Part shown: positions 1 to 64,000 of the stretch, piece by piece
Layout: every line of letters starts with the position of its first letter
How positions within the stretch are numbered: the stretch's first letter is position 1
Sequence record: KY794643.1
From: Staphylococcus phage vB_Sau_S24
Length of the DNA stretch: 64,000 bases
Reading direction: 5' to 3' (one strand)
Made by a program: the position numbers and the translations under genes
The notes under the pieces: generated by a model
Databases searched by the model: none
Told to the model about the DNA's origin: nothing
Seen by the model: the letters and a program-made list of their open reading frames with translations, nothing else

Positions 1-1465
1 GTATCAGTATAACCTTTACCAAATGGCGTTAGAAGAGCATGAGAAGAAGCCAAAGGAAAGAGACAAAGATATTCATCAGTATAGAGATAAGTTTAAAGAT
101 GGTAAATGGATGTTTTCTCCTAGTTCAGGAGACCATAAAGGTAGAGTAATTTATGATATTCTAGGAATTCAATTACCTTATGATAAAGAGTATGTTAAAG
201 AAAAACCATTTAACGCTAATGTTAAAGAAGCAGACCTTACTTGGCAGGATTATAAAACAGATAAGAAAGCTATTGGTTATGCATTAGATAACTTAGATTT
301 AAAGGATGACGTTAAAGAACTTCTTGAATTACTTAAATACCATGCTAGTATGCAGACAAAACGTAATTCATTTACTAAGAAATTACCTAATATGATTAAT
401 AAACAAAAGAGAACATTACACGGTTCTTTCTCTGAGACAGGTACAGAGACATCACGATTAAGTAGTAGTAACCCTAACTTACAAAACTTACCGGCACATA
501 CATCAGATGTAAATAAATTTGATTATAAACACCCTATTAAACGTTCATTTGTTTCTAGATTTGAAAATGGGGTATTACTAGGAGCCGACTATAGTGCCCT
601 AGAGATGCGTATTATTGGATTATTTACTAAAGACCCTGATATGTTACAATCGTTCCTAAACGGAGAAGATATCCATAAAGCTACTGCAAGTATTGTTTAT
701 AATAAACCCGTAGAAGAAGTAACTAAAGAAGAAAGACAAGCAACAAAAGCAGTAAACTTTGGATTAGCCTTCGGTGAATCACCCTTCTCATTTGCAGGTA
801 AAAATAATATGGAAGTAAGTGAAGCAGAAGAAATCTTTGAAAAATATTTCCAAACAAAACCAAGTGTAAAAACTTCTATTGACAGTGTACATGAATTTGT
901 GCAACAATATGGTTATGTTGATACAATGCACGGACACAGAAGATTTATCCGTTCAGCTCAATCAACAGATAAGAAGATAAAAAATGAAGGTCTAAGACAA
1001 TCATTTAATACGATTATCCAAGGTTCAGGTAGTTTCTTAACAAATATGTCTTTAACTTACTTAGATGACTTTATTCAGTCTCGTAACTTGAAATCAAAAG
1101 TTATTGCCACAGTACACGATAGTATCTTAATTGATTGTCCTCCTGAAGAGGCTAAAATTATGGCTAAAGTGACACTTCATATCATGGAAAATTTACCGTT
1201 TGATTTCTTAAAAGCAGAAATTGATGGGAAAAAGGTACAATATCCAATTGAAGCTGATATGGAAATTGGTTTAAATTATAATGACATGGTTGAATACGAT
1301 GAAGAAGAAATAGATACATTTAATTCTTACCAAGGTTATATTAAGTACATGATGAACTTACAAACACTAGAAGACTATAAAGAGTCAGGTAAACTGACTG
1401 ATGAACAATTTGAAAAGGCTACTAGTGTAGTTAAAGGTGAGAAATCTATCTATCAAGAAATTTAA
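1..1465 (+). CDS. DNA polymerase, family A (PolI-like), C-terminal part; 5' end lies outside the window (frame open from base 2)
   Basis: Pol A motifs are present: motif A (DYSALEMRI), motif B (RQATKAVNFGLAFG) and motif C (VHDSILID). The reading frame is open to the window edge. Confidence 0.85.
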   Translation, partial: YQYNLYQMALEEHEKKPKERDKDIHQYRDKFKDGKWMFSPSSGDHKGRVIYDILGIQLPYDKEYVKEKPFNANVKEADLTWQDYKTDKKAIGYALDNLDLKDDVKELLELLKYHASMQTKRNSFTKKLPNMINKQKRTLHGSFSETGTETSRLSSSNPNLQNLPAHTSDVNKFDYKHPIKRSFVSRFENGVLLGADYSALEMRIIGLFTKDPDMLQSFLNGEDIHKATASIVYNKPVEEVTKEERQATKAVNFGLAFGESPFSFAGKNNMEVSEAEEIFEKYFQTKPSVKTSIDSVHEFVQQYGYVDTMHGHRRFIRSAQSTDKKIKNEGLRQSFNTIIQGSGSFLTNMSLTYLDDFIQSRNLKSKVIATVHDSILIDCPPEEAKIMAKVTLHIMENLPFDFLKAEIDGKKVQYPIEADMEIGLNYNDMVEYDEEEIDTFNSYQGYIKYMMNLQTLEDYKESGKLTDEQFEKATSVVKGEKSIYQEI

Positions 1466-1535
1466 AAAAAAGTATTGACAATATGTTTAACTTATGTTAT
1501 ACTAATTAAGTAGTAAAGATAAGGAGGAAAAAACA

Positions 1536-1778
1536 ATGAATACAGGAGAAATTAGATTTAATCGTTCCTTAGATGAATGGATTATAACAAGTATGTACCA
1601 GGATGAATTAGGTGAAATGAATATTGTTATTACATTCTATAATAAGGAAGAAAATAAACATGGCTCTATGGTTTTACCAACAGAGTCATCTACTGGGGAA
1701 GTAGCAAAAGAATTAGAAAGTATTGAAGAGGAATATCCTTTAGCTTTACCCTTAAACAGTATTTCAGTTAATATTTAA
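1536..1778 (+). CDS. hypothetical protein (80 aa)
   Basis: ATG preceded by AAGGAGGAAAAAAC, in a compact + strand operon. Confidence 0.6.
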   Translation: MNTGEIRFNRSLDEWIITSMYQDELGEMNIVITFYNKEENKHGSMVLPTESSTGEVAKELESIEEEYPLALPLNSISVNI

Positions 1779-1794
1779 AAGGAGGAACTGGTAA

Positions 1795-2277
1795 ATGGAA
1801 ATACACATTGATTCCCTGGATTTTACAAATTTTACTATTAAAGATAGAAACGGGAACTCACAGGAGTTTGATATCACAGATGAATTAAAGATTACAGAGT
1901 ATACAATACAAGAGGACTTTATGCAACAATCAGCTAAGTATGCTTTTTGGGCTTCTATATTAGAGAAGGTTAGAGCATATTCTGAAATGGAGCAACGAAA
2001 CCTAGAAACAATTGGTAGTAAGCTAAACCTTACAATTAGACAAGAATACGAACAACAAGGTAAAAAACCTACTAAAGATATGATTGAGTCTAGTGTATAC
2101 ATTCATGACTCTTACCAACAACAGCTTAAAGTTGTTGAGGCTTGGAATTATAAAGTTAAACAACTTCAATATGTTGTAAAAGCTTTTGAGACTAGACGTG
2201 ACATGATGATTCAATTAGGTGCAGAATTACGACAAACAAATAAAAACGGTGGAATTACTAATCCGTTTTCACATTAA
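1795..2277 (+). CDS. hypothetical protein (160 aa)
   Basis: RBS AAGGAGGAA 8 nt upstream of the ATG. Confidence 0.6.
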   Translation: MEIHIDSLDFTNFTIKDRNGNSQEFDITDELKITEYTIQEDFMQQSAKYAFWASILEKVRAYSEMEQRNLETIGSKLNLTIRQEYEQQGKKPTKDMIESSVYIHDSYQQQLKVVEAWNYKVKQLQYVVKAFETRRDMMIQLGAELRQTNKNGGITNPFSH

Positions 2278-2299
2278 AAAATAAATTAAAAAAATATAA

Positions 2300-2328
2300 T
2301 TGACAAATACAAAAAACTATGTTATAAT
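2300..2328 (+). promoter_or_regulatory. sigma-A-type promoter, TTGACA-N17-TATAAT
   Basis: TTGACA at 2300-2305 and TATAAT at 2323-2328 with exactly 17 bp between them, upstream of the 2365 gene. Confidence 0.55.
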
Positions 2329-2364
2329 AAATAAGTAAATTAATTAAAAGGAGAAAAGATAATT

Positions 2365-3543
2365 ATGGATTTCAATCAATTTATTAACAATGAGGCAAGC
2401 AAATTAGAAAGCAGTAACAGTTCTTTTAACAACAATGTAGAGAGCTATAAACCTAAAAACCCTGTATTACGATTAGGTAATATTAAAGATGCAAACGGAA
2501 ATAAAGTTACTAAAGAAAATGCTTTTGTACGAGTATTACCACCTGCACAAGGAACAAATGTTTTCTTTAAAGAATTTAGAACATCAGGAATTAACTACTC
2601 TAAGAAAGATGGTTCTCAAGGGTTCACAGGACTAACATTACCTGCAGAACAAGGTTCATCGGTACTTGACCCTTACATTGATAACTGGATAGCAAATGGT
2701 GTTCAGTTCAGTAGATTCCCTAATAAACCTGCAGTACGTTATTACATTCATGTTATTGAATACTTTAATAATAACGGACAAATTCAACCTAAGACAGACT
2801 CACAAGGTAATATCGTTATTCAACCGATGGAATTATCTAACACAGGTTATAAAGAGCTATTAGCAAACCTTAAAGATACTATGTTAAAACCATCACCTAA
2901 CGCACCTCATAGCTTTATTTCAGCAAATGAAGCATTCTTAGTTAATATTGCTAAAGCTAAAAAAGGTGAAATGTCATGGAAAGTTAGTGTTTATCCTAAT
3001 GCTCCTCTTGGTGCATTACCTCAAGGATGGGAACAACAATTATCTGACTTAGAGAAATTAGCACAACCTACAGAAGAACAAAACCCTAACTTTGTTAACT
3101 TCTTAATCAATAACGTTAATAACACAGAGTTAAGTCATGATAACTTTAAGTTTAACCGTGAGACAAATGTCTTAGGTGAAGAGCCTTCAGCACCTAAACA
3201 AGAGCCTACACAACAGGATATAGATAGTCAGATTCCAAGTAATATTGGCGGACAACAACAGGCTCCTGTACAGTCACAGCAACCACAACAACAACAACAA
3301 GGTAATGTTGATTGGAACAACTTAGCTCAACAACAATCACAGCCTGACTCAAACCCTTTCAATGACTTTGATGTAAGTAGTATTGATGATGTACAAGTAC
3401 CTTTCGATACTCAATATCAAAATACACAACAAGCACCTGAACCACAACCTGAACCACAACAAACTACTCAGGAGCCTCCAAAACAAAAAAAAGAACAAAG
3501 TATTGACGATGTATTAGGGAGTTTAGATTTAGATAACCTATAA
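2365..3543 (+). CDS. hypothetical protein with a Q/P-rich linker and acidic C-terminal tail; possible ssDNA-binding protein
   Basis: Strong RBS. The C-terminus is low-complexity (QQPQQQQQ, PEPQPEPQQ) and ends in an acidic tail (IDDVLGSLDLDNL) like those of phage SSBs. It sits directly upstream of the UvsX/RecA-like gene. The functional call is weak. Confidence 0.5.
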   Translation: MDFNQFINNEASKLESSNSSFNNNVESYKPKNPVLRLGNIKDANGNKVTKENAFVRVLPPAQGTNVFFKEFRTSGINYSKKDGSQGFTGLTLPAEQGSSVLDPYIDNWIANGVQFSRFPNKPAVRYYIHVIEYFNNNGQIQPKTDSQGNIVIQPMELSNTGYKELLANLKDTMLKPSPNAPHSFISANEAFLVNIAKAKKGEMSWKVSVYPNAPLGALPQGWEQQLSDLEKLAQPTEEQNPNFVNFLINNVNNTELSHDNFKFNRETNVLGEEPSAPKQEPTQQDIDSQIPSNIGGQQQAPVQSQQPQQQQQGNVDWNNLAQQQSQPDSNPFNDFDVSSIDDVQVPFDTQYQNTQQAPEPQPEPQQTTQEPPKQKKEQSIDDVLGSLDLDNL

Positions 3544-3602
3544 GATATAGAGTGCTTTAGAGCACTCTTTTATTTAAGATATAATTACTAGGAGGATATT
3601 AA

Positions 3603-4859
3603 ATGGCAAGAGCAAAAAAAGGTAAAGAAGTAGATTTAACAGATTTAAATACAATTGATTTAGGTAAAGAATTAGGATTAACATTATTATCAGATACAAA
3701 TAGAGCAGATATTAAGAATATTATACCGACAATGGTTCCTCAGTATGACTATATTTTAGGTGGAGGTATTCCATTAGGTAGATTAACTGAGGTTTACGGT
3801 TTAACTGGTAGTGGTAAATCAACATTTGCGGTTCACTTATCTAGAATTGCAACACAATTAGGTGTTATTACTATTTGGATTGATATTGAAGGAACAGCAG
3901 ATAATAATCGTATGGAACAACTTGGAGTAGATGTTTCGAAACTGTTCTCTATTCAATCAGGAGAAGGTAGACTTAAAAATACAGTAGAGCTATCTGTAGA
4001 ATCTGTAGGTAAAGAATTAGAGTACTGGATTGACACCTTTAATGAGAAGATACCTGGAGTACCTATTGTGTTTATTTGGGACTCATTAGGAGCTACACGA
4101 ACTCAGAAAGAGATTGATGGCGGTATTGATGAGAAACAAATGGGTCTTAAAGCATCAGCTACTCAAAAAGTAATTAATGCAGTAACACCTAAATTAAATG
4201 ATACAAATACAGGGTTAATTGTTATTAACCAAGCACGAGACGATATGAATGCAGGTATGTGGGGTGACCCTATTAAGTCTACGGGTGGTAGAGCTTTTGA
4301 GCATAGTGCTAGTTTACGTATTAAAGTTCATCAAGCTTCTAAATTAAAACAGAAAAGTGAATTAACTGGTAAAGATGAATATCACGGTCATATTATGCGT
4401 ATTGAAACTAAGAAATCTAAACTATCTAGACCAGGACAAAAAGCAGAAGCAGACTTACTATCTGATTATATGGTAGGTAAAGACGATGACCCTATCTTAT
4501 TAAACGGTATTGACTTAGAACATACTGTATATAAAGAAGCAGTTGAGAGAGGTTTAATTACTAAAGGTGCATGGAGAAACTATGTTACATTGAATGGTGA
4601 GGAAATTAAACTTAGAGATGCTGAATGGGTACCTGTATTAAAAGATAATAGAGAGTTATATTTAGAGTTATTCAGTAGAGTATATGGAGAACATTTCCCT
4701 AATGGATACTCACCATTGCTTAATAACAAAGTAATTGTAACTCAACTAGAAGAGTATCAAGCATTAGAGAATTATTACGAAGAATGGGCTACAAATAATA
4801 AACAGGAAGAACAAGAGGAAGAACCAAAAGGAGAATCTCAAGAAAAGGATTCTGAATAA
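3603..4859 (+). CDS. RecA/UvsX-like recombinase
   Basis: Walker A motif GLTGSGKST, a RecA-like core of about 330 aa and an acidic C-terminal tail. RBS TAGGAGGAT. Confidence 0.85.
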   Translation: MARAKKGKEVDLTDLNTIDLGKELGLTLLSDTNRADIKNIIPTMVPQYDYILGGGIPLGRLTEVYGLTGSGKSTFAVHLSRIATQLGVITIWIDIEGTADNNRMEQLGVDVSKLFSIQSGEGRLKNTVELSVESVGKELEYWIDTFNEKIPGVPIVFIWDSLGATRTQKEIDGGIDEKQMGLKASATQKVINAVTPKLNDTNTGLIVINQARDDMNAGMWGDPIKSTGGRAFEHSASLRIKVHQASKLKQKSELTGKDEYHGHIMRIETKKSKLSRPGQKAEADLLSDYMVGKDDDPILLNGIDLEHTVYKEAVERGLITKGAWRNYVTLNGEEIKLRDAEWVPVLKDNRELYLELFSRVYGEHFPNGYSPLLNNKVIVTQLEEYQALENYYEEWATNNKQEEQEEEPKGESQEKDSE

Positions 4860-4862
4860 TAG

Positions 4863-5216
4863 ATGGATAATTTAATAGATAAAAACATGAATCAGGTAAA
4901 AGAATCTTTGGGGAATGCAAATTCCTCAGATGTTCTTCCTTTACCTTATAAAAACATAGCAAAGAAATTTGAAGAAGTAAAAGAAAAAGGTGAATCAATT
5001 ATCATTGAAGAAGGTGGATTCCCTTATACAGATTCTACAGTGATGTATATAGAACATGTAACAGATAGATGGGCAGGAGGATACTCCTTAATCAGACATG
5101 AAGGTGAAGAGGTTAAAGTACCTAAAACTATCCATTTCTCTGATATATATGTTAAAGATAAATCACATAAAGTAAGAATAATCTTCGAGGGGGCTAATCC
5201 TTATGAAGAAAGCTAA
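4863..5216 (+). CDS. hypothetical protein (117 aa)
   Basis: ORF in the operon; the RBS is weak. Confidence 0.45.
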   Translation: MDNLIDKNMNQVKESLGNANSSDVLPLPYKNIAKKFEEVKEKGESIIIEEGGFPYTDSTVMYIEHVTDRWAGGYSLIRHEGEEVKVPKTIHFSDIYVKDKSHKVRIIFEGANPYEES

Positions 5217-5865
5217 CAATGGTAATAGATATGTAATAGATATAGATGGTATCCCTGTTGACTTTGAAAGAGACTTAGATAGTTTACTTAATAGATATAA
5301 AAACCTTAGATGGGCATTGTACCATAGATATGCAGGTATTTTATCTAATGACTTTGAAAGACAAGAATTAAGAGAATACATTGATGAGCAATTTATTAAA
5401 CTAGTTAAAGAATATAATATTAGAAGTAAAGTAGATTTCCCTGGATACATTAAAGCTAAACTAACTTTAAGAGTTCAGAATAGCTATGTTAAGAAGAATG
5501 AAAAATACAAACGTACTGAAATTATAGGTAAAAAAGATTATACAGTAGAGTCCTTGACTGAGGATTTAAATGAGGACTTTGAGGATAATCAAATTATGAG
5601 TTATGTATTTGATGATATAGAGTTTACAGAAGTTCAAAGTGAACTACTTAAAGAATTACTTATTAACCCTGAAAGAGAAGATGATGCTTTTATCGTTTCT
5701 CAAGTAGCGGAGAAGTTTGATATGAAGAGAAAAGAAGTAGCAAGTGAATTGACAGAATTAAGAGATTATGTTAGATTTAAAATAAATGCATACCATGAGT
5801 ACTATGCAAAGAAAGAATTAAATAACCATAGAGTTAATACTGAAAATCATATTTGGGAAAACTAG
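5203..5865 (+). CDS. putative sigma-factor-like / transcription regulator (220 aa)
   Basis: RBS GAGGGGG. Helical protein with an HTH-like segment near the C-terminus (SQVAEKFDMKRKEVASELTELRDYV). In Twort-like phages a sigma-like gene follows the recombinase gene. The function is inferred from position. Confidence 0.45.
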   Translation: MKKANNGNRYVIDIDGIPVDFERDLDSLLNRYKNLRWALYHRYAGILSNDFERQELREYIDEQFIKLVKEYNIRSKVDFPGYIKAKLTLRVQNSYVKKNEKYKRTEIIGKKDYTVESLTEDLNEDFEDNQIMSYVFDDIEFTEVQSELLKELLINPEREDDAFIVSQVAEKFDMKRKEVASELTELRDYVRFKINAYHEYYAKKELNNHRVNTENHIWEN

Positions 5866-5991
5866 TTACGGTGCCTTCCTTGTGTTATATTATTATCGAG
5901 AATTCAATAATAAAGCATAGGGAAGGCTTTTTCTATGTCTTATAGAATGCTTTAAAATAGATTACTAAAATAAAGATTGGAGATTAAGCTT

Positions 5992-6624
5992 ATGGCTAAA
6001 AAGAATGTTAATGATGTATTACAGCAAGAATCTGTTACAGTAGCAGATAAATATTTACAAGTTAAGGTTAACCGTGACGGTTATACTCGTACACATGAAG
6101 GACAATATGCGTACAAAGTAGTTTCAGAGGGAGAAGAGTTATTCTTATACCCTGTACAAACAGATGGTAAAGGTGTACTAAATATTATGAAGAAATCACC
6201 TATTGCTTACACTGATGGAGACAACATCCATTTTGTAGTAAACACAGTAGTAGACCCTTATAATCACTCATTTATCCGTACTGAAGATATTAAAGGATTA
6301 GATAAAGGTAAACAACTTATTCAAGCTTTCTTAGCTTTCGTTGAAGACCGTTTCAAATTTGGTGTTTATAACGTATTTGTTGCAAATAACAAAGAAGATG
6401 TATTATCTATTGTAGACCCTACAGATAATGATGCAGATGAAGTTAAAGATAGCTTAAAACATGCACATGAAGATGTAATTGCGGATTTCCCTGCTAGTCC
6501 TGCTCGTAAGGACGTTAAAGGTGTAGATTCAGGAGAAGGTCAAGGAGATACTTCAGAACCATCAACACCTGAGAACGTTCAAGTTACTCCTACAGAAGAC
6601 GGAGCAGACGTAACAGCAGAATAA
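5992..6624 (+). CDS. hypothetical protein (about 210 aa); the ATG start is downstream of the TTG used in the ORF track
   Basis: GGAG lies 9 nt upstream of ATG 5992. A long-loop terminator hairpin (5871-5925) precedes it. Confidence 0.55.
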   Translation: MAKKNVNDVLQQESVTVADKYLQVKVNRDGYTRTHEGQYAYKVVSEGEELFLYPVQTDGKGVLNIMKKSPIAYTDGDNIHFVVNTVVDPYNHSFIRTEDIKGLDKGKQLIQAFLAFVEDRFKFGVYNVFVANNKEDVLSIVDPTDNDADEVKDSLKHAHEDVIADFPASPARKDVKGVDSGEGQGDTSEPSTPENVQVTPTEDGADVTAE

Positions 6625-6636
6625 TATAGACAAAGG

Positions 6637-7158
6637 ATGGTAAATTTGGCTAAGTTAAATTTATACAAAGGTAATGACTTACTAGACAGCGTAGAGAAAA
6701 CAGAAGGAAAATCAACTATTACTATTGAAGGATTAGAGGCTAATACAGACTACCCTGCAGGAACATACCAGGTCTCTTTTTCTAACACATCAGGAGAATC
6801 AGAAAAGGTAGATGTACCCCAGTTCAAGACTGATGCTATTGGTGTTGCTTCGGTAACACTAGACGTTGAAAGTTTAGACTTAACAATTGGGGATACACAT
6901 CAGCTACAAGCTACAGTAGCCCCAAGTAATGCTTCTAATAGTAATGTATCTTTTAGTTCTGATGCAGAAGCTGTTGCTACTGTATCAGCTAGTGGATTAG
7001 TTGAAGCCATTACAGCAGGTACAGCTAATATTACAGTAACTACTGAAGATGGAAGTTTTACAGATGCTGTTGCTGTAACAGTTAAGGAACCTATTCCTGA
7101 AGCACCTGCAGATGTAACAGTAGACCCTGGTGAAACTACTGCAGATATTATCGTATAG
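6637..7158 (+). CDS. Ig-like (Big_2) domain protein
   Basis: Big_2-like segment (LTIGDTHQLQATVAPSNASNSNVSFSSDAEAVATVSASGLVEAITAGTANITVTTEDG) plus an N-terminal FN3/Ig-like module. Confidence 0.7.
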   Translation: MVNLAKLNLYKGNDLLDSVEKTEGKSTITIEGLEANTDYPAGTYQVSFSNTSGESEKVDVPQFKTDAIGVASVTLDVESLDLTIGDTHQLQATVAPSNASNSNVSFSSDAEAVATVSASGLVEAITAGTANITVTTEDGSFTDAVAVTVKEPIPEAPADVTVDPGETTADIIV

Positions 7159-7172
7159 GAGGATAACTAAGA

Positions 7173-7406
7173 ATGGAAAAAACATTAAAAGTTTATAGTA
7201 ACGGAGAAGTTGTAGGCTCACAAGTTGCTAATACTGAAGGAGCTACTACAGTTTCTATCACAGGACTAGAAGCAGGGACAACATACCCTGCAGGGACTTT
7301 TAAAGTAGCATTTGCTAATGACTCAGGTGAGTCAGACCAAGTAGATGTCCCTGAATTCACAACAACTACACCTGAACCTGCTCCTGAGGGAGAGACAGGA
7401 GTATAA
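7173..7406 (+). CDS. small Ig/FN3-like protein, paralogous to the N-terminal module of the 6637 protein
   Basis: NTEGATTVSITGLEAGTTYPAGTFKVAFANDSGESDQVDVPEF aligns with KTEGKSTITIEGLEANTDYPAGTYQVSFSNTSGESEKVDVPQF. Confidence 0.6.
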   Translation: MEKTLKVYSNGEVVGSQVANTEGATTVSITGLEAGTTYPAGTFKVAFANDSGESDQVDVPEFTTTTPEPAPEGETGV

Positions 7407-7413
7407 AAGATTA

Positions 7414-7443
7414 AGACCAACTAAAAAAGTTGGTCTTTTTTTA
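7414..7443 (+). terminator. rho-independent terminator
   Basis: Hairpin AGACCAACT-AAAAA-AGTTGGTCT followed by T7. Confidence 0.75.
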
Positions 7444-7444
7444 T

Positions 7445-7475
7445 TGACAATATACTTATCCTGTGTTACACTGTA
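7445..7475 (+). promoter_or_regulatory. promoter placed directly after the terminator (TTGACA-N17-TACACT)
   Basis: TTGACA at 7445-7450. Confidence 0.45.
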
Positions 7476-7502
7476 TAAGAATTAAGAAAAGGAGGGAAAG
7501 TA

Positions 7503-7763
7503 ATGGATATTCCAACAATATTATTTAGAAATCCATATGATTACACAAAAGTAAAAAAATTAATGGAAAGCAAAGAGCAATACATTGTAGTAAAGTTTGA
7601 TTCAGTTTCTGTTCATAACTTAAATGTTCAAGGTATGATGAATGTTATTCAAGATTACCTACACATCTACGGTTACAGAGTTAAAGAATACGGGCAAGAA
7701 AATGCTTCTAAAGATGATGAAAGAGACGTTAAAGGTTACTTATACGAAAGAGTAGGTGACTAA
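7503..7763 (+). CDS. hypothetical protein (86 aa)
   Basis: RBS AAGGAGGGAAAG. Confidence 0.55.
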   Translation: MDIPTILFRNPYDYTKVKKLMESKEQYIVVKFDSVSVHNLNVQGMMNVIQDYLHIYGYRVKEYGQENASKDDERDVKGYLYERVGD

Positions 7764-7766
7764 GCT

Positions 7767-8522
7767 ATGTATATTATAGTAAATGATAATCATATACAGT
7801 CAGATACATTAGACGATTACAGTGGCTTCTTTGATGTATTAAAGGTAGACACTTTTGAGCAAGGACTACTACAGATAGAAGATGAACCTACGATTTTAGC
7901 CGGATTTATTTATGATGGTTACACATACAATAATGTTATTAAGTCCTACCCTGATATTGGAGATTACATTAAGAATAATGATATCTATTATGCAACAGAT
8001 ATCGGAATACTGCCTGATACATTTATTACTGTTACCTCAGAGAAAAAACATTATTCACTATTACAACAGATAGAGGAAATAACTAAAGAGGAACTTCCTA
8101 ATTGGGTAATCGAAGATTCAAAAGATTTAACTAGGTATTATAACTTTCAAGATTTTGAAGATGTATTTGATTTAAATAGTTTTTATAAAAAAGAAGTTGA
8201 CACAGTAAAAGAAAAGTGCTATACTAATGGTAATGTATATTTATTATATGAAGTTCTGCCGGACTATAAACTACCTTTAGCCTATAGGTTACTTGAAGAT
8301 AAGGAACATGGTATTGTTATTATAGGTTCACAGACACGTTCTAATAATGATATACTGACTTTTTATGTTAAAGGTATGGACGTTAAGGCAATAGCTAATA
8401 TGTTTAATGTAGAGCATGACTATGACTCTAACATATTCCATACATTCATAAATAGTCACATTAACATTTTAGGAAATCAAATAACTAAGTTTATAAAAGA
8501 GAAAGGAAGCAGTTATGAGTAA
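7767..8522 (+). CDS. hypothetical protein (251 aa)
   Basis: ORF in the operon with a GGTGA RBS. Confidence 0.55.
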   Translation: MYIIVNDNHIQSDTLDDYSGFFDVLKVDTFEQGLLQIEDEPTILAGFIYDGYTYNNVIKSYPDIGDYIKNNDIYYATDIGILPDTFITVTSEKKHYSLLQQIEEITKEELPNWVIEDSKDLTRYYNFQDFEDVFDLNSFYKKEVDTVKEKCYTNGNVYLLYEVLPDYKLPLAYRLLEDKEHGIVIIGSQTRSNNDILTFYVKGMDVKAIANMFNVEHDYDSNIFHTFINSHINILGNQITKFIKEKGSSYE

Positions 8523-9765
8523 ATATAAAACAATAGAAGAAGTACAAGCAGTTATTATCGGAGTATTATTTAAGGATGAGGGTAAAATTGTAACATCCAA
8601 GTTTAATAAAATTACTAAAGAGTTTGGTTTAGATAGAATAGGTAAAGATGACCTTAAGGAAATTGTAGAAGATATTAGACAAGATGAATATCTAAACGAA
8701 CTTAAAAACAAAGCAATTAAAGGTAAAGTAACATTAGGTGACTTAAAAGATGTTGCAGATAATCAAGTATTCGAAGGTAATAACTACCATGAAGAAGTAT
8801 CTACTTATGTAGTAGCTAAAGAAAAAGAACTATCTCACTTAAGAGAACAACGTAAGCACAATAGGCATACCGCATATCCTCAAATTATGTTTGATGAACT
8901 TAAAGAACATATGGTTAAAGAATTACAGGGAGAAACATTAGTAGAGCATCATGGAAGTAAAGCTAATATTAATGACACAGAATTAATTGTATTACTATCA
9001 GATTTCCACATTGGAAGTATTGTATCTGATATGACTAATGGTAAATATGATTTTGAAGTATTAAAGTCAAGACTAAATCACTTTATTGATACAACAATTA
9101 AAGAGATTGAGGACAGAGATATTTCTAATGTAACTGTTTACTTTGTAGGTGACTTAGTAGAACATATCAACATGAGAGATGTTAACCAAGCATTTGAAAC
9201 AGAGTTTACTTTAGCAGAACAAATCTCTAAAGGTACTCGATTACTTATTGATATCCTAAATGTACTTTCTGATGTAGTTACAGGTGAATTAAGATTTGGT
9301 ATTATCGGCGGTAATCATGACCGTATGCAAGGTAATAAGAACCAAAAGATTTACAATGATAATATTGCTTATGTAGTACTAGATTCTTTACTACTATTTC
9401 AAGAGCAAGGGTTATTAAACGGTGTAGATATTATTGATAATCGTGAAGATATTTACACTATTAGAGATACCTTTGGTGGTAAATCTATTATCATTAACCA
9501 TGGTGACGGCTTAAAAGGTAAAGGTAACCATATTAATAAATTTATCTTAGATAGTCATATTGATTTACTAATTACAGGTCATGTACACCATTTCTCAGTA
9601 AAACAAGAAGATTTTAATAGAATGCATATTGTAGCTTCATCACCAATGGGTTATAATAACTATGCTAAAGAATTACACCTATCAAAAACTAAACCGTCTC
9701 AACAACTGTTATTTGTAAATAAAGAGAATAAAGATATTGATATTAAAACAGTATTTTTAGATTAA
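8515..9765 (+). CDS. calcineurin-like metallophosphoesterase (possibly an SbcD/Mre11-type nuclease) with an N-terminal extension of about 150 aa
   Basis: Ordered motifs DFHIG, GDLVEH, GGNHD, NHGDG and GHVHH. Confidence 0.7.
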   Translation: MSKYKTIEEVQAVIIGVLFKDEGKIVTSKFNKITKEFGLDRIGKDDLKEIVEDIRQDEYLNELKNKAIKGKVTLGDLKDVADNQVFEGNNYHEEVSTYVVAKEKELSHLREQRKHNRHTAYPQIMFDELKEHMVKELQGETLVEHHGSKANINDTELIVLLSDFHIGSIVSDMTNGKYDFEVLKSRLNHFIDTTIKEIEDRDISNVTVYFVGDLVEHINMRDVNQAFETEFTLAEQISKGTRLLIDILNVLSDVVTGELRFGIIGGNHDRMQGNKNQKIYNDNIAYVVLDSLLLFQEQGLLNGVDIIDNREDIYTIRDTFGGKSIIINHGDGLKGKGNHINKFILDSHIDLLITGHVHHFSVKQEDFNRMHIVASSPMGYNNYAKELHLSKTKPSQQLLFVNKENKDIDIKTVFLD

Positions 9766-9778
9766 GGATGATTAACAA

Positions 9779-10147
9779 ATGGATACAATATTTATTATAA
9801 GTGTAGCATTTATTACTTTTGCTACATTTAATATAATTTTTAGATTGTTTGATTTATGGACTACAGAGAAGAAAATGGTAAGTCAAGGACAACCACCACT
9901 AAGTAATTTTGAGTACTATCATGTGATAGTACCTTACTTAGTAGGAGTAATTGTTATTATACTAAGTATTATTTTTAGAGATTCCTTGTATTCTGCACAG
10001 TCAGGATTTGGTGTTATTATTACAAGCTTTATTTATATGCTAGTTTATGTTATGATTGGTCTTGTAGGGTCATTTATACTTACAATATTCCAAGCTAGAA
10101 AAGCTAGACAGTACCAAACACAGGAGGATAATAATGAAGTTCAATGA
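9779..10147 (+). CDS. small membrane protein (122 aa, 3-4 TM)
   Basis: Hydrophobic helices. Confidence 0.55.
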   Translation: MDTIFIISVAFITFATFNIIFRLFDLWTTEKKMVSQGQPPLSNFEYYHVIVPYLVGVIVIILSIIFRDSLYSAQSGFGVIITSFIYMLVYVMIGLVGSFILTIFQARKARQYQTQEDNNEVQ

Positions 10148-10445
10148 TATTTATGAGCAACTAATTAAAAATGATACAGTACAGAACATTCATGAATCTC
10201 AAGATGATAAAGGAAATATTTATACGATACAGTTTGATAAAGGTAACGATAAGTATTTATTTAATATCATTAATGATGGTTTCTTGAAAGAAATGACAGG
10301 TGGTATGGTAGACCATCCTGAAGGTCAGCCATACTCGGTAAGTTTAATTAATAAGGAAACACCTAGTATGTCAGTGAAACAATATTTAACAGATGTAGAA
10401 GATATTGTACCTACTATTAGAAAAATGGAAAAGGATTTCTTATAG
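10134..10445 (+). CDS. hypothetical protein (103 aa)
   Basis: RBS CAGGAGGAT. Confidence 0.55.
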   Translation: MKFNDIYEQLIKNDTVQNIHESQDDKGNIYTIQFDKGNDKYLFNIINDGFLKEMTGGMVDHPEGQPYSVSLINKETPSMSVKQYLTDVEDIVPTIRKMEKDFL

Positions 10446-10473
10446 AGTCAAGTCTTTACTTGACTCTTTTTAC
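10445..10473 (+). terminator. rho-independent terminator (GAGTCAAG..CTTGACTC + T5); a second copy of this module is at 16424
   Basis: Hairpin plus T-run, followed by TGGTATATTAATATA. Confidence 0.65.
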
Positions 10474-10508
10474 TATATATGGTATATTAATATAGAGGTG
10501 ACTTAAAA

Positions 10509-11045
10509 ATGGATTTTAATTTTAGTGCTTTTGATGAGAGTTCATTAGCAATGAGAATTAGTGAGGGCGTATACTATTTCAATGATACCCCTTACTACTT
10601 TATTGAGCATGTAGAGGAAGAACTATCAGAGTATGTTATTGTATATGATATACATGATAGAGAGGAAAAAGAAAATCCTCAGAAGAAATATAGAATAGAG
10701 TCTTATCAACGGACAATACCAGGAGGAACACCTCTTAGTAATTTAATTAAGAGTATGATGCCTCAACGTAAATACCCTAAGAAGGTCGTAGAAGACCCTA
10801 TATTTGTGGCTAATATTATTCCTCTAGGGGTGGATACAATAACAGGTAAAACTGGTAAAGGGTTCTTTGAGAGAGATAGGGATAGAACTATTTACTCACA
10901 GAAAGAACCAACTAAAGTAGTTCATGGTCAATACACAGGTGTTTTTATAGGTCTAACAAATGTTAAATGGAATAGAACTTACACTCCTTTAGAAAGTGTT
11001 GTAGAATACTGTAAGAGAGTCAAAGGAGATAGATTAAATGTCTAA
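10509..11045 (+). CDS. hypothetical protein (178 aa)
   Basis: RBS AGAGGTGA. Confidence 0.55.
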   Translation: MDFNFSAFDESSLAMRISEGVYYFNDTPYYFIEHVEEELSEYVIVYDIHDREEKENPQKKYRIESYQRTIPGGTPLSNLIKSMMPQRKYPKKVVEDPIFVANIIPLGVDTITGKTGKGFFERDRDRTIYSQKEPTKVVHGQYTGVFIGLTNVKWNRTYTPLESVVEYCKRVKGDRLNV

Positions 11046-11805
11046 CGATGTAGTTAAGTTCTATGAAAAAGATATTAAAGACCTTATAAGAACTAAAAAA
11101 CACATGTTTAAAGATGACGAAATAACTAGTGATATAAATGATATACGTATCTTTAATGAGAAAGTAATCTGTCAAGGTAAGTGTAGGACAGATTGCTTAG
11201 TGTTAGACCGTAATGGTACTGTCATGGGTATAGAAATAAAGACTGAGAGAGATTCTACCCAAAGGTTAAACAACCAATTAAAGTATTACAGCTTAGTATG
11301 TAAGTATGTTTATGTAATGTGCCATGATAAACATGTACCTAAAGTAGAGCAAATACTAAAGAGATATAAGCATACTCATGTAGGTATTATGAGTTATATC
11401 AATTTTAAAGGTAAACCTGTTGTAGGTAAATATAAAGATGCTACACCATCACCACATAGAAGCCCTTACCACACAATGAATATATTATGGAAGACTAACC
11501 TTATGACAATACTTAGACTGATTAGAGACCCTCATACGTACAGAACAGGGTATAGTTATAATGCTAGTGGTAGATATAGTGGAGGTGAAGGTAACTTCTC
11601 CCAAACAACACAGAGTAAAAGAATGAAGAAACCTGCTATTATTAATCAGATAATACATTATGTAGGGGTAGATAATACCTATAAACTCTTTACAAGAGGT
11701 GTTATTTATGGTTATAATAATAGGTGGGAGGTAATAGAAGAAGATTTCTTTAATACTATGAAGAATGGGGTAAGAGTAATCAATGAGCAAAGACAAACCA
11801 AATAG
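11038..11805 (+). CDS. hypothetical protein; possible PD-(D/E)xK-type nuclease
   Basis: Segment DCLVLDRNGTVMGIEIKTE looks like a D..(D/E)xK nuclease motif. The call is weak. Confidence 0.5.
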   Translation: MSNDVVKFYEKDIKDLIRTKKHMFKDDEITSDINDIRIFNEKVICQGKCRTDCLVLDRNGTVMGIEIKTERDSTQRLNNQLKYYSLVCKYVYVMCHDKHVPKVEQILKRYKHTHVGIMSYINFKGKPVVGKYKDATPSPHRSPYHTMNILWKTNLMTILRLIRDPHTYRTGYSYNASGRYSGGEGNFSQTTQSKRMKKPAIINQIIHYVGVDNTYKLFTRGVIYGYNNRWEVIEEDFFNTMKNGVRVINEQRQTK

Positions 11806-12229
11806 ACGTAAAGAGATACAACATCAGCCTGTTAACTTTGCCCCTACAAATACTTTAACAGGAGCTAATAATAGTTTCTTAACTAAAAAGCCTGCAGAAC
11901 CTAAAGATACAACATCTGTTATTGAATACAGAATTCTTTTTATTAAGAGGTTCGATAATGTTACTAACACTGATGTTAAACTACAGAAAAAATATGCATT
12001 AAATCTTATTAGTGAAGCACTTGATGTTAAAGAAACTTATCTATCTCTCAAGCAAAAAGGTAAGAAAGTAGAATCTATACTTCATACAGACCGAGTATAT
12101 TATGTTCATAGAGGTAAGAAACTAATTGGTAAGTGTAGTATCAGAGAACAAAGAACTTTTAGAGGTAAACACTTAATATTTATATTCAAGACAAGACATA
12201 GAGTTAAAGCAGAAAGGAAAGATAAGTAA
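11783..12229 (+). CDS. hypothetical basic protein (148 aa)
   Basis: ORF overlaps the previous gene. Confidence 0.45.
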   Translation: MSKDKPNRRKEIQHQPVNFAPTNTLTGANNSFLTKKPAEPKDTTSVIEYRILFIKRFDNVTNTDVKLQKKYALNLISEALDVKETYLSLKQKGKKVESILHTDRVYYVHRGKKLIGKCSIREQRTFRGKHLIFIFKTRHRVKAERKDK

Positions 12230-13092
12230 TGTTAAAAGGATTTTCAGAACATGTAGATAAACCTACAACGATTAAGACCTTATATAAGACACTAACAAGC
12301 GGTAAAGTAGAATTACTAGGTGTATCCTATGATAGTGATTATTTCCCTTCAGGTGTTACAGTACAAGCCTACATTGAAGATATAGGTAATGTAGATGAAG
12401 GGATTCAGTTTGTTAATAAAGTAAACGTAGTGGAATCAATGAAACAAGCTGTAGTAGGAATGAATAATCAGTTAGGTTCTTCAGGTCTTGGGTATGTTAG
12501 AACTGAACAACTTAAAAAAGAACTAGAAGAAACAGGATTAATGACAGATTTACTAGCTAGAGGTACTAACTTAACTTCTACTAAGAAAGTAGATATTGTA
12601 AGTACATTCATAGAACCTACTGTAACTTACCAAGATATTACAATAGCTAAAGATATTAAATTACGTTTATATAAATTAGAAGAGGAATCACCATTAAATA
12701 GGTATACTCATATTGTATATTTACTTACTACAGAAAAATTATATGATGGTCAAACACTATTTGGTATGTTATCTAAGAAAGATAAGTTATCTAAGGGTGA
12801 TACAGAGAAGTTATTAGCATTCTTCAGAAATAATAGTTTAATAAGTAAAAGTGTATTTTGTGTTAAGTTATTAAGTAAAGACTATCACTTCAATTTGTAT
12901 AATACACATGAGACAGGTATATTCTTTTTAGAAGATACAGATATTATTACAGTTGCTTGTGGTCAATCATATGTTAAAGTTAACACTAAAGACATTAAGT
13001 CTAGTCATGTTAAAATTGAAAATGATACTAAGAAATTAACTGAGATAGTAATTAACTTAAAAGGTGAAGATACATTAACTATTTTATTATAA
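12229..13092 (+). CDS. hypothetical protein (287 aa)
   Basis: RBS AAAGGAAAG. Confidence 0.6.
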   Translation: MLKGFSEHVDKPTTIKTLYKTLTSGKVELLGVSYDSDYFPSGVTVQAYIEDIGNVDEGIQFVNKVNVVESMKQAVVGMNNQLGSSGLGYVRTEQLKKELEETGLMTDLLARGTNLTSTKKVDIVSTFIEPTVTYQDITIAKDIKLRLYKLEEESPLNRYTHIVYLLTTEKLYDGQTLFGMLSKKDKLSKGDTEKLLAFFRNNSLISKSVFCVKLLSKDYHFNLYNTHETGIFFLEDTDIITVACGQSYVKVNTKDIKSSHVKIENDTKKLTEIVINLKGEDTLTILL

Positions 13093-13450
13093 ATATGTAG
13101 TAATTAGGTATAAATATACGGTATATAAGAGGTTTTCATAATGTTTTTAATACAGAAGCTAGTTAGGTTTTTTCTACTTACTCTAGTTTCTGTGAAATTA
13201 TATTTATGAAAAGTTAAAATATCTTTTAGGTAAAGGCTTCGTAATTAGTTAAAAAATATATTAAAATTTTATACAAAGTAGTTAATAAAATTATATTACA
13301 TTTATATATTATGAAATTATAACAGAAATTATGATATATTATATAGTGTAACCCTGAAACAGTTGATGTGGTAAGGTTTGTTTATGTTCATTAAACTGGT
13401 TTCAGAAAACCAGTTACCATAAATAAATGACAGTTAAGGAGAGCTATATA

Positions 13451-14182
13451 ATGGCTAGAAAAAAGAATTTACGAAATAAAAACAGTGATATAAAAGTTGT
13501 TCCTGATAAAGAAAAAGAGAGTATATTATCTAAACTATATCATAATAAATTACTACGCTCAAAGGTAGATAATGCATTAGATGAGGATATGAGTTATGAT
13601 GATATTATAGAACTATGTAAAGAATATGATTTAGAGTTGTCTAAATCAGCTATTACAAGATATAAGAGTAAAAGAAAAGAAGCTATTGAAAACGGTTGGG
13701 ATTTAGGAGAGTTAATTGATAAACGTAAGAAAACAAGTGTAAAAGATATTAAGGAAAAAGAAACTCCTATATTAGAAGAGGAGCAACTTTCTCCATTTGA
13801 GCAATCAAAACATCATACACAAACAATTTATGATGATATTCAAGTGTTAGATATGATTATTTCTAAAGGTGCAAAAGGGTTAGAATTTGTGGAAACTTTA
13901 GACCCTGCTTTAATGATACGTGCAATGGAAACAAAAGATAAGATTACCGGAAACCAATTAAAAGGTATGTCATTTATTGGACTTAGAGAGTTACAATTAA
14001 AACAAACAGCTCAAGATACAGCTATGAGTGAAGTATTATTAGAATTTATACCCGAAGAGAAACACGAAGAGGTATTACAACGATTAGAAGAACTACAAAA
14101 TGAATTCTACAAAAACCTAGATTTAGATGAGGAAAGTAGAAAATTAAAAGAAGCTCTTGATAGAGTAGGCTATACAATTTAG
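13451..14182 (+). CDS. hypothetical protein (about 244 aa); start moved to ATG 13451
   Basis: RBS TAAGGAGAG precedes ATG 13451 (MARKKN...). The structured 5' UTR contains hairpin CTGGTTTcagaAAACCAG. Confidence 0.55.
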   Translation: MARKKNLRNKNSDIKVVPDKEKESILSKLYHNKLLRSKVDNALDEDMSYDDIIELCKEYDLELSKSAITRYKSKRKEAIENGWDLGELIDKRKKTSVKDIKEKETPILEEEQLSPFEQSKHHTQTIYDDIQVLDMIISKGAKGLEFVETLDPALMIRAMETKDKITGNQLKGMSFIGLRELQLKQTAQDTAMSEVLLEFIPEEKHEEVLQRLEELQNEFYKNLDLDEESRKLKEALDRVGYTI

Positions 14183-14199
14183 ATAGTGAGGTTAGAGTA

Positions 14200-14658
14200 A
14201 TGGCAGATGAGATTAGTTTAAATCCAATACAAGATGCTAAGCCAATTGATGATATAGTAGAGATTATGACATATTTAAAAGACGGAAGAGTACTGAGAGT
14301 TAAGCAAGACAACCAAGGGGATATCCTTGTTAGAATGAGCCCAGGGAAACATAAGTTTACTGAAGTATCTAGAGACCTAGATAAAGAGTCATTCTACTAT
14401 AAAAGGCATTGGGTTCTATATAATGTATCTGTTAACTCTCTTATAACATTTGATGTTTACCTAGATGAAGAATACTCAGAAACAACTAAGGTTAAGTATC
14501 CTAAAGATACTATTGTAGAATATACAAGAGAAGACCAAGAAAAAGATGTTGCTATGATTAAAGAAATACTTACAGATAATAATGGTAATTATTTCTATGC
14601 ACTTACAGGAGAAACAATGCTCTTTGATGAAAATAAATTAAATAAAATTAAAGATTAA
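14200..14658 (+). CDS. hypothetical protein (152 aa)
   Basis: RBS GTGAGG. Confidence 0.55.
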   Translation: MADEISLNPIQDAKPIDDIVEIMTYLKDGRVLRVKQDNQGDILVRMSPGKHKFTEVSRDLDKESFYYKRHWVLYNVSVNSLITFDVYLDEEYSETTKVKYPKDTIVEYTREDQEKDVAMIKEILTDNNGNYFYALTGETMLFDENKLNKIKD

Positions 14659-14722
14659 GGTTGACAGTTCTTAAAGTATATGATATAGTATATGTATACT
14701 AAAAATAAAGGAGCTAACAATT

Positions 14723-15166
14723 ATGTTTATTTCATTAAATCAAGAAGAGAAAGCATTATTAACTAAAGAGGAAAGCAAGTACACACCACTAGAAACATCA
14801 AGAGAGTTTAACACACCTAAGGAAGAATTCATTGTAACAAGTTATAATGAAGGTAAACCTTTAGATTACATTGCAAAAGAAGCTAAAGTAAGTATGGGAT
14901 TAATTTACACAGTCTTAAACTACTATAAAGTAGGTAAACGTAACAAGAAATCACCTGTAGAAGAAAAAATTGCACACATCTTAAAGGATAAAGACTTAGT
15001 TAAAGAGATTATCAAAGATTACCAGTATATGAATTTACAGGACATTTATAGTAAGTATAATCTTCATAAGAATGGTTTATATTACATCTTAGATTTATAC
15101 CATGTAGAAAGAAAATCTGAACTTAAGGACAAAGCATTAGAAGAAGATAATATTGTCGTTGAGTAA
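14723..15166 (+). CDS. hypothetical protein (147 aa)
   Basis: RBS AAAGGAGCT. Promoter TTGACAGTTC..TATGAT lies upstream at about 14660. Confidence 0.6.
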   Translation: MFISLNQEEKALLTKEESKYTPLETSREFNTPKEEFIVTSYNEGKPLDYIAKEAKVSMGLIYTVLNYYKVGKRNKKSPVEEKIAHILKDKDLVKEIIKDYQYMNLQDIYSKYNLHKNGLYYILDLYHVERKSELKDKALEEDNIVVE

Positions 15167-15182
15167 GTAAAGAGGTTATAAT

Positions 15183-15887
15183 ATGAGAAATAAAAAATCA
15201 TTTCAAGAACAGTTAAATGACATGCGTAATAAAGAGAAATGGGTATCTGAAGAGGAGTTCACTGAAGAAGTGGCTCCTACTGAAGAGCCTGAAGTAGAAG
15301 AAGGAAAACTATACACTTTAGATGAGCTAAAAGAAAACTTATTAGATGCTCAAGGATTAAAAGATGTTGTAGATAATTTTCCTGCATCTAAACCAATATA
15401 CGAGACTAATAAGCTTTATATTTGTACAATACCAAAAGGGTATCGTTCTAAAGAGGTACAACCAGGTCAATACATTGGTATCAGTATAGGATTATTATCA
15501 GAGTCAGAAGAATTTGACCATTTAAGAGGTCAAATGCCTAGAAATCTTTATGAAACTTCTCATGTTTTAAAACCTTTAGTCCGTATTAATAATACAAGTA
15601 TCGAATACCAACAACATGAGTTACTTGAAGATATTAAAGATGATAAGAAAGTATATGATGCTGAATTAGAAGAACTGAGATTAGTAACCGGAGAAGAAAT
15701 TTCTTATTTAGAGATTGTTGATAGTAAGTTTTTTGAAAGTCGTATTAATGAAGTCCTTGATTTTTACCATGAACTAACGGATTCCGATAATTTAATTAAG
15801 TATTATAGCAAATTACGAGAGTTAGTCGGAAATGATAGAATGATTTATTGTCCGCTTTTAAATAAATGTGTTAAAATTATAGAATAG
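15183..15887 (+). CDS. hypothetical protein (234 aa)
   Basis: RBS AAAGAGGTT. Confidence 0.6.
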   Translation: MRNKKSFQEQLNDMRNKEKWVSEEEFTEEVAPTEEPEVEEGKLYTLDELKENLLDAQGLKDVVDNFPASKPIYETNKLYICTIPKGYRSKEVQPGQYIGISIGLLSESEEFDHLRGQMPRNLYETSHVLKPLVRINNTSIEYQQHELLEDIKDDKKVYDAELEELRLVTGEEISYLEIVDSKFFESRINEVLDFYHELTDSDNLIKYYSKLRELVGNDRMIYCPLLNKCVKIIE

Positions 15888-15892
15888 TAACT

Positions 15893-15931
15893 AGTCTCCT
15901 CTTATATTAGAACTGTAAGAGGAGACATTTT
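15893..15931 (+). terminator. rho-independent terminator
   Basis: GTCTCCTCTTA..TAAGAGGAGAC followed by T5. Confidence 0.75.
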
Positions 15932-15947
15932 TGTAGAGGTGTTAATT

Positions 15948-16346
15948 ATGTCAAAAAAAGCAAGTGTATTTTATATACTGGTGGTTATTGTTTTGGCTTT
16001 TTCTATCTCATCTTATTATATATCATCTTTCATGTATCACGACAAAACAAAAAACCAAGTCTCTACTGAGTTATCAAACACAGGAGAGATTAAAGAAGAA
16101 AAGAACGTAGAATTTGTTAGTGACTATACATTGAAAGAGGTTAAGGATAATAAGGCTTATTTTATGGAAACATTACCTACGTACCTTCCAGGTAGAACAG
16201 GAGATAACAGCATAGATATGAGGTACTACAAAACAAGTAGATTTAAAGAAGGGGTAAATTTCAAGCTTATTAGGGTATATACTGAAGATGGGGAAGATAA
16301 TCCAATTCATAAGTATAGGTTTGAGGCAGTACCAACCGAAAAGTAA
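15948..16346 (+). CDS. membrane-anchored protein (ATG start; the ORF track used an upstream GTG)
   Basis: GAGGTG lies 6 nt upstream of ATG 15948. N-terminal TM helix. Confidence 0.55.
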   Translation: MSKKASVFYILVVIVLAFSISSYYISSFMYHDKTKNQVSTELSNTGEIKEEKNVEFVSDYTLKEVKDNKAYFMETLPTYLPGRTGDNSIDMRYYKTSRFKEGVNFKLIRVYTEDGEDNPIHKYRFEAVPTEK

Positions 16347-16423
16347 TAGGGGGTGACTAAAAATGACAGTACTTATTGTTGTCATCTTTATTGCTATCAT
16401 TTATTACTTATGGAACAGTGATT

Positions 16424-16453
16424 GAGTCAAGTTAATTCTTGACTCTCTTTTTG
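16424..16453 (+). terminator. rho-independent terminator, second copy of the 10445 module
   Basis: GAGTCAAG-ttaatt-CTTGACTC followed by TCTTTTTG, then TGGTATATTAATATA. Confidence 0.65.
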
Positions 16454-16492
16454 TTTTATGGTATATTAATATATAGGAAGGAGAGATTAACT

Positions 16493-16735
16493 ATGGAAAT
16501 GGCAGATTTAGAAAGATTTGATGCATTTGTAAGACTAATTTCAGATGATGAGCTTTCGGAGGAGAGAATACTAGAGCTAAGCGTAGATTTACTAAATCCG
16601 ATACTAGAAGGAGGTACAGCTTACAAAGCTAAAAAACGTATTCAAAGTAAATTTGGTAAGTTAGAAGCAAAAAACTTCAAAAGAAATTATAAGTTCTTAC
16701 TTAAGTCGATAGCTCAAATAGACCAAAGGAGATAG
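16493..16735 (+). CDS. hypothetical protein (80 aa; ATG start inside the track ORF)
   Basis: RBS GGAAGGAGAG precedes ATG 16493. Confidence 0.5.
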   Translation: MEMADLERFDAFVRLISDDELSEERILELSVDLLNPILEGGTAYKAKKRIQSKFGKLEAKNFKRNYKFLLKSIAQIDQRR

Positions 16736-16739
16736 GACA

Positions 16740-17297
16740 ATGACAGAAAGGGAAAAATTAGTTAAAGATATTGATGAGGCTAATAGAGATATTCAAATCA
16801 GGTTAAAAGAAGTAGACGATTATAAGGATATTATACGCTCTAAGGGGACACGTAATTATGTATCTACAAAAGTATTAGATTCAATTATGGTAGGGTTAAT
16901 TATAAGTTTCTTTATTCTTGTGATTCTACGTGTTATTGAGTATCTTGTAACAGGTAATGCTGTTTACTCACCTTTAGCACCTGCAGTTATTATTATGTTT
17001 GTTTTAGCACTAGGAACTTGGAAAGTAAGTAAGATGAATAAAATAGTATCTTACAGGGGAAGTATAAAGATATATTGGGAGCTAAGTAATGCTGAGCAGA
17101 AACAAGCTGAGATATTTAAGTATCCGGATGATGAGGTAGATATAGTAGCAAAGCATAAGTTGAGACAAATTACTTTCAGTGAGATAAATATACTTCACTT
17201 TAAATATATGAAGTATAATAAGGCAGTAGAGAACCACACTAAATTATCTAAAGAACTTTTTAAAAAAGATAAAGAAACTGTTGACAAGAACAAATAA
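16740..17297 (+). CDS. membrane protein (185 aa)
   Basis: RBS AAGGAGATAGG. Two TM helices. Confidence 0.55.
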   Translation: MTEREKLVKDIDEANRDIQIRLKEVDDYKDIIRSKGTRNYVSTKVLDSIMVGLIISFFILVILRVIEYLVTGNAVYSPLAPAVIIMFVLALGTWKVSKMNKIVSYRGSIKIYWELSNAEQKQAEIFKYPDDEVDIVAKHKLRQITFSEINILHFKYMKYNKAVENHTKLSKELFKKDKETVDKNK

Positions 17298-17332
17298 GTG
17301 TAGTATAGTATTACTAAAGAAGGAGAGATATT

Positions 17333-17509
17333 ATGGTTATACCTAGTATTAAAGCACAAAACAAATTCAAGAATGAGTTAGAGTATTATAAGCAGGGTCA
17401 CATTAGTGAAAGTGAAATGTTAGAATTAGCTTTTGATTACATCCAAGAATTAGAACAAAATAATGAATACGTTACAAATATGTTAGAAGAGGAGAGATAT
17501 GGTGAGTAA
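17333..17509 (+). CDS. small hypothetical protein (58 aa; below the ORF-track cutoff)
   Basis: RBS GAAGGAGAGATATT precedes ATG 17333. Confidence 0.45.
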   Translation: MVIPSIKAQNKFKNELEYYKQGHISESEMLELAFDYIQELEQNNEYVTNMLEEERYGE

Positions 17510-17750
17510 ATTTATTGGAGTGTACTTATTTAATTTATTAGTAGTAGCATTAATTTATACAGTAGGGTTTTTATTCTTTTATGGTGTATCTAGTTTAGTT
17601 ATTCTTATAACACATGCTACGATTGACCCGTTTGTATTAGCTACTTTCTTAGGGATAGGATTCTTGGTTATTAGAACAGCACACAGAATTATGGTACGAG
17701 TAGTAAATGACGCAGTAGCCCAAGCCATTAAGGATAAAGAAAATGAATAA
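17499..17750 (+). CDS. small membrane protein (83 aa)
   Basis: Two TM helices. RBS GAGGAGAG. Confidence 0.5.
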   Translation: MVSKFIGVYLFNLLVVALIYTVGFLFFYGVSSLVILITHATIDPFVLATFLGIGFLVIRTAHRIMVRVVNDAVAQAIKDKENE

Positions 17751-17763
17751 AGGGGAATTTATT

Positions 17764-17976
17764 ATGGATAAAACATTACCAAAGTTTAGTGTATATGAAG
17801 TTATTGTAAAGACTGTAATTATGACACCTACAGAAGGAAGTTCTAACCGAGAATCATTTTACTTTTCAACCCAACAGTTAGCAGAAAGATTTGTTAAGGA
17901 AAATCAAGCGGAAACAAAAGACGGAAAGCGTGTATCTTTTTCTATTAAAGAACGTAAAGTCAATCAACCGAGCTAA
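17764..17976 (+). CDS. hypothetical protein (70 aa; ATG start inside the track ORF)
   Basis: RBS AAGGGGAA precedes ATG 17764. Confidence 0.45.
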   Translation: MDKTLPKFSVYEVIVKTVIMTPTEGSSNRESFYFSTQQLAERFVKENQAETKDGKRVSFSIKERKVNQPS

Positions 17977-17999
17977 CATTAATTTGTTAGCTTTTTTTA
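17970..17999 (+). terminator. rho-independent terminator, followed by TTGACA at 18000
   Basis: GAGCTAACA-ttaatt-TGTTAGCTT followed by T6. Confidence 0.7.
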
Positions 18000-18056
18000 T
18001 TGACAAATCGTTTTATATAGTGTATAGTAATATTATACAGAAAAGGAGGAACTATT

Positions 18057-18701
18057 ATGAAAGTTTCAGAAGAAGTAAAACAGAGTTACTTAGAGAATAA
18101 ATCTAATACTAAGATGGATAAGATAAGTTGGTCTGAGTTAAGGTCTAGTCCTGCAGGTAGAACATTAGGAGAATTAATATACCTTAGTGTAGTCGTAATA
18201 AATAATATCATAGCTATAGGATTAACATTAACTCTAGGAGACATTATCAAAGACTCAATTGACAGCACTCTAGCTCAAATAATTGTAGGGATGTTCCTAA
18301 TCATTACTGTATATGGTATACTATCAGCTTTAATACCTATACTCATATTTAAATCTGTATTTCCTGGTTGGGAATACACTGAATGGAATAATTCTTATTA
18401 TTTGAGATTACCTGGAGAAAAAGATTATAAGTACTATAGCTACTGGTATTTAAATTTATTAGGTGTTACTGAGTTTTATCGGACAAATGATGAAGGTAAA
18501 GAAATTAAAGAAACTAGTTTAAGTTGGGTTTTTTATACTAAGGTTGATAGACCTGAGGATATTAACCATTGGAAAAATCAATTAATAACTAACAGACCCT
18601 TAACAATTTCCGAGTACAAAAAACTAAAGAAAATAGATAAAGAAAGTGAAATTAGAAAGCAAGAAGATTTAGAAGAGTATCAAAGATACAATAATTTATA
18701 G
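18057..18701 (+). CDS. membrane protein (214 aa)
   Basis: RBS AAAGGAGGAAC. TM helices. Confidence 0.55.
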   Translation: MKVSEEVKQSYLENKSNTKMDKISWSELRSSPAGRTLGELIYLSVVVINNIIAIGLTLTLGDIIKDSIDSTLAQIIVGMFLIITVYGILSALIPILIFKSVFPGWEYTEWNNSYYLRLPGEKDYKYYSYWYLNLLGVTEFYRTNDEGKEIKETSLSWVFYTKVDRPEDINHWKNQLITNRPLTISEYKKLKKIDKESEIRKQEDLEEYQRYNNL

Positions 18702-18715
18702 GAGGTGAGAAACCA

Positions 18716-18964
18716 ATGATAAGTTCATTTGATAGTGTATTACTTGTAATATACATTATTATAGCTTTTGCAGTAGCTATGGCAATACTTTATTTAGTAT
18801 TTAAAGGTATGGCTATCCTACTAGATAAACTAATGATGTTATTATTAAGTAAAACTACTCTAGATGTAAAAGCTTGCTCTGTAATAGTGTCAGGTATCAT
18901 TACAATTGTGTTTGGTATTATTGTACTTTTAATAGGGCTAGTGGTAAACAATATTTTATTGTAA
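18716..18964 (+). CDS. small membrane protein (82 aa)
   Basis: RBS GGAGGTGAG. Confidence 0.5.
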   Translation: MISSFDSVLLVIYIIIAFAVAMAILYLVFKGMAILLDKLMMLLLSKTTLDVKACSVIVSGIITIVFGIIVLLIGLVVNNILL

Positions 18965-18975
18965 GGAGATTTACT

Positions 18976-19152
18976 ATGGATTTTAATGATTTTATAAACA
19001 GTGAATCTGATAGAGTAGGAAAACCTAAACAAAAAAAGAAGGTAGAAAAACAACTACCTTCTTCTACTCCTATCGAAGAAAAGGAAGAAATGTTAAAAAG
19101 AATAAGAGAGAAATCATTATATATTGATTTAAGGAGAAAAAGAAATGACTAA
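18976..19152 (+). CDS. hypothetical protein (58 aa; ATG start inside the track ORF)
   Basis: RBS TAAGGAGAT precedes ATG 18976. Confidence 0.45.
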   Translation: MDFNDFINSESDRVGKPKQKKKVEKQLPSSTPIEEKEEMLKRIREKSLYIDLRRKRND

Positions 19153-19441
19153 GGGAACAAATGTACTTTACAAAGATAAGTATAGAGGTTATACTATAGT
19201 TGTGAGACTAGCAGGTAATATTATTGTTACTGAAGTAGATAAGAAAAATAAAACAAAATTCTCACCTATTATATTTGATAATGGTCGAGAAGGTGTAGAA
19301 CTTGTAATGCGTGTAGGTTCAGAAGAGCTTGGTATGGAAGAACTTAGAGAGTTTACTAAAGAAGTATCAACAGCTCAAAAAGCTTTAGAATATTTTAATA
19401 AAAAACTTTACATTAAAGGCTTGACAGATGGAGAATTTTAG
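19145..19441 (+). CDS. hypothetical protein (98 aa)
   Basis: RBS AAGGAGAAAAAG. Confidence 0.5.
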   Translation: MTKGTNVLYKDKYRGYTIVVRLAGNIIVTEVDKKNKTKFSPIIFDNGREGVELVMRVGSEELGMEELREFTKEVSTAQKALEYFNKKLYIKGLTDGEF

Positions 19442-19488
19442 TATATACTAAGAGTATAAATAAAAAAAAGAAAAGAGGAATGATTATT

Positions 19489-19671
19489 ATGTTATTAGGA
19501 ATTTTATGGTTTATATGGGGATTTGTATCTTATTTTGTAGTGATGCTTGGGATTGAATTTTATAAAGATAGATGGACACTAGGAGTTATTGGAGCAGGAG
19601 CAGTACTGATATTCTTATTTTGGGTTATGAAGTCTATCCACAATGCTATGACAGTAGTATACTTGTATTAG
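19489..19671 (+). CDS. small membrane protein (60 aa)
   Basis: ATG 19489 follows GAGGAATG. Two TM helices. Confidence 0.45.
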   Translation: MLLGILWFIWGFVSYFVVMLGIEFYKDRWTLGVIGAGAVLIFLFWVMKSIHNAMTVVYLY

Positions 19672-19683
19672 GAGGTAATATAG

Positions 19684-20052
19684 ATGAATATATTAGTTAT
19701 CCATTATGAAGACACAAATAAACGAGTTCTAAAAGAAACAATAAAAACAATACAAAACCAATTAAATGATGAACATGGTTTGGTTAAAATGACAGCAACA
19801 AAACTTAGTAGAAAAGCTATAGAAGAGGATTTTAATGATTACAATATAGTTATTGCAGAAAATGACCCTGGTAGTTTTTACAACTATGGAGAGGCAGTAG
19901 AGGAAGCGGATTTTGTTATAGATATACCAATTTCATATTTAGATATACATGCAGGTGTAGAGTGGGATGTAGATAATCCTGTAGATATGTTAGATAGAAA
20001 CCCTGATTTTATAGAAGCTATGGGTCAATTAAATGAGGACTTAATGTTATAA
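19684..20052 (+). CDS. hypothetical protein (122 aa); a distant relative of the ~100-aa paralogous family
   Basis: RBS TAGGAGGTAA. N-terminus MNILVIHYEDTNKRVLKETIKTI and an EEAD motif resemble the family. Confidence 0.5.
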   Translation: MNILVIHYEDTNKRVLKETIKTIQNQLNDEHGLVKMTATKLSRKAIEEDFNDYNIVIAENDPGSFYNYGEAVEEADFVIDIPISYLDIHAGVEWDVDNPVDMLDRNPDFIEAMGQLNEDLML

Positions 20053-20064
20053 GGAGGAAATAAA

Positions 20065-20412
20065 ATGTTAAATGAGAAACTAAAAAATTTAGAAGATACG
20101 AAAGTGTATATGATTAATAGTATTGCAAGTTTACTAAGTTCAAGTACAGGTAAGTTAAGTAAGGTATTTTTTGATGAAGGAGATATTAAAATTGTAAGTG
20201 GTGACATTAAAGCAGTAGAAGTTATTGATAACTTAGTTCATCCTCATTCAGGACGTTTACCTATTAAAACAACAGAACGTATTGCTCTTGGTAGATTAAC
20301 AGATTCTTTACAGTTTGTTATTTCAGAAATAGAAGTGGTTAAAGACCAAATTACAGATGAGGAAAACCAAGCTTACATTGATTTTATGATGGAAGATTGG
20401 GATTGGGACTAA
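20065..20412 (+). CDS. hypothetical protein (115 aa)
   Basis: RBS AAGGAGGAAATAAA. Confidence 0.5.
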   Translation: MLNEKLKNLEDTKVYMINSIASLLSSSTGKLSKVFFDEGDIKIVSGDIKAVEVIDNLVHPHSGRLPIKTTERIALGRLTDSLQFVISEIEVVKDQITDEENQAYIDFMMEDWDWD

Positions 20413-20417
20413 CGCCT

Positions 20418-20690
20418 ATGGACTTAATGACAATTGCTTCTGTTGCCTTTATAGCTGTCGTTATCATTGACTTACTCAATGATGATATGAGCTATATATT
20501 AACGGGTATTGCAATATTAATAAACATTTGGGCAGGTTTTTATGAATGGTACTTTTTACTACAAGCAGGTATGCTACTTTTCTTACTCTTAGCTAGAAAA
20601 GGTGAAGATGCCAAGGAATCTATAGTATACTCAGGTGCTTCGATATTATGTGTATTAGGTATGATAGTAAATCTTCTTGTATTTTCTTAA
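20418..20690 (+). CDS. small membrane protein (90 aa)
   Basis: TM helices; ATG start inside the track ORF. Confidence 0.45.
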   Translation: MDLMTIASVAFIAVVIIDLLNDDMSYILTGIAILINIWAGFYEWYFLLQAGMLLFLLLARKGEDAKESIVYSGASILCVLGMIVNLLVFS

Positions 20691-20758
20691 AATAAGTGTT
20701 GACACTTCTAAACTTTTGTATTATACTATAAGTATAACAAGTACAGGAGATGATTAAT

Positions 20759-21064
20759 ATGAGTAAAGAAACAATCAGAAGACAATTTTCAAATGCAATT
20801 GAGATTATGACAACAACTAAGGAATGGTGGAATTTCTCTAAAAGTTTTAATACAAATAAAGAGTTTAAAATTAAAACTTTTAAAAATGACACACTGGTAT
20901 TTGAAGTTAGAGAAGGTAATAGAAACTTAGGAAGCTTTGTAGTTTTCACATGTATTGACTTTGATTATGATAAACTTGAAGGTACTTCAACACAATACAT
21001 GATTAATTACTTTGCTAAGAAATTAACTAAAGATATGTTTAACTATCATAAGTTACAATTATAA
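20759..21064 (+). CDS. hypothetical protein (101 aa)
   Basis: Promoter TTGACACTTC..TATTAT at about 20698. RBS CAGGAGATG. Confidence 0.5.
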   Translation: MSKETIRRQFSNAIEIMTTTKEWWNFSKSFNTNKEFKIKTFKNDTLVFEVREGNRNLGSFVVFTCIDFDYDKLEGTSTQYMINYFAKKLTKDMFNYHKLQL

Positions 21065-21078
21065 TTGGAGGTGGAAAG

Positions 21079-21429
21079 ATGAGAGAAGAGTTAAAACCTT
21101 TTAATAGGAAGCAAGTTAATGTTAAAGGGTACTTAGATGATGTTAGGCACTCAAAGCGTAGAAGACATAAAGGTAATCAACATGGGTGTGTAAAAATCAC
21201 AGTTACTGATGTAAAGATTAACGGTATACCGATTGACCATGTTAATATTGAAGTAGGTATTTCATTCTACGAAAAGTTAAGAGAACTTAAAGGGAAAAGA
21301 ATTCAATTTGTAGGTACTGTTTACAAGTATGTTAAACATGCTAGAGGACGTAAAGGTAGAATTAAGGGATTTTATAAAGAGGATTATAGTGTAACTTTAG
21401 ATAAGAAGTTACAAAAGGAGGAAAAATAA
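21079..21429 (+). CDS. basic hypothetical protein (116 aa)
   Basis: RBS TTGGAGGTGGAAAG. Confidence 0.5.
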   Translation: MREELKPFNRKQVNVKGYLDDVRHSKRRRHKGNQHGCVKITVTDVKINGIPIDHVNIEVGISFYEKLRELKGKRIQFVGTVYKYVKHARGRKGRIKGFYKEDYSVTLDKKLQKEEK

Positions 21430-21608
21430 TGAATGAGTGGTATGCCTTATGTTACTATGATAAAGTAGGCAGGAAGAAAGTACCTAAGCAAGTAAGAGCA
21501 CACAGAGATATCTCAGTATTAGAGGAATTAAAAGAGAGACTAGAAGAAAGAAATCCTGATATAGAGTACACTATAAAAACAACAAAAGAATTTGATAAGG
21601 AGAGATAG
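21429..21608 (+). CDS. small hypothetical protein (59 aa), probably translationally coupled
   Basis: ATG overlaps the upstream stop (TAATG). RBS AAAAGGAGGAAAAAT. Confidence 0.4.
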   Translation: MNEWYALCYYDKVGRKKVPKQVRAHRDISVLEELKERLEERNPDIEYTIKTTKEFDKER

Positions 21609-21833
21609 AAATGTTGACACCGGAACAATGGACTACTTTAAAAGAGCAACAAAAAAAATTAAGTAAAAAGAAGAAATAACTGTTGACAAATAAGTGTACA
21701 TAGGTTATACTTAAGTTAACAAATAAAGAGGGGGTATGACCTATGTTACTTATAATTTTTATGCTAGTAGTAATGTTTGTACTTGGATTTAAGAATGGAT
21801 ATAACTCAGAAGACTAAAAAAGGAGAGGTTATA

Positions 21834-22244
21834 ATGAAGTTAGAAGATAAAGTATTAGAGAGAATTGATTCTCTTGGAGGTAAGTTAGGTGATATTAGCC
21901 AACATGCTTGGGAAGCCTTAGTAAAGTACCAAGTTGTATACGGTATTGTAGACCTTATATCAGGTATTGTAATTATAGCATTATCTGTATTTTTATGGAA
22001 GGTATTTATTAACCAATACAAAAAGGTAAATGATATAGATAGAGACGATGATTATAGTTTACTATTTGAAGATTGTGAAGATTTATCAGGTATAGGTTTG
22101 TTTTATATAATAGTTACATCAATCATATCAGTAGGTGCATTTATTTACTTAATATATGGAATACCTATGGATATTCTAAGAATAATGAACCCTGAAGTAT
22201 TTGCAGTAAAAGATTTAATCGAACAAGTTAAAGGAGGAAATTAA
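21834..22244 (+). CDS. membrane protein (136 aa)
   Basis: RBS AAAAGGAGAGG precedes ATG 21834. Promoter TTGACAAATAAG at about 21683. Confidence 0.5.
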   Translation: MKLEDKVLERIDSLGGKLGDISQHAWEALVKYQVVYGIVDLISGIVIIALSVFLWKVFINQYKKVNDIDRDDDYSLLFEDCEDLSGIGLFYIIVTSIISVGAFIYLIYGIPMDILRIMNPEVFAVKDLIEQVKGGN

Positions 22245-22245
22245 T

Positions 22246-22539
22246 ATGAAACAAAGAGATTTTGAATTTGAAGAAGATTTTGTACTAGCATATGAGTGTG
22301 AGGATTGTAGGCATTATGAAGATTGGGGTCATGATGAAGAACCTGAAGAATGTAGTGAATGTGGAAGTAGTGACTTAATTAACAATACAAGTCATGAAGA
22401 TACTGAGTGCGACATGTGTAAAGGGTACATTGATATGTGGCAAGATGGATATAGATATATGGGAGACAATAAAGAGTATCTTGAGAAAGAAGATTCAGGT
22501 TTAATTTGTGAAGATTGTTATGAGAAATTAGATATTTAA
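22246..22539 (+). CDS. Cys-rich zinc-ribbon protein (97 aa)
   Basis: CEDCRHY, CSECGSSD, CDMCKGY, CEDCYEK. RBS AAAGGAGGAAATTAAT. Confidence 0.55.
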   Translation: MKQRDFEFEEDFVLAYECEDCRHYEDWGHDEEPEECSECGSSDLINNTSHEDTECDMCKGYIDMWQDGYRYMGDNKEYLEKEDSGLICEDCYEKLDI

Positions 22540-22555
22540 TAAGGAGGAAATTAAT

Positions 22556-22843
22556 ATGAATAAAGCAGTAGAGCAAGCAAGTAACGCACTAGGTCAAGGA
22601 TTTTCAGCCATGGTATGGCATCAAGTATTAGTAGGGTTAGGTTTTATTTTATTAGGACTGGTATTATCTTTATTAGTTTGGGTATTAGTGAAGAAATTCC
22701 ATGTACCTTTTAAACACCCAACAGCATTTGTAGTATATTCAATTATGTTAGTTAGTATTGTTGCTAGTTTTATTTGGGGCGGTTTACACGTCATTAACCC
22801 TGAGTACTACGCAATTTTAGAATTAAAAGGATTTATAAAATAG
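22556..22843 (+). CDS. small membrane protein (95 aa)
   Basis: RBS TAAGGAGGAAATTAAT. TM helices. Confidence 0.5.
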   Translation: MNKAVEQASNALGQGFSAMVWHQVLVGLGFILLGLVLSLLVWVLVKKFHVPFKHPTAFVVYSIMLVSIVASFIWGGLHVINPEYYAILELKGFIK

Positions 22844-22855
22844 GAGGAAATAAAA

Positions 22856-23131
22856 ATGGAAAGCAGAAAACAGAAAATTTTAACACTAAAGGTAAATAAC
22901 TTTTTAATTTTGGCTTTAGATATTGTAGCATTAGTTAGATATAAAAAAGGTAAAGATAAACAAAAGAGTTATAATACAGGACAAATTACAAGAATGTTAG
23001 CTACAACAGCTAACTCACTAGGTATTCTTTACTTAGAAGAACAGGAGCGTCAAGAGAAACGACAGAAGCATAATGATAAGATAGTTAAAGATTTTAGCCA
23101 TACCTTAAATAAAACAAAAGGGGATAAGTAA
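22856..23131 (+). CDS. hypothetical protein (91 aa)
   Basis: RBS TAGGAGGAAATAAAA. Confidence 0.5.
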   Translation: MESRKQKILTLKVNNFLILALDIVALVRYKKGKDKQKSYNTGQITRMLATTANSLGILYLEEQERQEKRQKHNDKIVKDFSHTLNKTKGDK

Positions 23132-23132
23132 A

Positions 23133-23798
23133 ATGGATATTAATTTAAAAGAATGGGAAGAAATTATTAATAAACAAGAAGAAATTGGTGGGTGCCCTAA
23201 AAAGGCTAAGATATCCTTTACAGGTAATAAAGACTGTCAATCATTTAAAGATAGCCTTACTGATGAGGAAGGAATCATATTCTATGTACAAAATGAAAAA
23301 CTAGAGGTAGCCAGTTCAATTGTTGTACTAGCTAACGGTGAAGTTATTGTTACAACTGACAGTACCGTAACTCATGATACGATACCTGCTGATTTTGAAA
23401 CTTCAGAAGAGTCTGTTGTGGAGTTTTTAGATAATTTATACATGAAAGCTACAGAAGAGTACTATAGTTGGTTACAATTACAATTAGTTGGTACTCAGCA
23501 GGAAGACAAATTACCAGGAATCATTGCAGAATTATCAAGAGGTCTTAGAGTAGGTAGTTTTACTATCAATGACCGAAATATGCTCATTCAAAGAAGAAAA
23601 GTAAGTATACATTTACCTGAGGGATACTTAATTGGTATTGAATACTCTAAGGATGAAGGTAGACATATTATAGATACTAAATTGCAAGATTCTGAAGGTA
23701 CTCTTATTAATCGTATTATTAAAACAGATATTACGTATGATGGCTTCGGTCATTTAACTAATACCTTAGAGAGTATTGTAGAACCGATTTCATTATAA
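23133..23798 (+). CDS. hypothetical protein (221 aa)
   Basis: ORF coupled to the previous gene. Confidence 0.55.
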   Translation: MDINLKEWEEIINKQEEIGGCPKKAKISFTGNKDCQSFKDSLTDEEGIIFYVQNEKLEVASSIVVLANGEVIVTTDSTVTHDTIPADFETSEESVVEFLDNLYMKATEEYYSWLQLQLVGTQQEDKLPGIIAELSRGLRVGSFTINDRNMLIQRRKVSIHLPEGYLIGIEYSKDEGRHIIDTKLQDSEGTLINRIIKTDITYDGFGHLTNTLESIVEPISL

Positions 23799-23875
23799 AA
23801 AAAGTTTAAGAAACCTATTGACATTAGGTTTCTTTTATTATATACTAAGAGTATATTAAATAAGGAGGTTAACTT

Positions 23876-24181
23876 ATGAAAGGTATTATTATATTTTATA
23901 AAGAAGAAAATAAACACATCCTAAAGGAACTTTTAGAATTCATTAACACAACAGCAAAAGGGTTATCTTATACTACAGAAGGTACATTAGTCGATAACGA
24001 TATCGTTTTACTTGAAGATAATAATATGGGTAAATATAATTTGAGACAGTTTAGTAAGACAAATAATAGTTTAGTTGTAGGATTATTAAGTAAATCACGT
24101 GATGATGTTCATTATTACGAAAAAGGGGATTCCTACGGTATAAGTATCTTGGATGAGTATTTAAAGGAGATGAGTCAATAG
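23876..24181 (+). CDS. member of the ~100-aa paralogous family (distal copy)
   Basis: MKGIIIFYKEENKHILKELLEFINTTAKGLSYTTEG... matches the consensus of the family at 36294-38596. Upstream, a hairpin (AAACCTA..TAGGTTT) carries TTGACAT in its loop. Confidence 0.55.
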   Translation: MKGIIIFYKEENKHILKELLEFINTTAKGLSYTTEGTLVDNDIVLLEDNNMGKYNLRQFSKTNNSLVVGLLSKSRDDVHYYEKGDSYGISILDEYLKEMSQ

Positions 24182-24588
24182 TGGAAAATGTATTTTTTGT
24201 TTTAGGGTTAGTAATGCTAATATTATGTTTAATCGGTCTTGCCATTATTAAAGTCCTAGAAACAAGACTAAAGAAAAAAGAACTAAGAGAAGAACGAGAA
24301 TCTTTTGATACTTTGGAACCAAGTAAACTAGGTCATACAGGTTATGTTGAAAGTAAATATGCTTTGATTCATAAAGAATCAAGTAAAATAATAATAAGTG
24401 CAAATAAAAGTACAGTTATGGATACATTACAAAAAATGTATGGCTTAGAACTAACATCTGTAGATGTTTCTGAGGTTAAAGGACTAACCCCTTTCGGAGG
24501 TCATACAGAGAATATGGTATTACTTTCATACAAATTAGAAAGAGAAGGTCTCTATAAATTAATTGAGCTTAATAAGGAGGAGAAGTAA
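24181..24588 (+). CDS. membrane-anchored protein (135 aa; GTG start overlaps the upstream stop)
   Basis: N-terminal TM helix. No in-frame ATG has a better RBS. Confidence 0.45.
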   Translation: MENVFFVLGLVMLILCLIGLAIIKVLETRLKKKELREERESFDTLEPSKLGHTGYVESKYALIHKESSKIIISANKSTVMDTLQKMYGLELTSVDVSEVKGLTPFGGHTENMVLLSYKLEREGLYKLIELNKEEK

Positions 24589-24590
24589 TT

Positions 24591-24908
24591 ATGAAAGCAA
24601 AGTCAATAGAACGATTTTTTCAAGACAAGGTATTACAAATAGAAGGGTATAAAGTACGTTTTTCACAAGCTAGTTCAACATATATTTTAGACATAGATAT
24701 GATAGATGAATCAGTATTGTTTTTAGATACTGTAGTTTTCACCTTATCAGGTAAGTACTTATTAGATACACAGATTACGATTAATAAACCTGAAACACTA
24801 AGCCCTAATGAATTATACACAGAGATTAGTAATAATTTACAAGATATTATAGGAGACCAAACTAAAACAAATATAGAGCTATCAAAATACTTTAAAGAGG
24901 TAAAATAA
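24591..24908 (+). CDS. hypothetical protein (105 aa)
   Basis: RBS AAGGAGGAGAAG. Confidence 0.5.
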   Translation: MKAKSIERFFQDKVLQIEGYKVRFSQASSTYILDIDMIDESVLFLDTVVFTLSGKYLLDTQITINKPETLSPNELYTEISNNLQDIIGDQTKTNIELSKYFKEVK

Positions 24909-24985
24909 ATAAGTTTATAAATAACTGTTGACAGCAGGTATTTATTATAGTATACTTTAGATATAAAGAAAAAGGAGAGGTTAAC

Positions 24986-25189
24986 ATGAATAACAAACAA
25001 ATTGAAAGATTACACAGGAAATCAAATGAGGTAGTAAGTAAATCAGAAGGTATTGAAGACTTAGGTTATGTACAAGCACATAAGATTATTAAGGAGTACC
25101 TTGATTTACCAGTGTCTGATTTTGAAAAGAGAGATGTAATGACTGAATTACTATTAGCGTTAGATAAAGCTAACAAAACATTAGACTAA
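24986..25189 (+). CDS. hypothetical protein (67 aa)
   Basis: Promoter TTGACAGCAG..TAGTAT. RBS AAAAGGAGAGG. Confidence 0.5.
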   Translation: MNNKQIERLHRKSNEVVSKSEGIEDLGYVQAHKIIKEYLDLPVSDFEKRDVMTELLLALDKANKTLD

Positions 25190-25222
25190 TTAGGATTTAT
25201 ATTATAAAGGAGGAAATTACAA

Positions 25223-25447
25223 ATGAATTATAAAGAGGTACTAGAAACTATTAAGAAGAATAAACCATGTAAGGTTAGATTTACTGGAAGTATTGTAGCA
25301 ATTGTTAACACAGAATTTAATGCAGACACTGGTAAAGGTGTATTACAGATTGATGTATCAGATATCAATAGAGACGATTACATTAAGCTACAGCAGTATT
25401 GCTTAGAAAGAGACGATTATACTGTAGCAGGTTCTATTTTATTTTAA
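25223..25447 (+). CDS. hypothetical protein (74 aa)
   Basis: RBS AAAGGAGGAAAT. Confidence 0.5.
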   Translation: MNYKEVLETIKKNKPCKVRFTGSIVAIVNTEFNADTGKGVLQIDVSDINRDDYIKLQQYCLERDDYTVAGSILF

Positions 25448-25467
25448 AAAGGAAAGGAGTTAACACG

Positions 25468-26376
25468 ATGATTAAAGTATTTTCAGAAATTGATACAAAA
25501 TATAAGACGATTGTACCGGAGAAATTCCCTAATGGTGAGATTAATTTTAAATACGATGACTTAGAATATTTAGTAGAAAAAGACCTACGGTTTGATGTTT
25601 TCTTTAAATGGGAAAGTGATGCGGACTTAATGCATTTGTATATGTTTACTAAGTATATAGAACAATTAGGTATTAAAGATAAAGCTGAGTTTTTAGACAT
25701 TGCATACGTACCTTATAGCAGAATGGATAGAGTAGAAGAAGGTCATAGTAATATGTTTAGTCTTAAGTATATTGCAGAGTTTATTAACAATCTTAATTAC
25801 AAATCGGTATGGGTAGCAGAGCCTCATAGCCCTGTAACAGAAGAATTACTTAAAAATTCTTTTGCTGTACATGTTACAATTAAACTATTAAACCAATATA
25901 TTGAAATGTCTGAAGAACCTGTAACAATTGTACTACCTGATAAAGGAGCATATGATAGATACCTATTTGATGTAGAACGTATATTAATAGACTCTAACAT
26001 TGAAAATTATTCAATTGTATATGGTGAAAAGGAACGTGATTTTGAGACAGGTAAGATTAAAGGAATTAAAATAATTACAGATGAAAATACTGTATACGAT
26101 AACTGCATCATCCTAGATGATTTAACAAGTTATGGTGGGACTTTTGTAGGTTGTAAAAAAGCTCTTGACAAACTAGGTGTTAATAGTGTATCATTAATAT
26201 TGACTCATGCAGAGAAAATATTTATGGATGGTAAACTATTTGAATCAGGTTTTAAAGATATCGTTGTAACAGACTCAATGTTATCTGATAGCCCTTGGAC
26301 AAAAGCTGTTGCTACCCATATAGCACAGGTAAATGGAACAGAATTACAAATAAAGGATATCGAAAGATATCTATAA
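25468..26376 (+). CDS. ribose-phosphate pyrophosphokinase (PRPP synthetase)-family protein; candidate ADP-ribose pyrophosphokinase (NARP1 Adps-like)
   Basis: RBS AAAGGAAAGGAG precedes ATG 25468. C-terminal PRPP-binding-like motif CIILDDLTSYGGTF. Prs-like size of 302 aa. It lies directly upstream of a NAMPT-like gene. Confidence 0.65.
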   Translation: MIKVFSEIDTKYKTIVPEKFPNGEINFKYDDLEYLVEKDLRFDVFFKWESDADLMHLYMFTKYIEQLGIKDKAEFLDIAYVPYSRMDRVEEGHSNMFSLKYIAEFINNLNYKSVWVAEPHSPVTEELLKNSFAVHVTIKLLNQYIEMSEEPVTIVLPDKGAYDRYLFDVERILIDSNIENYSIVYGEKERDFETGKIKGIKIITDENTVYDNCIILDDLTSYGGTFVGCKKALDKLGVNSVSLILTHAEKIFMDGKLFESGFKDIVVTDSMLSDSPWTKAVATHIAQVNGTELQIKDIERYL

Positions 26377-26393
26377 AAGGAGAAAAATAAACT

Positions 26394-27863
26394 ATGCTAA
26401 ATCCAACATTAATGTGTGACTTCTACAAATTAAGTCACAGAGAACAATATCCTGAAGGTACAGAAATTGTATATAGTACACTTGTACCTAGAAGTAACAA
26501 ATATTATGAACATAGTGATAATATTGTAGTATTTGGTATTCAATCACTTGTTAAAAAGTATTTTATTGATATGTTTAATAGAGAATTTTTTAATAGACCT
26601 AAAAAGGAAGTTATTAACGAATATAAACGTACAGTTAAATTCACATTAGGGCAAGAAAACCCTGACGCTAAACATTTAGAGCAGTTACATGACCTAGGCT
26701 ACTTACCTATTGATGTAAGAGCTTTAAAAGAGGGTACAGTAGTTCACCCTAATACACCTGTTATGACAATAGAAAATACTCACTCAGATTTCTTTTGGCT
26801 AACTAACTACTTAGAAACTATTATTAGTACTCAAACATGGCAAGCAATGACAAGTGCTACACTAGCATATGATATGCGTAAAATGTTAGATAAATATGCA
26901 ATAGAAACGGTAGGTAGTATTGATGCAGTAGATTTCCAAGGACATGACTTTAGTATGCGTGGGATGAGTTCACTAGAAACAGCTCAATTAAGTTCAGCAG
27001 GACATGCAATTAGTTTTAAAGGTAGTGACACTGTACCTGTAGTGGAATTCCTAGAATCTTATTACAATGCAGATGTAGAAAAAGAAATGGTTGTTGCCTC
27101 TATCCCTGCTACTGAGCATTCAGTTATGTGTGCAAACGGTGATTATGAGACAATGGATGAATACGAAACATACAAACGTATGTTAACGGAAATCTATCCA
27201 ACAGGAGTATTCTCTATTGTATCTGATACTTGGGACTTTTGGGGTAATATGACTAAAACTTTACCTAGACTAAAAGATATTATTATGGAAAGAGACGGTA
27301 AAGTAGTAATCAGACCTGATAGTGGAGACCCTGTTAAGATTATCTGCGGTGACCCTGATGCAGATACTGAGCATGAACGTAAAGGTGCTGTAGAAGTACT
27401 TTGGGACACTTTTGGAGGTACAGAAACTGAAAAAGGATATAAAGTACTAGATGAGCATGTAGGGCTAATTTACGGTGATTCTATTAACTATGAGCGTGCT
27501 CAACAAATTTGTGAGGGATTAAAAGAAAAGGGTTTTGCAAGTATTAACGTGGTATTAGGCGTAGGTAGTTTCTCTTATCAATTTAATACTCGTGATACTC
27601 ATGGATTTGCAATCAAAGCAACGTATGCTAAGATTAAAAATGAAGAGAAGCTTATCTATAAGAACCCTAAAACAGATAGCGGTAAACGTTCACACAAAGG
27701 TAGAGTAGCTGTTTACAAAGATGGCTCATGGGAAGATAACCTAAACCTTCACCAGTGGTTAAACAAACAGAATTTAAACCAATTAGAACGAGTATTTGAA
27801 GACGGTAAACTATATCGAGACCAGTCATTAAGTGAAATCAGAGAGATAATTAAAAATAATTAA
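26394..27863 (+). CDS. nicotinamide phosphoribosyltransferase (NAMPT)-family protein; candidate nicotinamide ADP-ribose transferase (NARP1 Namat-like)
   Basis: 489 aa with a NAMPT-like fold signature (…FQGHDFSMRGMSSLETAQLSSAGHAISFKGSDTVP…). RBS AAAGGAGAAAAATAA. Confidence 0.75.
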   Translation: MLNPTLMCDFYKLSHREQYPEGTEIVYSTLVPRSNKYYEHSDNIVVFGIQSLVKKYFIDMFNREFFNRPKKEVINEYKRTVKFTLGQENPDAKHLEQLHDLGYLPIDVRALKEGTVVHPNTPVMTIENTHSDFFWLTNYLETIISTQTWQAMTSATLAYDMRKMLDKYAIETVGSIDAVDFQGHDFSMRGMSSLETAQLSSAGHAISFKGSDTVPVVEFLESYYNADVEKEMVVASIPATEHSVMCANGDYETMDEYETYKRMLTEIYPTGVFSIVSDTWDFWGNMTKTLPRLKDIIMERDGKVVIRPDSGDPVKIICGDPDADTEHERKGAVEVLWDTFGGTETEKGYKVLDEHVGLIYGDSINYERAQQICEGLKEKGFASINVVLGVGSFSYQFNTRDTHGFAIKATYAKIKNEEKLIYKNPKTDSGKRSHKGRVAVYKDGSWEDNLNLHQWLNKQNLNQLERVFEDGKLYRDQSLSEIREIIKNN

Positions 27864-27876
27864 TAAATAGTTAAAC

Positions 27877-27915
27877 TCCCTATTGACAAATAGGGGTTTC
27901 TATTATATAATATAC
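27877..27915 (+). promoter_or_regulatory. terminator hairpin whose loop holds the -35 box (CCCTATT-GACA-AATAGGG), followed by TATAAT
   Basis: TTGACA at 27882-27887 sits inside the hairpin. TATATAAT lies downstream. Confidence 0.5.
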
Positions 27916-27941
27916 CTATAATAAATAAGAGGAGGGTTAAT

Positions 27942-28196
27942 ATGATATACGTTGGAGTAACGGAGAAAGAAAAACTAGTTGCAGGAGACTTAGTAAAATC
28001 AAAAGAAGAAAATAAATGGGGTATAGTAGTAGGAGATAAACAAGACTTAAATGTACTTATTCTAGATGATGAACCTTGGTTGTTTTATAAATCAGGTATT
28101 AAAAGAGTAGAAGGGCAATTAGAGGAGGATTTTAAATTTATTAAAAATAAAAGTGAATATAATATGGATATAGGTGATGGGATTTATTCAGATTAA
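27942..28196 (+). CDS. hypothetical protein (84 aa)
   Basis: RBS AAGAGGAGGG. Confidence 0.5.
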   Translation: MIYVGVTEKEKLVAGDLVKSKEENKWGIVVGDKQDLNVLILDDEPWLFYKSGIKRVEGQLEEDFKFIKNKSEYNMDIGDGIYSD

Positions 28197-28218
28197 ACTA
28201 AATAGTAAGGATGAGAAT

Positions 28219-28530
28219 ATGAAAAAAGTAATAGTATTACTTACAATCACTTTGTCTTTACTATTAGGAGGTTGCTCTCCTGATAATCATGAAGGTAAAG
28301 TAGTAGGTGTAGGTGAGTATAGAGAACCAACTACTTTTATAAAATCAGGGAATGTCACTGTACCGGTCATTGGTGAAATGAGATACTATGTAGACTTAGA
28401 GACAGATAAAGGAGAAGACCGTGTATACCTTAATAGGAAGGTTTATCATAAGTTTGATAAAGGTGATGATTTCTCTAATGTAGGTGGGAAAGTGTATAGG
28501 AATGATGAATTAATTTATAAAGAAGAATAA
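28219..28530 (+). CDS. putative lipoprotein (103 aa)
   Basis: Signal peptide with a lipobox (LSLLLGGC). ATG 28219 follows AAGGATGAG. Confidence 0.55.
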   Translation: MKKVIVLLTITLSLLLGGCSPDNHEGKVVGVGEYREPTTFIKSGNVTVPVIGEMRYYVDLETDKGEDRVYLNRKVYHKFDKGDDFSNVGGKVYRNDELIYKEE

Positions 28531-28608
28531 AAAACTTTAACTCTATCTATTGACTTAGGTAGAGTTTTATAGTATACTAAGAGTATATCAAATAAGGAGA
28601 TGGAAAAT

Positions 28609-28899
28609 ATGAGAATTTATATAAGCAATGATTACAATGAGAAGTTACTTGATAAGTGTTTGAGAGATATCAGAGAGACTAAAAAGAGTATTACTTATAG
28701 TATGAACTATGGAGAGAAGGATATCAAGGAGGCAGATATTGAAGTTATTCATCTTGATAAGAATATGTTAGAAACAGAAAGAAGGGCTTTTGCGTATTCT
28801 AAGTTTACAGGAGACTGTATTTGCTTGTTCCCTTACAAAGTTATACTTATAAGAGAAGGGCAACTAGTATTTAATTTTAAATGGGAGGAATTAATATGA
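28609..28899 (+). CDS. member of the ~100-aa paralogous family (distal copy)
   Basis: MRIYISNDYNEKLLDKCLRDIRETKKSITYSMNYGEKDIKEADIEVIHL matches the family consensus, including the EAD motif encoded by GAGGCAGAT. Confidence 0.5.
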   Translation: MRIYISNDYNEKLLDKCLRDIRETKKSITYSMNYGEKDIKEADIEVIHLDKNMLETERRAFAYSKFTGDCICLFPYKVILIREGQLVFNFKWEELI

Positions 28900-29009
28900 A
28901 TACAGAGAAATTATTAAAAACATCACATATGTATGAAAATGTAAAGCAGTATGACATTAAGAAACTACCAAAACCAAGTATGGTAAGTAAAGACAAATAT
29001 ATGAAGTAA
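28896..29009 (+). CDS. small peptide (37 aa), a candidate only
   Basis: ATGA overlap with the upstream stop. RBS GGGAGGAATTAAT. Confidence 0.3.
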   Translation: MNTEKLLKTSHMYENVKQYDIKKLPKPSMVSKDKYMK

Positions 29010-29039
29010 TAGAAGAATCATTTTATAGGAGGAGTTATA

Positions 29040-29261
29040 ATGTATATAAAAATATATCCTAAAACAGGAGAGCCATATTATTTCCAAAAGATGATTGGTA
29101 AGTATGCTGTAAAAGGAACTAAGAATTTAAAAGATGCTACAATGTTTAAGACATTCAAAGATAGTAAAAAGATAATGGATTCACTAAATCTAAAATTCTC
29201 ATTAGACTATTCATTGTTTGAAGATGTACGAGACACAGATTATCTTTTAAGAGGTTTTTAA
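29040..29261 (+). CDS. hypothetical protein (73 aa)
   Basis: RBS TAGGAGGAGTTATA. Confidence 0.5.
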   Translation: MYIKIYPKTGEPYYFQKMIGKYAVKGTKNLKDATMFKTFKDSKKIMDSLNLKFSLDYSLFEDVRDTDYLLRGF

Positions 29262-29295
29262 AATTAAAACACACATTTTATAAGGAGGAAATGCA

Positions 29296-29529
29296 ATGAA
29301 ATATATAACACATAGACAAATTGATTATATAGTACATTTACACAAGATACTCTCAGAGTTTGGGTTTGTCGATTTCGAGTTTAAAACCTACTCAGAATAT
29401 AGCAAACTAAATATTAAACAAGCAAGTTCATACATTAGAAAACTAGAGAATGAAATGACACCTAATGTATATGATAACATAGAAGAGAAAGCTTGTTTAG
29501 AAGAAGTATATGGTATAGGGCAAGAGTAA
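29296..29529 (+). CDS. hypothetical protein (77 aa)
   Basis: RBS TAAGGAGGAAATGCA. Confidence 0.5.
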   Translation: MKYITHRQIDYIVHLHKILSEFGFVDFEFKTYSEYSKLNIKQASSYIRKLENEMTPNVYDNIEEKACLEEVYGIGQE

Positions 29530-29558
29530 TATTAAATAAAGGGGAAGGAGGAAATACA

Positions 29559-29840
29559 ATGATAAGTAGAAAAGATTTAATTAATAGAGTTAATAACAGT
29601 ATAAATAATCCAACAGATGAAGAAATTAAACATGGAGAGAAGATTTTAAAAAAGTTAGATAAAGGGGTTAAAGAGGTTGCTTATAGAGGAGGAGACTTAG
29701 TTCATTTTCCTTTCTTCATCAGACCTACATTAGGCACTGTTAAATATGTCATAGATAGACTAGAGAATCTAGGTTATGATGTACAGGTACATGATGGTGA
29801 TGCAGGTCACTATATAAATATTTATTTAAATAAGGGTTGA
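29559..29840 (+). CDS. hypothetical protein (93 aa)
   Basis: RBS AAGGAGGAAATACA precedes ATG 29559. Confidence 0.5.
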   Translation: MISRKDLINRVNNSINNPTDEEIKHGEKILKKLDKGVKEVAYRGGDLVHFPFFIRPTLGTVKYVIDRLENLGYDVQVHDGDAGHYINIYLNKG

Positions 29841-29865
29841 CATTAAATAAATAACGTGTTAAGAT
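29837..29865 (+). promoter_or_regulatory. conserved promoter/leader module (TTGACA-N17-TAAGAT with an extended TGn, then leader TAATATATAATCAATTAAGGAGG); copy 1 of 4
   Basis: Near-identical copies are at 32212, 35215 and 36235. Confidence 0.55.
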
Positions 29866-29897
29866 TAATATATAATCAATTAAGGAGGAAAGTTAAC

Positions 29898-32171
29898 ATG
29901 AAACAATTAGTATTAATGAGAGGGGTGCCGGGAGCCGGAAAGTCTACTTTTATTAAAGAGAATGGGTTAGAACCTTACACTCTCTCCCCTGATGAACTTA
30001 GAACAATGCATACAAGCCCTATATATAATGAGCAAGGAATGAAAGTTATATCTCAGAAACACGATAATAAAGTTTGGGATAACCTAATGGAAATTCTTGA
30101 AGAAAGAATGATTAATGGGGATTTTACTGTTATTGATGCTACGCACTCTACAGGAAAATTAATTAAAAAATATGAGACACTAGCTCGTAAATATCGTTAT
30201 CGTACTTATGTAGTAACTATTGAGCAAGATTTAGACACATTAATTGAACGTAATAACCAAAGAAAAGAGTTAAAAAAGGTTCCTGAAGAAGTAATTTACA
30301 ATATTTATGAAAGGTTACAACATGAACATATCCCTAGTTATGCTACAGAAATTAGCTCAGATGAATTAATGGATAAGATTAAATGGAAAAAAGATTCCTT
30401 TGATGCCGATAATTATGATAAAATCCATGTTATTGGGGACGTTCATTCATGTTTTACAGTAATTAATCAGTTTGCAAGTTATCAAAAAATTATTGATAAT
30501 CCAAATGAGTTATTTATCTTTGTCGGGGACTACTTTGATAGAGGTTTAGAGACTAAAGAGGTGTTTGATTACTTAGAACTAATTTATAAACAACCTAATG
30601 TAGTGTTGTTGGAAGGTAATCATGAGAGACACTTAAGACGATATGCCTTTTTAGATGAGGAAGATTATTTAAGTTTAGATTGTACAGATAAAGATTTCTA
30701 TGATACTGCAATGAAATTATTCCATGCAAGAGGTTTTATTCCTACGCTTAAAGAATTCATGACATATGGAATTACTCAAAAACAAGTAAGACGTATTGTT
30801 CATAAATTACAGCAAATAGTATACTTCAATTATAAAGGGCAATACTATATGATTAATCATGGTGGTATCTTACCTAATATGTTAGATGACATTAACTTAG
30901 TATCAACTCACCAAATCATTAATGGCGTAGGTGGGTATGAATATCAAATTGATGAGCAATGGGATGACTCAGATGTTATTCAGATTCACGGTCACAGAAA
31001 TCTTTATAGGGAGCCTTTAGATGTAACAAAACAATCTATTAATTTAGAGGGAAGAGTTGAAAAAGGAGGTTCTTTAAGAGCTGTAACGATTAATGAAGAC
31101 AATACTTTAACGCCTTATGAAATTAAAAACGAAGTATATGATTCTAAATTTTTATTAAACAATGACTATACAGAAGATATTGACCCTAATCTAACAGTTG
31201 AAGATTATTTAAAACTAGCAAAAGAAGACCCCTATATTAAAGTCGTACCTCAATATGATAATGTAGTATCTGTAAACTTTACTAGAAAGGCTTTTAGCAG
31301 AAAGCATTGGAACCAATTATCTGTTACTGCTAGAGGATTATTTATTGATGAGAGTACAAATAAAATTGTTGGTAGAGGGTATAATAAATTCTTTAATATT
31401 AATGAAAGACCTGAAACAAAATTAGAAAATCTACCTGATACTTTAGAATTCCCTGTATATGCTTCATTAAAATATAATGGATTCTTGGGGTTAATGTTCT
31501 ATGACAATAATCGTGATGAACTAATTTACGCTAGCAAATCGAAAACACATTTATCACAACATGATAATTCTTTTGCTCTATTATTTAAAGAAATTGTTGA
31601 AGAAACATGGACTACTGAACAAATTAAAAATACAAAAAAATATTTAAAAGAAACAAATAAAACACTTTTATTTGAAGTAATAGATAATATTAATGACCCT
31701 CATATTATTGATGATGGAGATAAAAGAAGAGTAGTATTATTAGATGCTGTTGACAACACGCTTAAATTTAATAAACTAGTTGGAGAAGAGCTCATTTATC
31801 TTGCAGTAAATGTGATTGGTATTGATAAAAATGTATCCACTTCTAATTTCTCTTTCTCTAATTGGAATGACTTATTTACTTTTTACCAAGACTTAGAAAA
31901 AGATAATTCTTTTGCAATAGAAGGGTTTGTGTTAGAAGACTCTAATGGGTTCATGTTAAAATATAAAACACCATATTACAATAATTGGAAATATATGAGA
32001 AGTTTAGTTGATTCATTATCAAAGGATAACTTACAAAGAAGACCTATTCAAGCAATCTTACAAAAAGATAAAACTCTTACAGACTTTTATTACTGGGCAA
32101 AACAACAAGACAAAGAATATTTAAAGAACGATATTATTACTTTAAGAAATGATTTCTACAAAGAATTATAA
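29898..32171 (+). CDS. Pnkp-like three-domain RNA repair enzyme: P-loop polynucleotide kinase, calcineurin-type phosphoesterase and RNA-ligase-like nucleotidyltransferase
   Basis: N-terminal Walker A (LMRGVPGAGKST). Middle binuclear metallophosphatase motifs (GDVHSCF, GDYFDRG, GNHE, GHRN). C-terminal ligase motifs I (SLKYNGFLG), IV (EGFVLED) and V (LKYKTPYY). The true ATG at 29898 follows AAGGAGGAAAG. Confidence 0.7.
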   Translation: MKQLVLMRGVPGAGKSTFIKENGLEPYTLSPDELRTMHTSPIYNEQGMKVISQKHDNKVWDNLMEILEERMINGDFTVIDATHSTGKLIKKYETLARKYRYRTYVVTIEQDLDTLIERNNQRKELKKVPEEVIYNIYERLQHEHIPSYATEISSDELMDKIKWKKDSFDADNYDKIHVIGDVHSCFTVINQFASYQKIIDNPNELFIFVGDYFDRGLETKEVFDYLELIYKQPNVVLLEGNHERHLRRYAFLDEEDYLSLDCTDKDFYDTAMKLFHARGFIPTLKEFMTYGITQKQVRRIVHKLQQIVYFNYKGQYYMINHGGILPNMLDDINLVSTHQIINGVGGYEYQIDEQWDDSDVIQIHGHRNLYREPLDVTKQSINLEGRVEKGGSLRAVTINEDNTLTPYEIKNEVYDSKFLLNNDYTEDIDPNLTVEDYLKLAKEDPYIKVVPQYDNVVSVNFTRKAFSRKHWNQLSVTARGLFIDESTNKIVGRGYNKFFNINERPETKLENLPDTLEFPVYASLKYNGFLGLMFYDNNRDELIYASKSKTHLSQHDNSFALLFKEIVEETWTTEQIKNTKKYLKETNKTLLFEVIDNINDPHIIDDGDKRRVVLLDAVDNTLKFNKLVGEELIYLAVNVIGIDKNVSTSNFSFSNWNDLFTFYQDLEKDNSFAIEGFVLEDSNGFMLKYKTPYYNNWKYMRSLVDSLSKDNLQRRPIQAILQKDKTLTDFYYWAKQQDKEYLKNDIITLRNDFYKEL

Positions 32172-32211
32172 GATTAGTCCTTAACAGGGCTTTTCTTTTT
32201 ACTATATACTG

Positions 32212-32240
32212 TTGACATTAAATAAATAATGTGTTAAGAT
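32212..32240 (+). promoter_or_regulatory. conserved promoter/leader module, copy 2
   Basis: CTGTTGACATTAAATAAATAATGTGTTAAGATTAATATATAAT is nearly identical to copy 1 at 29835-29877. Confidence 0.55.
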
Positions 32241-32270
32241 TAATATATAATAAATTAGGAGGAGTTAATT

Positions 32271-32540
32271 ATGAAAGTATTAAACATAAAAGAAATTGTA
32301 GGAGTTAAAAGTGCACTAAATAATTTAGGGATTAACAATATTAAAAAAGAGTTTAAAGATGGTTTTTGGACTTTAAAATCTATGACTAAAAATAACTATA
32401 TAGAAATTGATAATTCTACTAATCAAGATAACTATGTGAATTTAAAATATTATGCAAGACCTGATAGTTCTTATATGTCATCTGTACAAGTAGAAATAGA
32501 TTTTTTAGAAAGCTTTTTGGGAAGACAAGTAAATTATTAA
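32271..32540 (+). CDS. hypothetical protein (89 aa)
   Basis: RBS TAGGAGGAGTTAATT. Confidence 0.5.
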   Translation: MKVLNIKEIVGVKSALNNLGINNIKKEFKDGFWTLKSMTKNNYIEIDNSTNQDNYVNLKYYARPDSSYMSSVQVEIDFLESFLGRQVNY

Positions 32541-32568
32541 AACATAGATTTTATAAGGAGGAATAGTT

Positions 32569-32958
32569 ATGTATAGATTTTTATTGTTTAGTTATGCTGA
32601 GTATTACCCTAGTGGTGGATTGGACGATTTGATATTGCAGTTTAATACAATAGAAGAACTTAAAGAAGTAGATACTTTTGATATATCTGATTATGTTGAA
32701 GTTTATGATTTTAAAGCAGGAGAAGAAATATTTGGAGACCATTCACCAGATAGCAGGGAGCATAAAGTAGCTAAGTTAGTTTCTCAGATGGAAGAGTATT
32801 TAAAAAACAATGCTTGGGATTTAAAAAGTCCTAAACCTGGAGTTAGAAATGAGAAAACGTTAGAAGAAATGATGGAAGATAGCCATAATAAGTTTGGTGA
32901 ATTGTATAAAGGTTTAGCAGAGATTGAGAGAAAAGAAAAGGAAGATGATTTAAAATAA
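32569..32958 (+). CDS. acidic hypothetical protein (129 aa)
   Basis: RBS TAAGGAGGAATAG. Confidence 0.5.
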   Translation: MYRFLLFSYAEYYPSGGLDDLILQFNTIEELKEVDTFDISDYVEVYDFKAGEEIFGDHSPDSREHKVAKLVSQMEEYLKNNAWDLKSPKPGVRNEKTLEEMMEDSHNKFGELYKGLAEIERKEKEDDLK

Positions 32959-32984
32959 AAATTTTATAGGAGGAGATTTTATAA

Positions 32985-33134
32985 ATGGGACATTACGTTG
33001 ATGATACAGAACAAAGATTATTATTCCTCGAGAGGGTTGTAGCGGTATTAATAGCAGAAAAAAAGGGCGTTGAATTAGATAGTGAAGATGAAGACATGCT
33101 TGATGAACTATTAGAAGAAAAATACTATAGATAA
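32985..33134 (+). CDS. small acidic protein (49 aa), a candidate only
   Basis: RBS TAGGAGGAGATTTTATAA precedes the ATG. Confidence 0.4.
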   Translation: MGHYVDDTEQRLLFLERVVAVLIAEKKGVELDSEDEDMLDELLEEKYYR

Positions 33135-33173
33135 AAACATATTTAAAATAACCGTTTTATAGGAGGAATTATA

Positions 33174-33485
33174 ATGAATGCATTTCAAGCTAGAACGTTA
33201 TCTATTGTAACTAAATTAGAAGCAAATAAAGAGTACAAAGAAATGTTACCTACACATATAAGAAGTGCTTTAGAAGATATTGATAAGAGAATTGAATATG
33301 AAGCTAGTGTAGGTCGTACAAAGCTAATAGTAAAAGAAGCAGATTATCCTATCCTTAACAAAGAAGCATTTAAAGATATAAAAGAAGATTTAAAGAAAAA
33401 AGGGTTTAAAGTAAAGTTTAAAACTTTTAAAAAAGACTATGGTATGGCTACACTTATCTCTGAGGGATTACTTATTAAGTGGTAA
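33174..33485 (+). CDS. hypothetical protein (103 aa)
   Basis: RBS TAGGAGGAATTATA. Confidence 0.5.
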   Translation: MNAFQARTLSIVTKLEANKEYKEMLPTHIRSALEDIDKRIEYEASVGRTKLIVKEADYPILNKEAFKDIKEDLKKKGFKVKFKTFKKDYGMATLISEGLLIKW

Positions 33486-33493
33486 GGAGTAAA

Positions 33494-33580
33494 GAGAATA
33501 AATTAAAAAACTTTAACTCTATCTATTGACATAGGTAGAGTTTTACTATATACTAAGAGTATATCAAATAAGGAGATGAT
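33494..33580 (+). promoter_or_regulatory. 70-bp terminator/promoter/leader module (hairpin CTCTATCTAT-TGAC-ATAGGTAGAG with the -35 box in its loop), second copy of 28531-28600
   Basis: AAAAACTTTAACTCTATCTATTGAC(A/T)TAGGTAGAGTTTTA..TATACTAAGAGTATATCAAATAAGGAGATG occurs at both sites. Confidence 0.55.
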
Positions 33581-33585
33581 TTGGA

Positions 33586-34677
33586 ATGAGAAAGAAATGG
33601 ACTGATAAGGATTTTAAGTTTAACAGAGGTGATATTGTAAAAGGCGTAGAGATACTGGGGTATACGTATACAAAGTTTAATGATGAGAAATATAATAAAG
33701 CTTTTTGGGTAAAAAATATAAAAGAAAATATTGTTTTTAAGATAGAACAGAATGCTATAAAGAGAAGTAAGTCTACTAACTTACTACCAAAAGGTAAACA
33801 AGCTAGGTTATTTAATACAGTAGCTAAGAAACGTCCTGACTTAATTCCTTTTATTGTTAATAAGGAAGACCTGCAACTTCAACCAGGCTCAAATAAAAAA
33901 GTTAAAGTAAGATGCCCTATCTGCAAGAAAATAAATGAAAAACCTATGATGGTTAATGATTTAGTACGAAGCGGTTTTAATTGTAAGGACTGTACTTTAC
34001 ATAAATCATTTCCCCAACAAGTCATAGAAGCTTATTTATCTTTGAATGATATAGAATATATTACTGAGTATCATATTAGACATAATAATAAAAATAGATA
34101 TATAGATATTATGATTCCTAGTAAAAATATAGCTATCGAAATTCACGGTTATCAACATTACAATGATGTCGTATATTGGAAAAACACGTTAGAGCATCAT
34201 GAAATATCTACAACAATAAAGAAACAATACTGTAAAACTCACAGTATAAAACTAATAGAGATTAATGCAAAAGAGTCTAAACTACCTTATATAAAAAGAA
34301 GTGTAAGGAGCACAGAACTATCTTATATTTTATCTATATCAGATACAGAGGTAATGCAATACGTTCAGACTAATAACTACATCTTAAGAGAAATGGTAGC
34401 TATGTATAAAGAAGGTCACACATTAAAAGAAATAGGCAATAAGTTTAATATGAGCAGTTCCGGTGTAGGTAAAAGAATGACTCAGTTAGGGTTAAAGTCA
34501 CGAGGAAAAAGACCTGTTAAATGTATAACTACTGGAGAAGTATTTGAAAGTGTAAGAGAAGCTAGTAGATGGGCAGGGATAAAGAATAGCGGAAACATCT
34601 GTAATAATATATCCGGGAGAAGTAAATACGCAGGAGAACATAGAGGGGAGAAACTACAATGGGAGTATGTTGACTAA
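33586..34677 (+). CDS. free-standing protein resembling a homing endonuclease: zinc finger, Vsr/DUF559-like nuclease core and AP2/HNH_3-type C-terminal DNA-binding domain
   Basis: CxxC..CxxC (CPICKK...CKDCTL). IDIMIPSKNIAIEIHGYQHY resembles the DUF559/Vsr fold. The C-terminus (VFESVREASRWAGIKNSGNICNNISGRSKYAGEHRGEKLQWEYV) resembles the AP2-like tails of phage HNH endonucleases. Confidence 0.5.
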   Translation: MRKKWTDKDFKFNRGDIVKGVEILGYTYTKFNDEKYNKAFWVKNIKENIVFKIEQNAIKRSKSTNLLPKGKQARLFNTVAKKRPDLIPFIVNKEDLQLQPGSNKKVKVRCPICKKINEKPMMVNDLVRSGFNCKDCTLHKSFPQQVIEAYLSLNDIEYITEYHIRHNNKNRYIDIMIPSKNIAIEIHGYQHYNDVVYWKNTLEHHEISTTIKKQYCKTHSIKLIEINAKESKLPYIKRSVRSTELSYILSISDTEVMQYVQTNNYILREMVAMYKEGHTLKEIGNKFNMSSSGVGKRMTQLGLKSRGKRPVKCITTGEVFESVREASRWAGIKNSGNICNNISGRSKYAGEHRGEKLQWEYVD

Positions 34678-35214
34678 TAAGAAACAAATAAAAACAAATC
34701 AAAACAAATCTAAGTACCTGGGAATTCTTTTACCTCTCCCACTCAGCCTATTACTTACTACCGACTTTCCTAACTACTTATTCTATAGTTATACTATTCA
34801 TTTATTATACAATAGTAAACTATAGTATTCTACCTGTAAACTATGCTGAAGAGGTAGTAATCTATTGTTATTATATAATAAACTTATCTAATGGTATGTT
34901 AATCTATGATGTTACACAAATATAGAAAATAGCTTAAATTTAGAAAATATATAAAACTTTCCCTAGGGGAAAAGTATATACCTATGTACTATAAAGGCTG
35001 TAGGTATGAGATTCTATATTTTAGTATTCTTATGTTACACAAATATATCCGCTTCAATTACAATTAATTGTTGACGGATATGAAGCGGTATGTTATACTT
35101 AGTATATAAAGTTAAGAGGAGGAGTTAATTATGACTAGAGAAGAAATGGAAATGGAACAAGCTAGACAAGACTACGTAACTGCAAAAACAATCAGAAACT
35201 TTTAATCAAAAGTA

Positions 35215-35243
35215 TTGACATTCAATAAGTAGTATGGTAAGAT
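35215..35243 (+). promoter_or_regulatory. conserved promoter/leader module, copy 3
   Basis: TTGACATTCAATAAGTAGTATGGTAAGATTAGTATATAATCAATTAGGAGGAG. Confidence 0.5.
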
Positions 35244-35272
35244 TAGTATATAATCAATTAGGAGGAGAAGTA

Positions 35273-36064
35273 ATGAAATTTCATTTAAATAGTAATATTG
35301 TAGAAGGTACACCTGAGGAGTTAGTAGAGTACTTAAGACTACTAGAAGCGGAGAGCACTGAGAATGATAAAGATAAAGATGAAGGGGAAGAAGTATATAA
35401 CGATGTATATGATAAAGGAGCTTTCTATACAGTAACTGATGAGGCTGAGGATTCAGCATTGCCTGTAGGTGCTATTCTTCAACATCAACATGGTAGAATG
35501 TTTAGAGATTCACAAGGGAATCTATGTATTATCTCTAGACCATCTCTTTTAAATAGAGGACATGTGAATGGTGATGAAATTAAAAAACAACGTTTTGAAC
35601 TAGCTAAACAATTAGGTATTCAACTAACGACTACTATAGATTTTGCTGAGGAAGCTAAAGGTAAATACTTCAAGGTAACAAAAAAGTACTCACACTTAGA
35701 TGTGGGAGACCTTGTTACTATTGATTATGACGAGGAAGATACTCAACCACTATGTAGGGATAAATATGGTAACTCCCTTTATGTGTGTATACATGACCTG
35801 GAGTTATTAGAAGATGCTCCTATGGGATATACATTTTGGTATATAGACGGAGTTTATAATCGTACCAATAATGTACTCGAAGCAACACTTGACGGAGACT
35901 TTGAAGATTCAACAGGAACTAGGTATACTTATCAAGCTGTACATGGTTTGATAAAACCTCTTGATAAAGAAGATGCTCGTAAGCACTTTGAAGAAGCTAA
36001 GCATTATGACTGCCTATTAAAGTATTATTCTACAGTGGATGAATTTACGATGTCTAAATATTAA
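35273..36064 (+). CDS. hypothetical protein (263 aa); the true ATG is downstream of a leader-encoded false extension
   Basis: ATG 35273 follows AATTAGGAGGAGAAGTA. A GAAGCGGTTATCCGCTTC hairpin lies just after the stop. Confidence 0.55.
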   Translation: MKFHLNSNIVEGTPEELVEYLRLLEAESTENDKDKDEGEEVYNDVYDKGAFYTVTDEAEDSALPVGAILQHQHGRMFRDSQGNLCIISRPSLLNRGHVNGDEIKKQRFELAKQLGIQLTTTIDFAEEAKGKYFKVTKKYSHLDVGDLVTIDYDEEDTQPLCRDKYGNSLYVCIHDLELLEDAPMGYTFWYIDGVYNRTNNVLEATLDGDFEDSTGTRYTYQAVHGLIKPLDKEDARKHFEEAKHYDCLLKYYSTVDEFTMSKY

Positions 36065-36195
36065 TTAACAATTGAAGCGGTTATCCGCTTCTCCTACTTA
36101 GAGTATATAAGTAATTGTATATTGTAAGTAGGAGTGATTAACCTACAGACCTTTTAGACTGAGGTCGAGTCATTTTGGTTTGTTCCAAACGCCGG

Positions 36196-36226
36196 CACCC
36201 TATTGGCAGATAGGGTGTTTTTTTTA
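36196..36226 (+). terminator. strong rho-independent terminator (CACCCTAT-tggcag-ATAGGGTG followed by T8) ending a 160-nt non-coding segment that contains four hairpins
   Basis: Read directly from the sequence. Confidence 0.75.
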
Positions 36227-36234
36227 TTTATCTG

Positions 36235-36263
36235 TTGACAAGTAGTAAGTAGTGTGGTAAGAT
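36235..36263 (+). promoter_or_regulatory. conserved promoter/leader module, copy 4
   Basis: TTGACAAGTAGTAAGTAGTGTGGTAAGATTAGTATATAAATTAATTAGGAGTGG. Confidence 0.5.
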
Positions 36264-36293
36264 TAGTATATAAATTAATTAGGAGTGGTTACA

Positions 36294-36587
36294 ATGATTA
36301 GTATTTATTTACGTAGGGATTATAGTAAAAATAAATTAAAAGGTATCCTTAAAGAAATAAAAGGGTTTGCTCCTAGGGAGTTAACCTATGGTGTTGACAA
36401 TGTAGAAGCGGATGTTAATATTGAGGGATTATTAAGGGATGATGTAGATATATTTTATTCTTTAACATTACGTTACCCTGATGATATTAATATCCTAGTA
36501 GGAGATAGCGGGTATATGATAATGTACCAGGATGATTATCTTACAATTCCTGGGCTGAGAGTGGTTATAGAGGAGGCGTTATTATGA
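36294..36587 (+). CDS. ~100-aa paralogous family, tandem copy 1 of 6
   Basis: MISIYLRRDYSKNKLKGILKEIKGFAPRELTYGVDNVEADVNIEG. Consensus: M-I-x-I-(F/Y)-x(4)-Y-x-K-x-x-L-x-x-L-L-x-x-I-x(6)-R-x-L-T-Y-x(7-9)-(E/D)-A-D-V. Confidence 0.6.
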   Translation: MISIYLRRDYSKNKLKGILKEIKGFAPRELTYGVDNVEADVNIEGLLRDDVDIFYSLTLRYPDDINILVGDSGYMIMYQDDYLTIPGLRVVIEEALL

Positions 36588-36766
36588 ATAAAGTATTAGA
36601 ATTTGTTATGTATTATATATTGTATTTAGTAGCAGGATTTATAGGTGTTTGTGTAGGTAATTTAGTTACAGGAGGAGATATTAATCCTTTTACCTTTTGG
36701 TTACCTTATGTATTTGCTTTAATATTTGCTATAGTAGATTATAGAAGTAGTAACAAGGAGGAATAG
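36584..36766 (+). CDS. small membrane protein (60 aa)
   Basis: ATGA overlap; two TM helices. Confidence 0.45.
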   Translation: MNKVLEFVMYYILYLVAGFIGVCVGNLVTGGDINPFTFWLPYVFALIFAIVDYRSSNKEE

Positions 36767-36768
36767 AT

Positions 36769-37068
36769 ATGATAATATTATACAGAGAGAACTTCAAAAG
36801 AGATACAATGTCAGAACTGCTTACACTAATACAGGATATTAAGCCTGATTGGACTTATTCCTTTAATGATGATAGTGAAGCGGATGTAAAGGTTATAAAG
36901 CATACTGGAAGTAGTTTACCTGATACCGCAGAGGAATTAGTTGAAAGTACTGGAGGATTAGTTATATCTATAGTTGGGAATGGTTGTGTATCAGAATGCC
37001 CTAAGGAATTTAATGCAGGTATGACTGATGTTAGAGAACATATTAGAACATACACATATGGAAAGTAA
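36769..37068 (+). CDS. ~100-aa paralogous family, tandem copy 2
   Basis: MIILYRENFKRDTMSELLTLIQDIKPDWTYSFNDDSEADVKVIKH. RBS AAGGAGGAATAG. Confidence 0.6.
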   Translation: MIILYRENFKRDTMSELLTLIQDIKPDWTYSFNDDSEADVKVIKHTGSSLPDTAEELVESTGGLVISIVGNGCVSECPKEFNAGMTDVREHIRTYTYGK

Positions 37069-37083
37069 TAAGGAGGAATAGAT

Positions 37084-37269
37084 ATGATAGGATTCACAAT
37101 ATTAATTACAATAATAGTTATCATGACTATAGCTATGTACACTCAGGTGTTAGTAGATATGATTCAATCAATCAGATATGATAGATTTGATAAGGTACTT
37201 AACATAGTAACGTTTATACTTATGACAGTTGTACTAGTATCAGGTATTTTAATTATGTTTGGCATTTAG
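37084..37269 (+). CDS. small membrane protein (61 aa)
   Basis: RBS TAAGGAGGAATAGAT. Two TM helices. Confidence 0.45.
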   Translation: MIGFTILITIIVIMTIAMYTQVLVDMIQSIRYDRFDKVLNIVTFILMTVVLVSGILIMFGI

Positions 37270-37376
37270 AGCTCATTTAAGAGTATTCTAAGTAGTAGAG
37301 GATAAATTGTACTAGAAATATAATAGAAGCTCTGTATGGAAGGCTGAGAGGGCTTAGAATTGAAAGGAGAGATTTA

Positions 37377-37691
37377 ATGCAAGCAACTATATACTGTGCT
37401 AATAGGTACAGTAAAAATACATTAAAGAGTCTTTTAGAGAAATTAGAAGCGGAGAATAGAAACTTAACATATAGTACTGACATAGCAGATATGAAGGAAG
37501 TGGATGTTATTGTACAACACACTGACCTATCTTTTGCAGAGTTAATGGATTCTTGTGATAGAGTAAGTAAAGGGTCTGACCGCTTCCAAGTATTTGTAGG
37601 TAATCACGCAGGGTATTATATAAACGGTGATTTATACATTAACGAAGTAGGTAAGTTTATTGTACCTAGGAAAACTAATATGATGATGTAG
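37377..37691 (+). CDS. ~100-aa paralogous family, tandem copy 3
   Basis: MQATIYCANRYSKNTLKSLLEKLEAENRNLTYSTDIADMKEVDVIVQH. Confidence 0.6.
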   Translation: MQATIYCANRYSKNTLKSLLEKLEAENRNLTYSTDIADMKEVDVIVQHTDLSFAELMDSCDRVSKGSDRFQVFVGNHAGYYINGDLYINEVGKFIVPRKTNMMM

Positions 37692-37704
37692 AGGGGGAGA
37701 TTTA

Positions 37705-38004
37705 ATGAACATTAAGTTATCTTATACACCTGATTGTAGAAGAGGTAGTTTAAAAGATATAATACATGCAGTAGAAGACAGTAATAGAAGAACTTTAAGA
37801 TACTCTGAATCCATGAGAGAAGAAGCGGATGTATACGTTATTCAAATAGATGATAGTTTTAAAAATTTACAGAAACATACAAAACAGATTTCTGAAGATA
37901 TTCCTGATACTATATTTATCGTAGTAGGTGATTATTGGGAAATATATTATCGAGGGGAAGGGTTAGGTTTAATGAGTGCACTTCCTATTATTAGAGAGGT
38001 ATAA
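37705..38004 (+). CDS. ~100-aa paralogous family, tandem copy 4
   Basis: MNIKLSYTPDCRRGSLKDIIHAVEDSNRRTLRYSESMREEADVYVIQI. Confidence 0.6.
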   Translation: MNIKLSYTPDCRRGSLKDIIHAVEDSNRRTLRYSESMREEADVYVIQIDDSFKNLQKHTKQISEDIPDTIFIVVGDYWEIYYRGEGLGLMSALPIIREV

Positions 38005-38018
38005 AAGGAGGAGATATA

Positions 38019-38309
38019 ATGATTCATATATTTGTAGTAGAGAACTATAATAAAGAAACATTAGGGGATTTACTTGGATATATTAATACTAATGTAGATA
38101 GGGAATTAACTTACGGTCTTAATACAGAGTATGATAAGGATATAGTAGTTGAAATAGATATGCCAATAGATGAGAAAACTGCACGTGAGTTATCAGGTAT
38201 CGACACATTCAAAGGTGACTTATGTATTATTGTAGAAGAAGGTTACTGTAAGGCATTTCTGAATGGTCACCCTACTCTCATACGTACCTATGTAGAAAGG
38301 ATGATATAA
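38019..38309 (+). CDS. ~100-aa paralogous family, tandem copy 5
   Basis: MIHIFVVENYNKETLGDLLGYINTNVDRELTYGLNTEYDKDIVVEI. Confidence 0.6.
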   Translation: MIHIFVVENYNKETLGDLLGYINTNVDRELTYGLNTEYDKDIVVEIDMPIDEKTARELSGIDTFKGDLCIIVEEGYCKAFLNGHPTLIRTYVERMI

Positions 38310-38596
38310 TGATTAAAATATTTATCGGGAAGCGGGATTATAAATATACTTTAGAAGCGGTATTGAGGTTTATTAAAAATAAGTCTGAAAGAGAGTTTAC
38401 CTATAGTACAAGTGATATGGTTGGTGTAGATGTATATGTATACGTAACTGAGTTATTTAGTAGTAGTCGTATTAGAGAGCACTCAGAAGAATTACCACAG
38501 GATATAATTGTACATATTGCAGACGGTTTAGGTATATATGTAGATGGTGAGATAGTGTCTATTGATGAACTTGAAGATTATATAGAGAGGATGTAA
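38309..38596 (+). CDS. ~100-aa paralogous family, tandem copy 6
   Basis: MIKIFIGKRDYKYTLEAVLRFIKNKSEREFTYSTSDMVGVDVYVYV. Confidence 0.6.
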   Translation: MIKIFIGKRDYKYTLEAVLRFIKNKSEREFTYSTSDMVGVDVYVYVTELFSSSRIREHSEELPQDIIVHIADGLGIYVDGEIVSIDELEDYIERM

Positions 38597-38599
38597 TGG

Positions 38600-38851
38600 A
38601 TGTATTCAAATAGTGTTTATAAGATACCTAAGTATAACGTATATCATAATCCATCTAAGAAAATAATAAAAGAAGATATTGATATAAGAGAATTAGTTCA
38701 TTTATTATTTACTATGCACGAAAAAAACATTATAAAGGTATACCCTATGGATTATGGTCTTTCTCTTTTAACTATTCATGTACAGGAATTAATTAAGGAT
38801 GTTGAAGCGGAAGGAAATATAATTATCAATAGAACAATATCGAGTATATAG
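38600..38851 (+). CDS. ~80-aa paralogous family B, tandem copy 1 of 3
   Basis: Shared pattern: ...Y(T/N)VYH.....K(T/V)I...L......L.......(D/N)I.KVYP.DY... as in the copies at 38930 and 39191. Confidence 0.5.
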   Translation: MYSNSVYKIPKYNVYHNPSKKIIKEDIDIRELVHLLFTMHEKNIIKVYPMDYGLSLLTIHVQELIKDVEAEGNIIINRTISSI

Positions 38852-38905
38852 GATAGGATAGGATAGGATAGGATGAAAATAACTTAGGATGCTTAGGATG
38901 AAATA
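38851..38905. repeat. short tandem repeat: five units of GGATA followed by two TTAGGATG units in an intergenic spacer
   Basis: ATAGGATAGGATAGGATAGGATAGGATG...CTTAGGATGCTTAGGATG. Confidence 0.8.
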
Positions 38906-38929
38906 CGATAAGATAGGAGGATGTAATAA

Positions 38930-39178
38930 ATGTTTAATGTATATTATACAGTTTACCATAGACAAAGTATGAAGACGATTAAAGATTATTTAAGTAGGAG
39001 TGATTTAATTGAATTCTTATATGAGACTTGGAATAAGGATATAAGTAAGGTATACCCAACAGATTATACTACGTATGAAACAAAATTCTGTATAGACATA
39101 GACCTAGATAGATTAATTGAAGCGGTTAATGAAGAAGGTATACTACTTATCAACCGTGGTTATGATGCAGAGTTGTAG
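38930..39178 (+). CDS. family B, tandem copy 2
   Basis: MFNVYYTVYHRQSMKTIKDYLSRSDLIEFLYETWNKDISKVYPTDY...LLINRGYDAEL. Confidence 0.5.
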   Translation: MFNVYYTVYHRQSMKTIKDYLSRSDLIEFLYETWNKDISKVYPTDYTTYETKFCIDIDLDRLIEAVNEEGILLINRGYDAEL

Positions 39179-39190
39179 GAGGAGATAAAT

Positions 39191-39427
39191 ATGAATCAGT
39201 TTTTCACGTATACAGTGTATCATCAAGAATCAGGTAAAGTAGTAGCTAAGGATTTGTTTGATGCATCATTGGTGCACCTTATTAACAAGATGATAGAGGA
39301 AGATTTAGTTAAGGATATAGAATTATCTGACTATAGTATTTCTAATGGGGATATAGCTGTACTTAGTCTAATAAAGGCTATAGAATCACAAGGTGTATTT
39401 CTATTCAAACGTAAGATACATGGATAG
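39191..39427 (+). CDS. family B, tandem copy 3
   Basis: MNQFFTYTVYHQESGKVVAKDLFDASLVHLINKMIEEDLVKDIELSDY...VFLFKRKIHG. Confidence 0.5.
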   Translation: MNQFFTYTVYHQESGKVVAKDLFDASLVHLINKMIEEDLVKDIELSDYSISNGDIAVLSLIKAIESQGVFLFKRKIHG

Positions 39428-39600
39428 GATGTTGACAAATCGTAGAGAGGGCTTAAGTAGTCCTCTCTTATTTAGGTTAGAATGTTGACTAAGTAGCTCC
39501 CTTGTTTTTAGGTTAGAATGTTGTCTAAGTAGTTCCCTGTATTTACAAGTAGCTCTCGATTTTTTGATATAGTTGTAAGTAGCTCCCTCTTATTTCCCCT
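39425..39600. repeat. four degenerate direct repeats of about 35-45 bp (GTTG(A/T)C(A/T)AAGTAGCTCCCT..TTT..); candidate left boundary of the long terminal repeat
   Basis: GTTGACAAATCGTAGAGAGGGCTTAAGTAGTCCTCTCTTATTTAGGTTAGAAT / GTTGACTAAGTAGCTCCCTTGTTTTTAGGTTAGAAT / GTTGTCTAAGTAGTTCCCTGTATTT / GTTGTAAGTAGCTCCCTCTTATTT. Confidence 0.6.
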
Positions 39601-39677
39601 AGTTTATCCCAACCGCTTCAAGCAGACCGCAAAAAGAATCCCCAGGAATTATATTCCCAGGGATTTCTATAATTTTT

Positions 39678-40016
39678 TTATAGAATATTTATAACATTAT
39701 ATTCAAATTGATTTACTTCATGTTTTGATTTAATTAAATTTTTAATTAATCCATTTTGTGTTTTGTACGATTTAATTAACTTTTCATTTTCTATAATTAA
39801 ATTATTGAATTCTTTTTCTGTTGTTTCTTCATCTACATAAAATCTACTTTCATATATTTCATAATATTTTTTATCTGTACCACAATCTAAATCATCTGAA
39901 ATTTGATAATTTTTGAATACAATTTCAGTAGATTCTAATTCATTTTGAATTAATTCTGTTTTTGCATATTGTAACACGTCTTCATTTTCCCACATTGGAA
40001 TATAGTTTATTTTCAT
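39678..40016 (-). CDS. hypothetical protein (112 aa) on the opposite strand to the rest of the LTR genes
   Basis: Clean ORF with a weak RBS. Sits just after the left-boundary repeats. Confidence 0.45.
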   Translation of the reverse strand: MKINYIPMWENEDVLQYAKTELIQNELESTEIVFKNYQISDDLDCGTDKKYYEIYESRFYVDEETTEKEFNNLIIENEKLIKSYKTQNGLIKNLIKSKHEVNQFEYNVINIL

Positions 40017-40327
40017 TTAAATCAAATCCTTTTCTTATAATTTTTTTATATAATTTCTGTAGAAACGGTTGGGGGTTTGTCCCTTGCCTTACTACACTTA
40101 ATATATTACAGTATAGTTATTCAGAAGTCAATACTTTTGAATAACTTTTTTTAAATTCTTTTTTCTTCCATATAATAGTAGTTTTTAGCCCTAAAAATGT
40201 TTTTAAATAAATTTTAAAAAACCTATTGACTTATTAATCATATGGTAGTAATATAAAGGTACAGCAAGGGAACAGCAACAAGATATTAGAATTATATAAA
40301 AAAATTATTTAATTGGAGCTGATTTAA

Positions 40328-40636
40328 ATGGAAATAAAAGAAATTGCAGATGCTATTATGGAGTTGTGGCAGATGGACGGGTACAAATGTTCAGAACCTC
40401 CACTATATGAAAGCACAATCAATCACACACGCAAATATACGGCTTTAATCGTTTCTATTAAAGGAAACTATGAAACTGTTCAGATGTTCCGTAAAACGCC
40501 TTTAATGAGCTTGAGAGGGCAAAGCCAACCGGCTAGCATGTTGGTTAATGTAATTGAAGATGTGATTATAATCGTATATGAAAATACGGTTTACGGTGTG
40601 AAAGATAAAGAAATAAAATTTATTGAAGAAATTTAA
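40328..40636 (+). CDS. LTR early-type gene, hypothetical (102 aa)
   Basis: Promoter TTGACTTATTAATCATATGGTAGTAATAT upstream. RBS TTGGAGCTG. Confidence 0.5.
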   Translation: MEIKEIADAIMELWQMDGYKCSEPPLYESTINHTRKYTALIVSIKGNYETVQMFRKTPLMSLRGQSQPASMLVNVIEDVIIIVYENTVYGVKDKEIKFIEEI

Positions 40637-40840
40637 AAATAGGGGTTGCAATACCCCTTAAGATGTAGTAATATAATAGATGTAAGGGATAGCAACACAC
40701 CTTAAAAACTTTTTTAAAAAGTTAAAGAAAAGTGTTGACAACTTACAAGATACATGTTATTATTAAGATAACAAATAAGACAAGCCACATAGCAAATAAC
40801 GAAATTAAATAAAAAAATTATAGAATAGGATTTGATTATT

Positions 40841-41101
40841 ATGACAAACACAAACAAACAATTTAAAAGATTTGAAGATATGGTAGCAGACAAATTGGAA
40901 ATTTTGAAAAATGTTGATATTGATAATATTGAAGAATTTGAATATAATGAAATTATGGGGGTTACGATTGAATTAACTACAATGATTTTTACAACAAAGG
41001 AATTAACAGAAATTACAGAATCAGAAATTGAACAACATATTAAAAATGAAATTGGATTGACTATTGACGATTTACAACAATTAGAAAATAGTTTTTACTA
41101 A
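40841..41101 (+). CDS. LTR early-type gene, hypothetical (86 aa)
   Basis: Hairpin/promoter (GGGGTTGCAATACCCCTT ... TAATATAAT) followed by RBS ATAGGATTTG. Confidence 0.5.
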   Translation: MTNTNKQFKRFEDMVADKLEILKNVDIDNIEEFEYNEIMGVTIELTTMIFTTKELTEITESEIEQHIKNEIGLTIDDLQQLENSFY

Positions 41102-41217
41102 ATTTAAAAATAGGGCTTGCAAAAGCCCTAAAGATGTAGTAATATAATAGATGTAAGGAACACAAGCACACGGAACAGAAATTAAATAAAAAAATTATAG
41201 AATAGGATTTGATTAAT

Positions 41218-41691
41218 ATGACAAACTTAAACCAATTGAAAGCAATTAAAGTTTCACACCTAGACACTGAGAACAGAAAAACAGTAAGCTACATTTCACA
41301 TGAACAGTTTAAAACTAGCTTTGTAGACGAACGTTGGAAAGGTGAAAGACGTACGAATAACAAATATACTATCTTTGGTTATTACCACACTAAAACAACA
41401 GTTACAAGCCCTAGCGGTAGCCAATCAGTGAGAATGTTCGAATTCCCAGATACTCACGAAGAAGCGGAACTAAACCACCGCAAATACACAAACGACAATG
41501 AAGCACGCTATAGAATTGAACATAGTAACAGTGATGTAAAAACTTTATGGTTACTAGCTAAAAACGGAATTATGAGTTATCAAACTGTACGCAATATATT
41601 TAAAAATGAATCTGATAACTTTATTATCTTCAATAGTAAAAGAACTTATAATAAATTTATGGAAAACAGATACAATAGAAGTTTAGTATAA
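41218..41691 (+). CDS. LTR early-type gene, hypothetical (157 aa)
   Basis: Terminator/promoter TAGGGCTTGCAAAAGCCCTA..TAATATAAT upstream. Confidence 0.55.
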   Translation: MTNLNQLKAIKVSHLDTENRKTVSYISHEQFKTSFVDERWKGERRTNNKYTIFGYYHTKTTVTSPSGSQSVRMFEFPDTHEEAELNHRKYTNDNEARYRIEHSNSDVKTLWLLAKNGIMSYQTVRNIFKNESDNFIIFNSKRTYNKFMENRYNRSLV

Positions 41692-41729
41692 TAGTATAAA
41701 AAAATTATAAAAAAGGAAGTTGATTAATT

Positions 41730-41909
41730 ATGTTTAGAATTAAAATAGATACAAATAAATTAGAAGGTAAAGCATATAAAGAATTTATAGAATTTACAAA
41801 AAATCAAAATTATAATATATATTATAATAATGGAATATTAGATACTTGCATAGATAGTATGGAGGAATTAAATTTATATCCGAATTTAAAACCATATGTA
41901 ATTAAATAA
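41730..41909 (+). CDS. small hypothetical protein (59 aa)
   Basis: RBS AAAAAGGAAGTTGATTAATT precedes the ATG. Followed by hairpin CCCTAGG-attaaatt-CCTAGGG and a T-run. Confidence 0.4.
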   Translation: MFRIKIDTNKLEGKAYKEFIEFTKNQNYNIYYNNGILDTCIDSMEELNLYPNLKPYVIK

Positions 41910-42011
41910 AAAAATTATAGAATTCCCTAGGATTAAATTCCTAGGGATTTTTATTTGTTTCAATTTATATAAAAAAATTATTTAATAAAAAAATTAGTGT
42001 AAAATTGACTG

Positions 42012-42041
42012 TTGACAAGAATATATTTTTTATGGTATAAT
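42012..42041 (+). promoter_or_regulatory. strong promoter TTGACA-N18-TATAAT driving a non-coding element (copy A)
   Basis: GTTGACAAGAATATATTTTTTATGGTATAATGAAG. Confidence 0.55.
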
Positions 42042-42047
42042 GAAGTG

Positions 42048-42330
42048 AAGACCTTTTTTAGTATAAAAATATTATTATATAAAAAATTTATATTAAATGG
42101 TTTTAAAGCCCCTCTTTCTCCCCACCTTGTCATATTTATAGTGGAAGGGTTAGGCGGGTTACCACTGTTTTACTTTCTATATATAGTATACTATGAATAA
42201 CGGTAATTGTCAACACCTTTCAGAAACTTTTTTTACTTTCTTTTATTATTATATAAAAAAATTATATATAAAAAAAGGCTCCAATTCCATTATATAATAA
42301 TTCGGACTTATTGTCAATACTTTTATTAAA
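42048..42330 (+). ncRNA. candidate non-coding transcript, copy A (no credible ORF; conserved 5' end of about 70 nt plus a C-rich tract)
   Basis: Shares ATAATGAAGTGA(A/T)GAC..TTTTTT(AG/CG)TATAAAAATA(A)TATTATATAAAAAA(A)TT(A)TAT with 44020-44090. Has no RBS and no conserved reading frame. Confidence 0.3.
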
Positions 42331-42421
42331 AAAAGTTTTTTAAATTAATTTCAATAAATCTATTGACTTATCTTTTATTATCCTTTAATATATAGGTATA
42401 CCAACAAGGGAGGTAATACAA

Positions 42422-42580
42422 ATGCTAAAATTCAAATGGAAAAACAAAACAATTAAATCAACTCAAAAAACAGATAACATTCTTTTACTTATTATAGGTG
42501 GTTTAGTTGCAACAGTCACACCTAAACTTGTAAATTGGTTTTTACTACTACAAGATAACATAAACATTTTTATTAAATAA
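42422..42580 (+). CDS. small membrane peptide (52 aa)
   Basis: Promoter TTGACTTATCTTTTATTAT upstream. RBS CAAGGGAGGTAATACAA. Confidence 0.4.
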   Translation: MLKFKWKNKTIKSTQKTDNILLLIIGGLVATVTPKLVNWFLLLQDNINIFIK

Positions 42581-42653
42581 GTGTTGACAACTTAGAAATT
42601 ACATGTTAATATTAAGATAACAAATAAAACAACTGAAAAGGAATTGATTAATT

Positions 42654-42962
42654 ATGAAAAACTTACAAAACTTGAAATTTTACTCTTACAGTGGATTTGA
42701 AAGCCCTGAATTACTAGCAATCGGATTTGACAACTTAATAAAAGATTTAACTGTAGAAAGCAATTATCTAGGTGATGTAACAGACGATACTATAGATGAA
42801 TTAAAAGATTGGTTGGATTTGTTTGATACTATTGAAGAAATGCAACAACACCATGAGAATGTAATCAACGGAATTTGGATAAACCCAACATATGAAAATT
42901 TAAAAGATTTTAATTTATCTGTTGGACTTGATGAAAATGATTATATAGAAAGTTTTAAATAA
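42654..42962 (+). CDS. LTR early-type gene, hypothetical (102 aa)
   Basis: Promoter GTGTTGACAACTTAGAAATTACATGTTAATATT upstream. RBS AAAAGGAATTG. Confidence 0.5.
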   Translation: MKNLQNLKFYSYSGFESPELLAIGFDNLIKDLTVESNYLGDVTDDTIDELKDWLDLFDTIEEMQQHHENVINGIWINPTYENLKDFNLSVGLDENDYIESFK

Positions 42963-43124
42963 GTGTTGACAATCTAGAAATTACATGTTATTATTAAGGT
43001 ACAAGGTAAGGGAAGCGGTTGACCGCTTCCAACCTAGTAAAAAAAGTTTTAAAAAACTATTGACAGTCACTTGAAACCATGATATTATTAAGATAACAAA
43101 TAAACAGAAAAGGAATTGATTATA

Positions 43125-43451
43125 ATGAAATTTATCAAAACTATCGAAAACTTATTAGAAAAAGCCGAAAACAAAGGGGAAGCAATTTTAAATGGTCGTA
43201 TGAACATGGGTTGGGGAATGTCTGGAGGACTTGAAGAAAAATATGCAATTGAGATTGACGGTAATAAATTAGTTATGAGACATTGGGGAACACAAACAAT
43301 TGAGATTGACTTAAGCATGAAAGAGATTGTTTCATACTATGGAGAGTCTAACAGTGATAGAGATAGCCTAAACACGCTCGTATATTGCCTAGGGATTGCA
43401 CCAAACTTCCGTTACTTGCCTAGCAAAGATTTATTCATTTACGAAAATTAA
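43125..43451 (+). CDS. LTR early-type gene, hypothetical (108 aa)
   Basis: Two promoters upstream (42965, 43058). RBS AAAAGGAATTG. Confidence 0.5.
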   Translation: MKFIKTIENLLEKAENKGEAILNGRMNMGWGMSGGLEEKYAIEIDGNKLVMRHWGTQTIEIDLSMKEIVSYYGESNSDRDSLNTLVYCLGIAPNFRYLPSKDLFIYEN

Positions 43452-43530
43452 TTAAATAAAGGGCTTGACTTCCAAGCCCTAGCATGATATACTTGTATTA
43501 ACAAATCAAAGAGAAAAGGAATTGATGAAA

Positions 43531-43932
43531 ATGTTCAAATTACAAAATAAAGTGGAAATTATCGTACCTAAGGAAGATAACAACGGTGTTGAGATTGACG
43601 ACTTAGCAATTCGTGAATCATTAGAAAATATCACTAAAATATGTGGAGGTTGTACTACTACAGACGTTAAAGGTCAATGGTATTCAGACAATGAACAACG
43701 TATCATGCAAGACAATAACACTAACCTTGAATGGTACTATAATAAGGCTATGGAGGACGTGAACGACCAACAAGGGCTATTAAAAGGCTTATCAGATATT
43801 ACTAGAATTCTAATCACTGAGTACGGTCAAGAAGGCATTAGCATTAAAATTAATGGTACACTATATATCATTGATGAAAGTGATTTAAATTTCTTATCTT
43901 ATGAATTATACGCTTTAATGTTTAAAAATTAA
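43531..43932 (+). CDS. LTR early-type gene, hypothetical (133 aa)
   Basis: Terminator/promoter AGGGCTTGACTTCCAAGCCCT upstream. RBS GAAAAGGAATTG. An alternative ATG lies at 43525. Confidence 0.5.
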   Translation: MFKLQNKVEIIVPKEDNNGVEIDDLAIRESLENITKICGGCTTTDVKGQWYSDNEQRIMQDNNTNLEWYYNKAMEDVNDQQGLLKGLSDITRILITEYGQEGISIKINGTLYIIDESDLNFLSYELYALMFKN

Positions 43933-43999
43933 ATAAAAAATTTATATAAACCGCTTCGGATTAAATTCTTGAAGCGGTTATTTTCTTTTAAATTAGGGC

Positions 44000-44028
44000 T
44001 TGACAAATGTACGAAAAAATGAGATAAT
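44000..44028 (+). promoter_or_regulatory. promoter TTGACA-N17-GATAAT driving copy B of the non-coding element
   Basis: GCTTGACAAATGTACGAAAAAATGAGATAATGAAG. Confidence 0.5.
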
Positions 44029-44034
44029 GAAGTG

Positions 44035-44170
44035 ATGACTTTTTTTCGTATAAAAATAATATTATATAAAAAAATTATATAAATGAATTTAGTTCGGCTC
44101 TTTCCCGATACCCCTCTTGGGCATCTCTGGTATCTCTACAATTATTATTATACTATGAGTAAGGGAAAAG
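44035..44170 (+). ncRNA. candidate non-coding transcript, copy B (5' region conserved with copy A; runs antisense into the HNH gene)
   Basis: Sequence matches 42046-42110. The downstream flank (44730-44800) matches 42330-42400, which suggests an HNH insertion into a duplicated unit. Confidence 0.25.
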
Positions 44171-44171
44171 G

Positions 44172-44666
44172 TCAACCCTTTCCCTTAAATTCTTTTAAAA
44201 TATATTTTACAGAGTCTAAACTTAAATTATATTCCTTTGCTAGCATTGGCATGGTATACTTATATGGTTTATACTTTTGTTGTATTTCTTTGATTTCTTT
44301 TTGTGTTGGTGCTTTACCTCTTTTGTATCTAAAATCATCAGTTTTATTGTGGTGTGTGGTGTGTTCTAATGGGCTAATACATTCTAGGTTATCAATACAG
44401 TTATTTTGTTTATTACCGTCTATATGGTGGATATGGTAGTCTTTGTTGAAGTCTGTTCCAAAATACTCATATACAAGCCTATGCACTCTGATATTTCTTT
44501 TTGCTATCCTAACTGTTGAATACCCTTTTTTAGTTGCAGAATGTTTTAAAATACGCTCTTTTCCTTTGATGTTACTTTTAACAATACCATTACTAGAAAC
44601 ATAATATTTATTATTTTCATTAGATAATTTTTTTATAAGTTTCCAAATTTCTTTTATTTCTTTCAT
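44172..44666 (-). CDS. HNH homing endonuclease with an AP2/HNH_3-type N-terminal DNA-binding domain
   Basis: HNH motif (YHIHHIDGNKQNNCIDNLECISPLEHTTHH) plus an N-terminal NGIVKSNIKGKERILK...VHRLVYEYFG segment. RBS AGGAGGAATATT. Confidence 0.8.
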   Translation of the reverse strand: MKEIKEIWKLIKKLSNENNKYYVSSNGIVKSNIKGKERILKHSATKKGYSTVRIAKRNIRVHRLVYEYFGTDFNKDYHIHHIDGNKQNNCIDNLECISPLEHTTHHNKTDDFRYKRGKAPTQKEIKEIQQKYKPYKYTMPMLAKEYNLSLDSVKYILKEFKGKG

Positions 44667-44926
44667 ATAATATTCCTCCTAGTTTTTGATTCTCTCTTTT
44701 ATTATATAATAATTTGCCCCCAATGTCAAGAACTTTCTTCAAAATAATTTATTTAAAAAAGTTTCATAAATCTATTGACTTATCTTTTATTATAGTGTAA
44801 TATATAGAGTGTAATAAGGAAGCGGAACACTTAAAAAAAGAAATTAAAAAACTTTTAAAAAAGTGTTGACAAACTTCCAACCACATGTTATTATTAATAT
44901 ATACTAAAGAAAAGGAAATGATAATT

Positions 44927-45181
44927 ATGAAAAAAACATTCGAGCAAGCTTTAAACCACGCACAAGAGGAAATCAGACAAGGCAACTTAGGGGAAACAAT
45001 TGTAACGCTTCAAATAGCATTAAGAAGCAAAGGAATTGTCAAGGTAAGCCAGTTCATGTGTCACAGAAATATGGACGTTGAAACTTTCAAAAATAAAGCA
45101 ATCAAAAACATTTGGGAAAACTTTGAAACAAGCATTGAAGAGTCTGACCTAGAATTACCTTACACAGTGATTTGTAAATAA
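44927..45181 (+). CDS. LTR early-type gene, hypothetical (84 aa)
   Basis: Promoter+leader GTGTTGACAAACTTCCAACCACATGTTATTATTAATATATACTAAAGAAAAGGAAATGAT duplicated at 45375. Confidence 0.5.
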   Translation: MKKTFEQALNHAQEEIRQGNLGETIVTLQIALRSKGIVKVSQFMCHRNMDVETFKNKAIKNIWENFETSIEESDLELPYTVICK

Positions 45182-45255
45182 ATTAAATAAAGGGGTTGAC
45201 ATCCAACCCCTATCATGTTAATATTAGAGTATAAAGAAAAGGGAGGAAATACAAA

Positions 45256-45357
45256 ATGGCAAATTCAAACTTAGGCAACATTCAAAAAATGGCGGACAAA
45301 TTCATGCCACCTGCAGGCTATCCAAATAAGAAGAAAAAGCAAAGCAAAAAGAAATAA
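45256..45357 (+). CDS. tiny basic peptide (33 aa), a candidate only
   Basis: Has its own hairpin/promoter (GGGGTTGACATCCAACCCCT..TAATAT). RBS AAAGGGAGGAAATACAAA. Confidence 0.35.
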   Translation: MANSNLGNIQKMADKFMPPAGYPNKKKKQSKKK

Positions 45358-45436
45358 AAAAATCTAAATAAGGGGTTGACACTTAACCCCTTAGATGTTA
45401 TTATTAATATATACTAAAGAAAAGGAAATGATGACA

Positions 45437-45601
45437 ATGACAAAAACAATCAAACAATTAGAAAGCCAACTTGAAAGGCTAGAAAGAAAATCAGATGAGG
45501 AGTTAGCAAACGGATATTATGATTCATTTGAAAGAACATGTGCACAGATTAGAGAATTAGACCTACAAATCGAATTAAAAAAGAATTCAGAAACTGTTTA
45601 A
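45437..45601 (+). CDS. LTR early-type gene, hypothetical (54 aa)
   Basis: Same leader as the 44927 gene; ATG at the equivalent position. Confidence 0.45.
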   Translation: MTKTIKQLESQLERLERKSDEELANGYYDSFERTCAQIRELDLQIELKKNSETV

Positions 45602-45688
45602 AAAAATTAAATACAGGGCTTGACACTCAAGCCCTAAACCCTTATAATTAGAATTAACAAATAAAACAAATGAGAGGAATTGATAAAC

Positions 45689-45925
45689 ATGAAATTATTA
45701 AACCAAGAAAATCAAATCGTAATTAGCATAGTGACACTTGAGAGTGTCAAAAAAGCCCTAATTTGGGAGTACATCGACCACATAGACAATAACATCCTAG
45801 GCAATAAACTTTATGACACAGAAGCGGTTGTCATTACTTCTGAGACCTTGCAGTCAATCAAATTTGCAGAGACTATGGAAGACCTACAGGAATGCATTGC
45901 AGATATTAATTGGAAATTAGTTTAA
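45689..45925 (+). CDS. LTR early-type gene, hypothetical (78 aa)
   Basis: Hairpin/promoter AGGGCTTGACACTCAAGCCCT..TATAAT upstream. Confidence 0.5.
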   Translation: MKLLNQENQIVISIVTLESVKKALIWEYIDHIDNNILGNKLYDTEAVVITSETLQSIKFAETMEDLQECIADINWKLV

Positions 45926-46015
45926 AAAAGTTTTAAATAAGGTCTTGACTTCCAAGCCCTACAATGGTAATATTAAGGTAGTTAGAAAATACTAAATGAA
46001 AAGGAATTGATTATA

Positions 46016-46360
46016 ATGACAAACTTACTAAACACTATTGAAATGGATTTTGAATATAACGGAGTACAATTTGAGGGAAATTGGAAACATAATGCCTACA
46101 CTGTAGAGCTAACGCATAATGGAGTTACAGAAGAATTTGACTGGAAACAAGGCATGGGAATTTACGAAGAGCCTGAACTAGAAAGAATTTTAGAAAGCTT
46201 AATGCTAGATATTCATTACTATGAAGAAGATATCTATTCAATGTATGAGGACGAAGAACAGGCAGAAAAAATAATTGAGCAGTTAAAAGGGCAAACTAAA
46301 AAGGTAAATAAACTATTTACAGATGAGGAACAAGCAGAGCTAGTTGAATATTTTGAATAG
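46016..46360 (+). CDS. LTR early-type gene, acidic hypothetical (114 aa)
   Basis: Promoter TCTTGACTTCCAAGCCCTACAATGGTAATATT upstream. RBS AAAAGGAATTG. Confidence 0.5.
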   Translation: MTNLLNTIEMDFEYNGVQFEGNWKHNAYTVELTHNGVTEEFDWKQGMGIYEEPELERILESLMLDIHYYEEDIYSMYEDEEQAEKIIEQLKGQTKKVNKLFTDEEQAELVEYFE

Positions 46361-46433
46361 TACCAGGAAGCACACAGAGACACACAGAGAAGCTTAACCG
46401 CTTCTCTAATACAAATATTAGGAGATGTTGAAC

Positions 46434-46697
46434 ATGAAAGTAAAACAACTTAACAATGCCAAGGAACTATACGAAAATTTATTTGCTATCGAATATGATA
46501 GCACTATCGAGGAAGATTGGACGATAGATAATGAATCACTAGAAGCGGAATTATTTTTAGGGTTATCAGATGAGGGCAAAAAGGTTTATGCAATGAGTCA
46601 AGCCAAGCAGTGGGCTAATACTGTTATGGATATGGAAGAAGAGGAATATAGAAGACTTTACGGAAATGATTTAGATTATATTTTAGAGGAGATGTAA
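46434..46697 (+). CDS. LTR early-type gene, hypothetical (87 aa)
   Basis: RBS TTAGGAGATG precedes ATG 46434. Confidence 0.5.
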   Translation: MKVKQLNNAKELYENLFAIEYDSTIEEDWTIDNESLEAELFLGLSDEGKKVYAMSQAKQWANTVMDMEEEEYRRLYGNDLDYILEEM

Positions 46698-46700
46698 ATA

Positions 46701-46874
46701 ATGAACACAAGAAGGGTAAACAAAGCGTTAGACGAAGCAGTTAGATTATTAGATAAGCAAATAGCAGACACACAGAAGACAATGCAGGAGCTAAACAAAC
46801 AACTGGAACAACAAATAAAGGCTAAGCAGGAGCTAATGACACTAGTGGATGCTATGACTGGTGATGATGATTAA
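46701..46874 (+). CDS. small coiled-coil protein (57 aa; below the track cutoff)
   Basis: RBS AGAGGAGATGTAAATA precedes the ATG. Its stop overlaps the next ATG (TAATG). Confidence 0.45.
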   Translation: MNTRRVNKALDEAVRLLDKQIADTQKTMQELNKQLEQQIKAKQELMTLVDAMTGDDD

Positions 46875-47143
46875 TGAACATTAAAGAGGTGCATAATGTT
46901 GTTAAGAGTGCAAAGAGCAAGCTCTTGCAGGAGCAGGAGCACATATCAAATCATGTTATTGAAGACTACATCACAGAGGAGCTACACAGACGCACGCAGG
47001 GAAGCGGAACAATACAGATGAACAATAACACCGCTTCATATAGTAATGACTCATATGGTAGCTTAAAAGAGCTTAGAGAAGCTTATGACCTATCTTCGTT
47101 ATCTACTGGTGAGATTAAAGAGCTGATAAAAACATTTGTTTAA
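46874..47143 (+). CDS. LTR early-type gene, hypothetical (89 aa)
   Basis: Translationally coupled ORF. Confidence 0.5.
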   Translation: MNIKEVHNVVKSAKSKLLQEQEHISNHVIEDYITEELHRRTQGSGTIQMNNNTASYSNDSYGSLKELREAYDLSSLSTGEIKELIKTFV

Positions 47144-47238
47144 ATTTATTTAAAAAAGTTTAGTCAAAACACTTTACAACTATTTAATTTGTATGTTACA
47201 ATGAACTTAACAAATTAAAAGAAAAGGAAATGATACAA

Positions 47239-47460
47239 ATGAGAGACTTACAAGAGAGAAAAAGAGAATTAAAAACATTACTATTTAACTTAGCTATAGA
47301 GAAGAACAGAGCAACTGATGAACAGTTAAGAGAGGTATTAGAACAATCTCATCAAGAGGTGATGAATCAATTAAATAAAGTAAGAAAAGAAATTGAAATT
47401 TTAGTCGAAGAGAAAGAAAGAGAATTTTGGAACGATTTCGATTTTAATGGATTAGATTAA
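47239..47460 (+). CDS. LTR early-type gene, hypothetical coiled-coil protein (73 aa)
   Basis: RBS GAAAAGGAAATGATACAA precedes the ATG. Terminator GAGGGCAAACGCCCTTC followed by TTTATTTTTG downstream. Confidence 0.5.
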   Translation: MRDLQERKRELKTLLFNLAIEKNRATDEQLREVLEQSHQEVMNQLNKVRKEIEILVEEKEREFWNDFDFNGLD

Positions 47461-47519
47461 GAGGAGGGCAAACGCCCTTCTTTATTTTTGTCTTATTATA
47501 TAATTTTTTTATATTATAC

Positions 47520-47585
47520 GGGGGCAGGGGTAAAATGCCACTCAAAGGGGGTGGGTCTATATACCCCTACCCTCTACCCAGGTAC
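47520..47585. other. G-run/C-run island (GGGGGCAGGGG..GGGGGTGGG..CCCCTACCCTCTACCC) in otherwise AT-rich DNA
   Basis: Read directly from the sequence; could form a G-quadruplex or i-motif. Confidence 0.6.
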
Positions 47586-47599
47586 TTATTTTTTGGGGA

Positions 47600-47725
47600 A
47601 AATTATGAAAATAAATATTTAAAAGTCAACACCATTATAATAAGTCAACATTATAACCCTACCCTGTCAGTCAACAATTTATAGTATAAATAAGAAGCCC
47701 TTAAATATAAAGTCAACATATCTAA
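47600..47725. repeat. four direct copies of AAGTCAACA spaced 25-42 bp apart; candidate right LTR boundary, packaging or initiation site
   Basis: AAAGTCAACACC.. / AAGTCAACATTA.. / CAGTCAACAATT.. / AAGTCAACATATC. Each copy reads as a TTGACT -35-like box on the - strand. Confidence 0.6.
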
Positions 47726-47727
47726 AA

Positions 47728-47762
47728 TAAAAAAGAGGAGGTATATTCCCCCCCTCCTCTCT
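47728..47762. terminator. bidirectional terminator hairpin (AGAGGAGG-tatatt-CCCCCCCTCCTCT) that ends the - strand left-arm transcript
   Basis: On the - strand the hairpin is followed by TTTTTTATTTT. Confidence 0.65.
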
Positions 47763-47765
47763 TAC

Positions 47766-48056
47766 CTATACAAGTAATCTTCTATTATCTAGTTCCTGTT
47801 CAACGACATTCAAGTGTTCCCAAACCTCAATCCAGTTTACTCTTGAATCATCATGATAAAGGTGGTAGTCTTGAGGGTTTTCTAAATACTCCTCTAGCTC
47901 GTCAAAGTATAGAACCTCAAAAGCTGTGTCGTCTAAACCTAGTTGAATCTTTAGTATATCCTTATACCCTAATTGTTTATCTCCTATATAAGCTGTGTCC
48001 TCTAATCTCTTCTCTAGTTTATTAAATAATGTTTGTACGCCTTGTAATTCATTCAT
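47766..48056 (-). CDS. hypothetical protein (96 aa)
   Basis: RBS AAGGAGGAATTAATT on the - strand. Confidence 0.5.
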   Translation of the reverse strand: MNELQGVQTLFNKLEKRLEDTAYIGDKQLGYKDILKIQLGLDDTAFEVLYFDELEEYLENPQDYHLYHDDSRVNWIEVWEHLNVVEQELDNRRLLV

Positions 48057-48146
48057 AATTAATTCCTCCTTATTGGTTATATACTTAGTATAAAGGATAG
48101 GAATTAGAATGTCAATAGTTTTATATAAAAAAAAAGAGAAAGAATA

Positions 48147-48395
48147 TTATTCTTCCTCTAAGGTATTATTAATAACTTCTAATTCATGAATAGTAATCAT
48201 ATCCATGCTATCGAATCCTCTTGGGTCTCCTTTAATGAACTCTTGTTCTCCTCTATAGGTAATCTCTTCTTTATACCCTTCTTCTTTAATACGTTTAATT
48301 AAGTTCTCCTTATTTGTATAAACTTCATCTTCTCTGAAATGGAAATTATCTTCATAGGGCTCACAATTATTATGTTCTACTTGATATAGTTTCAT
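48147..48395 (-). CDS. hypothetical protein (82 aa)
   Basis: RBS GAGGAGGATAACTA. Confidence 0.5.
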   Translation of the reverse strand: MKLYQVEHNNCEPYEDNFHFREDEVYTNKENLIKRIKEEGYKEEITYRGEQEFIKGDPRGFDSMDMITIHELEVINNTLEEE

Positions 48396-48410
48396 ATTAG
48401 TTATCCTCCT

Positions 48411-48656
48411 CTATTCTCTATAGTCATCATATATTTCTAGGTAAGGTGAAAATGGTGAGTCACCTCTAGTATTGATAATAACTTCACCTTCATGTTTACT
48501 TATCTCTGTGAGCTCTTCTAGGCTATTAATTTCTACACACCAACGTTCTAGTGTAAATGGATTACCTTTTTGGTCTACAAGTTCTAGTTTCTTTATATAG
48601 GCACCCTCTATAGGCTTTTTATTAATGGTGCTTGTTCTATCTATAAAAAATTCCAT
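48411..48656 (-). CDS. hypothetical protein (81 aa)
   Basis: RBS AAGGAGGAAAACTA. Confidence 0.5.
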   Translation of the reverse strand: MEFFIDRTSTINKKPIEGAYIKKLELVDQKGNPFTLERWCVEINSLEELTEISKHEGEVIINTRGDSPFSPYLEIYDDYRE

Positions 48657-49138
48657 TAGTTTTCCTCCTTATATTCTTTATAACTTTTAATAACAATCTT
48701 ACAGATACCTCTATTAACAGCTAAAAACAATAAAAATGATAACAGAGTTATAACTGCTCTAGTATCTCCTGTGAAAGGTAATACTTTAAATAGTAAAACA
48801 CTTTCTAAAACACTTGTAGCTGTGATAATTGTAAGATATAAGATAGATAATAAGTAATCCTTTAATTTTAGTTTAACAAAAGGTTTTTTATTATCTTGAG
48901 TTCTTACTATACCGTATAGAATTATAAACCATTCTACAGGTATGAGCATAGTTATAAAGTCATTATTTATGTCTAATGCATATAAACCATAAATGATACC
49001 TGCAGGAATACCAATAATGAATGCTAAAAATACAGAGAATATAATTAGCATTATAGGAAGAGCTACAAGGAATCCTAAGCCTTGTTTTGAGTACTCTAAT
49101 GTATTCTTTCCTAAGGATTTAAAGAATGTTTTACTCAT
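48656..49138 (-). CDS. membrane protein (160 aa, 4 TM)
   Basis: Hydrophobic helices; coupled ATGA. Confidence 0.55.
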   Translation of the reverse strand: MSKTFFKSLGKNTLEYSKQGLGFLVALPIMLIIFSVFLAFIIGIPAGIIYGLYALDINNDFITMLIPVEWFIILYGIVRTQDNKKPFVKLKLKDYLLSILYLTIITATSVLESVLLFKVLPFTGDTRAVITLLSFLLFLAVNRGICKIVIKSYKEYKEEN

Positions 49139-49559
49139 ATGATTCTTCCTCCTCTTCTATAGAATTACTTTCCGTAATAGTTACTTCTAGCATGTTATTG
49201 TAATACTCATTCTTTTGATTGATATTGTAGAAGTCGTTATATTCATTAAAGTCTACATAAGTGTATTCATTTGTATCATCATCATAAATAATATCTATAG
49301 CTGTAATATCTGAGTATGCTGTAATCATTTCATAAGCATCTGTATTATCCGGATAAGTAAAACCAACTTGAGGTATTTCTTTAGGGTTATCAATAAGGAT
49401 ACCAAAATAAGTACATCTACGTGTTCGACTTATGTGTGAAGTACCGTAGTAATCTATACCTTCTGTAATTCCATCTACATGGAACCTTTTTACATCTTTA
49501 GGTTCTAGTCTTACAACATCACAATTTTCTAATACTAAATCAATATATTTTATATTCAT
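49131..49559 (-). CDS. hypothetical protein (142 aa) with an acidic C-terminus
   Basis: RBS AAAGAGGAGAATTAAA. Confidence 0.5.
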   Translation of the reverse strand: MNIKYIDLVLENCDVVRLEPKDVKRFHVDGITEGIDYYGTSHISRTRRCTYFGILIDNPKEIPQVGFTYPDNTDAYEMITAYSDITAIDIIYDDDTNEYTYVDFNEYNDFYNINQKNEYYNNMLEVTITESNSIEEEEESYE

Positions 49560-49573
49560 TTTAATTCTCCTCT

Positions 49574-50068
49574 TTATTTAAACTTATTATATACGCAATG
49601 GACTCTAACATCTTCCATTACTTTACCTAATAGATTCTGACCTTTCCAGTTGCTTTTATCTAATATCTTAGGGTCATTTGCTTTAAGTCCTACGCCCCAT
49701 ATTTTATCATAAGGTGATGCTTCTACGAAGTCTTTACATAAATCTGTATCGAGTATTTCCCGTTTTAAGTGTGTAGTCATAAATTTATCTTTAACCACTT
49801 CTACCATAATGTCATATCTTACTTTATTCCATTGCTCTTCATTAAAATTACGAACTTTACGTCCTAAACTTTTAGCATGTTTCGGATTCTTAGCATTTAA
49901 TATTTCTCCTGCTATTTGCCAGTCTCTGAAATATTGAGCTTTACGCCACATAAAAGCTTGTTCTGAATTATTAAATGTTCTTCCTTTATGTTTAAACTTT
50001 ATAGGGTAAAAGTTAGAGTAAATATCTTCCTGACCCCAAAACATAATGTATCTTTTAGTCTCTCTCAT
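49574..50068 (-). CDS. NADAR (YbiA/DUF1768)-domain protein
   Basis: Conserved NADAR core (FWGQEDIYSNFYP...FNNSEQAFMWRKAQYF...WGVG). RBS AAAGGAGATAATAACA. Confidence 0.7.
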   Translation of the reverse strand: MRETKRYIMFWGQEDIYSNFYPIKFKHKGRTFNNSEQAFMWRKAQYFRDWQIAGEILNAKNPKHAKSLGRKVRNFNEEQWNKVRYDIMVEVVKDKFMTTHLKREILDTDLCKDFVEASPYDKIWGVGLKANDPKILDKSNWKGQNLLGKVMEDVRVHCVYNKFK

Positions 50069-50085
50069 TTGTTATTATCTCCTTT

Positions 50086-50793
50086 CTAATCCCCCAATTT
50101 AATAAGTGGTAAATCTATATCCCTAAATACAGCACCTACATCACATAACAACATATCATTATGTTCTTCTACTTCTCCGCTAATAGTGGGTGTGTGCCCG
50201 CATACGTGAATAAAGCCATCATTACGTGGTTGGAAATCTCTTGACCATAGTAGTTGGTATTTGGTTTGGTTTTTAGCAGGGTTCCAACTAACTCCACCTG
50301 AATGCGTAAACTCATATTTATCTTGCTTATATATAACAGCACAGTTATGCATTAGTATTTTAAACTTTCTATAGTCTTCAGACTCTTTGAATTCCCTAAT
50401 TTCTTCAACGAATTTATCGAAGTATTCTCTATAAAACTCATTTTGATTTAACTCAAAGCTCTTTAATGGTGTTGTGTCAATACCGTACGACTCTAGTGTT
50501 TCTATACAGTACCTTGCAAACCATTCAACATTATATATATCCAGTTTATCAATATTTTCTATACTATGCCAAAATGCATCATCATGATTTCCTAATAACG
50601 GTATAATGTCATCATCGTTTGAGACTCTTTCAAAAACGTAATTAACTACCTCTCTAGATTTATCCCCTCTATCAATATAATCTCCTAAAAATACTATAAC
50701 ATCTTCAGGTTGTCTTTCCTTGTCTATCTTATTCATAATTGTTATTAGTTTTTCATATTCTCCATGAATATCAGGTACTACGTATATAGCCAT
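50086..50793 (-). CDS. PP-lambda/PPP-family metallophosphoesterase (Ser/Thr phosphatase-like)
   Basis: Motifs DIHGE, GDYIDRGDKSREV, GNHD and GH. RBS AATAAGGAGGAGATTAA. Confidence 0.7.
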   Translation of the reverse strand: MAIYVVPDIHGEYEKLITIMNKIDKERQPEDVIVFLGDYIDRGDKSREVVNYVFERVSNDDDIIPLLGNHDDAFWHSIENIDKLDIYNVEWFARYCIETLESYGIDTTPLKSFELNQNEFYREYFDKFVEEIREFKESEDYRKFKILMHNCAVIYKQDKYEFTHSGGVSWNPAKNQTKYQLLWSRDFQPRNDGFIHVCGHTPTISGEVEEHNDMLLCDVGAVFRDIDLPLIKLGD

Positions 50794-50962
50794 TTAATCT
50801 CCTCCTTATTGTATATAACTATCTTACCATACTTATTTATAAAAGTCAATAAAAAAACACCTATTAATTAAAATAGGTGTAGAAAGAAATCCACATATAC
50901 TCAAGATATACTAGACTTCTCTAATTAATCATTATATATTTCGTTTTCTTATGTAATTATAG

Positions 50963-51039
50963 ATAATACTGGAAGGATTTGAACCTACGCCACAAAGACC
51001 GTGTCTCCTGCTCTACCAAACTGAGCTACATGTATTATC
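50963..51039 (-). tRNA. tRNA-like element 1 (D-arm TAGCTCAGTTTGGTAGAGC and T-arm GGTTCAAATCC present; 8-bp terminal helix GATAATAC/GTATTATC; anticodon arm not canonical). May be a divergent tRNA or a pseudo-tRNA.
   Basis: Reverse complement: GATAATACATGTAGCTCAGTTTGGTAGAGCAGGAGACACGGTCTTTGTGGCGTAGGTTCAAATCCTTCCAGTATTATC. I could not fold a standard anticodon stem. Confidence 0.35.
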
Positions 51040-51050
51040 TATTAATTTCA

Positions 51051-51143
51051 GTGGGAAAGTTGGTATCGAACCAACATTTTATCTCGGTGCATACCCAAGA
51101 CGTGTAGAGTATACCTCTCTACTGCCTACCTAAGGTTTCCCAC
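51051..51143 (-). tRNA. tRNA-like element 2 (93 nt; 7-bp acceptor-like helix TGGGAAA/TTTCCCA and a canonical T-arm GTTGG-TTCGATA-CCAAC; internal hairpins not canonical). May be a class II-like tRNA or a tRNA-like RNA; no CCA encoded.
   Basis: Reverse complement: GTGGGAAACCTTAGGTAGGCAGTAGAGAGGTATACTCTACACGTCTTGGGTATGCACCGAGATAAAATGTTGGTTCGATACCAACTTTCCCAC. Confidence 0.35.
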
Positions 51144-51562
51144 TATGTATTAGCTCACACCTACGTAAGGCAATGAGCTTAGTTATTTAGATACTGGAGT
51201 TGGAAGGGTATTACCACTCAGAATCAACAGCCAGATACAAAGCCTCTGCCGGGCAACATACGGTATCTCTCGTACATCAGGTTGACTAGACCTTTAGAGA
51301 TTTTCACTCCTTCTCTTATAACCAGTAACTTAAGAGAAATAGGATTTACTCAGTAGATATGAAACAATAAATCCACATACAATATTAAATCATAGTCAAG
51401 TAATTGCACATATGTCTAACACCTATAAGTTTTTTGCTAGCCTGGTATATGTATAACCGACCCTACCATAGGTCGGTTTATCCTCTAATTAGCGGTTAGA
51501 AGGACGTTTAAATGAATAATAACTACTTTACTATTACAGTATACCACAAAATATATACTGTG

Positions 51563-52108
51563 TCAAGTTAATTTATAAATAGAGTCTATAATTTTTTTAG
51601 TACTTCTTATATCTGCTTCTTTACTGTGCTTAAGTAAATATTCTAATTTCATTAAAAAAGATTTTTTTCTACTTTCTAAAGAATTCTGTTTGTTATCATA
51701 TTCTGAATACATCATAACATCTATAAATATATTATTTCTATCATGTGAAGGCATACTTATAGAGAAAGGTGAATCAAAGGTTATATCATCTTTATTAATA
51801 CTGAAATCTTCAGTAATATGTGAGTCATTTATTTTAGACACTTCAAAGTACCCATCAACTCTTTTAAGTTCTATAGTACTATTATATCTGTAGTAACGTT
51901 GTTCTTCTATTAATTTCTCTTTTGTTAGATAGGGATATTCATTGATAACTATGTCATTAGTAGTGTCGTAATTGTCTTTAATATATTCAGCATCTTCTAA
52001 TGAATAAGTATACCCTAAAACTTCATACTTTGTGTCAACTACAGTGTACTCCCAATGGTCATAGTCCTTTTCCTCTACTTCTTCTTCTATTATATAAATT
52101 TTTTCCAT
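51563..52108 (-). CDS. hypothetical protein (181 aa)
   Basis: ORF ending at a hairpin. Confidence 0.55.
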   Translation of the reverse strand: MEKIYIIEEEVEEKDYDHWEYTVVDTKYEVLGYTYSLEDAEYIKDNYDTTNDIVINEYPYLTKEKLIEEQRYYRYNSTIELKRVDGYFEVSKINDSHITEDFSINKDDITFDSPFSISMPSHDRNNIFIDVMMYSEYDNKQNSLESRKKSFLMKLEYLLKHSKEADIRSTKKIIDSIYKLT

Positions 52109-52111
52109 ATA

Positions 52112-52327
52112 TTACTCCTGAACACCGATAAGATTTTTAAGTTTGGCTATAACCTCTTCTTCTGTTTGGTAAGAAAAGACTCCTGTAATGTGTTCATAGT
52201 TACCTACAATCTCATAATAACCTTCATAATAATCTACTAAGTACGAGTTATTAAGTAAATTTAATCCTCCATCTCTATAACTAAAGTTAATGTTATAGTC
52301 CATTAAAAACGCTACAATATTTTTCAT
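52112..52327 (-). CDS. hypothetical protein (71 aa)
   Basis: Translationally coupled. Confidence 0.45.
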   Translation of the reverse strand: MKNIVAFLMDYNINFSYRDGGLNLLNNSYLVDYYEGYYEIVGNYEHITGVFSYQTEEEVIAKLKNLIGVQE

Positions 52328-53076
52328 TTATTTACCCCTCTTCCACTGTATTCTTTTGTAAGAAATTCTACAGTTTTATTTTTTAGAGATTCTTCAACTA
52401 AGCCCATTGCAACTCTATAATGTTGCATACTAGACTCATTTTCTTTTAACTTTCTTTTTACTTCATTGATAATAGGTTCTACTTTACTAACTAGGTCGTC
52501 TCTTTTTTCTAGACTTACGTTACTTCTTTTATTATCTAATACCTCTACTGGCATATGTTTTACTTTTGCAAAATCTTTATAACTGACTTGTAAGTTATCT
52601 AAATCATCTAATAGTTCATTATAATATTCTAAATGATTATAGAATGTATAGAATTTAACTAAGTCTTTACCTGTCAATTCCTTCTTTTTAAGAATACTAT
52701 TAATATTACCCATTACTGAGTAAGCTAAAGTTTTAAAATTAGCTCTCACATAAGTCAGAAATACAAAGTCATCATAGAATAAATCTAAAACTTCTTTATT
52801 AAATCTAGTATTTTTAGCCTGCTCTAATTGAGCACATAAGTTAAGAACATTATCAAATCCACTTTTTAGGATTAAACTTATAAACCTCTCTACAGCGTAG
52901 TATCTTGACACTTCTGTATGTTTACTTGATTTCTCATTATTACGAAAAACTGTATCTGATAAGGGTTGAACTACTAAGCTCATATAATCCCTATCTGAAT
53001 GTTCATCCGATGTTCCTTGATACGTACTACCAAATTCTATTTTCGATAATAAAACACATTTTTCTAAATTCATCAA
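52324..53076 (-). CDS. Pol-beta-superfamily nucleotidyltransferase (minimal NTase fold with a helical C-terminal domain)
   Basis: hG[GS]-x9/10-DxD signature (IEFGSTYQGTSDEHSDRDY). RBS AAAGGAGGATACATTG. Confidence 0.55.
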   Translation of the reverse strand: MMNLEKCVLLSKIEFGSTYQGTSDEHSDRDYMSLVVQPLSDTVFRNNEKSSKHTEVSRYYAVERFISLILKSGFDNVLNLCAQLEQAKNTRFNKEVLDLFYDDFVFLTYVRANFKTLAYSVMGNINSILKKKELTGKDLVKFYTFYNHLEYYNELLDDLDNLQVSYKDFAKVKHMPVEVLDNKRSNVSLEKRDDLVSKVEPIINEVKRKLKENESSMQHYRVAMGLVEESLKNKTVEFLTKEYSGRGVNK

Positions 53077-53209
53077 TGTATCCTCCTTTATTGTTAACTT
53101 AATTATACCATATCAATATCGTCTTGTCTATATTTAAAGTATTCATAAACTTTAAATAATATAACTCCTAGTGTTACTAATCCTAAAATATATTTCATAA
53201 CAATCCTCC

Positions 53210-53449
53210 TTAATAGCCATGTCTAGTTAACCATCCATCCATAGCCATAGCATACTCTTCTTCATTTTTAACTCTTATAATACTCTCAATCTCTTCTTTT
53301 GCTTGTCTAGAATCCATGAAATCAATATCTACTATATCTAAATTTGTGTAATCAATATTTTCTTTTATAAACTCTTTCTGTGATGATGTTATAGAATTAA
53401 CTCTTACATTTTCGTGATTTAAAAATTGATAGAAGTCCATATTATTCAC
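53210..53449 (-). CDS. hypothetical protein (79 aa)
   Basis: RBS AAGGAGGATTGTT. Confidence 0.45.
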   Translation of the reverse strand: MNNMDFYQFLNHENVRVNSITSSQKEFIKENIDYTNLDIVDIDFMDSRQAKEEIESIIRVKNEEEYAMAMDGWLTRHGY

Positions 53450-53828
53450 CTTCTTTTAAACAGTCTGCCATATCTTTTAAAGTATTAAGTACATATTTCA
53501 AATCTCTATAGTGGTCGTCAGAAGAATAAATAGTATAGTAAGGTATCATATCACTATAATGGGCACAATCAAATCCCAATACTATGTAATCACCTTCTTG
53601 CTCATCATACGTAATACCTCCATGAGAAAAGTTTTCTATAGCATTAAACTTCTCTTCAGTTATGTCGGTAGGTACATTAATATACCCATTCAAATGCCCC
53701 ATGTCAGGGTGACGCTTAACCGTTAATTCTATACCTCTATAATCTATATTTAAAGTTAAGTCCTCTCCTAATATATTATCCTCTTTGGCTATAGTTTTCA
53801 TAACATGTTCCGGTGCTTTTTCAAACAT
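53442..53828 (-). CDS. hypothetical protein (128 aa)
   Basis: RBS AAAGGAGGTATACATT. The - strand promoter TTGACAAAAC..TATAGT lies upstream. Confidence 0.5.
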   Translation of the reverse strand: MFEKAPEHVMKTIAKEDNILGEDLTLNIDYRGIELTVKRHPDMGHLNGYINVPTDITEEKFNAIENFSHGGITYDEQEGDYIVLGFDCAHYSDMIPYYTIYSSDDHYRDLKYVLNTLKDMADCLKEGE

Positions 53829-53888
53829 AATGTATACCTCCTTTTATTTATAATTCTACTATACACTATTTTTTATGTTTTGTCAACA

Positions 53889-53918
53889 AAAAAAAGGCTA
53901 CTAATTAAAGTAGCCTTA
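53889..53918. terminator. bidirectional terminator hairpin AAGGCTACT-aattaa-AGTAGCCTT flanked by A/T runs
   Basis: Read directly from the sequence. Confidence 0.65.
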
Positions 53919-53926
53919 AAAATTAA

Positions 53927-54100
53927 TTACTTAACCTTATATTTCCATTGCCAGTAACCATTTTTCTGTGAGAACTCAAAGTGAAAACCGTCATAGTCAA
54001 ATTCAATATTATAGTCCCCATCTTGAAGCGGTTTTGAATTTAGTACAGGACTATTACTCTTTGCCAATTCTGCTAGAAACTCATGATTTACTTTTTCCAT
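53927..54100 (-). CDS. small hypothetical protein (57 aa; below the track cutoff)
   Basis: RBS CTAGGAGGAATAAACC precedes ATG 54100. Confidence 0.4.
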   Translation of the reverse strand: MEKVNHEFLAELAKSNSPVLNSKPLQDGDYNIEFDYDGFHFEFSQKNGYWQWKYKVK

Positions 54101-54140
54101 ATGGTTTATTCCTCCTAGTTATTCTTACAGTATTAATATA

Positions 54141-54623
54141 TCACAGGTCTTTTTCTAGGTCGGTTTTAAACTTCTCCTCATATGAGCTAGCATAAGTTAC
54201 TTCATACCCTATTATCTTAGTATAATCTATACATAGTAATTTGTAATTGGACTTTATTTTAATGTCTTCTGCTTGTTCTATTTTGTTGATAATTTCATCT
54301 AGTTCATCTGAAGAATAGTGTTCATTATCTACCTTTATTGTTTTTCCTTGGGTATAGATATCAATTTCTTGTATCATCATTTCATCCTTTTGATTATTCA
54401 TTATTTGGTTATACGTTTCTAAATCATCAATGTTATCTGTATCTGAACCTTTCACTAACCACTCTCCCCTCTTCTTAAGGAGGTCGTCAAACTTCTCACG
54501 CTCTTTAATTATCTTTTCTACTTCACTCGGTATCAAAACAGCCCTAGCGTAGTTTATATGCCACATAGACATATTATCAACAAGATAATTAACCATTCTT
54601 ATAAGTTCCTTCTCGTTTGCCAT
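54141..54623 (-). CDS. hypothetical protein (160 aa)
   Basis: RBS TAAGGAGGTTGGTAT. Confidence 0.5.
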   Translation of the reverse strand: MANEKELIRMVNYLVDNMSMWHINYARAVLIPSEVEKIIKEREKFDDLLKKRGEWLVKGSDTDNIDDLETYNQIMNNQKDEMMIQEIDIYTQGKTIKVDNEHYSSDELDEIINKIEQAEDIKIKSNYKLLCIDYTKIIGYEVTYASSYEEKFKTDLEKDL

Positions 54624-54672
54624 ATACCAACCTCCTTATATCTAATACTAATATAAGAGAAAAGCAGACCTA

Positions 54673-55209
54673 TTAAAGGTCTGCCTCTTCTTTTAATCCT
54701 AACTTTCTATCTTTAGTAAAGGGAATCGTTTTTCTATTTCCTGTTAATAGGGTTAGCTCTCTAGCCTTTTCTTTAGATAATGTTACTAACCCATTATAAT
54801 TATCTACTTTAGCATTATATTGTTGTACTAAAAATTCTATCTCATCTAATATACATCCTAATTCTCCTGATTTAACTCCAAGTAATTTTCTGTACATTTC
54901 ATAATCTTTAGAGAGGATTTCTACTTTATTTTTAGATAAAGAGTCATAAACAGCTTGTAAATTACCTTCTTCAATAAGTTTAAAATTATGCTCTCCAATG
55001 ATTAATTCTTCTTCGGACGAATCAAGAGTTACTAAACCGCTTGTTGTATAATCTTCTGTAACGTTTACAACAACACCTTCAGTTACTTTGTCACCTAATT
55101 CAATAGTCCCATCTTCATTTTCTTTAAATTTACGAGCATCGTATACTTCTACTTTGTCACCTAGTCTTAAATCTTGGGTTAAGTTATGTTTACCTATAAT
55201 TCTATCCAT
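54673..55209 (-). CDS. hypothetical protein (178 aa)
   Basis: Coupled ATGA overlap with the upstream gene. Confidence 0.5.
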   Translation of the reverse strand: MDRIIGKHNLTQDLRLGDKVEVYDARKFKENEDGTIELGDKVTEGVVVNVTEDYTTSGLVTLDSSEEELIIGEHNFKLIEEGNLQAVYDSLSKNKVEILSKDYEMYRKLLGVKSGELGCILDEIEFLVQQYNAKVDNYNGLVTLSKEKARELTLLTGNRKTIPFTKDRKLGLKEEADL

Positions 55210-55742
55210 TACGCATTCTCTCCTTTATTAATAGGGTCTTGTGTTAAAAACATTTCTAAATTATCTTTTGTAATAGGGAACCAAAAATACTGACTGTCCG
55301 GAGTTGAAACCGTGTAAAAGTCCTCTCCTTCATTTACTACAATATTTACTGGAATGAATTCATCTTGCATTAACCAATGAGTAACAACTATATCATAAGA
55401 ACCGTCACCACTATAACTTAAGTCTAATCCATGTTTATATGCTAAATCTTCTAAATATTCTAATAAATCATTTTTTGTATCGGGTTTTTCTTCTATAGGA
55501 TTATCTTTAATAGGGTTAATTAGCTCTTTACAAACGATATTATATAATTCACCATCTGTAACTTCGTAATTCTTTTTAATCAATACATCTTGAATTTTAT
55601 CAATTGAATTTGTAACTACTTCTGCGTATTCTTCTTCTGTAAACTTACATTTATCTAAATCAACATCAGTAATTAATTCTGCAATCCATTTATTTAAAAT
55701 TGATACCGCCATTGTTCTAGAAATAATATTATCATATGTCAT
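55209..55742 (-). CDS. hypothetical protein (177 aa)
   Basis: RBS AAGGAGATTAAATAA. Confidence 0.5.
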   Translation of the reverse strand: MTYDNIISRTMAVSILNKWIAELITDVDLDKCKFTEEEYAEVVTNSIDKIQDVLIKKNYEVTDGELYNIVCKELINPIKDNPIEEKPDTKNDLLEYLEDLAYKHGLDLSYSGDGSYDIVVTHWLMQDEFIPVNIVVNEGEDFYTVSTPDSQYFWFPITKDNLEMFLTQDPINKGENA

Positions 55743-55911
55743 ATTTATTTAATCTCCTTGTTTAGGTGAATGTGGTCTTCTAATGAAAAATCTAAAGGCA
55801 CTACACCATTTCTTTTAGTATTTTTTTCTTTTTTAAGTATAACACATACTATTGGAAAAGTCAAGACAGTTGCTATTAACGTTATTGAAATTTTATTTAA
55901 CTTTTCCATAA

Positions 55912-56193
55912 CTATTCTAACTCCTTAAGTTTATTCCTTACTTTATCTTTATCATACTTATAATCCTTCTCGGATGTATTCTCTATTTTTTCTTCTTCGT
56001 TAAGCTCCCTATATTGTGCTTCTTCTACTTTCTGTTCCTCTTTATCAGAACCTTCTTTAGATTCTCTCACCTCTTGAACCTTACCTTGATTACTAGAACC
56101 TCCAATTTTTTTTCTAAAAAGAAACCAAAGTATTAGTAAAACTATGAATAAAATAATAATGCTTAGTACAACAGCCCAAATATTATTAACCAT
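55912..56193 (-). CDS. membrane-anchored K/E-rich protein (93 aa)
   Basis: N-terminal TM helix followed by a charged tail. Confidence 0.45.
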   Translation of the reverse strand: MVNNIWAVVLSIIILFIVLLILWFLFRKKIGGSSNQGKVQEVRESKEGSDKEEQKVEEAQYRELNEEEKIENTSEKDYKYDKDKVRNKLKELE

Positions 56194-57038
56194 TACAACC
56201 TACCTCCAAATAATTTTTTTACAGCTTTTAAGTTTTCTGATGAATCGTTATTTATATTAATTCCAGTGCTAGAATCAAAAATTACAGCATTATCAAGTAA
56301 ACTCTCTTTAAGTTCATTTTCATAACTACTTTTACCGGTTACACTACCATAACCATCGTGTGTTAAATCAGTCATATCAGATTCAACTTCTAATACTCTA
56401 AACGAAACTCTACGTAAAAATGACGGGTTTACTAAATAAAACGATGATTTAAAAACATTTAATCTTTGATAAGAGTGCTTTATGTTAACAACAAACCCTG
56501 TAAGTTTACCTGTGTAACTTGAGTTTGACAGTTTACCTAAGTATAGATTTATACTATACCCTTTTGTTTCTAATGTTTGGATAGCACTTAACATTATAGC
56601 ACCTCTATAAGCAAGATTCTCAGGGTCTTCCATCCAACTTATACTAGAATTATAGAATACATCAATGACTTTCTTCTCTGCCTTAACTCTTTGTTGAGAC
56701 ATCATAGAGTTAGGTAAACCCTTTATAGCATTAGGTACGTGAGGTTGATAACCTTCCGGAGCTATAACCGGTTTTCTTTTTACAGATTTATCCATTCTGA
56801 ATAATGCATCAGTCATCTTTTTAAGTTTAACAACCATGTCATAAGACTCTCTATCTCCCTTAACCATTAAGTTATAGGCTTCATTAAAGCTGTGAGTACC
56901 TGTGAAATCGTAGCTACCTGTATCTGATGAGTTGTCTCTACCTGAAACTCTATTCTTTTTTAAAGCAGAAAAGAAATCAGGTAGACCATCATATTTAATT
57001 ACATTTAATTTTGAGTTATCTATTAATCGTCTACCCAT
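56193..57038 (-). CDS. hypothetical protein (281 aa), co-transcribed partner of the AAA_5 ATPase
   Basis: RBS ATAGGAGGAAAAACA. Lies directly downstream of the ATPase gene. Confidence 0.55.
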   Translation of the reverse strand: MGRRLIDNSKLNVIKYDGLPDFFSALKKNRVSGRDNSSDTGSYDFTGTHSFNEAYNLMVKGDRESYDMVVKLKKMTDALFRMDKSVKRKPVIAPEGYQPHVPNAIKGLPNSMMSQQRVKAEKKVIDVFYNSSISWMEDPENLAYRGAIMLSAIQTLETKGYSINLYLGKLSNSSYTGKLTGFVVNIKHSYQRLNVFKSSFYLVNPSFLRRVSFRVLEVESDMTDLTHDGYGSVTGKSSYENELKESLLDNAVIFDSSTGININNDSSENLKAVKKLFGGRL

Positions 57039-57049
57039 TGTTTTTCCTC

Positions 57050-58180
57050 CTATTCTAATCCTAGTTTATCCATAATAGTGTCAAAGTCCATTGAATCACT
57101 AGATGAGCTTTGAGTTTTTCCTGGTTCTTGTTTAGGCTCTTGTCTAGGTTCTTGTTTAATACCCAAAAGATTTTTTGTTGCTTCTGTGTATCTATTACCT
57201 TCAGGTAAAGAACTAATAAACTGATTAATCTCGTCTTTTGGTACAGACTTGAAGATGATACTTTCTACAACAAACTCATCATCCATTACTCCGTCTAATT
57301 TACTTCCATTAATAATTGCACGCATTGAGAAGACGTAAGGTAATCCTTTTTCATCATTTTCATATCTTAATTTTTGTACAAAGTTTACTAAGTCTTCATT
57401 ACTTGATAGTTGGTGCTCTACCTTATTATCATAATCAAATTCAACTTGAGCAAATCGGTCTAATGTAGCTCCATCTAGTTGTTGTCTACCTACGTAAATG
57501 TGGTCTGCTCCAGTTCCCATAGTATTACCTGCTGATACTACTCTAAAGTCTTCATGTGCTGAAACACGACCAGTTGGGAAGTCAAAGTATTTATTTGCAA
57601 TAGCTGAGTTAAGAATTAATAATACTTCAGGAATAGAAGCATCCATTTCATCTAAGAAGAATAATCCTCCGTTTGTAAATGCTTTATAGAATTGAGTTTC
57701 ATGAAACTTACCATTTGCATCAATAAATCCTGTTAATTTAAATTCTTGAGTGATTGCATTACTGAAATAGAAGTCTAGGTCTAAGGCTTCTGCTACTTGC
57801 TCTAATACATGGTTCTTACCTGAACCTGCTCCACCTTTTAAAAACACTGGAATGTTTTGGTTAACCAGTTTCAAGATATCTTGGTATCTGTAATGGAAGA
57901 TTCCTGAGATATCCTTAATTGTTTTTCCTTCTTGTTGTAATTCAATCTTAACTGGTAAGTTATTAAGCTGTTCCGCTACATATTCTTCAATTTGTTTTTT
58001 AACATCAGTAATAATGAATTCTCTACTCTCAGTTCCTGCTTTCTCAACAATTGCATCTACAATTGCTTGTTCATAAGGATTAGAGTTCTTCTCTCCTAGT
58101 TTCTCTGATAGTTCCTTTGTTGTTTCCATTTGTTGTTCTACCAATTTCTCTAATCTTTCAATAGTATCTTGCTTTGCCAT
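57050..58180 (-). CDS. AAA+ ATPase of the AAA_5 type (MoxR/dynein-related)
   Basis: Walker A (GGAGSGKN), Walker B (LFFLDEMD) and sensor-1 (VVSAGN). The ATG start at 58180 follows AAAGGAGAATGATAATT. Confidence 0.7.
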   Translation of the reverse strand: MAKQDTIERLEKLVEQQMETTKELSEKLGEKNSNPYEQAIVDAIVEKAGTESREFIITDVKKQIEEYVAEQLNNLPVKIELQQEGKTIKDISGIFHYRYQDILKLVNQNIPVFLKGGAGSGKNHVLEQVAEALDLDFYFSNAITQEFKLTGFIDANGKFHETQFYKAFTNGGLFFLDEMDASIPEVLLILNSAIANKYFDFPTGRVSAHEDFRVVSAGNTMGTGADHIYVGRQQLDGATLDRFAQVEFDYDNKVEHQLSSNEDLVNFVQKLRYENDEKGLPYVFSMRAIINGSKLDGVMDDEFVVESIIFKSVPKDEINQFISSLPEGNRYTEATKNLLGIKQEPRQEPKQEPGKTQSSSSDSMDFDTIMDKLGLE

Positions 58181-58330
58181 AATTATCATTCTCCTTTAAT
58201 TTGTTATACATTTATTATAATACAAGTATTTGCATTTGTCAACAACTTTCTAAAACTTTTTTTAGTTGTTAATAAAAAAATACCTTACACCTATAACTTA
58301 ACATAGGGTAAGGTAATTGTCAACACTTTT

Positions 58331-58672
58331 TTAAAAATACTTTGAATTAAAAAAGTCATCTATATCTTCAGTATCGTGTGTCTCCATATAATACATAAAC
58401 ATACAATTATATGTATGGTTATTCACTATTTCTAGCATATTATGCATAGAAGTTGCCTTATTTAATTCTTTTAAATCAATAGTTATTGTAAGTTCTTGTC
58501 CTTCATAAAGAATGTTTGCTATATAATATTTTTTAACACCTTCCATTGTTCCATGAGAAGTTTCATTATGATTAATAACTTCTATACCTAATGAAGGTAA
58601 ATACTTTGAAAAATAGTATTTACAGAAATATATAAAATTGTCTGTTCTTTTAGACACGTGTACTATCTCCAT
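58331..58672 (-). CDS. hypothetical protein (113 aa)
   Basis: ORF overlaps the upstream gene. Confidence 0.5.
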   Translation of the reverse strand: MEIVHVSKRTDNFIYFCKYYFSKYLPSLGIEVINHNETSHGTMEGVKKYYIANILYEGQELTITIDLKELNKATSMHNMLEIVNNHTYNCMFMYYMETHDTEDIDDFFNSKYF

Positions 58673-59066
58673 ATTTTATATTCCTTTCTAATCTTACATA
58701 GTATGTTTTAATTTTTTGAACTTCTTTTTCTACTGCATCTTTTCTTCCTAGCCTAGTAGTATACTTAACAATATTAAATAACATTGAGTCTACAAACCCA
58801 TCATAAGAAAAATGTTCTTCTAAGAAGGAAATAACATCCTTACTGCCTTTATAGTGCTCAGGTAAATTTGCCTCTACCGATATGTTATAATAGTCTTCTA
58901 GCAAACCAATACTTTCACCTAAACTAGTTAAAGCATAATCTAAATCATTAGAGTCATTAGACCATTCTTTAGATACTGATAACGCATCCTCTATAATTGT
59001 TATTTTTAATTTATCTAGATAATCTTCTACTTGAGCCTGTGTTTTCATAAATTCTTTTGCATTCAT
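58650..59066 (-). CDS. hypothetical protein (138 aa)
   Basis: RBS TTAGGAGGGTATTAA. Confidence 0.5.
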   Translation of the reverse strand: MNAKEFMKTQAQVEDYLDKLKITIIEDALSVSKEWSNDSNDLDYALTSLGESIGLLEDYYNISVEANLPEHYKGSKDVISFLEEHFSYDGFVDSMLFNIVKYTTRLGRKDAVEKEVQKIKTYYVRLERNIKYGDSTRV

Positions 59067-59199
59067 TTAATACCCTCCTAAATTGTATATAAAAAAACAC
59101 CCTGCTTGGTTACAAGCAAGGTGAAAAAGGAAAGATATTATGGAAGTGTACTATCTAAGTACACCTCATAATATAACAGTTTTCCTTGCCAGTTATTCC

Positions 59200-59502
59200 T
59201 TATTTTTTAAGGTCTTCTTCCTTAACAAATACTCCATTAATAAGTTTTCCTTTACGGTCTTTTATTTCATCATATGCCATATCAATGCACTCTTCAATAT
59301 CAATATCTAATTGTAAGCAAAGCACTGTTAATACTACAAATATGTCCCCTACGCTATCTCGTGTTACGTGGTCATTGCTCTTAGCAATTCCTGAAGCTAA
59401 TTCCCCTGCTTCTTCTAATAATTTTAACATCTGTCCTTCAGGTTTACCTGTTTGTAAATTTCTATCTTTTGCCCATTGTTTAATAAGTTCTACTTTTTCC
59501 AT
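59200..59502 (-). CDS. MazG-like nucleoside triphosphate pyrophosphohydrolase
   Basis: EExGE-type motif (LLEEAGELASG) and a second metal-binding segment (DSVGDIFVVL). Confidence 0.65.
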   Translation of the reverse strand: MEKVELIKQWAKDRNLQTGKPEGQMLKLLEEAGELASGIAKSNDHVTRDSVGDIFVVLTVLCLQLDIDIEECIDMAYDEIKDRKGKLINGVFVKEEDLKK

Positions 59503-59690
59503 TATTCTATATCTCCTTTAATTTCTGTATCTTTGATAATTAGATTCTCAGAGTCACTTGTTATATTTAAGTTATCTTCAACTAATTCATGTAGGTTATT
59601 AGTAATATCTTCTTCATACCGATAACCTACACGAGCATAAGCTTTCACTCTGACATCTATATTAACATAATCTTCTTGGAATTTTTCCAT
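59502..59690 (-). CDS. hypothetical protein (62 aa)
   Basis: RBS AAGGAAGTTAGAA; ATGA overlap with the downstream gene. Confidence 0.4.
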   Translation of the reverse strand: MEKFQEDYVNIDVRVKAYARVGYRYEEDITNNLHELVEDNLNITSDSENLIIKDTEIKGDIE

Positions 59691-59733
59691 TTCTAACTTC
59701 CTTTATTATATCATATTGTTATACATTTGTCAA

Positions 59734-59895
59734 TTAATCTGAATAGTTTCCTTTAGCAAGTTGATACTTTTTGTGTAATTCTTCATATACTTTTTCCATA
59801 TCTTTATACTTACGTACGTCTTCTTCAAAATGACTTAAATACTCTATTAGTATTTTAACTTCTTCAGGCTCTAAAGTTATAACTGGTTTGACCAT
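59734..59895 (-). CDS. small hypothetical protein (53 aa), a candidate only
   Basis: GGAGG precedes an ATG that overlaps the upstream stop (TAAATG). Confidence 0.3.
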   Translation of the reverse strand: MVKPVITLEPEEVKILIEYLSHFEEDVRKYKDMEKVYEELHKKYQLAKGNYSD

Positions 59896-61947
59896 TTACG
59901 CAACCTCCTTAAACTCTTCTTTATTGATTTTCTTAATATCTTTTTCTAATACTTCTTTTAATTCATTAGGTAATTTATAAGCATCAATTGATTGTTGCTG
60001 TCCTAACACATAACCATTATCTGTAATACGTATTTCAACTGTAAACCATGAATTATCTAAATCTTCTTCTAATCTTGCTAGTAGTATTAAACAGCTATTC
60101 TTTAAAATTCTATTAGCATATCCCCCAACACAATGAGATAACATTCTACCTTCATCTTTTAATTTACTTACAGTATCTGCAGGAAGGAATTTTACTTTTC
60201 TACCGTCTTTTAATTGATAAGTTTTATCAATTATTTTTTCTAACTTATTATCATACTTAGCTTTAAGTTCTGCATCATCTAATTGTTGTTGAATAGATTG
60301 TTTCTCATCTGTAACTATATCATGCTCTAGTTTCAGTGAAAAAGGTGTTAAGTTAACACTCTCTAATGTTCTATACCCTTCCCGTATTAAAATTGATAAA
60401 TCATGTAAGTAATCCAGGTAATAGTTATCTAGTGCGTATCCTGTTATACGTTGTCTGTCTTGAGCATCTACATCTAAGTAGTGAGTCATCTTTTTGTAGT
60501 TAGCAAAAGATATAGATAATATTTCATTTACAATAGGTTTTACTTTTAAAGCATCTGTAACATTTCTTACATCCTGAACCATTAAAAATGTATCATCAAA
60601 TAGTTGATGTAAATTAACCTCATTGTGTAAATGATTATAGTAATTGTATAAGGTATATGAAAATCTTAAGTAATTACCTTGCTCAAATTTATTTAAAGTT
60701 AGTAATTTTTTATAAGTTTGTTTTGTAAGATTGAAAGCTTCATGAACTTTCCATTTAGGATTTTTAGGTATATGAAATAGTAATGCATTTCTTTCAAATA
60801 ATCCGAATTCTTCTAAGTTATTTATTTTATCAATATTTTTAACAATATCTGTTAAAGTTGTTAAATAATTAGAAGTTGAATTTTCTCCTATAAAAATCCT
60901 ATATTTATCTCCTCTATAATTTATATGACCATAAACATCTATATTATCCGGACACCAACTAGAAAAATCGAAATTATGGTGTTCTAATGTTTGTTCTACT
61001 ATCTTTATTATAACCCCTCTAGTTAAGTTAGGTTGTGAGTAATTTTTTAAAATAACATTTAATAAAACAGATAATGTCAATTCATTTTTATATTCACTTT
61101 TACTAATATCGTCTTTGTATAGATTTAAAGTTAGTTCTTTATTAACAAGGCTATCTGTTAAGAAAACTTTAACCTCTCCTGTTTTAACATCGAATGAGCT
61201 TTTATTTTCTAAAACCCATTTATTACCCATATTATGTTTATTTCTGATATGTCTAACTTTAAGACCAAAAGATGAATTATTCTCAGTACCTGGATGCATG
61301 TACCAAGAACTGCTATACAATGAATCTGACATTTCCTTATAGTACTTACTAGAGCCTTTTCCTGTATCTTCCTGAAGTTTGGAAGTAATAGATGATTTTA
61401 TTAAACCGTACTTACCTTGGTCTAGAATATCCATAATATCATTATTTAAATTATCTACTGCTTCCTTATACTCATCTAATTGTCTAGATTCATACCCCCA
61501 TAAACGGTTTTCATTTTCTAATTCTTTAATTTTTTCTTCTACATAACCTTTAGATTTTATTTGTCTTCTTCTCTTACTACCATATAAAGGAAATTCTTTT
61601 CTTTCTTCTCTACTGGATTCAATATATTCTTTGTAATTTCTTCCTTGATTATTTTCAACAATACCTTCAACTAATTTTTCTACCGTTTTATATGGGTCAC
61701 CGGTAAAGTTAGTTACCTCTTTGTTTCCACATAGTGCTAAGAATAAATGTATTTCTGTAGCAGTATCAAAATTAAAGATATTATGAATATCTCTAAATAG
61801 TTCCTTAGAACCTAAGTTAATTATATTATTTTTCTTCTTCTTAAGGAATACATCTTCTTCTCCTATGTAGATACATCCTTTATTAACTTTAGGTAAATTA
61901 ATAATTTCTTGTTCTGTTAATCCTTTTTGTTTGTATGTTATTGCCAT
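59896..61947 (-). CDS. large hypothetical protein (683 aa) with a conserved C-terminal GRMLSHCVGGY segment (possibly PcfJ-like)
   Basis: Long clean ORF. RBS AAGGAGTGATTTTAA. The - strand promoter TTGACAAGTATTAATTACTATGATATGAT lies upstream. Confidence 0.6.
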   Translation of the reverse strand: MAITYKQKGLTEQEIINLPKVNKGCIYIGEEDVFLKKKKNNIINLGSKELFRDIHNIFNFDTATEIHLFLALCGNKEVTNFTGDPYKTVEKLVEGIVENNQGRNYKEYIESSREERKEFPLYGSKRRRQIKSKGYVEEKIKELENENRLWGYESRQLDEYKEAVDNLNNDIMDILDQGKYGLIKSSITSKLQEDTGKGSSKYYKEMSDSLYSSSWYMHPGTENNSSFGLKVRHIRNKHNMGNKWVLENKSSFDVKTGEVKVFLTDSLVNKELTLNLYKDDISKSEYKNELTLSVLLNVILKNYSQPNLTRGVIIKIVEQTLEHHNFDFSSWCPDNIDVYGHINYRGDKYRIFIGENSTSNYLTTLTDIVKNIDKINNLEEFGLFERNALLFHIPKNPKWKVHEAFNLTKQTYKKLLTLNKFEQGNYLRFSYTLYNYYNHLHNEVNLHQLFDDTFLMVQDVRNVTDALKVKPIVNEILSISFANYKKMTHYLDVDAQDRQRITGYALDNYYLDYLHDLSILIREGYRTLESVNLTPFSLKLEHDIVTDEKQSIQQQLDDAELKAKYDNKLEKIIDKTYQLKDGRKVKFLPADTVSKLKDEGRMLSHCVGGYANRILKNSCLILLARLEEDLDNSWFTVEIRITDNGYVLGQQQSIDAYKLPNELKEVLEKDIKKINKEEFKEVA

Positions 61948-62006
61948 TTAAAATCACTCCTTATTTGTTATGTACTAATCATATCATAGTAATTAATACT
62001 TGTCAA

Positions 62007-62035
62007 CAAAAAAAGAAGAACTTTTTAAAGTTCTT
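62007..62035. terminator. bidirectional terminator hairpin (AGAAGAACTTT-ttaa-AGTTCTTCT)
   Basis: Read directly from the sequence. Confidence 0.6.
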
Positions 62036-62288
62036 CTAAGTGAGTTTCGTATATGACCTTTCGAATTTTATTTAGCGGTTCTAAATCTAAATTTCTAATA
62101 AGTTTTTCGTACTTTCTCGAATTTTTAAAATTGATAGTATTTGGCATAGCAAGAGCCTCATCAACGTCTTTAGTATAGCTTACGACATCTGAATAGATAT
62201 CTACTTCTTTTACATATAGACCTTGAGTTAAACTTTTAAATACTACCTCATTATGTGATACAACTTCTTCTTTCTTTTCTATGCTCAT
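62025..62288 (-). CDS. hypothetical protein (87 aa)
   Basis: RBS CCAGGAGGTTTACAA. Confidence 0.5.
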   Translation of the reverse strand: MSIEKKEEVVSHNEVVFKSLTQGLYVKEVDIYSDVVSYTKDVDEALAMPNTINFKNSRKYEKLIRNLDLEPLNKIRKVIYETHLEEL

Positions 62289-62334
62289 TTGTAAACCTCC
62301 TGGTCTATTCTACACAAACAAGTACGTACTCTAA

Positions 62335-62478
62335 GCTAGTTAATGATACTGATTTAATATTATTTAATTCTTGCAATTTCTTAATATCTACATCATAGTT
62401 TTTACTTATAGTCCATAATGTCTCTCCTGCTTTTACTTTATGGTAATACTCATTTCCCTTTTTAATAAGGTCATTCAA
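62335..62478 (-). CDS. stand-alone LysM-domain mini-protein (47 aa, TTG start)
   Basis: LysM signature (YHKVKAGETLWTISKNYDVDIKKLQELNNI). GGAGGT lies 9 nt upstream of the TTG. Confidence 0.4.
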
Positions 62479-62484
62479 TATTAC

Positions 62485-63063
62485 CTACCTCCTTGAGTAA
62501 TAATTAGCCTGTAGATAACATATAAGTATAAGAACAAAGTTTACAAATTCAGTAGCTATAATGTGAACATAGGTATGTGATAAAACCATACTCGATATCA
62601 ATGAAGCTAATCCTAATCCAATAATAAGGAATAGAAATCTGTTTGTACCTTCTGCACTTTTAGTTTTATAGAATGTTGTTATCTGAGTTACATACGCAAG
62701 GATAATAGTAATAGTTGCTACAGTTTGTGTTAAAGCTGTAAAGTCACTTAATAAAAATAGTAACAATGAGAACACAATAATAAAAGGTATAGAGAAATAA
62801 TCCTTTTTTCTATATGAAGCTACTAGTAAGCAAACAATACCTAGAGTTAAATTAAGACCAACTGATACTACTTGAAACATTGAAGCATCAGTTAATAGTA
62901 AATTGTAAAAACTAATACCTACTGTAGCTACAATTAGATACCAAAAATAACTACTAACCCCTTTAACACTATCTGATTTAACTAAAGCTATTAGACCTGG
63001 TATATAACCTACTGTAACTAATATAGCATATAATATACTCAAGTAATGTGATAAATTATCCAT
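62485..63063 (-). CDS. polytopic membrane protein (192 aa, about 6 TM)
   Basis: Hydrophobic helices. Confidence 0.55.
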   Translation of the reverse strand: MDNLSHYLSILYAILVTVGYIPGLIALVKSDSVKGVSSYFWYLIVATVGISFYNLLLTDASMFQVVSVGLNLTLGIVCLLVASYRKKDYFSIPFIIVFSLLLFLLSDFTALTQTVATITIILAYVTQITTFYKTKSAEGTNRFLFLIIGLGLASLISSMVLSHTYVHIIATEFVNFVLILICYLQANYYSRR

Positions 63064-63682
63064 CTTGTTCTCCTAACTTCTCTAATCTGTTAAGGACTTC
63101 TTCCCAAGAGATAAACCCTTCTCCGTCTGTTAATTCTAAAACCATACCATATACAAATTGATTTGTACTAAACTCAGCTCTATCAGGGTCATCATAACCT
63201 TTTCCATGTCCTTGTCGAATATCCGAGCAATAAATTAAAACAGGTTTATTTACAATATTTTCAAGTTTTTCTACGATTAATTCCTCTTCTTCACTTAACC
63301 AAGTTTCAAATCTATCTGATATATAATTAAAGTGTTCTTCTCCATTATCGTATATATGGTTAATTGTTTCTTGTGCTTGATGTTTCATACCCAATAGAAT
63401 ACCTAGTTCTGCAATTGTTCCTAGTCCTTCGTTAAGAATGTCAAATACAAAAATATCTGACTCTTGCATAGCTTTAAAATCATTGTTTAAAATACGTTCC
63501 GCTAACTTAGTTTGTTCTGCGTTAGCTTTGTCATTAATTGATTTATCTTTGTGAGGGCTGTAAGGAGTTACTCCTACAATACCTTCTACTTGTTTATGTT
63601 GTTTGTCTCTATAATCTACCATTGCGTCATTAAGTAGGTGACCTCCCATGTAGATTACTTTATCTTTAATATAATTAGTCAT
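63056..63682 (-). CDS. nucleoside 2-deoxyribosyltransferase-like protein
   Basis: NDT-like catalytic segment (FVFDILNEGLGTIAELGILLG). RBS AAGGAGGAAAAATAA. Confidence 0.55.
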   Translation of the reverse strand: MTNYIKDKVIYMGGHLLNDAMVDYRDKQHKQVEGIVGVTPYSPHKDKSINDKANAEQTKLAERILNNDFKAMQESDIFVFDILNEGLGTIAELGILLGMKHQAQETINHIYDNGEEHFNYISDRFETWLSEEEELIVEKLENIVNKPVLIYCSDIRQGHGKGYDDPDRAEFSTNQFVYGMVLELTDGEGFISWEEVLNRLEKLGEQDG

Positions 63683-63907
63683 TTATTTTTCCTCCTTAGA
63701 ATTATGTACAATTGAAAATAAAATAAGACTTACACTTGCTAAAAATGCTAATACCACTAAACCAGGTAAATTTAGAACTGTTGATAAGAATAATGATATT
63801 GCACTTATAATGTAAACTAAACCGCTTAGAAATAAAGTTAATAATACAATTGTTATAAGTTTTACCAACCAGTTGTTATTAATAAATACATTAGCTAAAT
63901 AATTCAT
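63683..63907 (-). CDS. small membrane protein (74 aa)
   Basis: Two TM helices. RBS AAGGAGGATTTTTT. Confidence 0.5.
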   Translation of the reverse strand: MNYLANVFINNNWLVKLITIVLLTLFLSGLVYIISAISLFLSTVLNLPGLVVLAFLASVSLILFSIVHNSKEEK

Positions 63908-63924
63908 AAAAAATCCTCCTTAGT

Positions 63925-63970
63925 TATTATAAAATAAGTATACCATAACTAAGGAGGCTTGTCAACATAT
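63925..63970 (-). promoter_or_regulatory. - strand promoter TTGACA-N17-TATACT at the head of the left-arm operon
   Basis: Reverse complement: GTTGACAAGCCTCCTTAGTTATGGTATACTTATT. Confidence 0.45.
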
Positions 63971-64000
63971 TATTTTACCATTTAAAATCGTCTGCGTATT

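What the first reader, a model, noticed from the sequence alone, without database searches (positions are those of the whole stretch)
42012..44870. Duplicated promoter-driven non-coding element, with one copy apparently split by an HNH homing-endonuclease insertion
Two strong promoters (42012 and 44000) are each followed by the same leader of about 70 nt (ATAATGAAGTGA(A/T)GAC..TTTTTT..TATAAAAATA..TATTATATAAAAAA..) and then a C-rich tract. The sequence has indels that break any shared reading frame, so it is probably non-coding. In copy A the element is followed by a 200-bp AT-rich stretch and then the module ..TTCAATAAATCTATTGACTTATCTTTTATTAT.. In copy B the same downstream module reappears at 44730-44800, with the 495-bp HNH endonuclease gene (opposite strand) lying between. 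The simplest reading is a duplicated sRNA-like unit with a later homing-endonuclease insertion. The copy B transcript would also be antisense to the HNH mRNA.
Basis: seen in the sequence. Interest (0 to 1): 0.55.

Follow-up and report, generated by a model that had tools for sequence, protein, structure and literature searches.

The report
Opposite-strand small RNA beside homing-endonuclease slot
The duplicated "promoter plus leader" in this staphylococcal phage K-like genome is real, but the conserved RNA most likely lies on the opposite strand. It is an apparently undescribed small structured RNA gene that faces the noticed promoter and sits next to a slot that is either empty or filled by an HNH homing-endonuclease gene.

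Summary
The window is the early "host-takeover" long-terminal-repeat region of a Staphylococcus Kayvirus. In detail: there are two paralogous modules, A at 41.92-42.40 kb and B at 43.95-44.81 kb, and an intact HNH_3/NUMOD4 gene (44172-44666, minus) lies inside B.

- Each module carries four near-consensus sigma-70 promoters: P1(+), P2(-), P3(-) and P4(+).
- The "downstream module" is not the 3' half of a split RNA. It is the divergent pair P3/P4, both of which have published RNA-seq support in relatives. P3 is the HNH promoter.
- The HNH fills a slot between P2 and P3. The slot is empty in A here, but phage K carries a paralogous HNH (TreM) in A.
- The "C-rich tract" is the antisense of a small RNA gene ("S") driven by P2 on the minus strand, at 42098-42174 and 44084-44134.
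- S has a 7-bp helix kept through eight sequence versions, with G.U at the fourth pair in all but one, which points to the minus strand. Copy A adds a second helix that makes an H-type pseudoknot. An SD-like purine tract (GGGAAAGAG) follows.
- There is no Rfam match. Phage K's predicted "snc002" covers the 3' part of S.

The function is inferred: a convergent sense/antisense pair.

The parts
41924..41947 (+). Terminator hairpin T_A that closes the upstream early gene (41730-41909). This is the true start of module A.
   Evidence: Terminator scan. The paralogous hairpin in module B has the same loop and a different stem.
42012..42041 (+). P1_A, a consensus sigma-70 promoter (TTGACA-18-TATAAT with TG extension). 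It faces the S RNA gene.
   Evidence: The initial transcribed sequence GAAGTGAAGACC is shared with P1_B. A facing promoter of this kind is found at 25 of 27 S copies.
42042..42097 (.). AU-rich 'leader' shared by both copies. On the minus strand it is the U-rich 3' end region of the S_A transcript.
   Evidence: 88% identity between the copies (D3). In phage K the equivalent stretch is the 3' part of predicted sncRNA snc002, 5022-5067 minus. The folds are weak.
42098..42174 (-). S_A, the core of the small RNA gene, pseudoknot type. S1: 42166-42162 pairs with 42144-42140. S2: 42158-42152 pairs with 42127-42121. Purine tract GAGAAAGAG: 42120-42112. Hypervariable 6 nt: 42111-42106.
   Evidence: Covariance-model hit, E=3e-17. 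Coordinates. Covariation.
42185..42213 (-). P2_A, promoter of S_A (TTGACA-17-TATACT).
   Evidence: An own promoter lies 8-28 nt upstream of 25 of 27 S copies.
42214..42288 (.). Empty homing-endonuclease slot of module A. It is AT-rich filler between P2 and P3.
   Evidence: Alignment with phage K site A. Homology breaks after the P2 -10 and resumes at the P3 start region. Phage K has the HNH TreM in between.
42289..42317 (-). P3_A, a minus-strand consensus promoter (TTGACA-17-TATAAT). It has no gene to drive in this copy.
   Evidence: It is the homologue of the HNH promoter p13 of phage 515A1 and of the gp013 promoter of phage K.
42363..42391 (+). P4_A, promoter of the TreN-like membrane-protein gene (42422-42580).
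   Evidence: 9/12. It is the homologue of p14/TU5 of 515A1 and of phage K promoter no. 6.
43950..43978 (+). Terminator hairpin T_B after the 136-aa gene (43522-43932). This is the start of module B.
   Evidence: Read from the sequence. It has the same loop core as T_A, ATTAAATT, with a different stem.
44000..44028 (+). P1_B (TTGACA-17-GATAAT with TG extension). It faces S_B.
44084..44134 (-). S_B, the core of the small RNA gene, hairpin type. S2: 44125-44119 pairs with 44113-44107, with loop AAGAG. Purine tract GGGAAAGAG: 44106-44098. Hypervariable 6 nt: 44097-44092. A short upstream hairpin lies at 44139-44130.
   Evidence: Covariance-model hit, E=2.4e-5. Coordinates. A near-identical copy is in L020.
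44147..44175 (-). P2_B, promoter of S_B (TTGACC-17-TATAAT). Its -35 lies in the loop of the hairpin 44161-44186 that follows the HNH stop codon.
   Evidence: and sequence. The phage K equivalent, 5150-5168, is annotated as the HNH terminator.
44172..44666 (-). Free-standing HNH homing-endonuclease gene, 164 aa, with RBS AGGAGG.
   Evidence: ORF. Pfam HNH_3 and NUMOD4. It is 85% identical to the site-B HNH of P68 and SAP01 and 58% identical to TreM.
44701..44729 (-). P3_B, promoter of the HNH gene (TTGACA-17-TATAAT).
   Evidence: It is the homologue of the RNA-seq-supported p13.
44775..44803 (+). P4_B, the paralogue of P4_A. A further promoter follows at 44866, upstream of the next early gene.
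   Evidence: (D4).

Best explanation
The region holds two paralogous copies of a regulatory module from the Kayvirus long terminal repeat.

Order of parts in each module:
- a terminator hairpin;
- P1, a strong plus-strand promoter;
- an AU-rich stretch;
- a small RNA gene 'S', read from its own promoter P2 on the minus strand, so that it faces P1;
- a slot for a free-standing homing-endonuclease gene;
- P3 (minus), which drives that gene when it is present;
- P4 (plus), which drives the next early genes.

In copy B the slot holds an intact HNH_3/NUMOD4 endonuclease. In copy A it is empty here, but in phage K-type relatives it is filled by the paralogue TreM. The HNH difference is therefore an ordinary homing-endonuclease presence/absence polymorphism at two paralogous landing sites. 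It is not the splitting of an RNA gene.

The conserved non-coding element is S. It is an RNA of roughly 90-115 nt (ends inferred). It has a 7-bp helix (S2) that carries a near-invariant G.U. Copy A also has a 5-bp helix (S1) interleaved with S2, which gives an H-type pseudoknot. Copy B has a separate short hairpin upstream of S2 instead. Directly after S2 comes a single-stranded, Shine-Dalgarno-like purine tract (GGGAAAGAG), then 6 hypervariable nt, UAAA, and a U-rich end.

What is shown: the anatomy, the promoters as sequence, the HNH polymorphism, the covariation and its strand, and the convergent arrangement in relatives.

What is inferred: P1 and P2 fire towards each other, so the P1 transcript is a full antisense of S. 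My preferred mechanism (about 40%) is a cis-antisense, transcriptional-interference pair. In it, S/P2 limits plus-strand read-through from P1 into the endonuclease slot and towards TreN, and P1 in turn limits S. The second choice (about 20%) is a trans-acting RNA whose purine tract binds pyrimidine-rich partners, such as the 3' end of 16S rRNA, acting as an SD mimic or ribosome-bound stabiliser.
For: Context:
- 268 Staphylococcus Herelleviridae records match the region. The annotations call the genes TreN, TreP and HNH, inside the LTR.

Promoters:
- All four promoters per copy score 9-12 of 12.
- P3 and P4 correspond to p13 and p14 of phage 515A1, both taken from RNA-seq start sites, and to the phage K gp013 and gp014 promoters.

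HNH:
- Pfam domains.
- Empty versus occupied alleles at both sites.
- The break points lie between the P2 -10 and the P3 start region.

S RNA:
- On the MAFFT alignment A3, the two-helix structure has 99.2% of cells paired, against 44-54% for slid controls.
- On the model-built alignment A5 (15 distinct sequences), S2 has 99% of cells paired. Five of its seven pairs change on both sides, with up to four pair types per column. G.U is present in 15 of 15. Slid controls give 36-55%.
- The middle pair of S1 occurs as CG, UA and AU.
- A further allele in L037 changes two more pairs and still pairs fully.
- For each of eight alleles, shuffles give a perfect helix abutting the purine tract in only 0.8-12% of cases.
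- The model finds exactly two significant hits in the 64-kb window, at the two copies and on the minus strand.
- Of 27 S copies, 25 have their own promoter 8-28 nt upstream, and 25 have a facing promoter 56-105 nt beyond the core.

Expression:
- Phage K snc002 (5022-5067, minus strand, at least 5-fold minus-strand coverage) maps onto the purine tract and U-rich end of S.

Not previously catalogued:
- No Rfam family matches, even at E<=10.
Against: - Thermodynamic folding gives no significant signal. Z-scores are -1.1, 0.0 and -1.4 for the minus-strand RNAs.
- The covariation rests on about eight alleles that differ as blocks, not on many independent substitutions.
- Alignment A5 was fitted to the model.
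- P1 and P2 do not appear in the RNA-seq-derived promoter data that were read.
- snc002 is a computational prediction with a low coverage threshold, and it covers only the 3' third of S.
- The 5' and 3' ends of S are inferred. The 3' region folds weakly.
- Copy B lacks the pseudoknot.
- One relative, L023, shows no facing promoter.
- The idea that P1 delays HNH expression has no firm support. gp013 is called 'middle' in one phage K study, 'early' in another, and has an early promoter in 515A1.
Confidence: 0.6

Rival explanations
1. P1 drives a plus-strand sRNA made of the leader and the C-rich tract. Copy B of this sRNA gene was split by a later HNH insertion, and its transcript now also acts as antisense to the HNH mRNA.
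For: - P1 is the best promoter match in the region, and its leader is 88% conserved between the copies.
- The plus-strand tract CUCUUUC(C/U)CC resembles the C-rich seeds of S. aureus sRNAs and the 3' end of 16S rRNA (own knowledge).
- In copy B and in phage K, the hairpin at the P2 -35 is followed by a U-rich run on the plus strand. It could end a discrete P1 RNA of about 160-175 nt.
Against: - The conserved helix has G.U in 15 of 15 aligned sequences on the minus strand. That is C.A on the plus strand.
- The 'second half' of the supposed RNA is the promoter pair P3/P4, which has published RNA-seq support.
- The element between P1 and P2 is complete in both copies.
- P1 is not in the published promoter data that were read.
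- Plus-strand folds are unremarkable for copy A, with z = -0.3.
Confidence: 0.15
2. No RNA function. The region is a recombination scar, made of shuffled promoter/terminator cassettes and leftover promoters from earlier endonuclease insertions. The helices are chance or relics.
For: - The LTR is full of repeated promoter/hairpin cassettes (families D1, D2, D8).
- P1-type and P3-type promoters share the same first 12 transcribed bases and occur as bare face-to-face pairs with only about 73 bp between their -10 boxes.
- The architecture of site B differs greatly between relatives.
- Folding energies are not significant.
Against: - Eight different helix sequences all keep full pairing at the same place next to the same purine tract, with double-sided changes in 5 of 7 pairs.
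- Each S copy keeps its own promoter.
- S is retained in relatives whose proteins are only about 59% identical (L006).
Confidence: 0.15
3. A very small protein is encoded on the plus strand, from the ATG at 42097 (14 codons in copy A).
For: The ATG, the TTA and the CTCTTTC stretch are conserved. The hypervariable stretch is exactly 6 nt, which is two codons, in almost all alleles.
Against: - There is no Shine-Dalgarno sequence upstream.
- The product length is 14, 42 or 118 aa in different copies.
- L025 has a 1-nt deletion that shifts the frame.
- The differences between alleles are not concentrated at third codon positions (and inspection).
Confidence: 0.03

Closest known systems
TreM, the free-standing HNH homing endonuclease of Kayvirus long terminal repeats (phage K gp013)
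   Same: - Same domain make-up and size.
- Same orientation, opposite to the early genes.
- Same promoter type (P3).
- Same position between P2 and P3 of the module.
- A hairpin at the stop codon.
   Different: The window's gene is only about 58% identical to TreM. It sits in the second module (site B, after the 136-aa gene) rather than upstream of TreN. Its closest relatives are the site-B genes of P68 and SAP01 (about 85%), which have a different 3' junction.
snc002 of phage K, a predicted small non-coding RNA (Finstrlova et al. 2022, PMC9241854)
   Same: Same locus and same strand. 5022-5067 (minus) of NC_005880.2 lies between P1 and P2 of site A.
   Different: snc002 is a 46-nt software prediction. 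It covers only the purine tract and the AU-rich end. The promoter P2, the helices, the family and the second copy were not described.
PeSL cassettes (promoter-early stem-loop) of T4-type phages, which mediate modular shuffling (Arbiol et al. 2010, PMC2839356; Comeau et al. 2014, PMC4122927)
   Same: Repeated early-promoter and hairpin units flank small early genes in a variable region. Here the -35 box lies inside the hairpin (family D1, and P2_B). The shuffled layouts in relatives fit recombination between such units.
   Different: The phage family, the host and the sequences are different. No recombination products were examined here. PeSLs are not reported to include a structured RNA gene (own knowledge of those papers; only their titles and abstracts were seen).
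Face-to-face promoter and cis-antisense control modules, such as coliphage 186 pR/pL and Enterococcus pCF10 prgQ/prgX (recalled from memory)
   Same: Two strong promoters converge over about 60-160 bp. Their transcripts overlap completely at the 5' ends, and one partner is a short structured RNA.
   Different: Neither RNA has a demonstrated target gene or switch function here. No experiment exists. In some copies the pairs flank nothing.
T4 gene 32 mRNA operator, a pseudoknot followed by an unstructured AU-rich tract with UAAA repeats (recalled from memory)
   Same: An H-type pseudoknot with an A-rich third loop is followed by AU-rich sequence containing UAAA/UUUAA.
   Different: There is no downstream gene or start codon, a purine tract lies in between, and there is no sequence similarity. 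This is a resemblance only.

Membership tests
HNH homing endonuclease (free-standing, HNH_3/NUMOD4 type) | HNH catalytic domain | tested here: met
   Pfam HNH_3, E=1.4e-12, 47.5 bits against a cut-off of 24.8, residues 60-102.
HNH homing endonuclease (free-standing, HNH_3/NUMOD4 type) | Nuclease-associated DNA-binding module | tested here: met
   Pfam NUMOD4, E=2e-6, 28.4 bits against a cut-off of 23.4.
HNH homing endonuclease (free-standing, HNH_3/NUMOD4 type) | Presence/absence polymorphism at the same intergenic site among close relatives | tested here: met
   Site A is empty in the window, Clo6, SAP01 and others, and occupied in K, Sa87, RODI and SAP1. Site B is occupied in the window, SAP01 and P68, and empty in Clo6, Stab22, CG and others.
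HNH homing endonuclease (free-standing, HNH_3/NUMOD4 type) | Site-specific cleavage of the endonuclease-less allele and gene conversion | not testable with these tools
   This needs enzyme assays or co-infection crosses. The only hint is that K- and SAP1-type S alleles always accompany TreM and the WA-type allele never does.
Any Rfam RNA family | Covariance-model match at or near the gathering score | tested here: not met
   The whole window at gathering thresholds gives only one tRNA, at 50965-51035. The region 41900-44900 at E<=10 gives only sub-threshold chance hits, none on S.
Structured small RNA gene (general criteria) | Base pairs kept through compensatory changes | tested here: met
   The caveat is that there are few independent alleles and one alignment was fitted to the model.
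Structured small RNA gene (general criteria) | Own promoter and a defined transcript | tested here: inconclusive
   A consensus-like promoter lies 8-28 nt upstream of 25 of 27 copies. The only transcript evidence is at least 5-fold minus-strand coverage of snc002 in phage K. No start or end has been mapped.
Structured small RNA gene (general criteria) | Folding energy below that of shuffled sequence | tested here: not met
   Z-scores are -1.1, 0.0 and -1.4. Pseudoknots are not modelled by that tool.
Type I toxin-antitoxin (convergent toxin mRNA and antisense RNA) | A small hydrophobic toxin ORF with an RBS in one of the overlapping transcripts | tested here: not met
   There is no conserved ORF with an RBS on either strand between P1 and P2.
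PeSL-like mobile regulatory cassette | A repeated unit of stem-loop plus early promoter flanking variable small genes | tested here: met
   Families D1 and D2 have 5-6 copies in 5 kb, with TTGACA inside the hairpin.
PeSL-like mobile regulatory cassette | Evidence of recombination between cassettes (circles, exact junctions) | not tested
   The only evidence is indirect: different module orders in relatives.

The most novel reading that the evidence does not exclude
S is a previously unrecognised family of small structured RNAs, pseudoknot or hairpin plus an SD-like purine tract. It is made in the first minutes of Kayvirus infection from 1-3 dispersed genes, each held in check by a facing promoter. 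It may act in trans on the host, for example as a ribosome/anti-SD decoy or as a mimic of an RNA antitoxin or other defence RNA. The HNH endonucleases may home next to, and drive diversification of, this RNA gene. That would explain why S alleles differ so much while keeping their pairing.
Probability: 0.2. Interest if true: 0.75.

Novelty: new member of a known kind. Interest (0 to 1): 0.5.

Why it matters
Kayviruses (phage K, ISP, 812, Sb-1 and relatives) are the main therapeutic phages against Staphylococcus aureus. Their terminal-repeat 'host-takeover' region is the first DNA expressed, and it is almost entirely of unknown function.

A conserved structured RNA there, present in two copies in this phage and up to three in a relative, would be a new early player. 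It is easy to test: delete P2, break and restore S2, run a Northern blot. It would also correct current annotations, which place spurious small ORFs over it. Examples are the 62-aa ORF at 42012-42200 and its annotated equivalents in SAP01 and ESa2.

The work also gives a clean pair of empty and occupied alleles for studying how free-standing HNH endonucleases move between paralogous sites in these genomes.

If S turns out to have no function, the region is still a clear example of promoter/terminator cassette shuffling outside the T4-like phages.

Tried and rejected
- Rfam. Scans at gathering thresholds and at E<=10 found nothing on the element. The weak hits (rpsL_ricks, SAM-II, PART1_3) are below threshold and lie elsewhere or are nonsensical.\n- Single-sequence folding of P1 and P2 transcripts. 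No significant or shared minimum-energy structure appeared. The structure was found only by comparing alleles.\n- Plus-strand mini-ORF and minus-strand ORFs. Rejected: no RBS, variable length, a frame-shifting indel, and no third-position pattern.\n- Reading the polypurine tract as the RBS of a downstream minus-strand ORF. No start codon lies at a usable distance, and there are stops in all frames (inspection).\n- Wider distribution. Exact-pattern scans found the leader in only 2 IMG/VR contigs and in no metagenome contig. A looser tail pattern gave 15 viral and 99 metagenome loci. When screened with the model, these proved to be chance matches, except the known contig and one new real copy, L037.\n- Element X of relatives. 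It has a similar promoter, helix and G-rich tail on the plus strand at site B, and looked homologous by eye. The models did not recover it, so its homology remains a lead only.\n- The argument that P1 antisense transcription delays HNH expression. Dropped as evidence, because the temporal class of gp013 differs between studies.\n- Pairing partner for the hypervariable 6 nt. None was found.\n- Type I toxin-antitoxin reading of the convergent promoters. Rejected because there is no toxin ORF.

Full report
**1. Context**

A megablast of 41900-44900 finds 268 phage records, all Staphylococcus Herelleviridae, mostly Kayvirus. The matching stretches are annotated as terminal-repeat-encoded genes (TreJ, TreK, TreN, TreO, TreP), 'HNH homing endonuclease' and hypothetical proteins, inside the long terminal repeat. 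The window is therefore the early host-takeover region of a phage K-like virus. This region is dense with sigma-70-type promoters and hairpins. In 41000-46000 the scan finds 49 promoter-like sites against 30.5 expected, and 7 terminators against 1.3 expected.

**2. Observation check**

- P1_A (42012-42041, 12/12) and P1_B (44000-44028, 11/12) both have a TG extension.
- The following 65 nt are 88% identical between the copies, and 42289-42395 matches 44701-44807 at 79%.
- The ORF 44172-44666 (minus, 164 aa) lies between the two halves of copy B. It has HNH_3 and NUMOD4 domains.
- The duplication also includes the upstream terminator hairpins, which share a loop but have different stems.

**3.

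Each copy has four near-consensus promoters, not one.

| Promoter | Strand | Copy A | Copy B |
|---|---|---|---|
| P1 | + | 42012-42041 | 44000-44028 |
| P2 | - | 42213-42185 | 44175-44147 |
| P3 | - | 42317-42289 | 44729-44701 |
| P4 | + | 42363-42391 | 44775-44803 |

- The 'downstream module' is the back-to-back pair P3/P4.
- In phage 515A1, the homologues of P3 and P4 are p13 (minus; unit TU4, the HNH treM) and p14 (plus; unit TU5). Both were used to build the promoter matrix from RNA-seq start sites.
- Phage K studies list the same promoter for gp013.
- In copy B, P3 is followed by AGGAGG and the HNH start codon. The HNH stop codon lies inside the -35 box of P2, and that box sits in the loop of a 10-bp hairpin at 44161-44186.
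- In copy A, only about 75 nt of AT-rich filler separate P2 from P3.

**4. Relatives and the HNH gene**

- Phage K, Sa87, phiIPLA-RODI, SAP1, V1SA09, V1SA12 and HMGUsa2 carry an HNH (TreM/gp013) in module A, exactly between P2 and P3.
- The alignment of window site A with phage K site A is about 97% identical through P1 and the leader. It drops to about 65% in the stretch before P2, breaks after the P2 -10, and resumes at the first transcribed bases of P3.
- Module B holds an HNH in this window, SAP01 and P68. It holds none in Clo6, Stab22, CG, CF7, Sa87 and RODI.
- The window's protein is about 85% identical to the P68 and SAP01 genes and about 58% identical to TreM.
- HNH-less site-B alleles do not look like copy A. 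They contain bare face-to-face promoter pairs with 73 bp between the -10 boxes, and another short element, X.
- The HNH is therefore a mobile, polymorphic insert at two paralogous slots. It does not interrupt an RNA gene.

**5. The conserved element is on the other strand**

The stretch between the leader and P2 exists in very different sequence versions:
- WA, in window copy A;
- WB, in window copy B;
- K and SAP1, named after their phages;
- one each in the distant relatives L006 and L037;
- two hairpin-class (H) versions, H1 (L020-2163, L025, L026) and H2 (L020-3348).

Read on the minus strand, every version has a 7-bp helix (S2) that ends directly at a purine tract (GGGAAAGAG, GAGAAAGAG or similar).

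| Version | S2 5' arm / 3' arm |
|---|---|
| K | GGAGCCU / AGGUUCC |
| WA | CCCGCCU / AGGUGGG |
| SAP1 | CCUGCA / UGUAGG |
| L006 | CCAGCCU / AGGUUGG |
| WB | GAUGCCC / GGGUAUC |
| H1 | GUUGCCC / GGGUAAC |
| H2 | GCAGCCC / GGGUUGC |
| L037 | GUUACUC / GAGUAAC |

- In the K, SAP1, WA and L006 types, a second helix (S1) is interleaved with S2. S1 is AGCGG/CCGCU, AGUGG/CCACU or AGAGG/CCUCU. This gives an H-type pseudoknot with an A-rich third loop.
- In the H class, which includes window copy B, S2 is a simple hairpin with loop AAGAG or AAGCG. A separate hairpin precedes it.

Formal counts:
- On the MAFFT alignment A3, 99.2% of cells are paired, against 44-54% when partners are slid.
- On the model-built alignment A5 (15 distinct rows), S2 is 99% paired. 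Five of seven pairs change on both sides, with up to four pair types in a column. Pair 4 is G.U in 15 of 15. Slid controls give 36-55%.
- The middle pair of S1 is CG, UA or AU.
- In shuffles of each allele, a perfect helix abutting the tract arises in 0.8-12% of cases.
- The G.U would be C.A on the plus strand, so the structure belongs to the P2 transcript.
- Model R2 finds two significant hits in the whole 64-kb window: 42098-42174 (E=3e-17) and 44084-44134 (E=2.4e-5), both on the minus strand.
- Of 27 copies in 25 loci, 25 have their own promoter 8-28 nt upstream, and 25 are faced by a consensus promoter 56-105 nt past the core.

**6. Published expression data**

- Finstrlova et al. list 'snc002' at 5022-5067, minus strand, between gp012 and gp013 of phage K. 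That interval runs from the purine tract of S to the U-rich stretch.
- snc002 was predicted by nocoRNAc and accepted at 5-fold or greater coverage on the correct strand. This is weak support for minus-strand transcription and for a 3' end there.
- P1 and P2 do not appear in the promoter data that were read. The text of the phage 515A1 paper mentions only long non-coding RNAs elsewhere in the genome.
- Rfam has no matching family, and a literature search for Kayvirus plus pseudoknot found nothing relevant.

**7. How it most likely works**

What is shown:
- two convergent, near-consensus promoters;
- a structured RNA gene between them;
- an SD-like single-stranded tract fixed next to the helix;
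- a neighbouring endonuclease slot.

What is inferred:
- S starts about 7 nt after the P2 -10 box, and the structure begins 8-28 nt after that box.
- S ends in the U-rich 'leader'.
- The P1 start (about 42048 in copy A, about 44035 in copy B) lies just beyond that end, so the P1 RNA is a complete antisense of S.

I favour a cis-antisense, transcriptional-interference pair. S/P2 opposes plus-strand read-through from P1 into the slot (antisense to the HNH in copy B) and on towards TreN (copy A), and P1 in turn opposes S.

A trans role through the purine tract is the main alternative. The tract is complementary to CUCUUUC and close to the ideal SD for the 16S 3' end.

The bare face-to-face promoter pairs in relatives, and the shared first 12 transcribed bases of P1- and P3-type promoters, suggest that these promoter units multiply and shuffle like the PeSL cassettes of T4-type phages.

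**8. Caveats**

- Few independent alleles exist, and they differ as blocks.
- One alignment was fitted to the model.
- Folding energies are not significant.
- Transcript ends are unmapped.
- Copy B lacks the pseudoknot.
- The link between S allele type and HNH presence is incomplete. K and SAP1 types always occur with TreM, and WA never does, but the H class occurs both with and without an HNH.
- The timing of HNH expression is reported inconsistently.

**9. Verdict**

The HNH, its promoter and the LTR promoters are known. The module structure, the duplicated HNH slot and, above all, the minus-strand S RNA family appear to be undescribed, apart from the partial snc002 prediction.

Noticed in passing
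window 42966-43120: A consensus promoter (42966) is followed by a short leader with the hairpin GGAAGCGGTTGACCGCTTCC, and then a second promoter (43060) before the TreP-like gene. This is the equivalent of phage K 'snc003' (6186-6352, plus strand). A similar remnant, AAGGAAGCGGAACAC, follows P4_B at about 44815. Rfam SAM-II hits the region weakly (24 bits against a gathering score of 44), probably by chance.
   Followed up: partly
window 43460-43480, 45191-45211, 45369-45393, 45614-45636: Terminator-like hairpins carry the -35 box TTGACA of the next promoter in or beside their loop (repeat family D1, 6 copies in 5 kb). This is a composite terminator/promoter cassette reminiscent of the PeSLs of T4-type phages.
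   Followed up: partly
window 42106-42111 and 44092-44097 (minus strand of S): Six GC-rich nucleotides lie between the purine tract and a conserved UAAA. They differ in nearly every allele (GGGCTT, TGGTTC, CGGTTT, CGTTTC, CCGGAA, CCCGCT, CCCGAC, CCGAAC and others), but the length stays at 6, except for 5 in L025. No pairing partner was found.
   Followed up: partly
window 42042-42053, 44029-44040, 42288-42277; relatives L020 3392-3420, L037 1310-1335: P1-type and P3-type promoters share their first transcribed bases (GAAGTGA(A/T)GAC or GGAAGTG...). These bases resemble the 5' end of hairpin-class S RNAs (TATAAGTGAAGTAGAG...). The extra promoters may therefore be S-gene promoters that lost, or exchanged, what they drive.
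   Followed up: no
L003 4159-4255 (also L001 3390-3480, L002 4164-4255, and others): Element X at site B of relatives. A plus-strand consensus promoter is followed by GGUU-AA-GGAGCCC-AA-GACC-AAAGAA-GGGUUUC-GGGGGGAGUCCGUCCUUUUUU and is faced by a minus-strand promoter. The helix could match S2, again with G.U at pair 4. X variants next to an HNH (SAP01, P68) differ in the G-rich tail. The S models did not recover it.
   Followed up: partly
L020 (IMGVR_UViG_2974596821_000001) 2063-2113, 3348-3392, 5990-6040: A more distant relative carries three S genes, all on the minus strand and each faced by a plus-strand promoter. No HNH was found in the stretch held.
   Followed up: partly
window 42012-42200 (+), 41978-42133 (-): Mechanical ORFs of 62 aa (TTG start) and 51 aa lie over P1 and S. 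Equivalents are annotated as hypothetical proteins in some relatives (SAP01 CDS 5793-5984, ESa2 CDS15, V1SC01). They are probably annotation artefacts.
   Followed up: partly
window 43522-43932: The 136-aa early protein just upstream of module B is annotated 'SAM hydrolase (similar to 7OCK_L?)' in phage vB_SAP01. It has no Pfam match here.
   Followed up: no
window 50965-51035 (-): One tRNA gene is the only Rfam match in the window at gathering threshold (34 bits).
   Followed up: no
L023 (OPT-SC01) 632-708: This is the only full-length S copy examined without a recognisable facing promoter within 260 nt.
   Followed up: no
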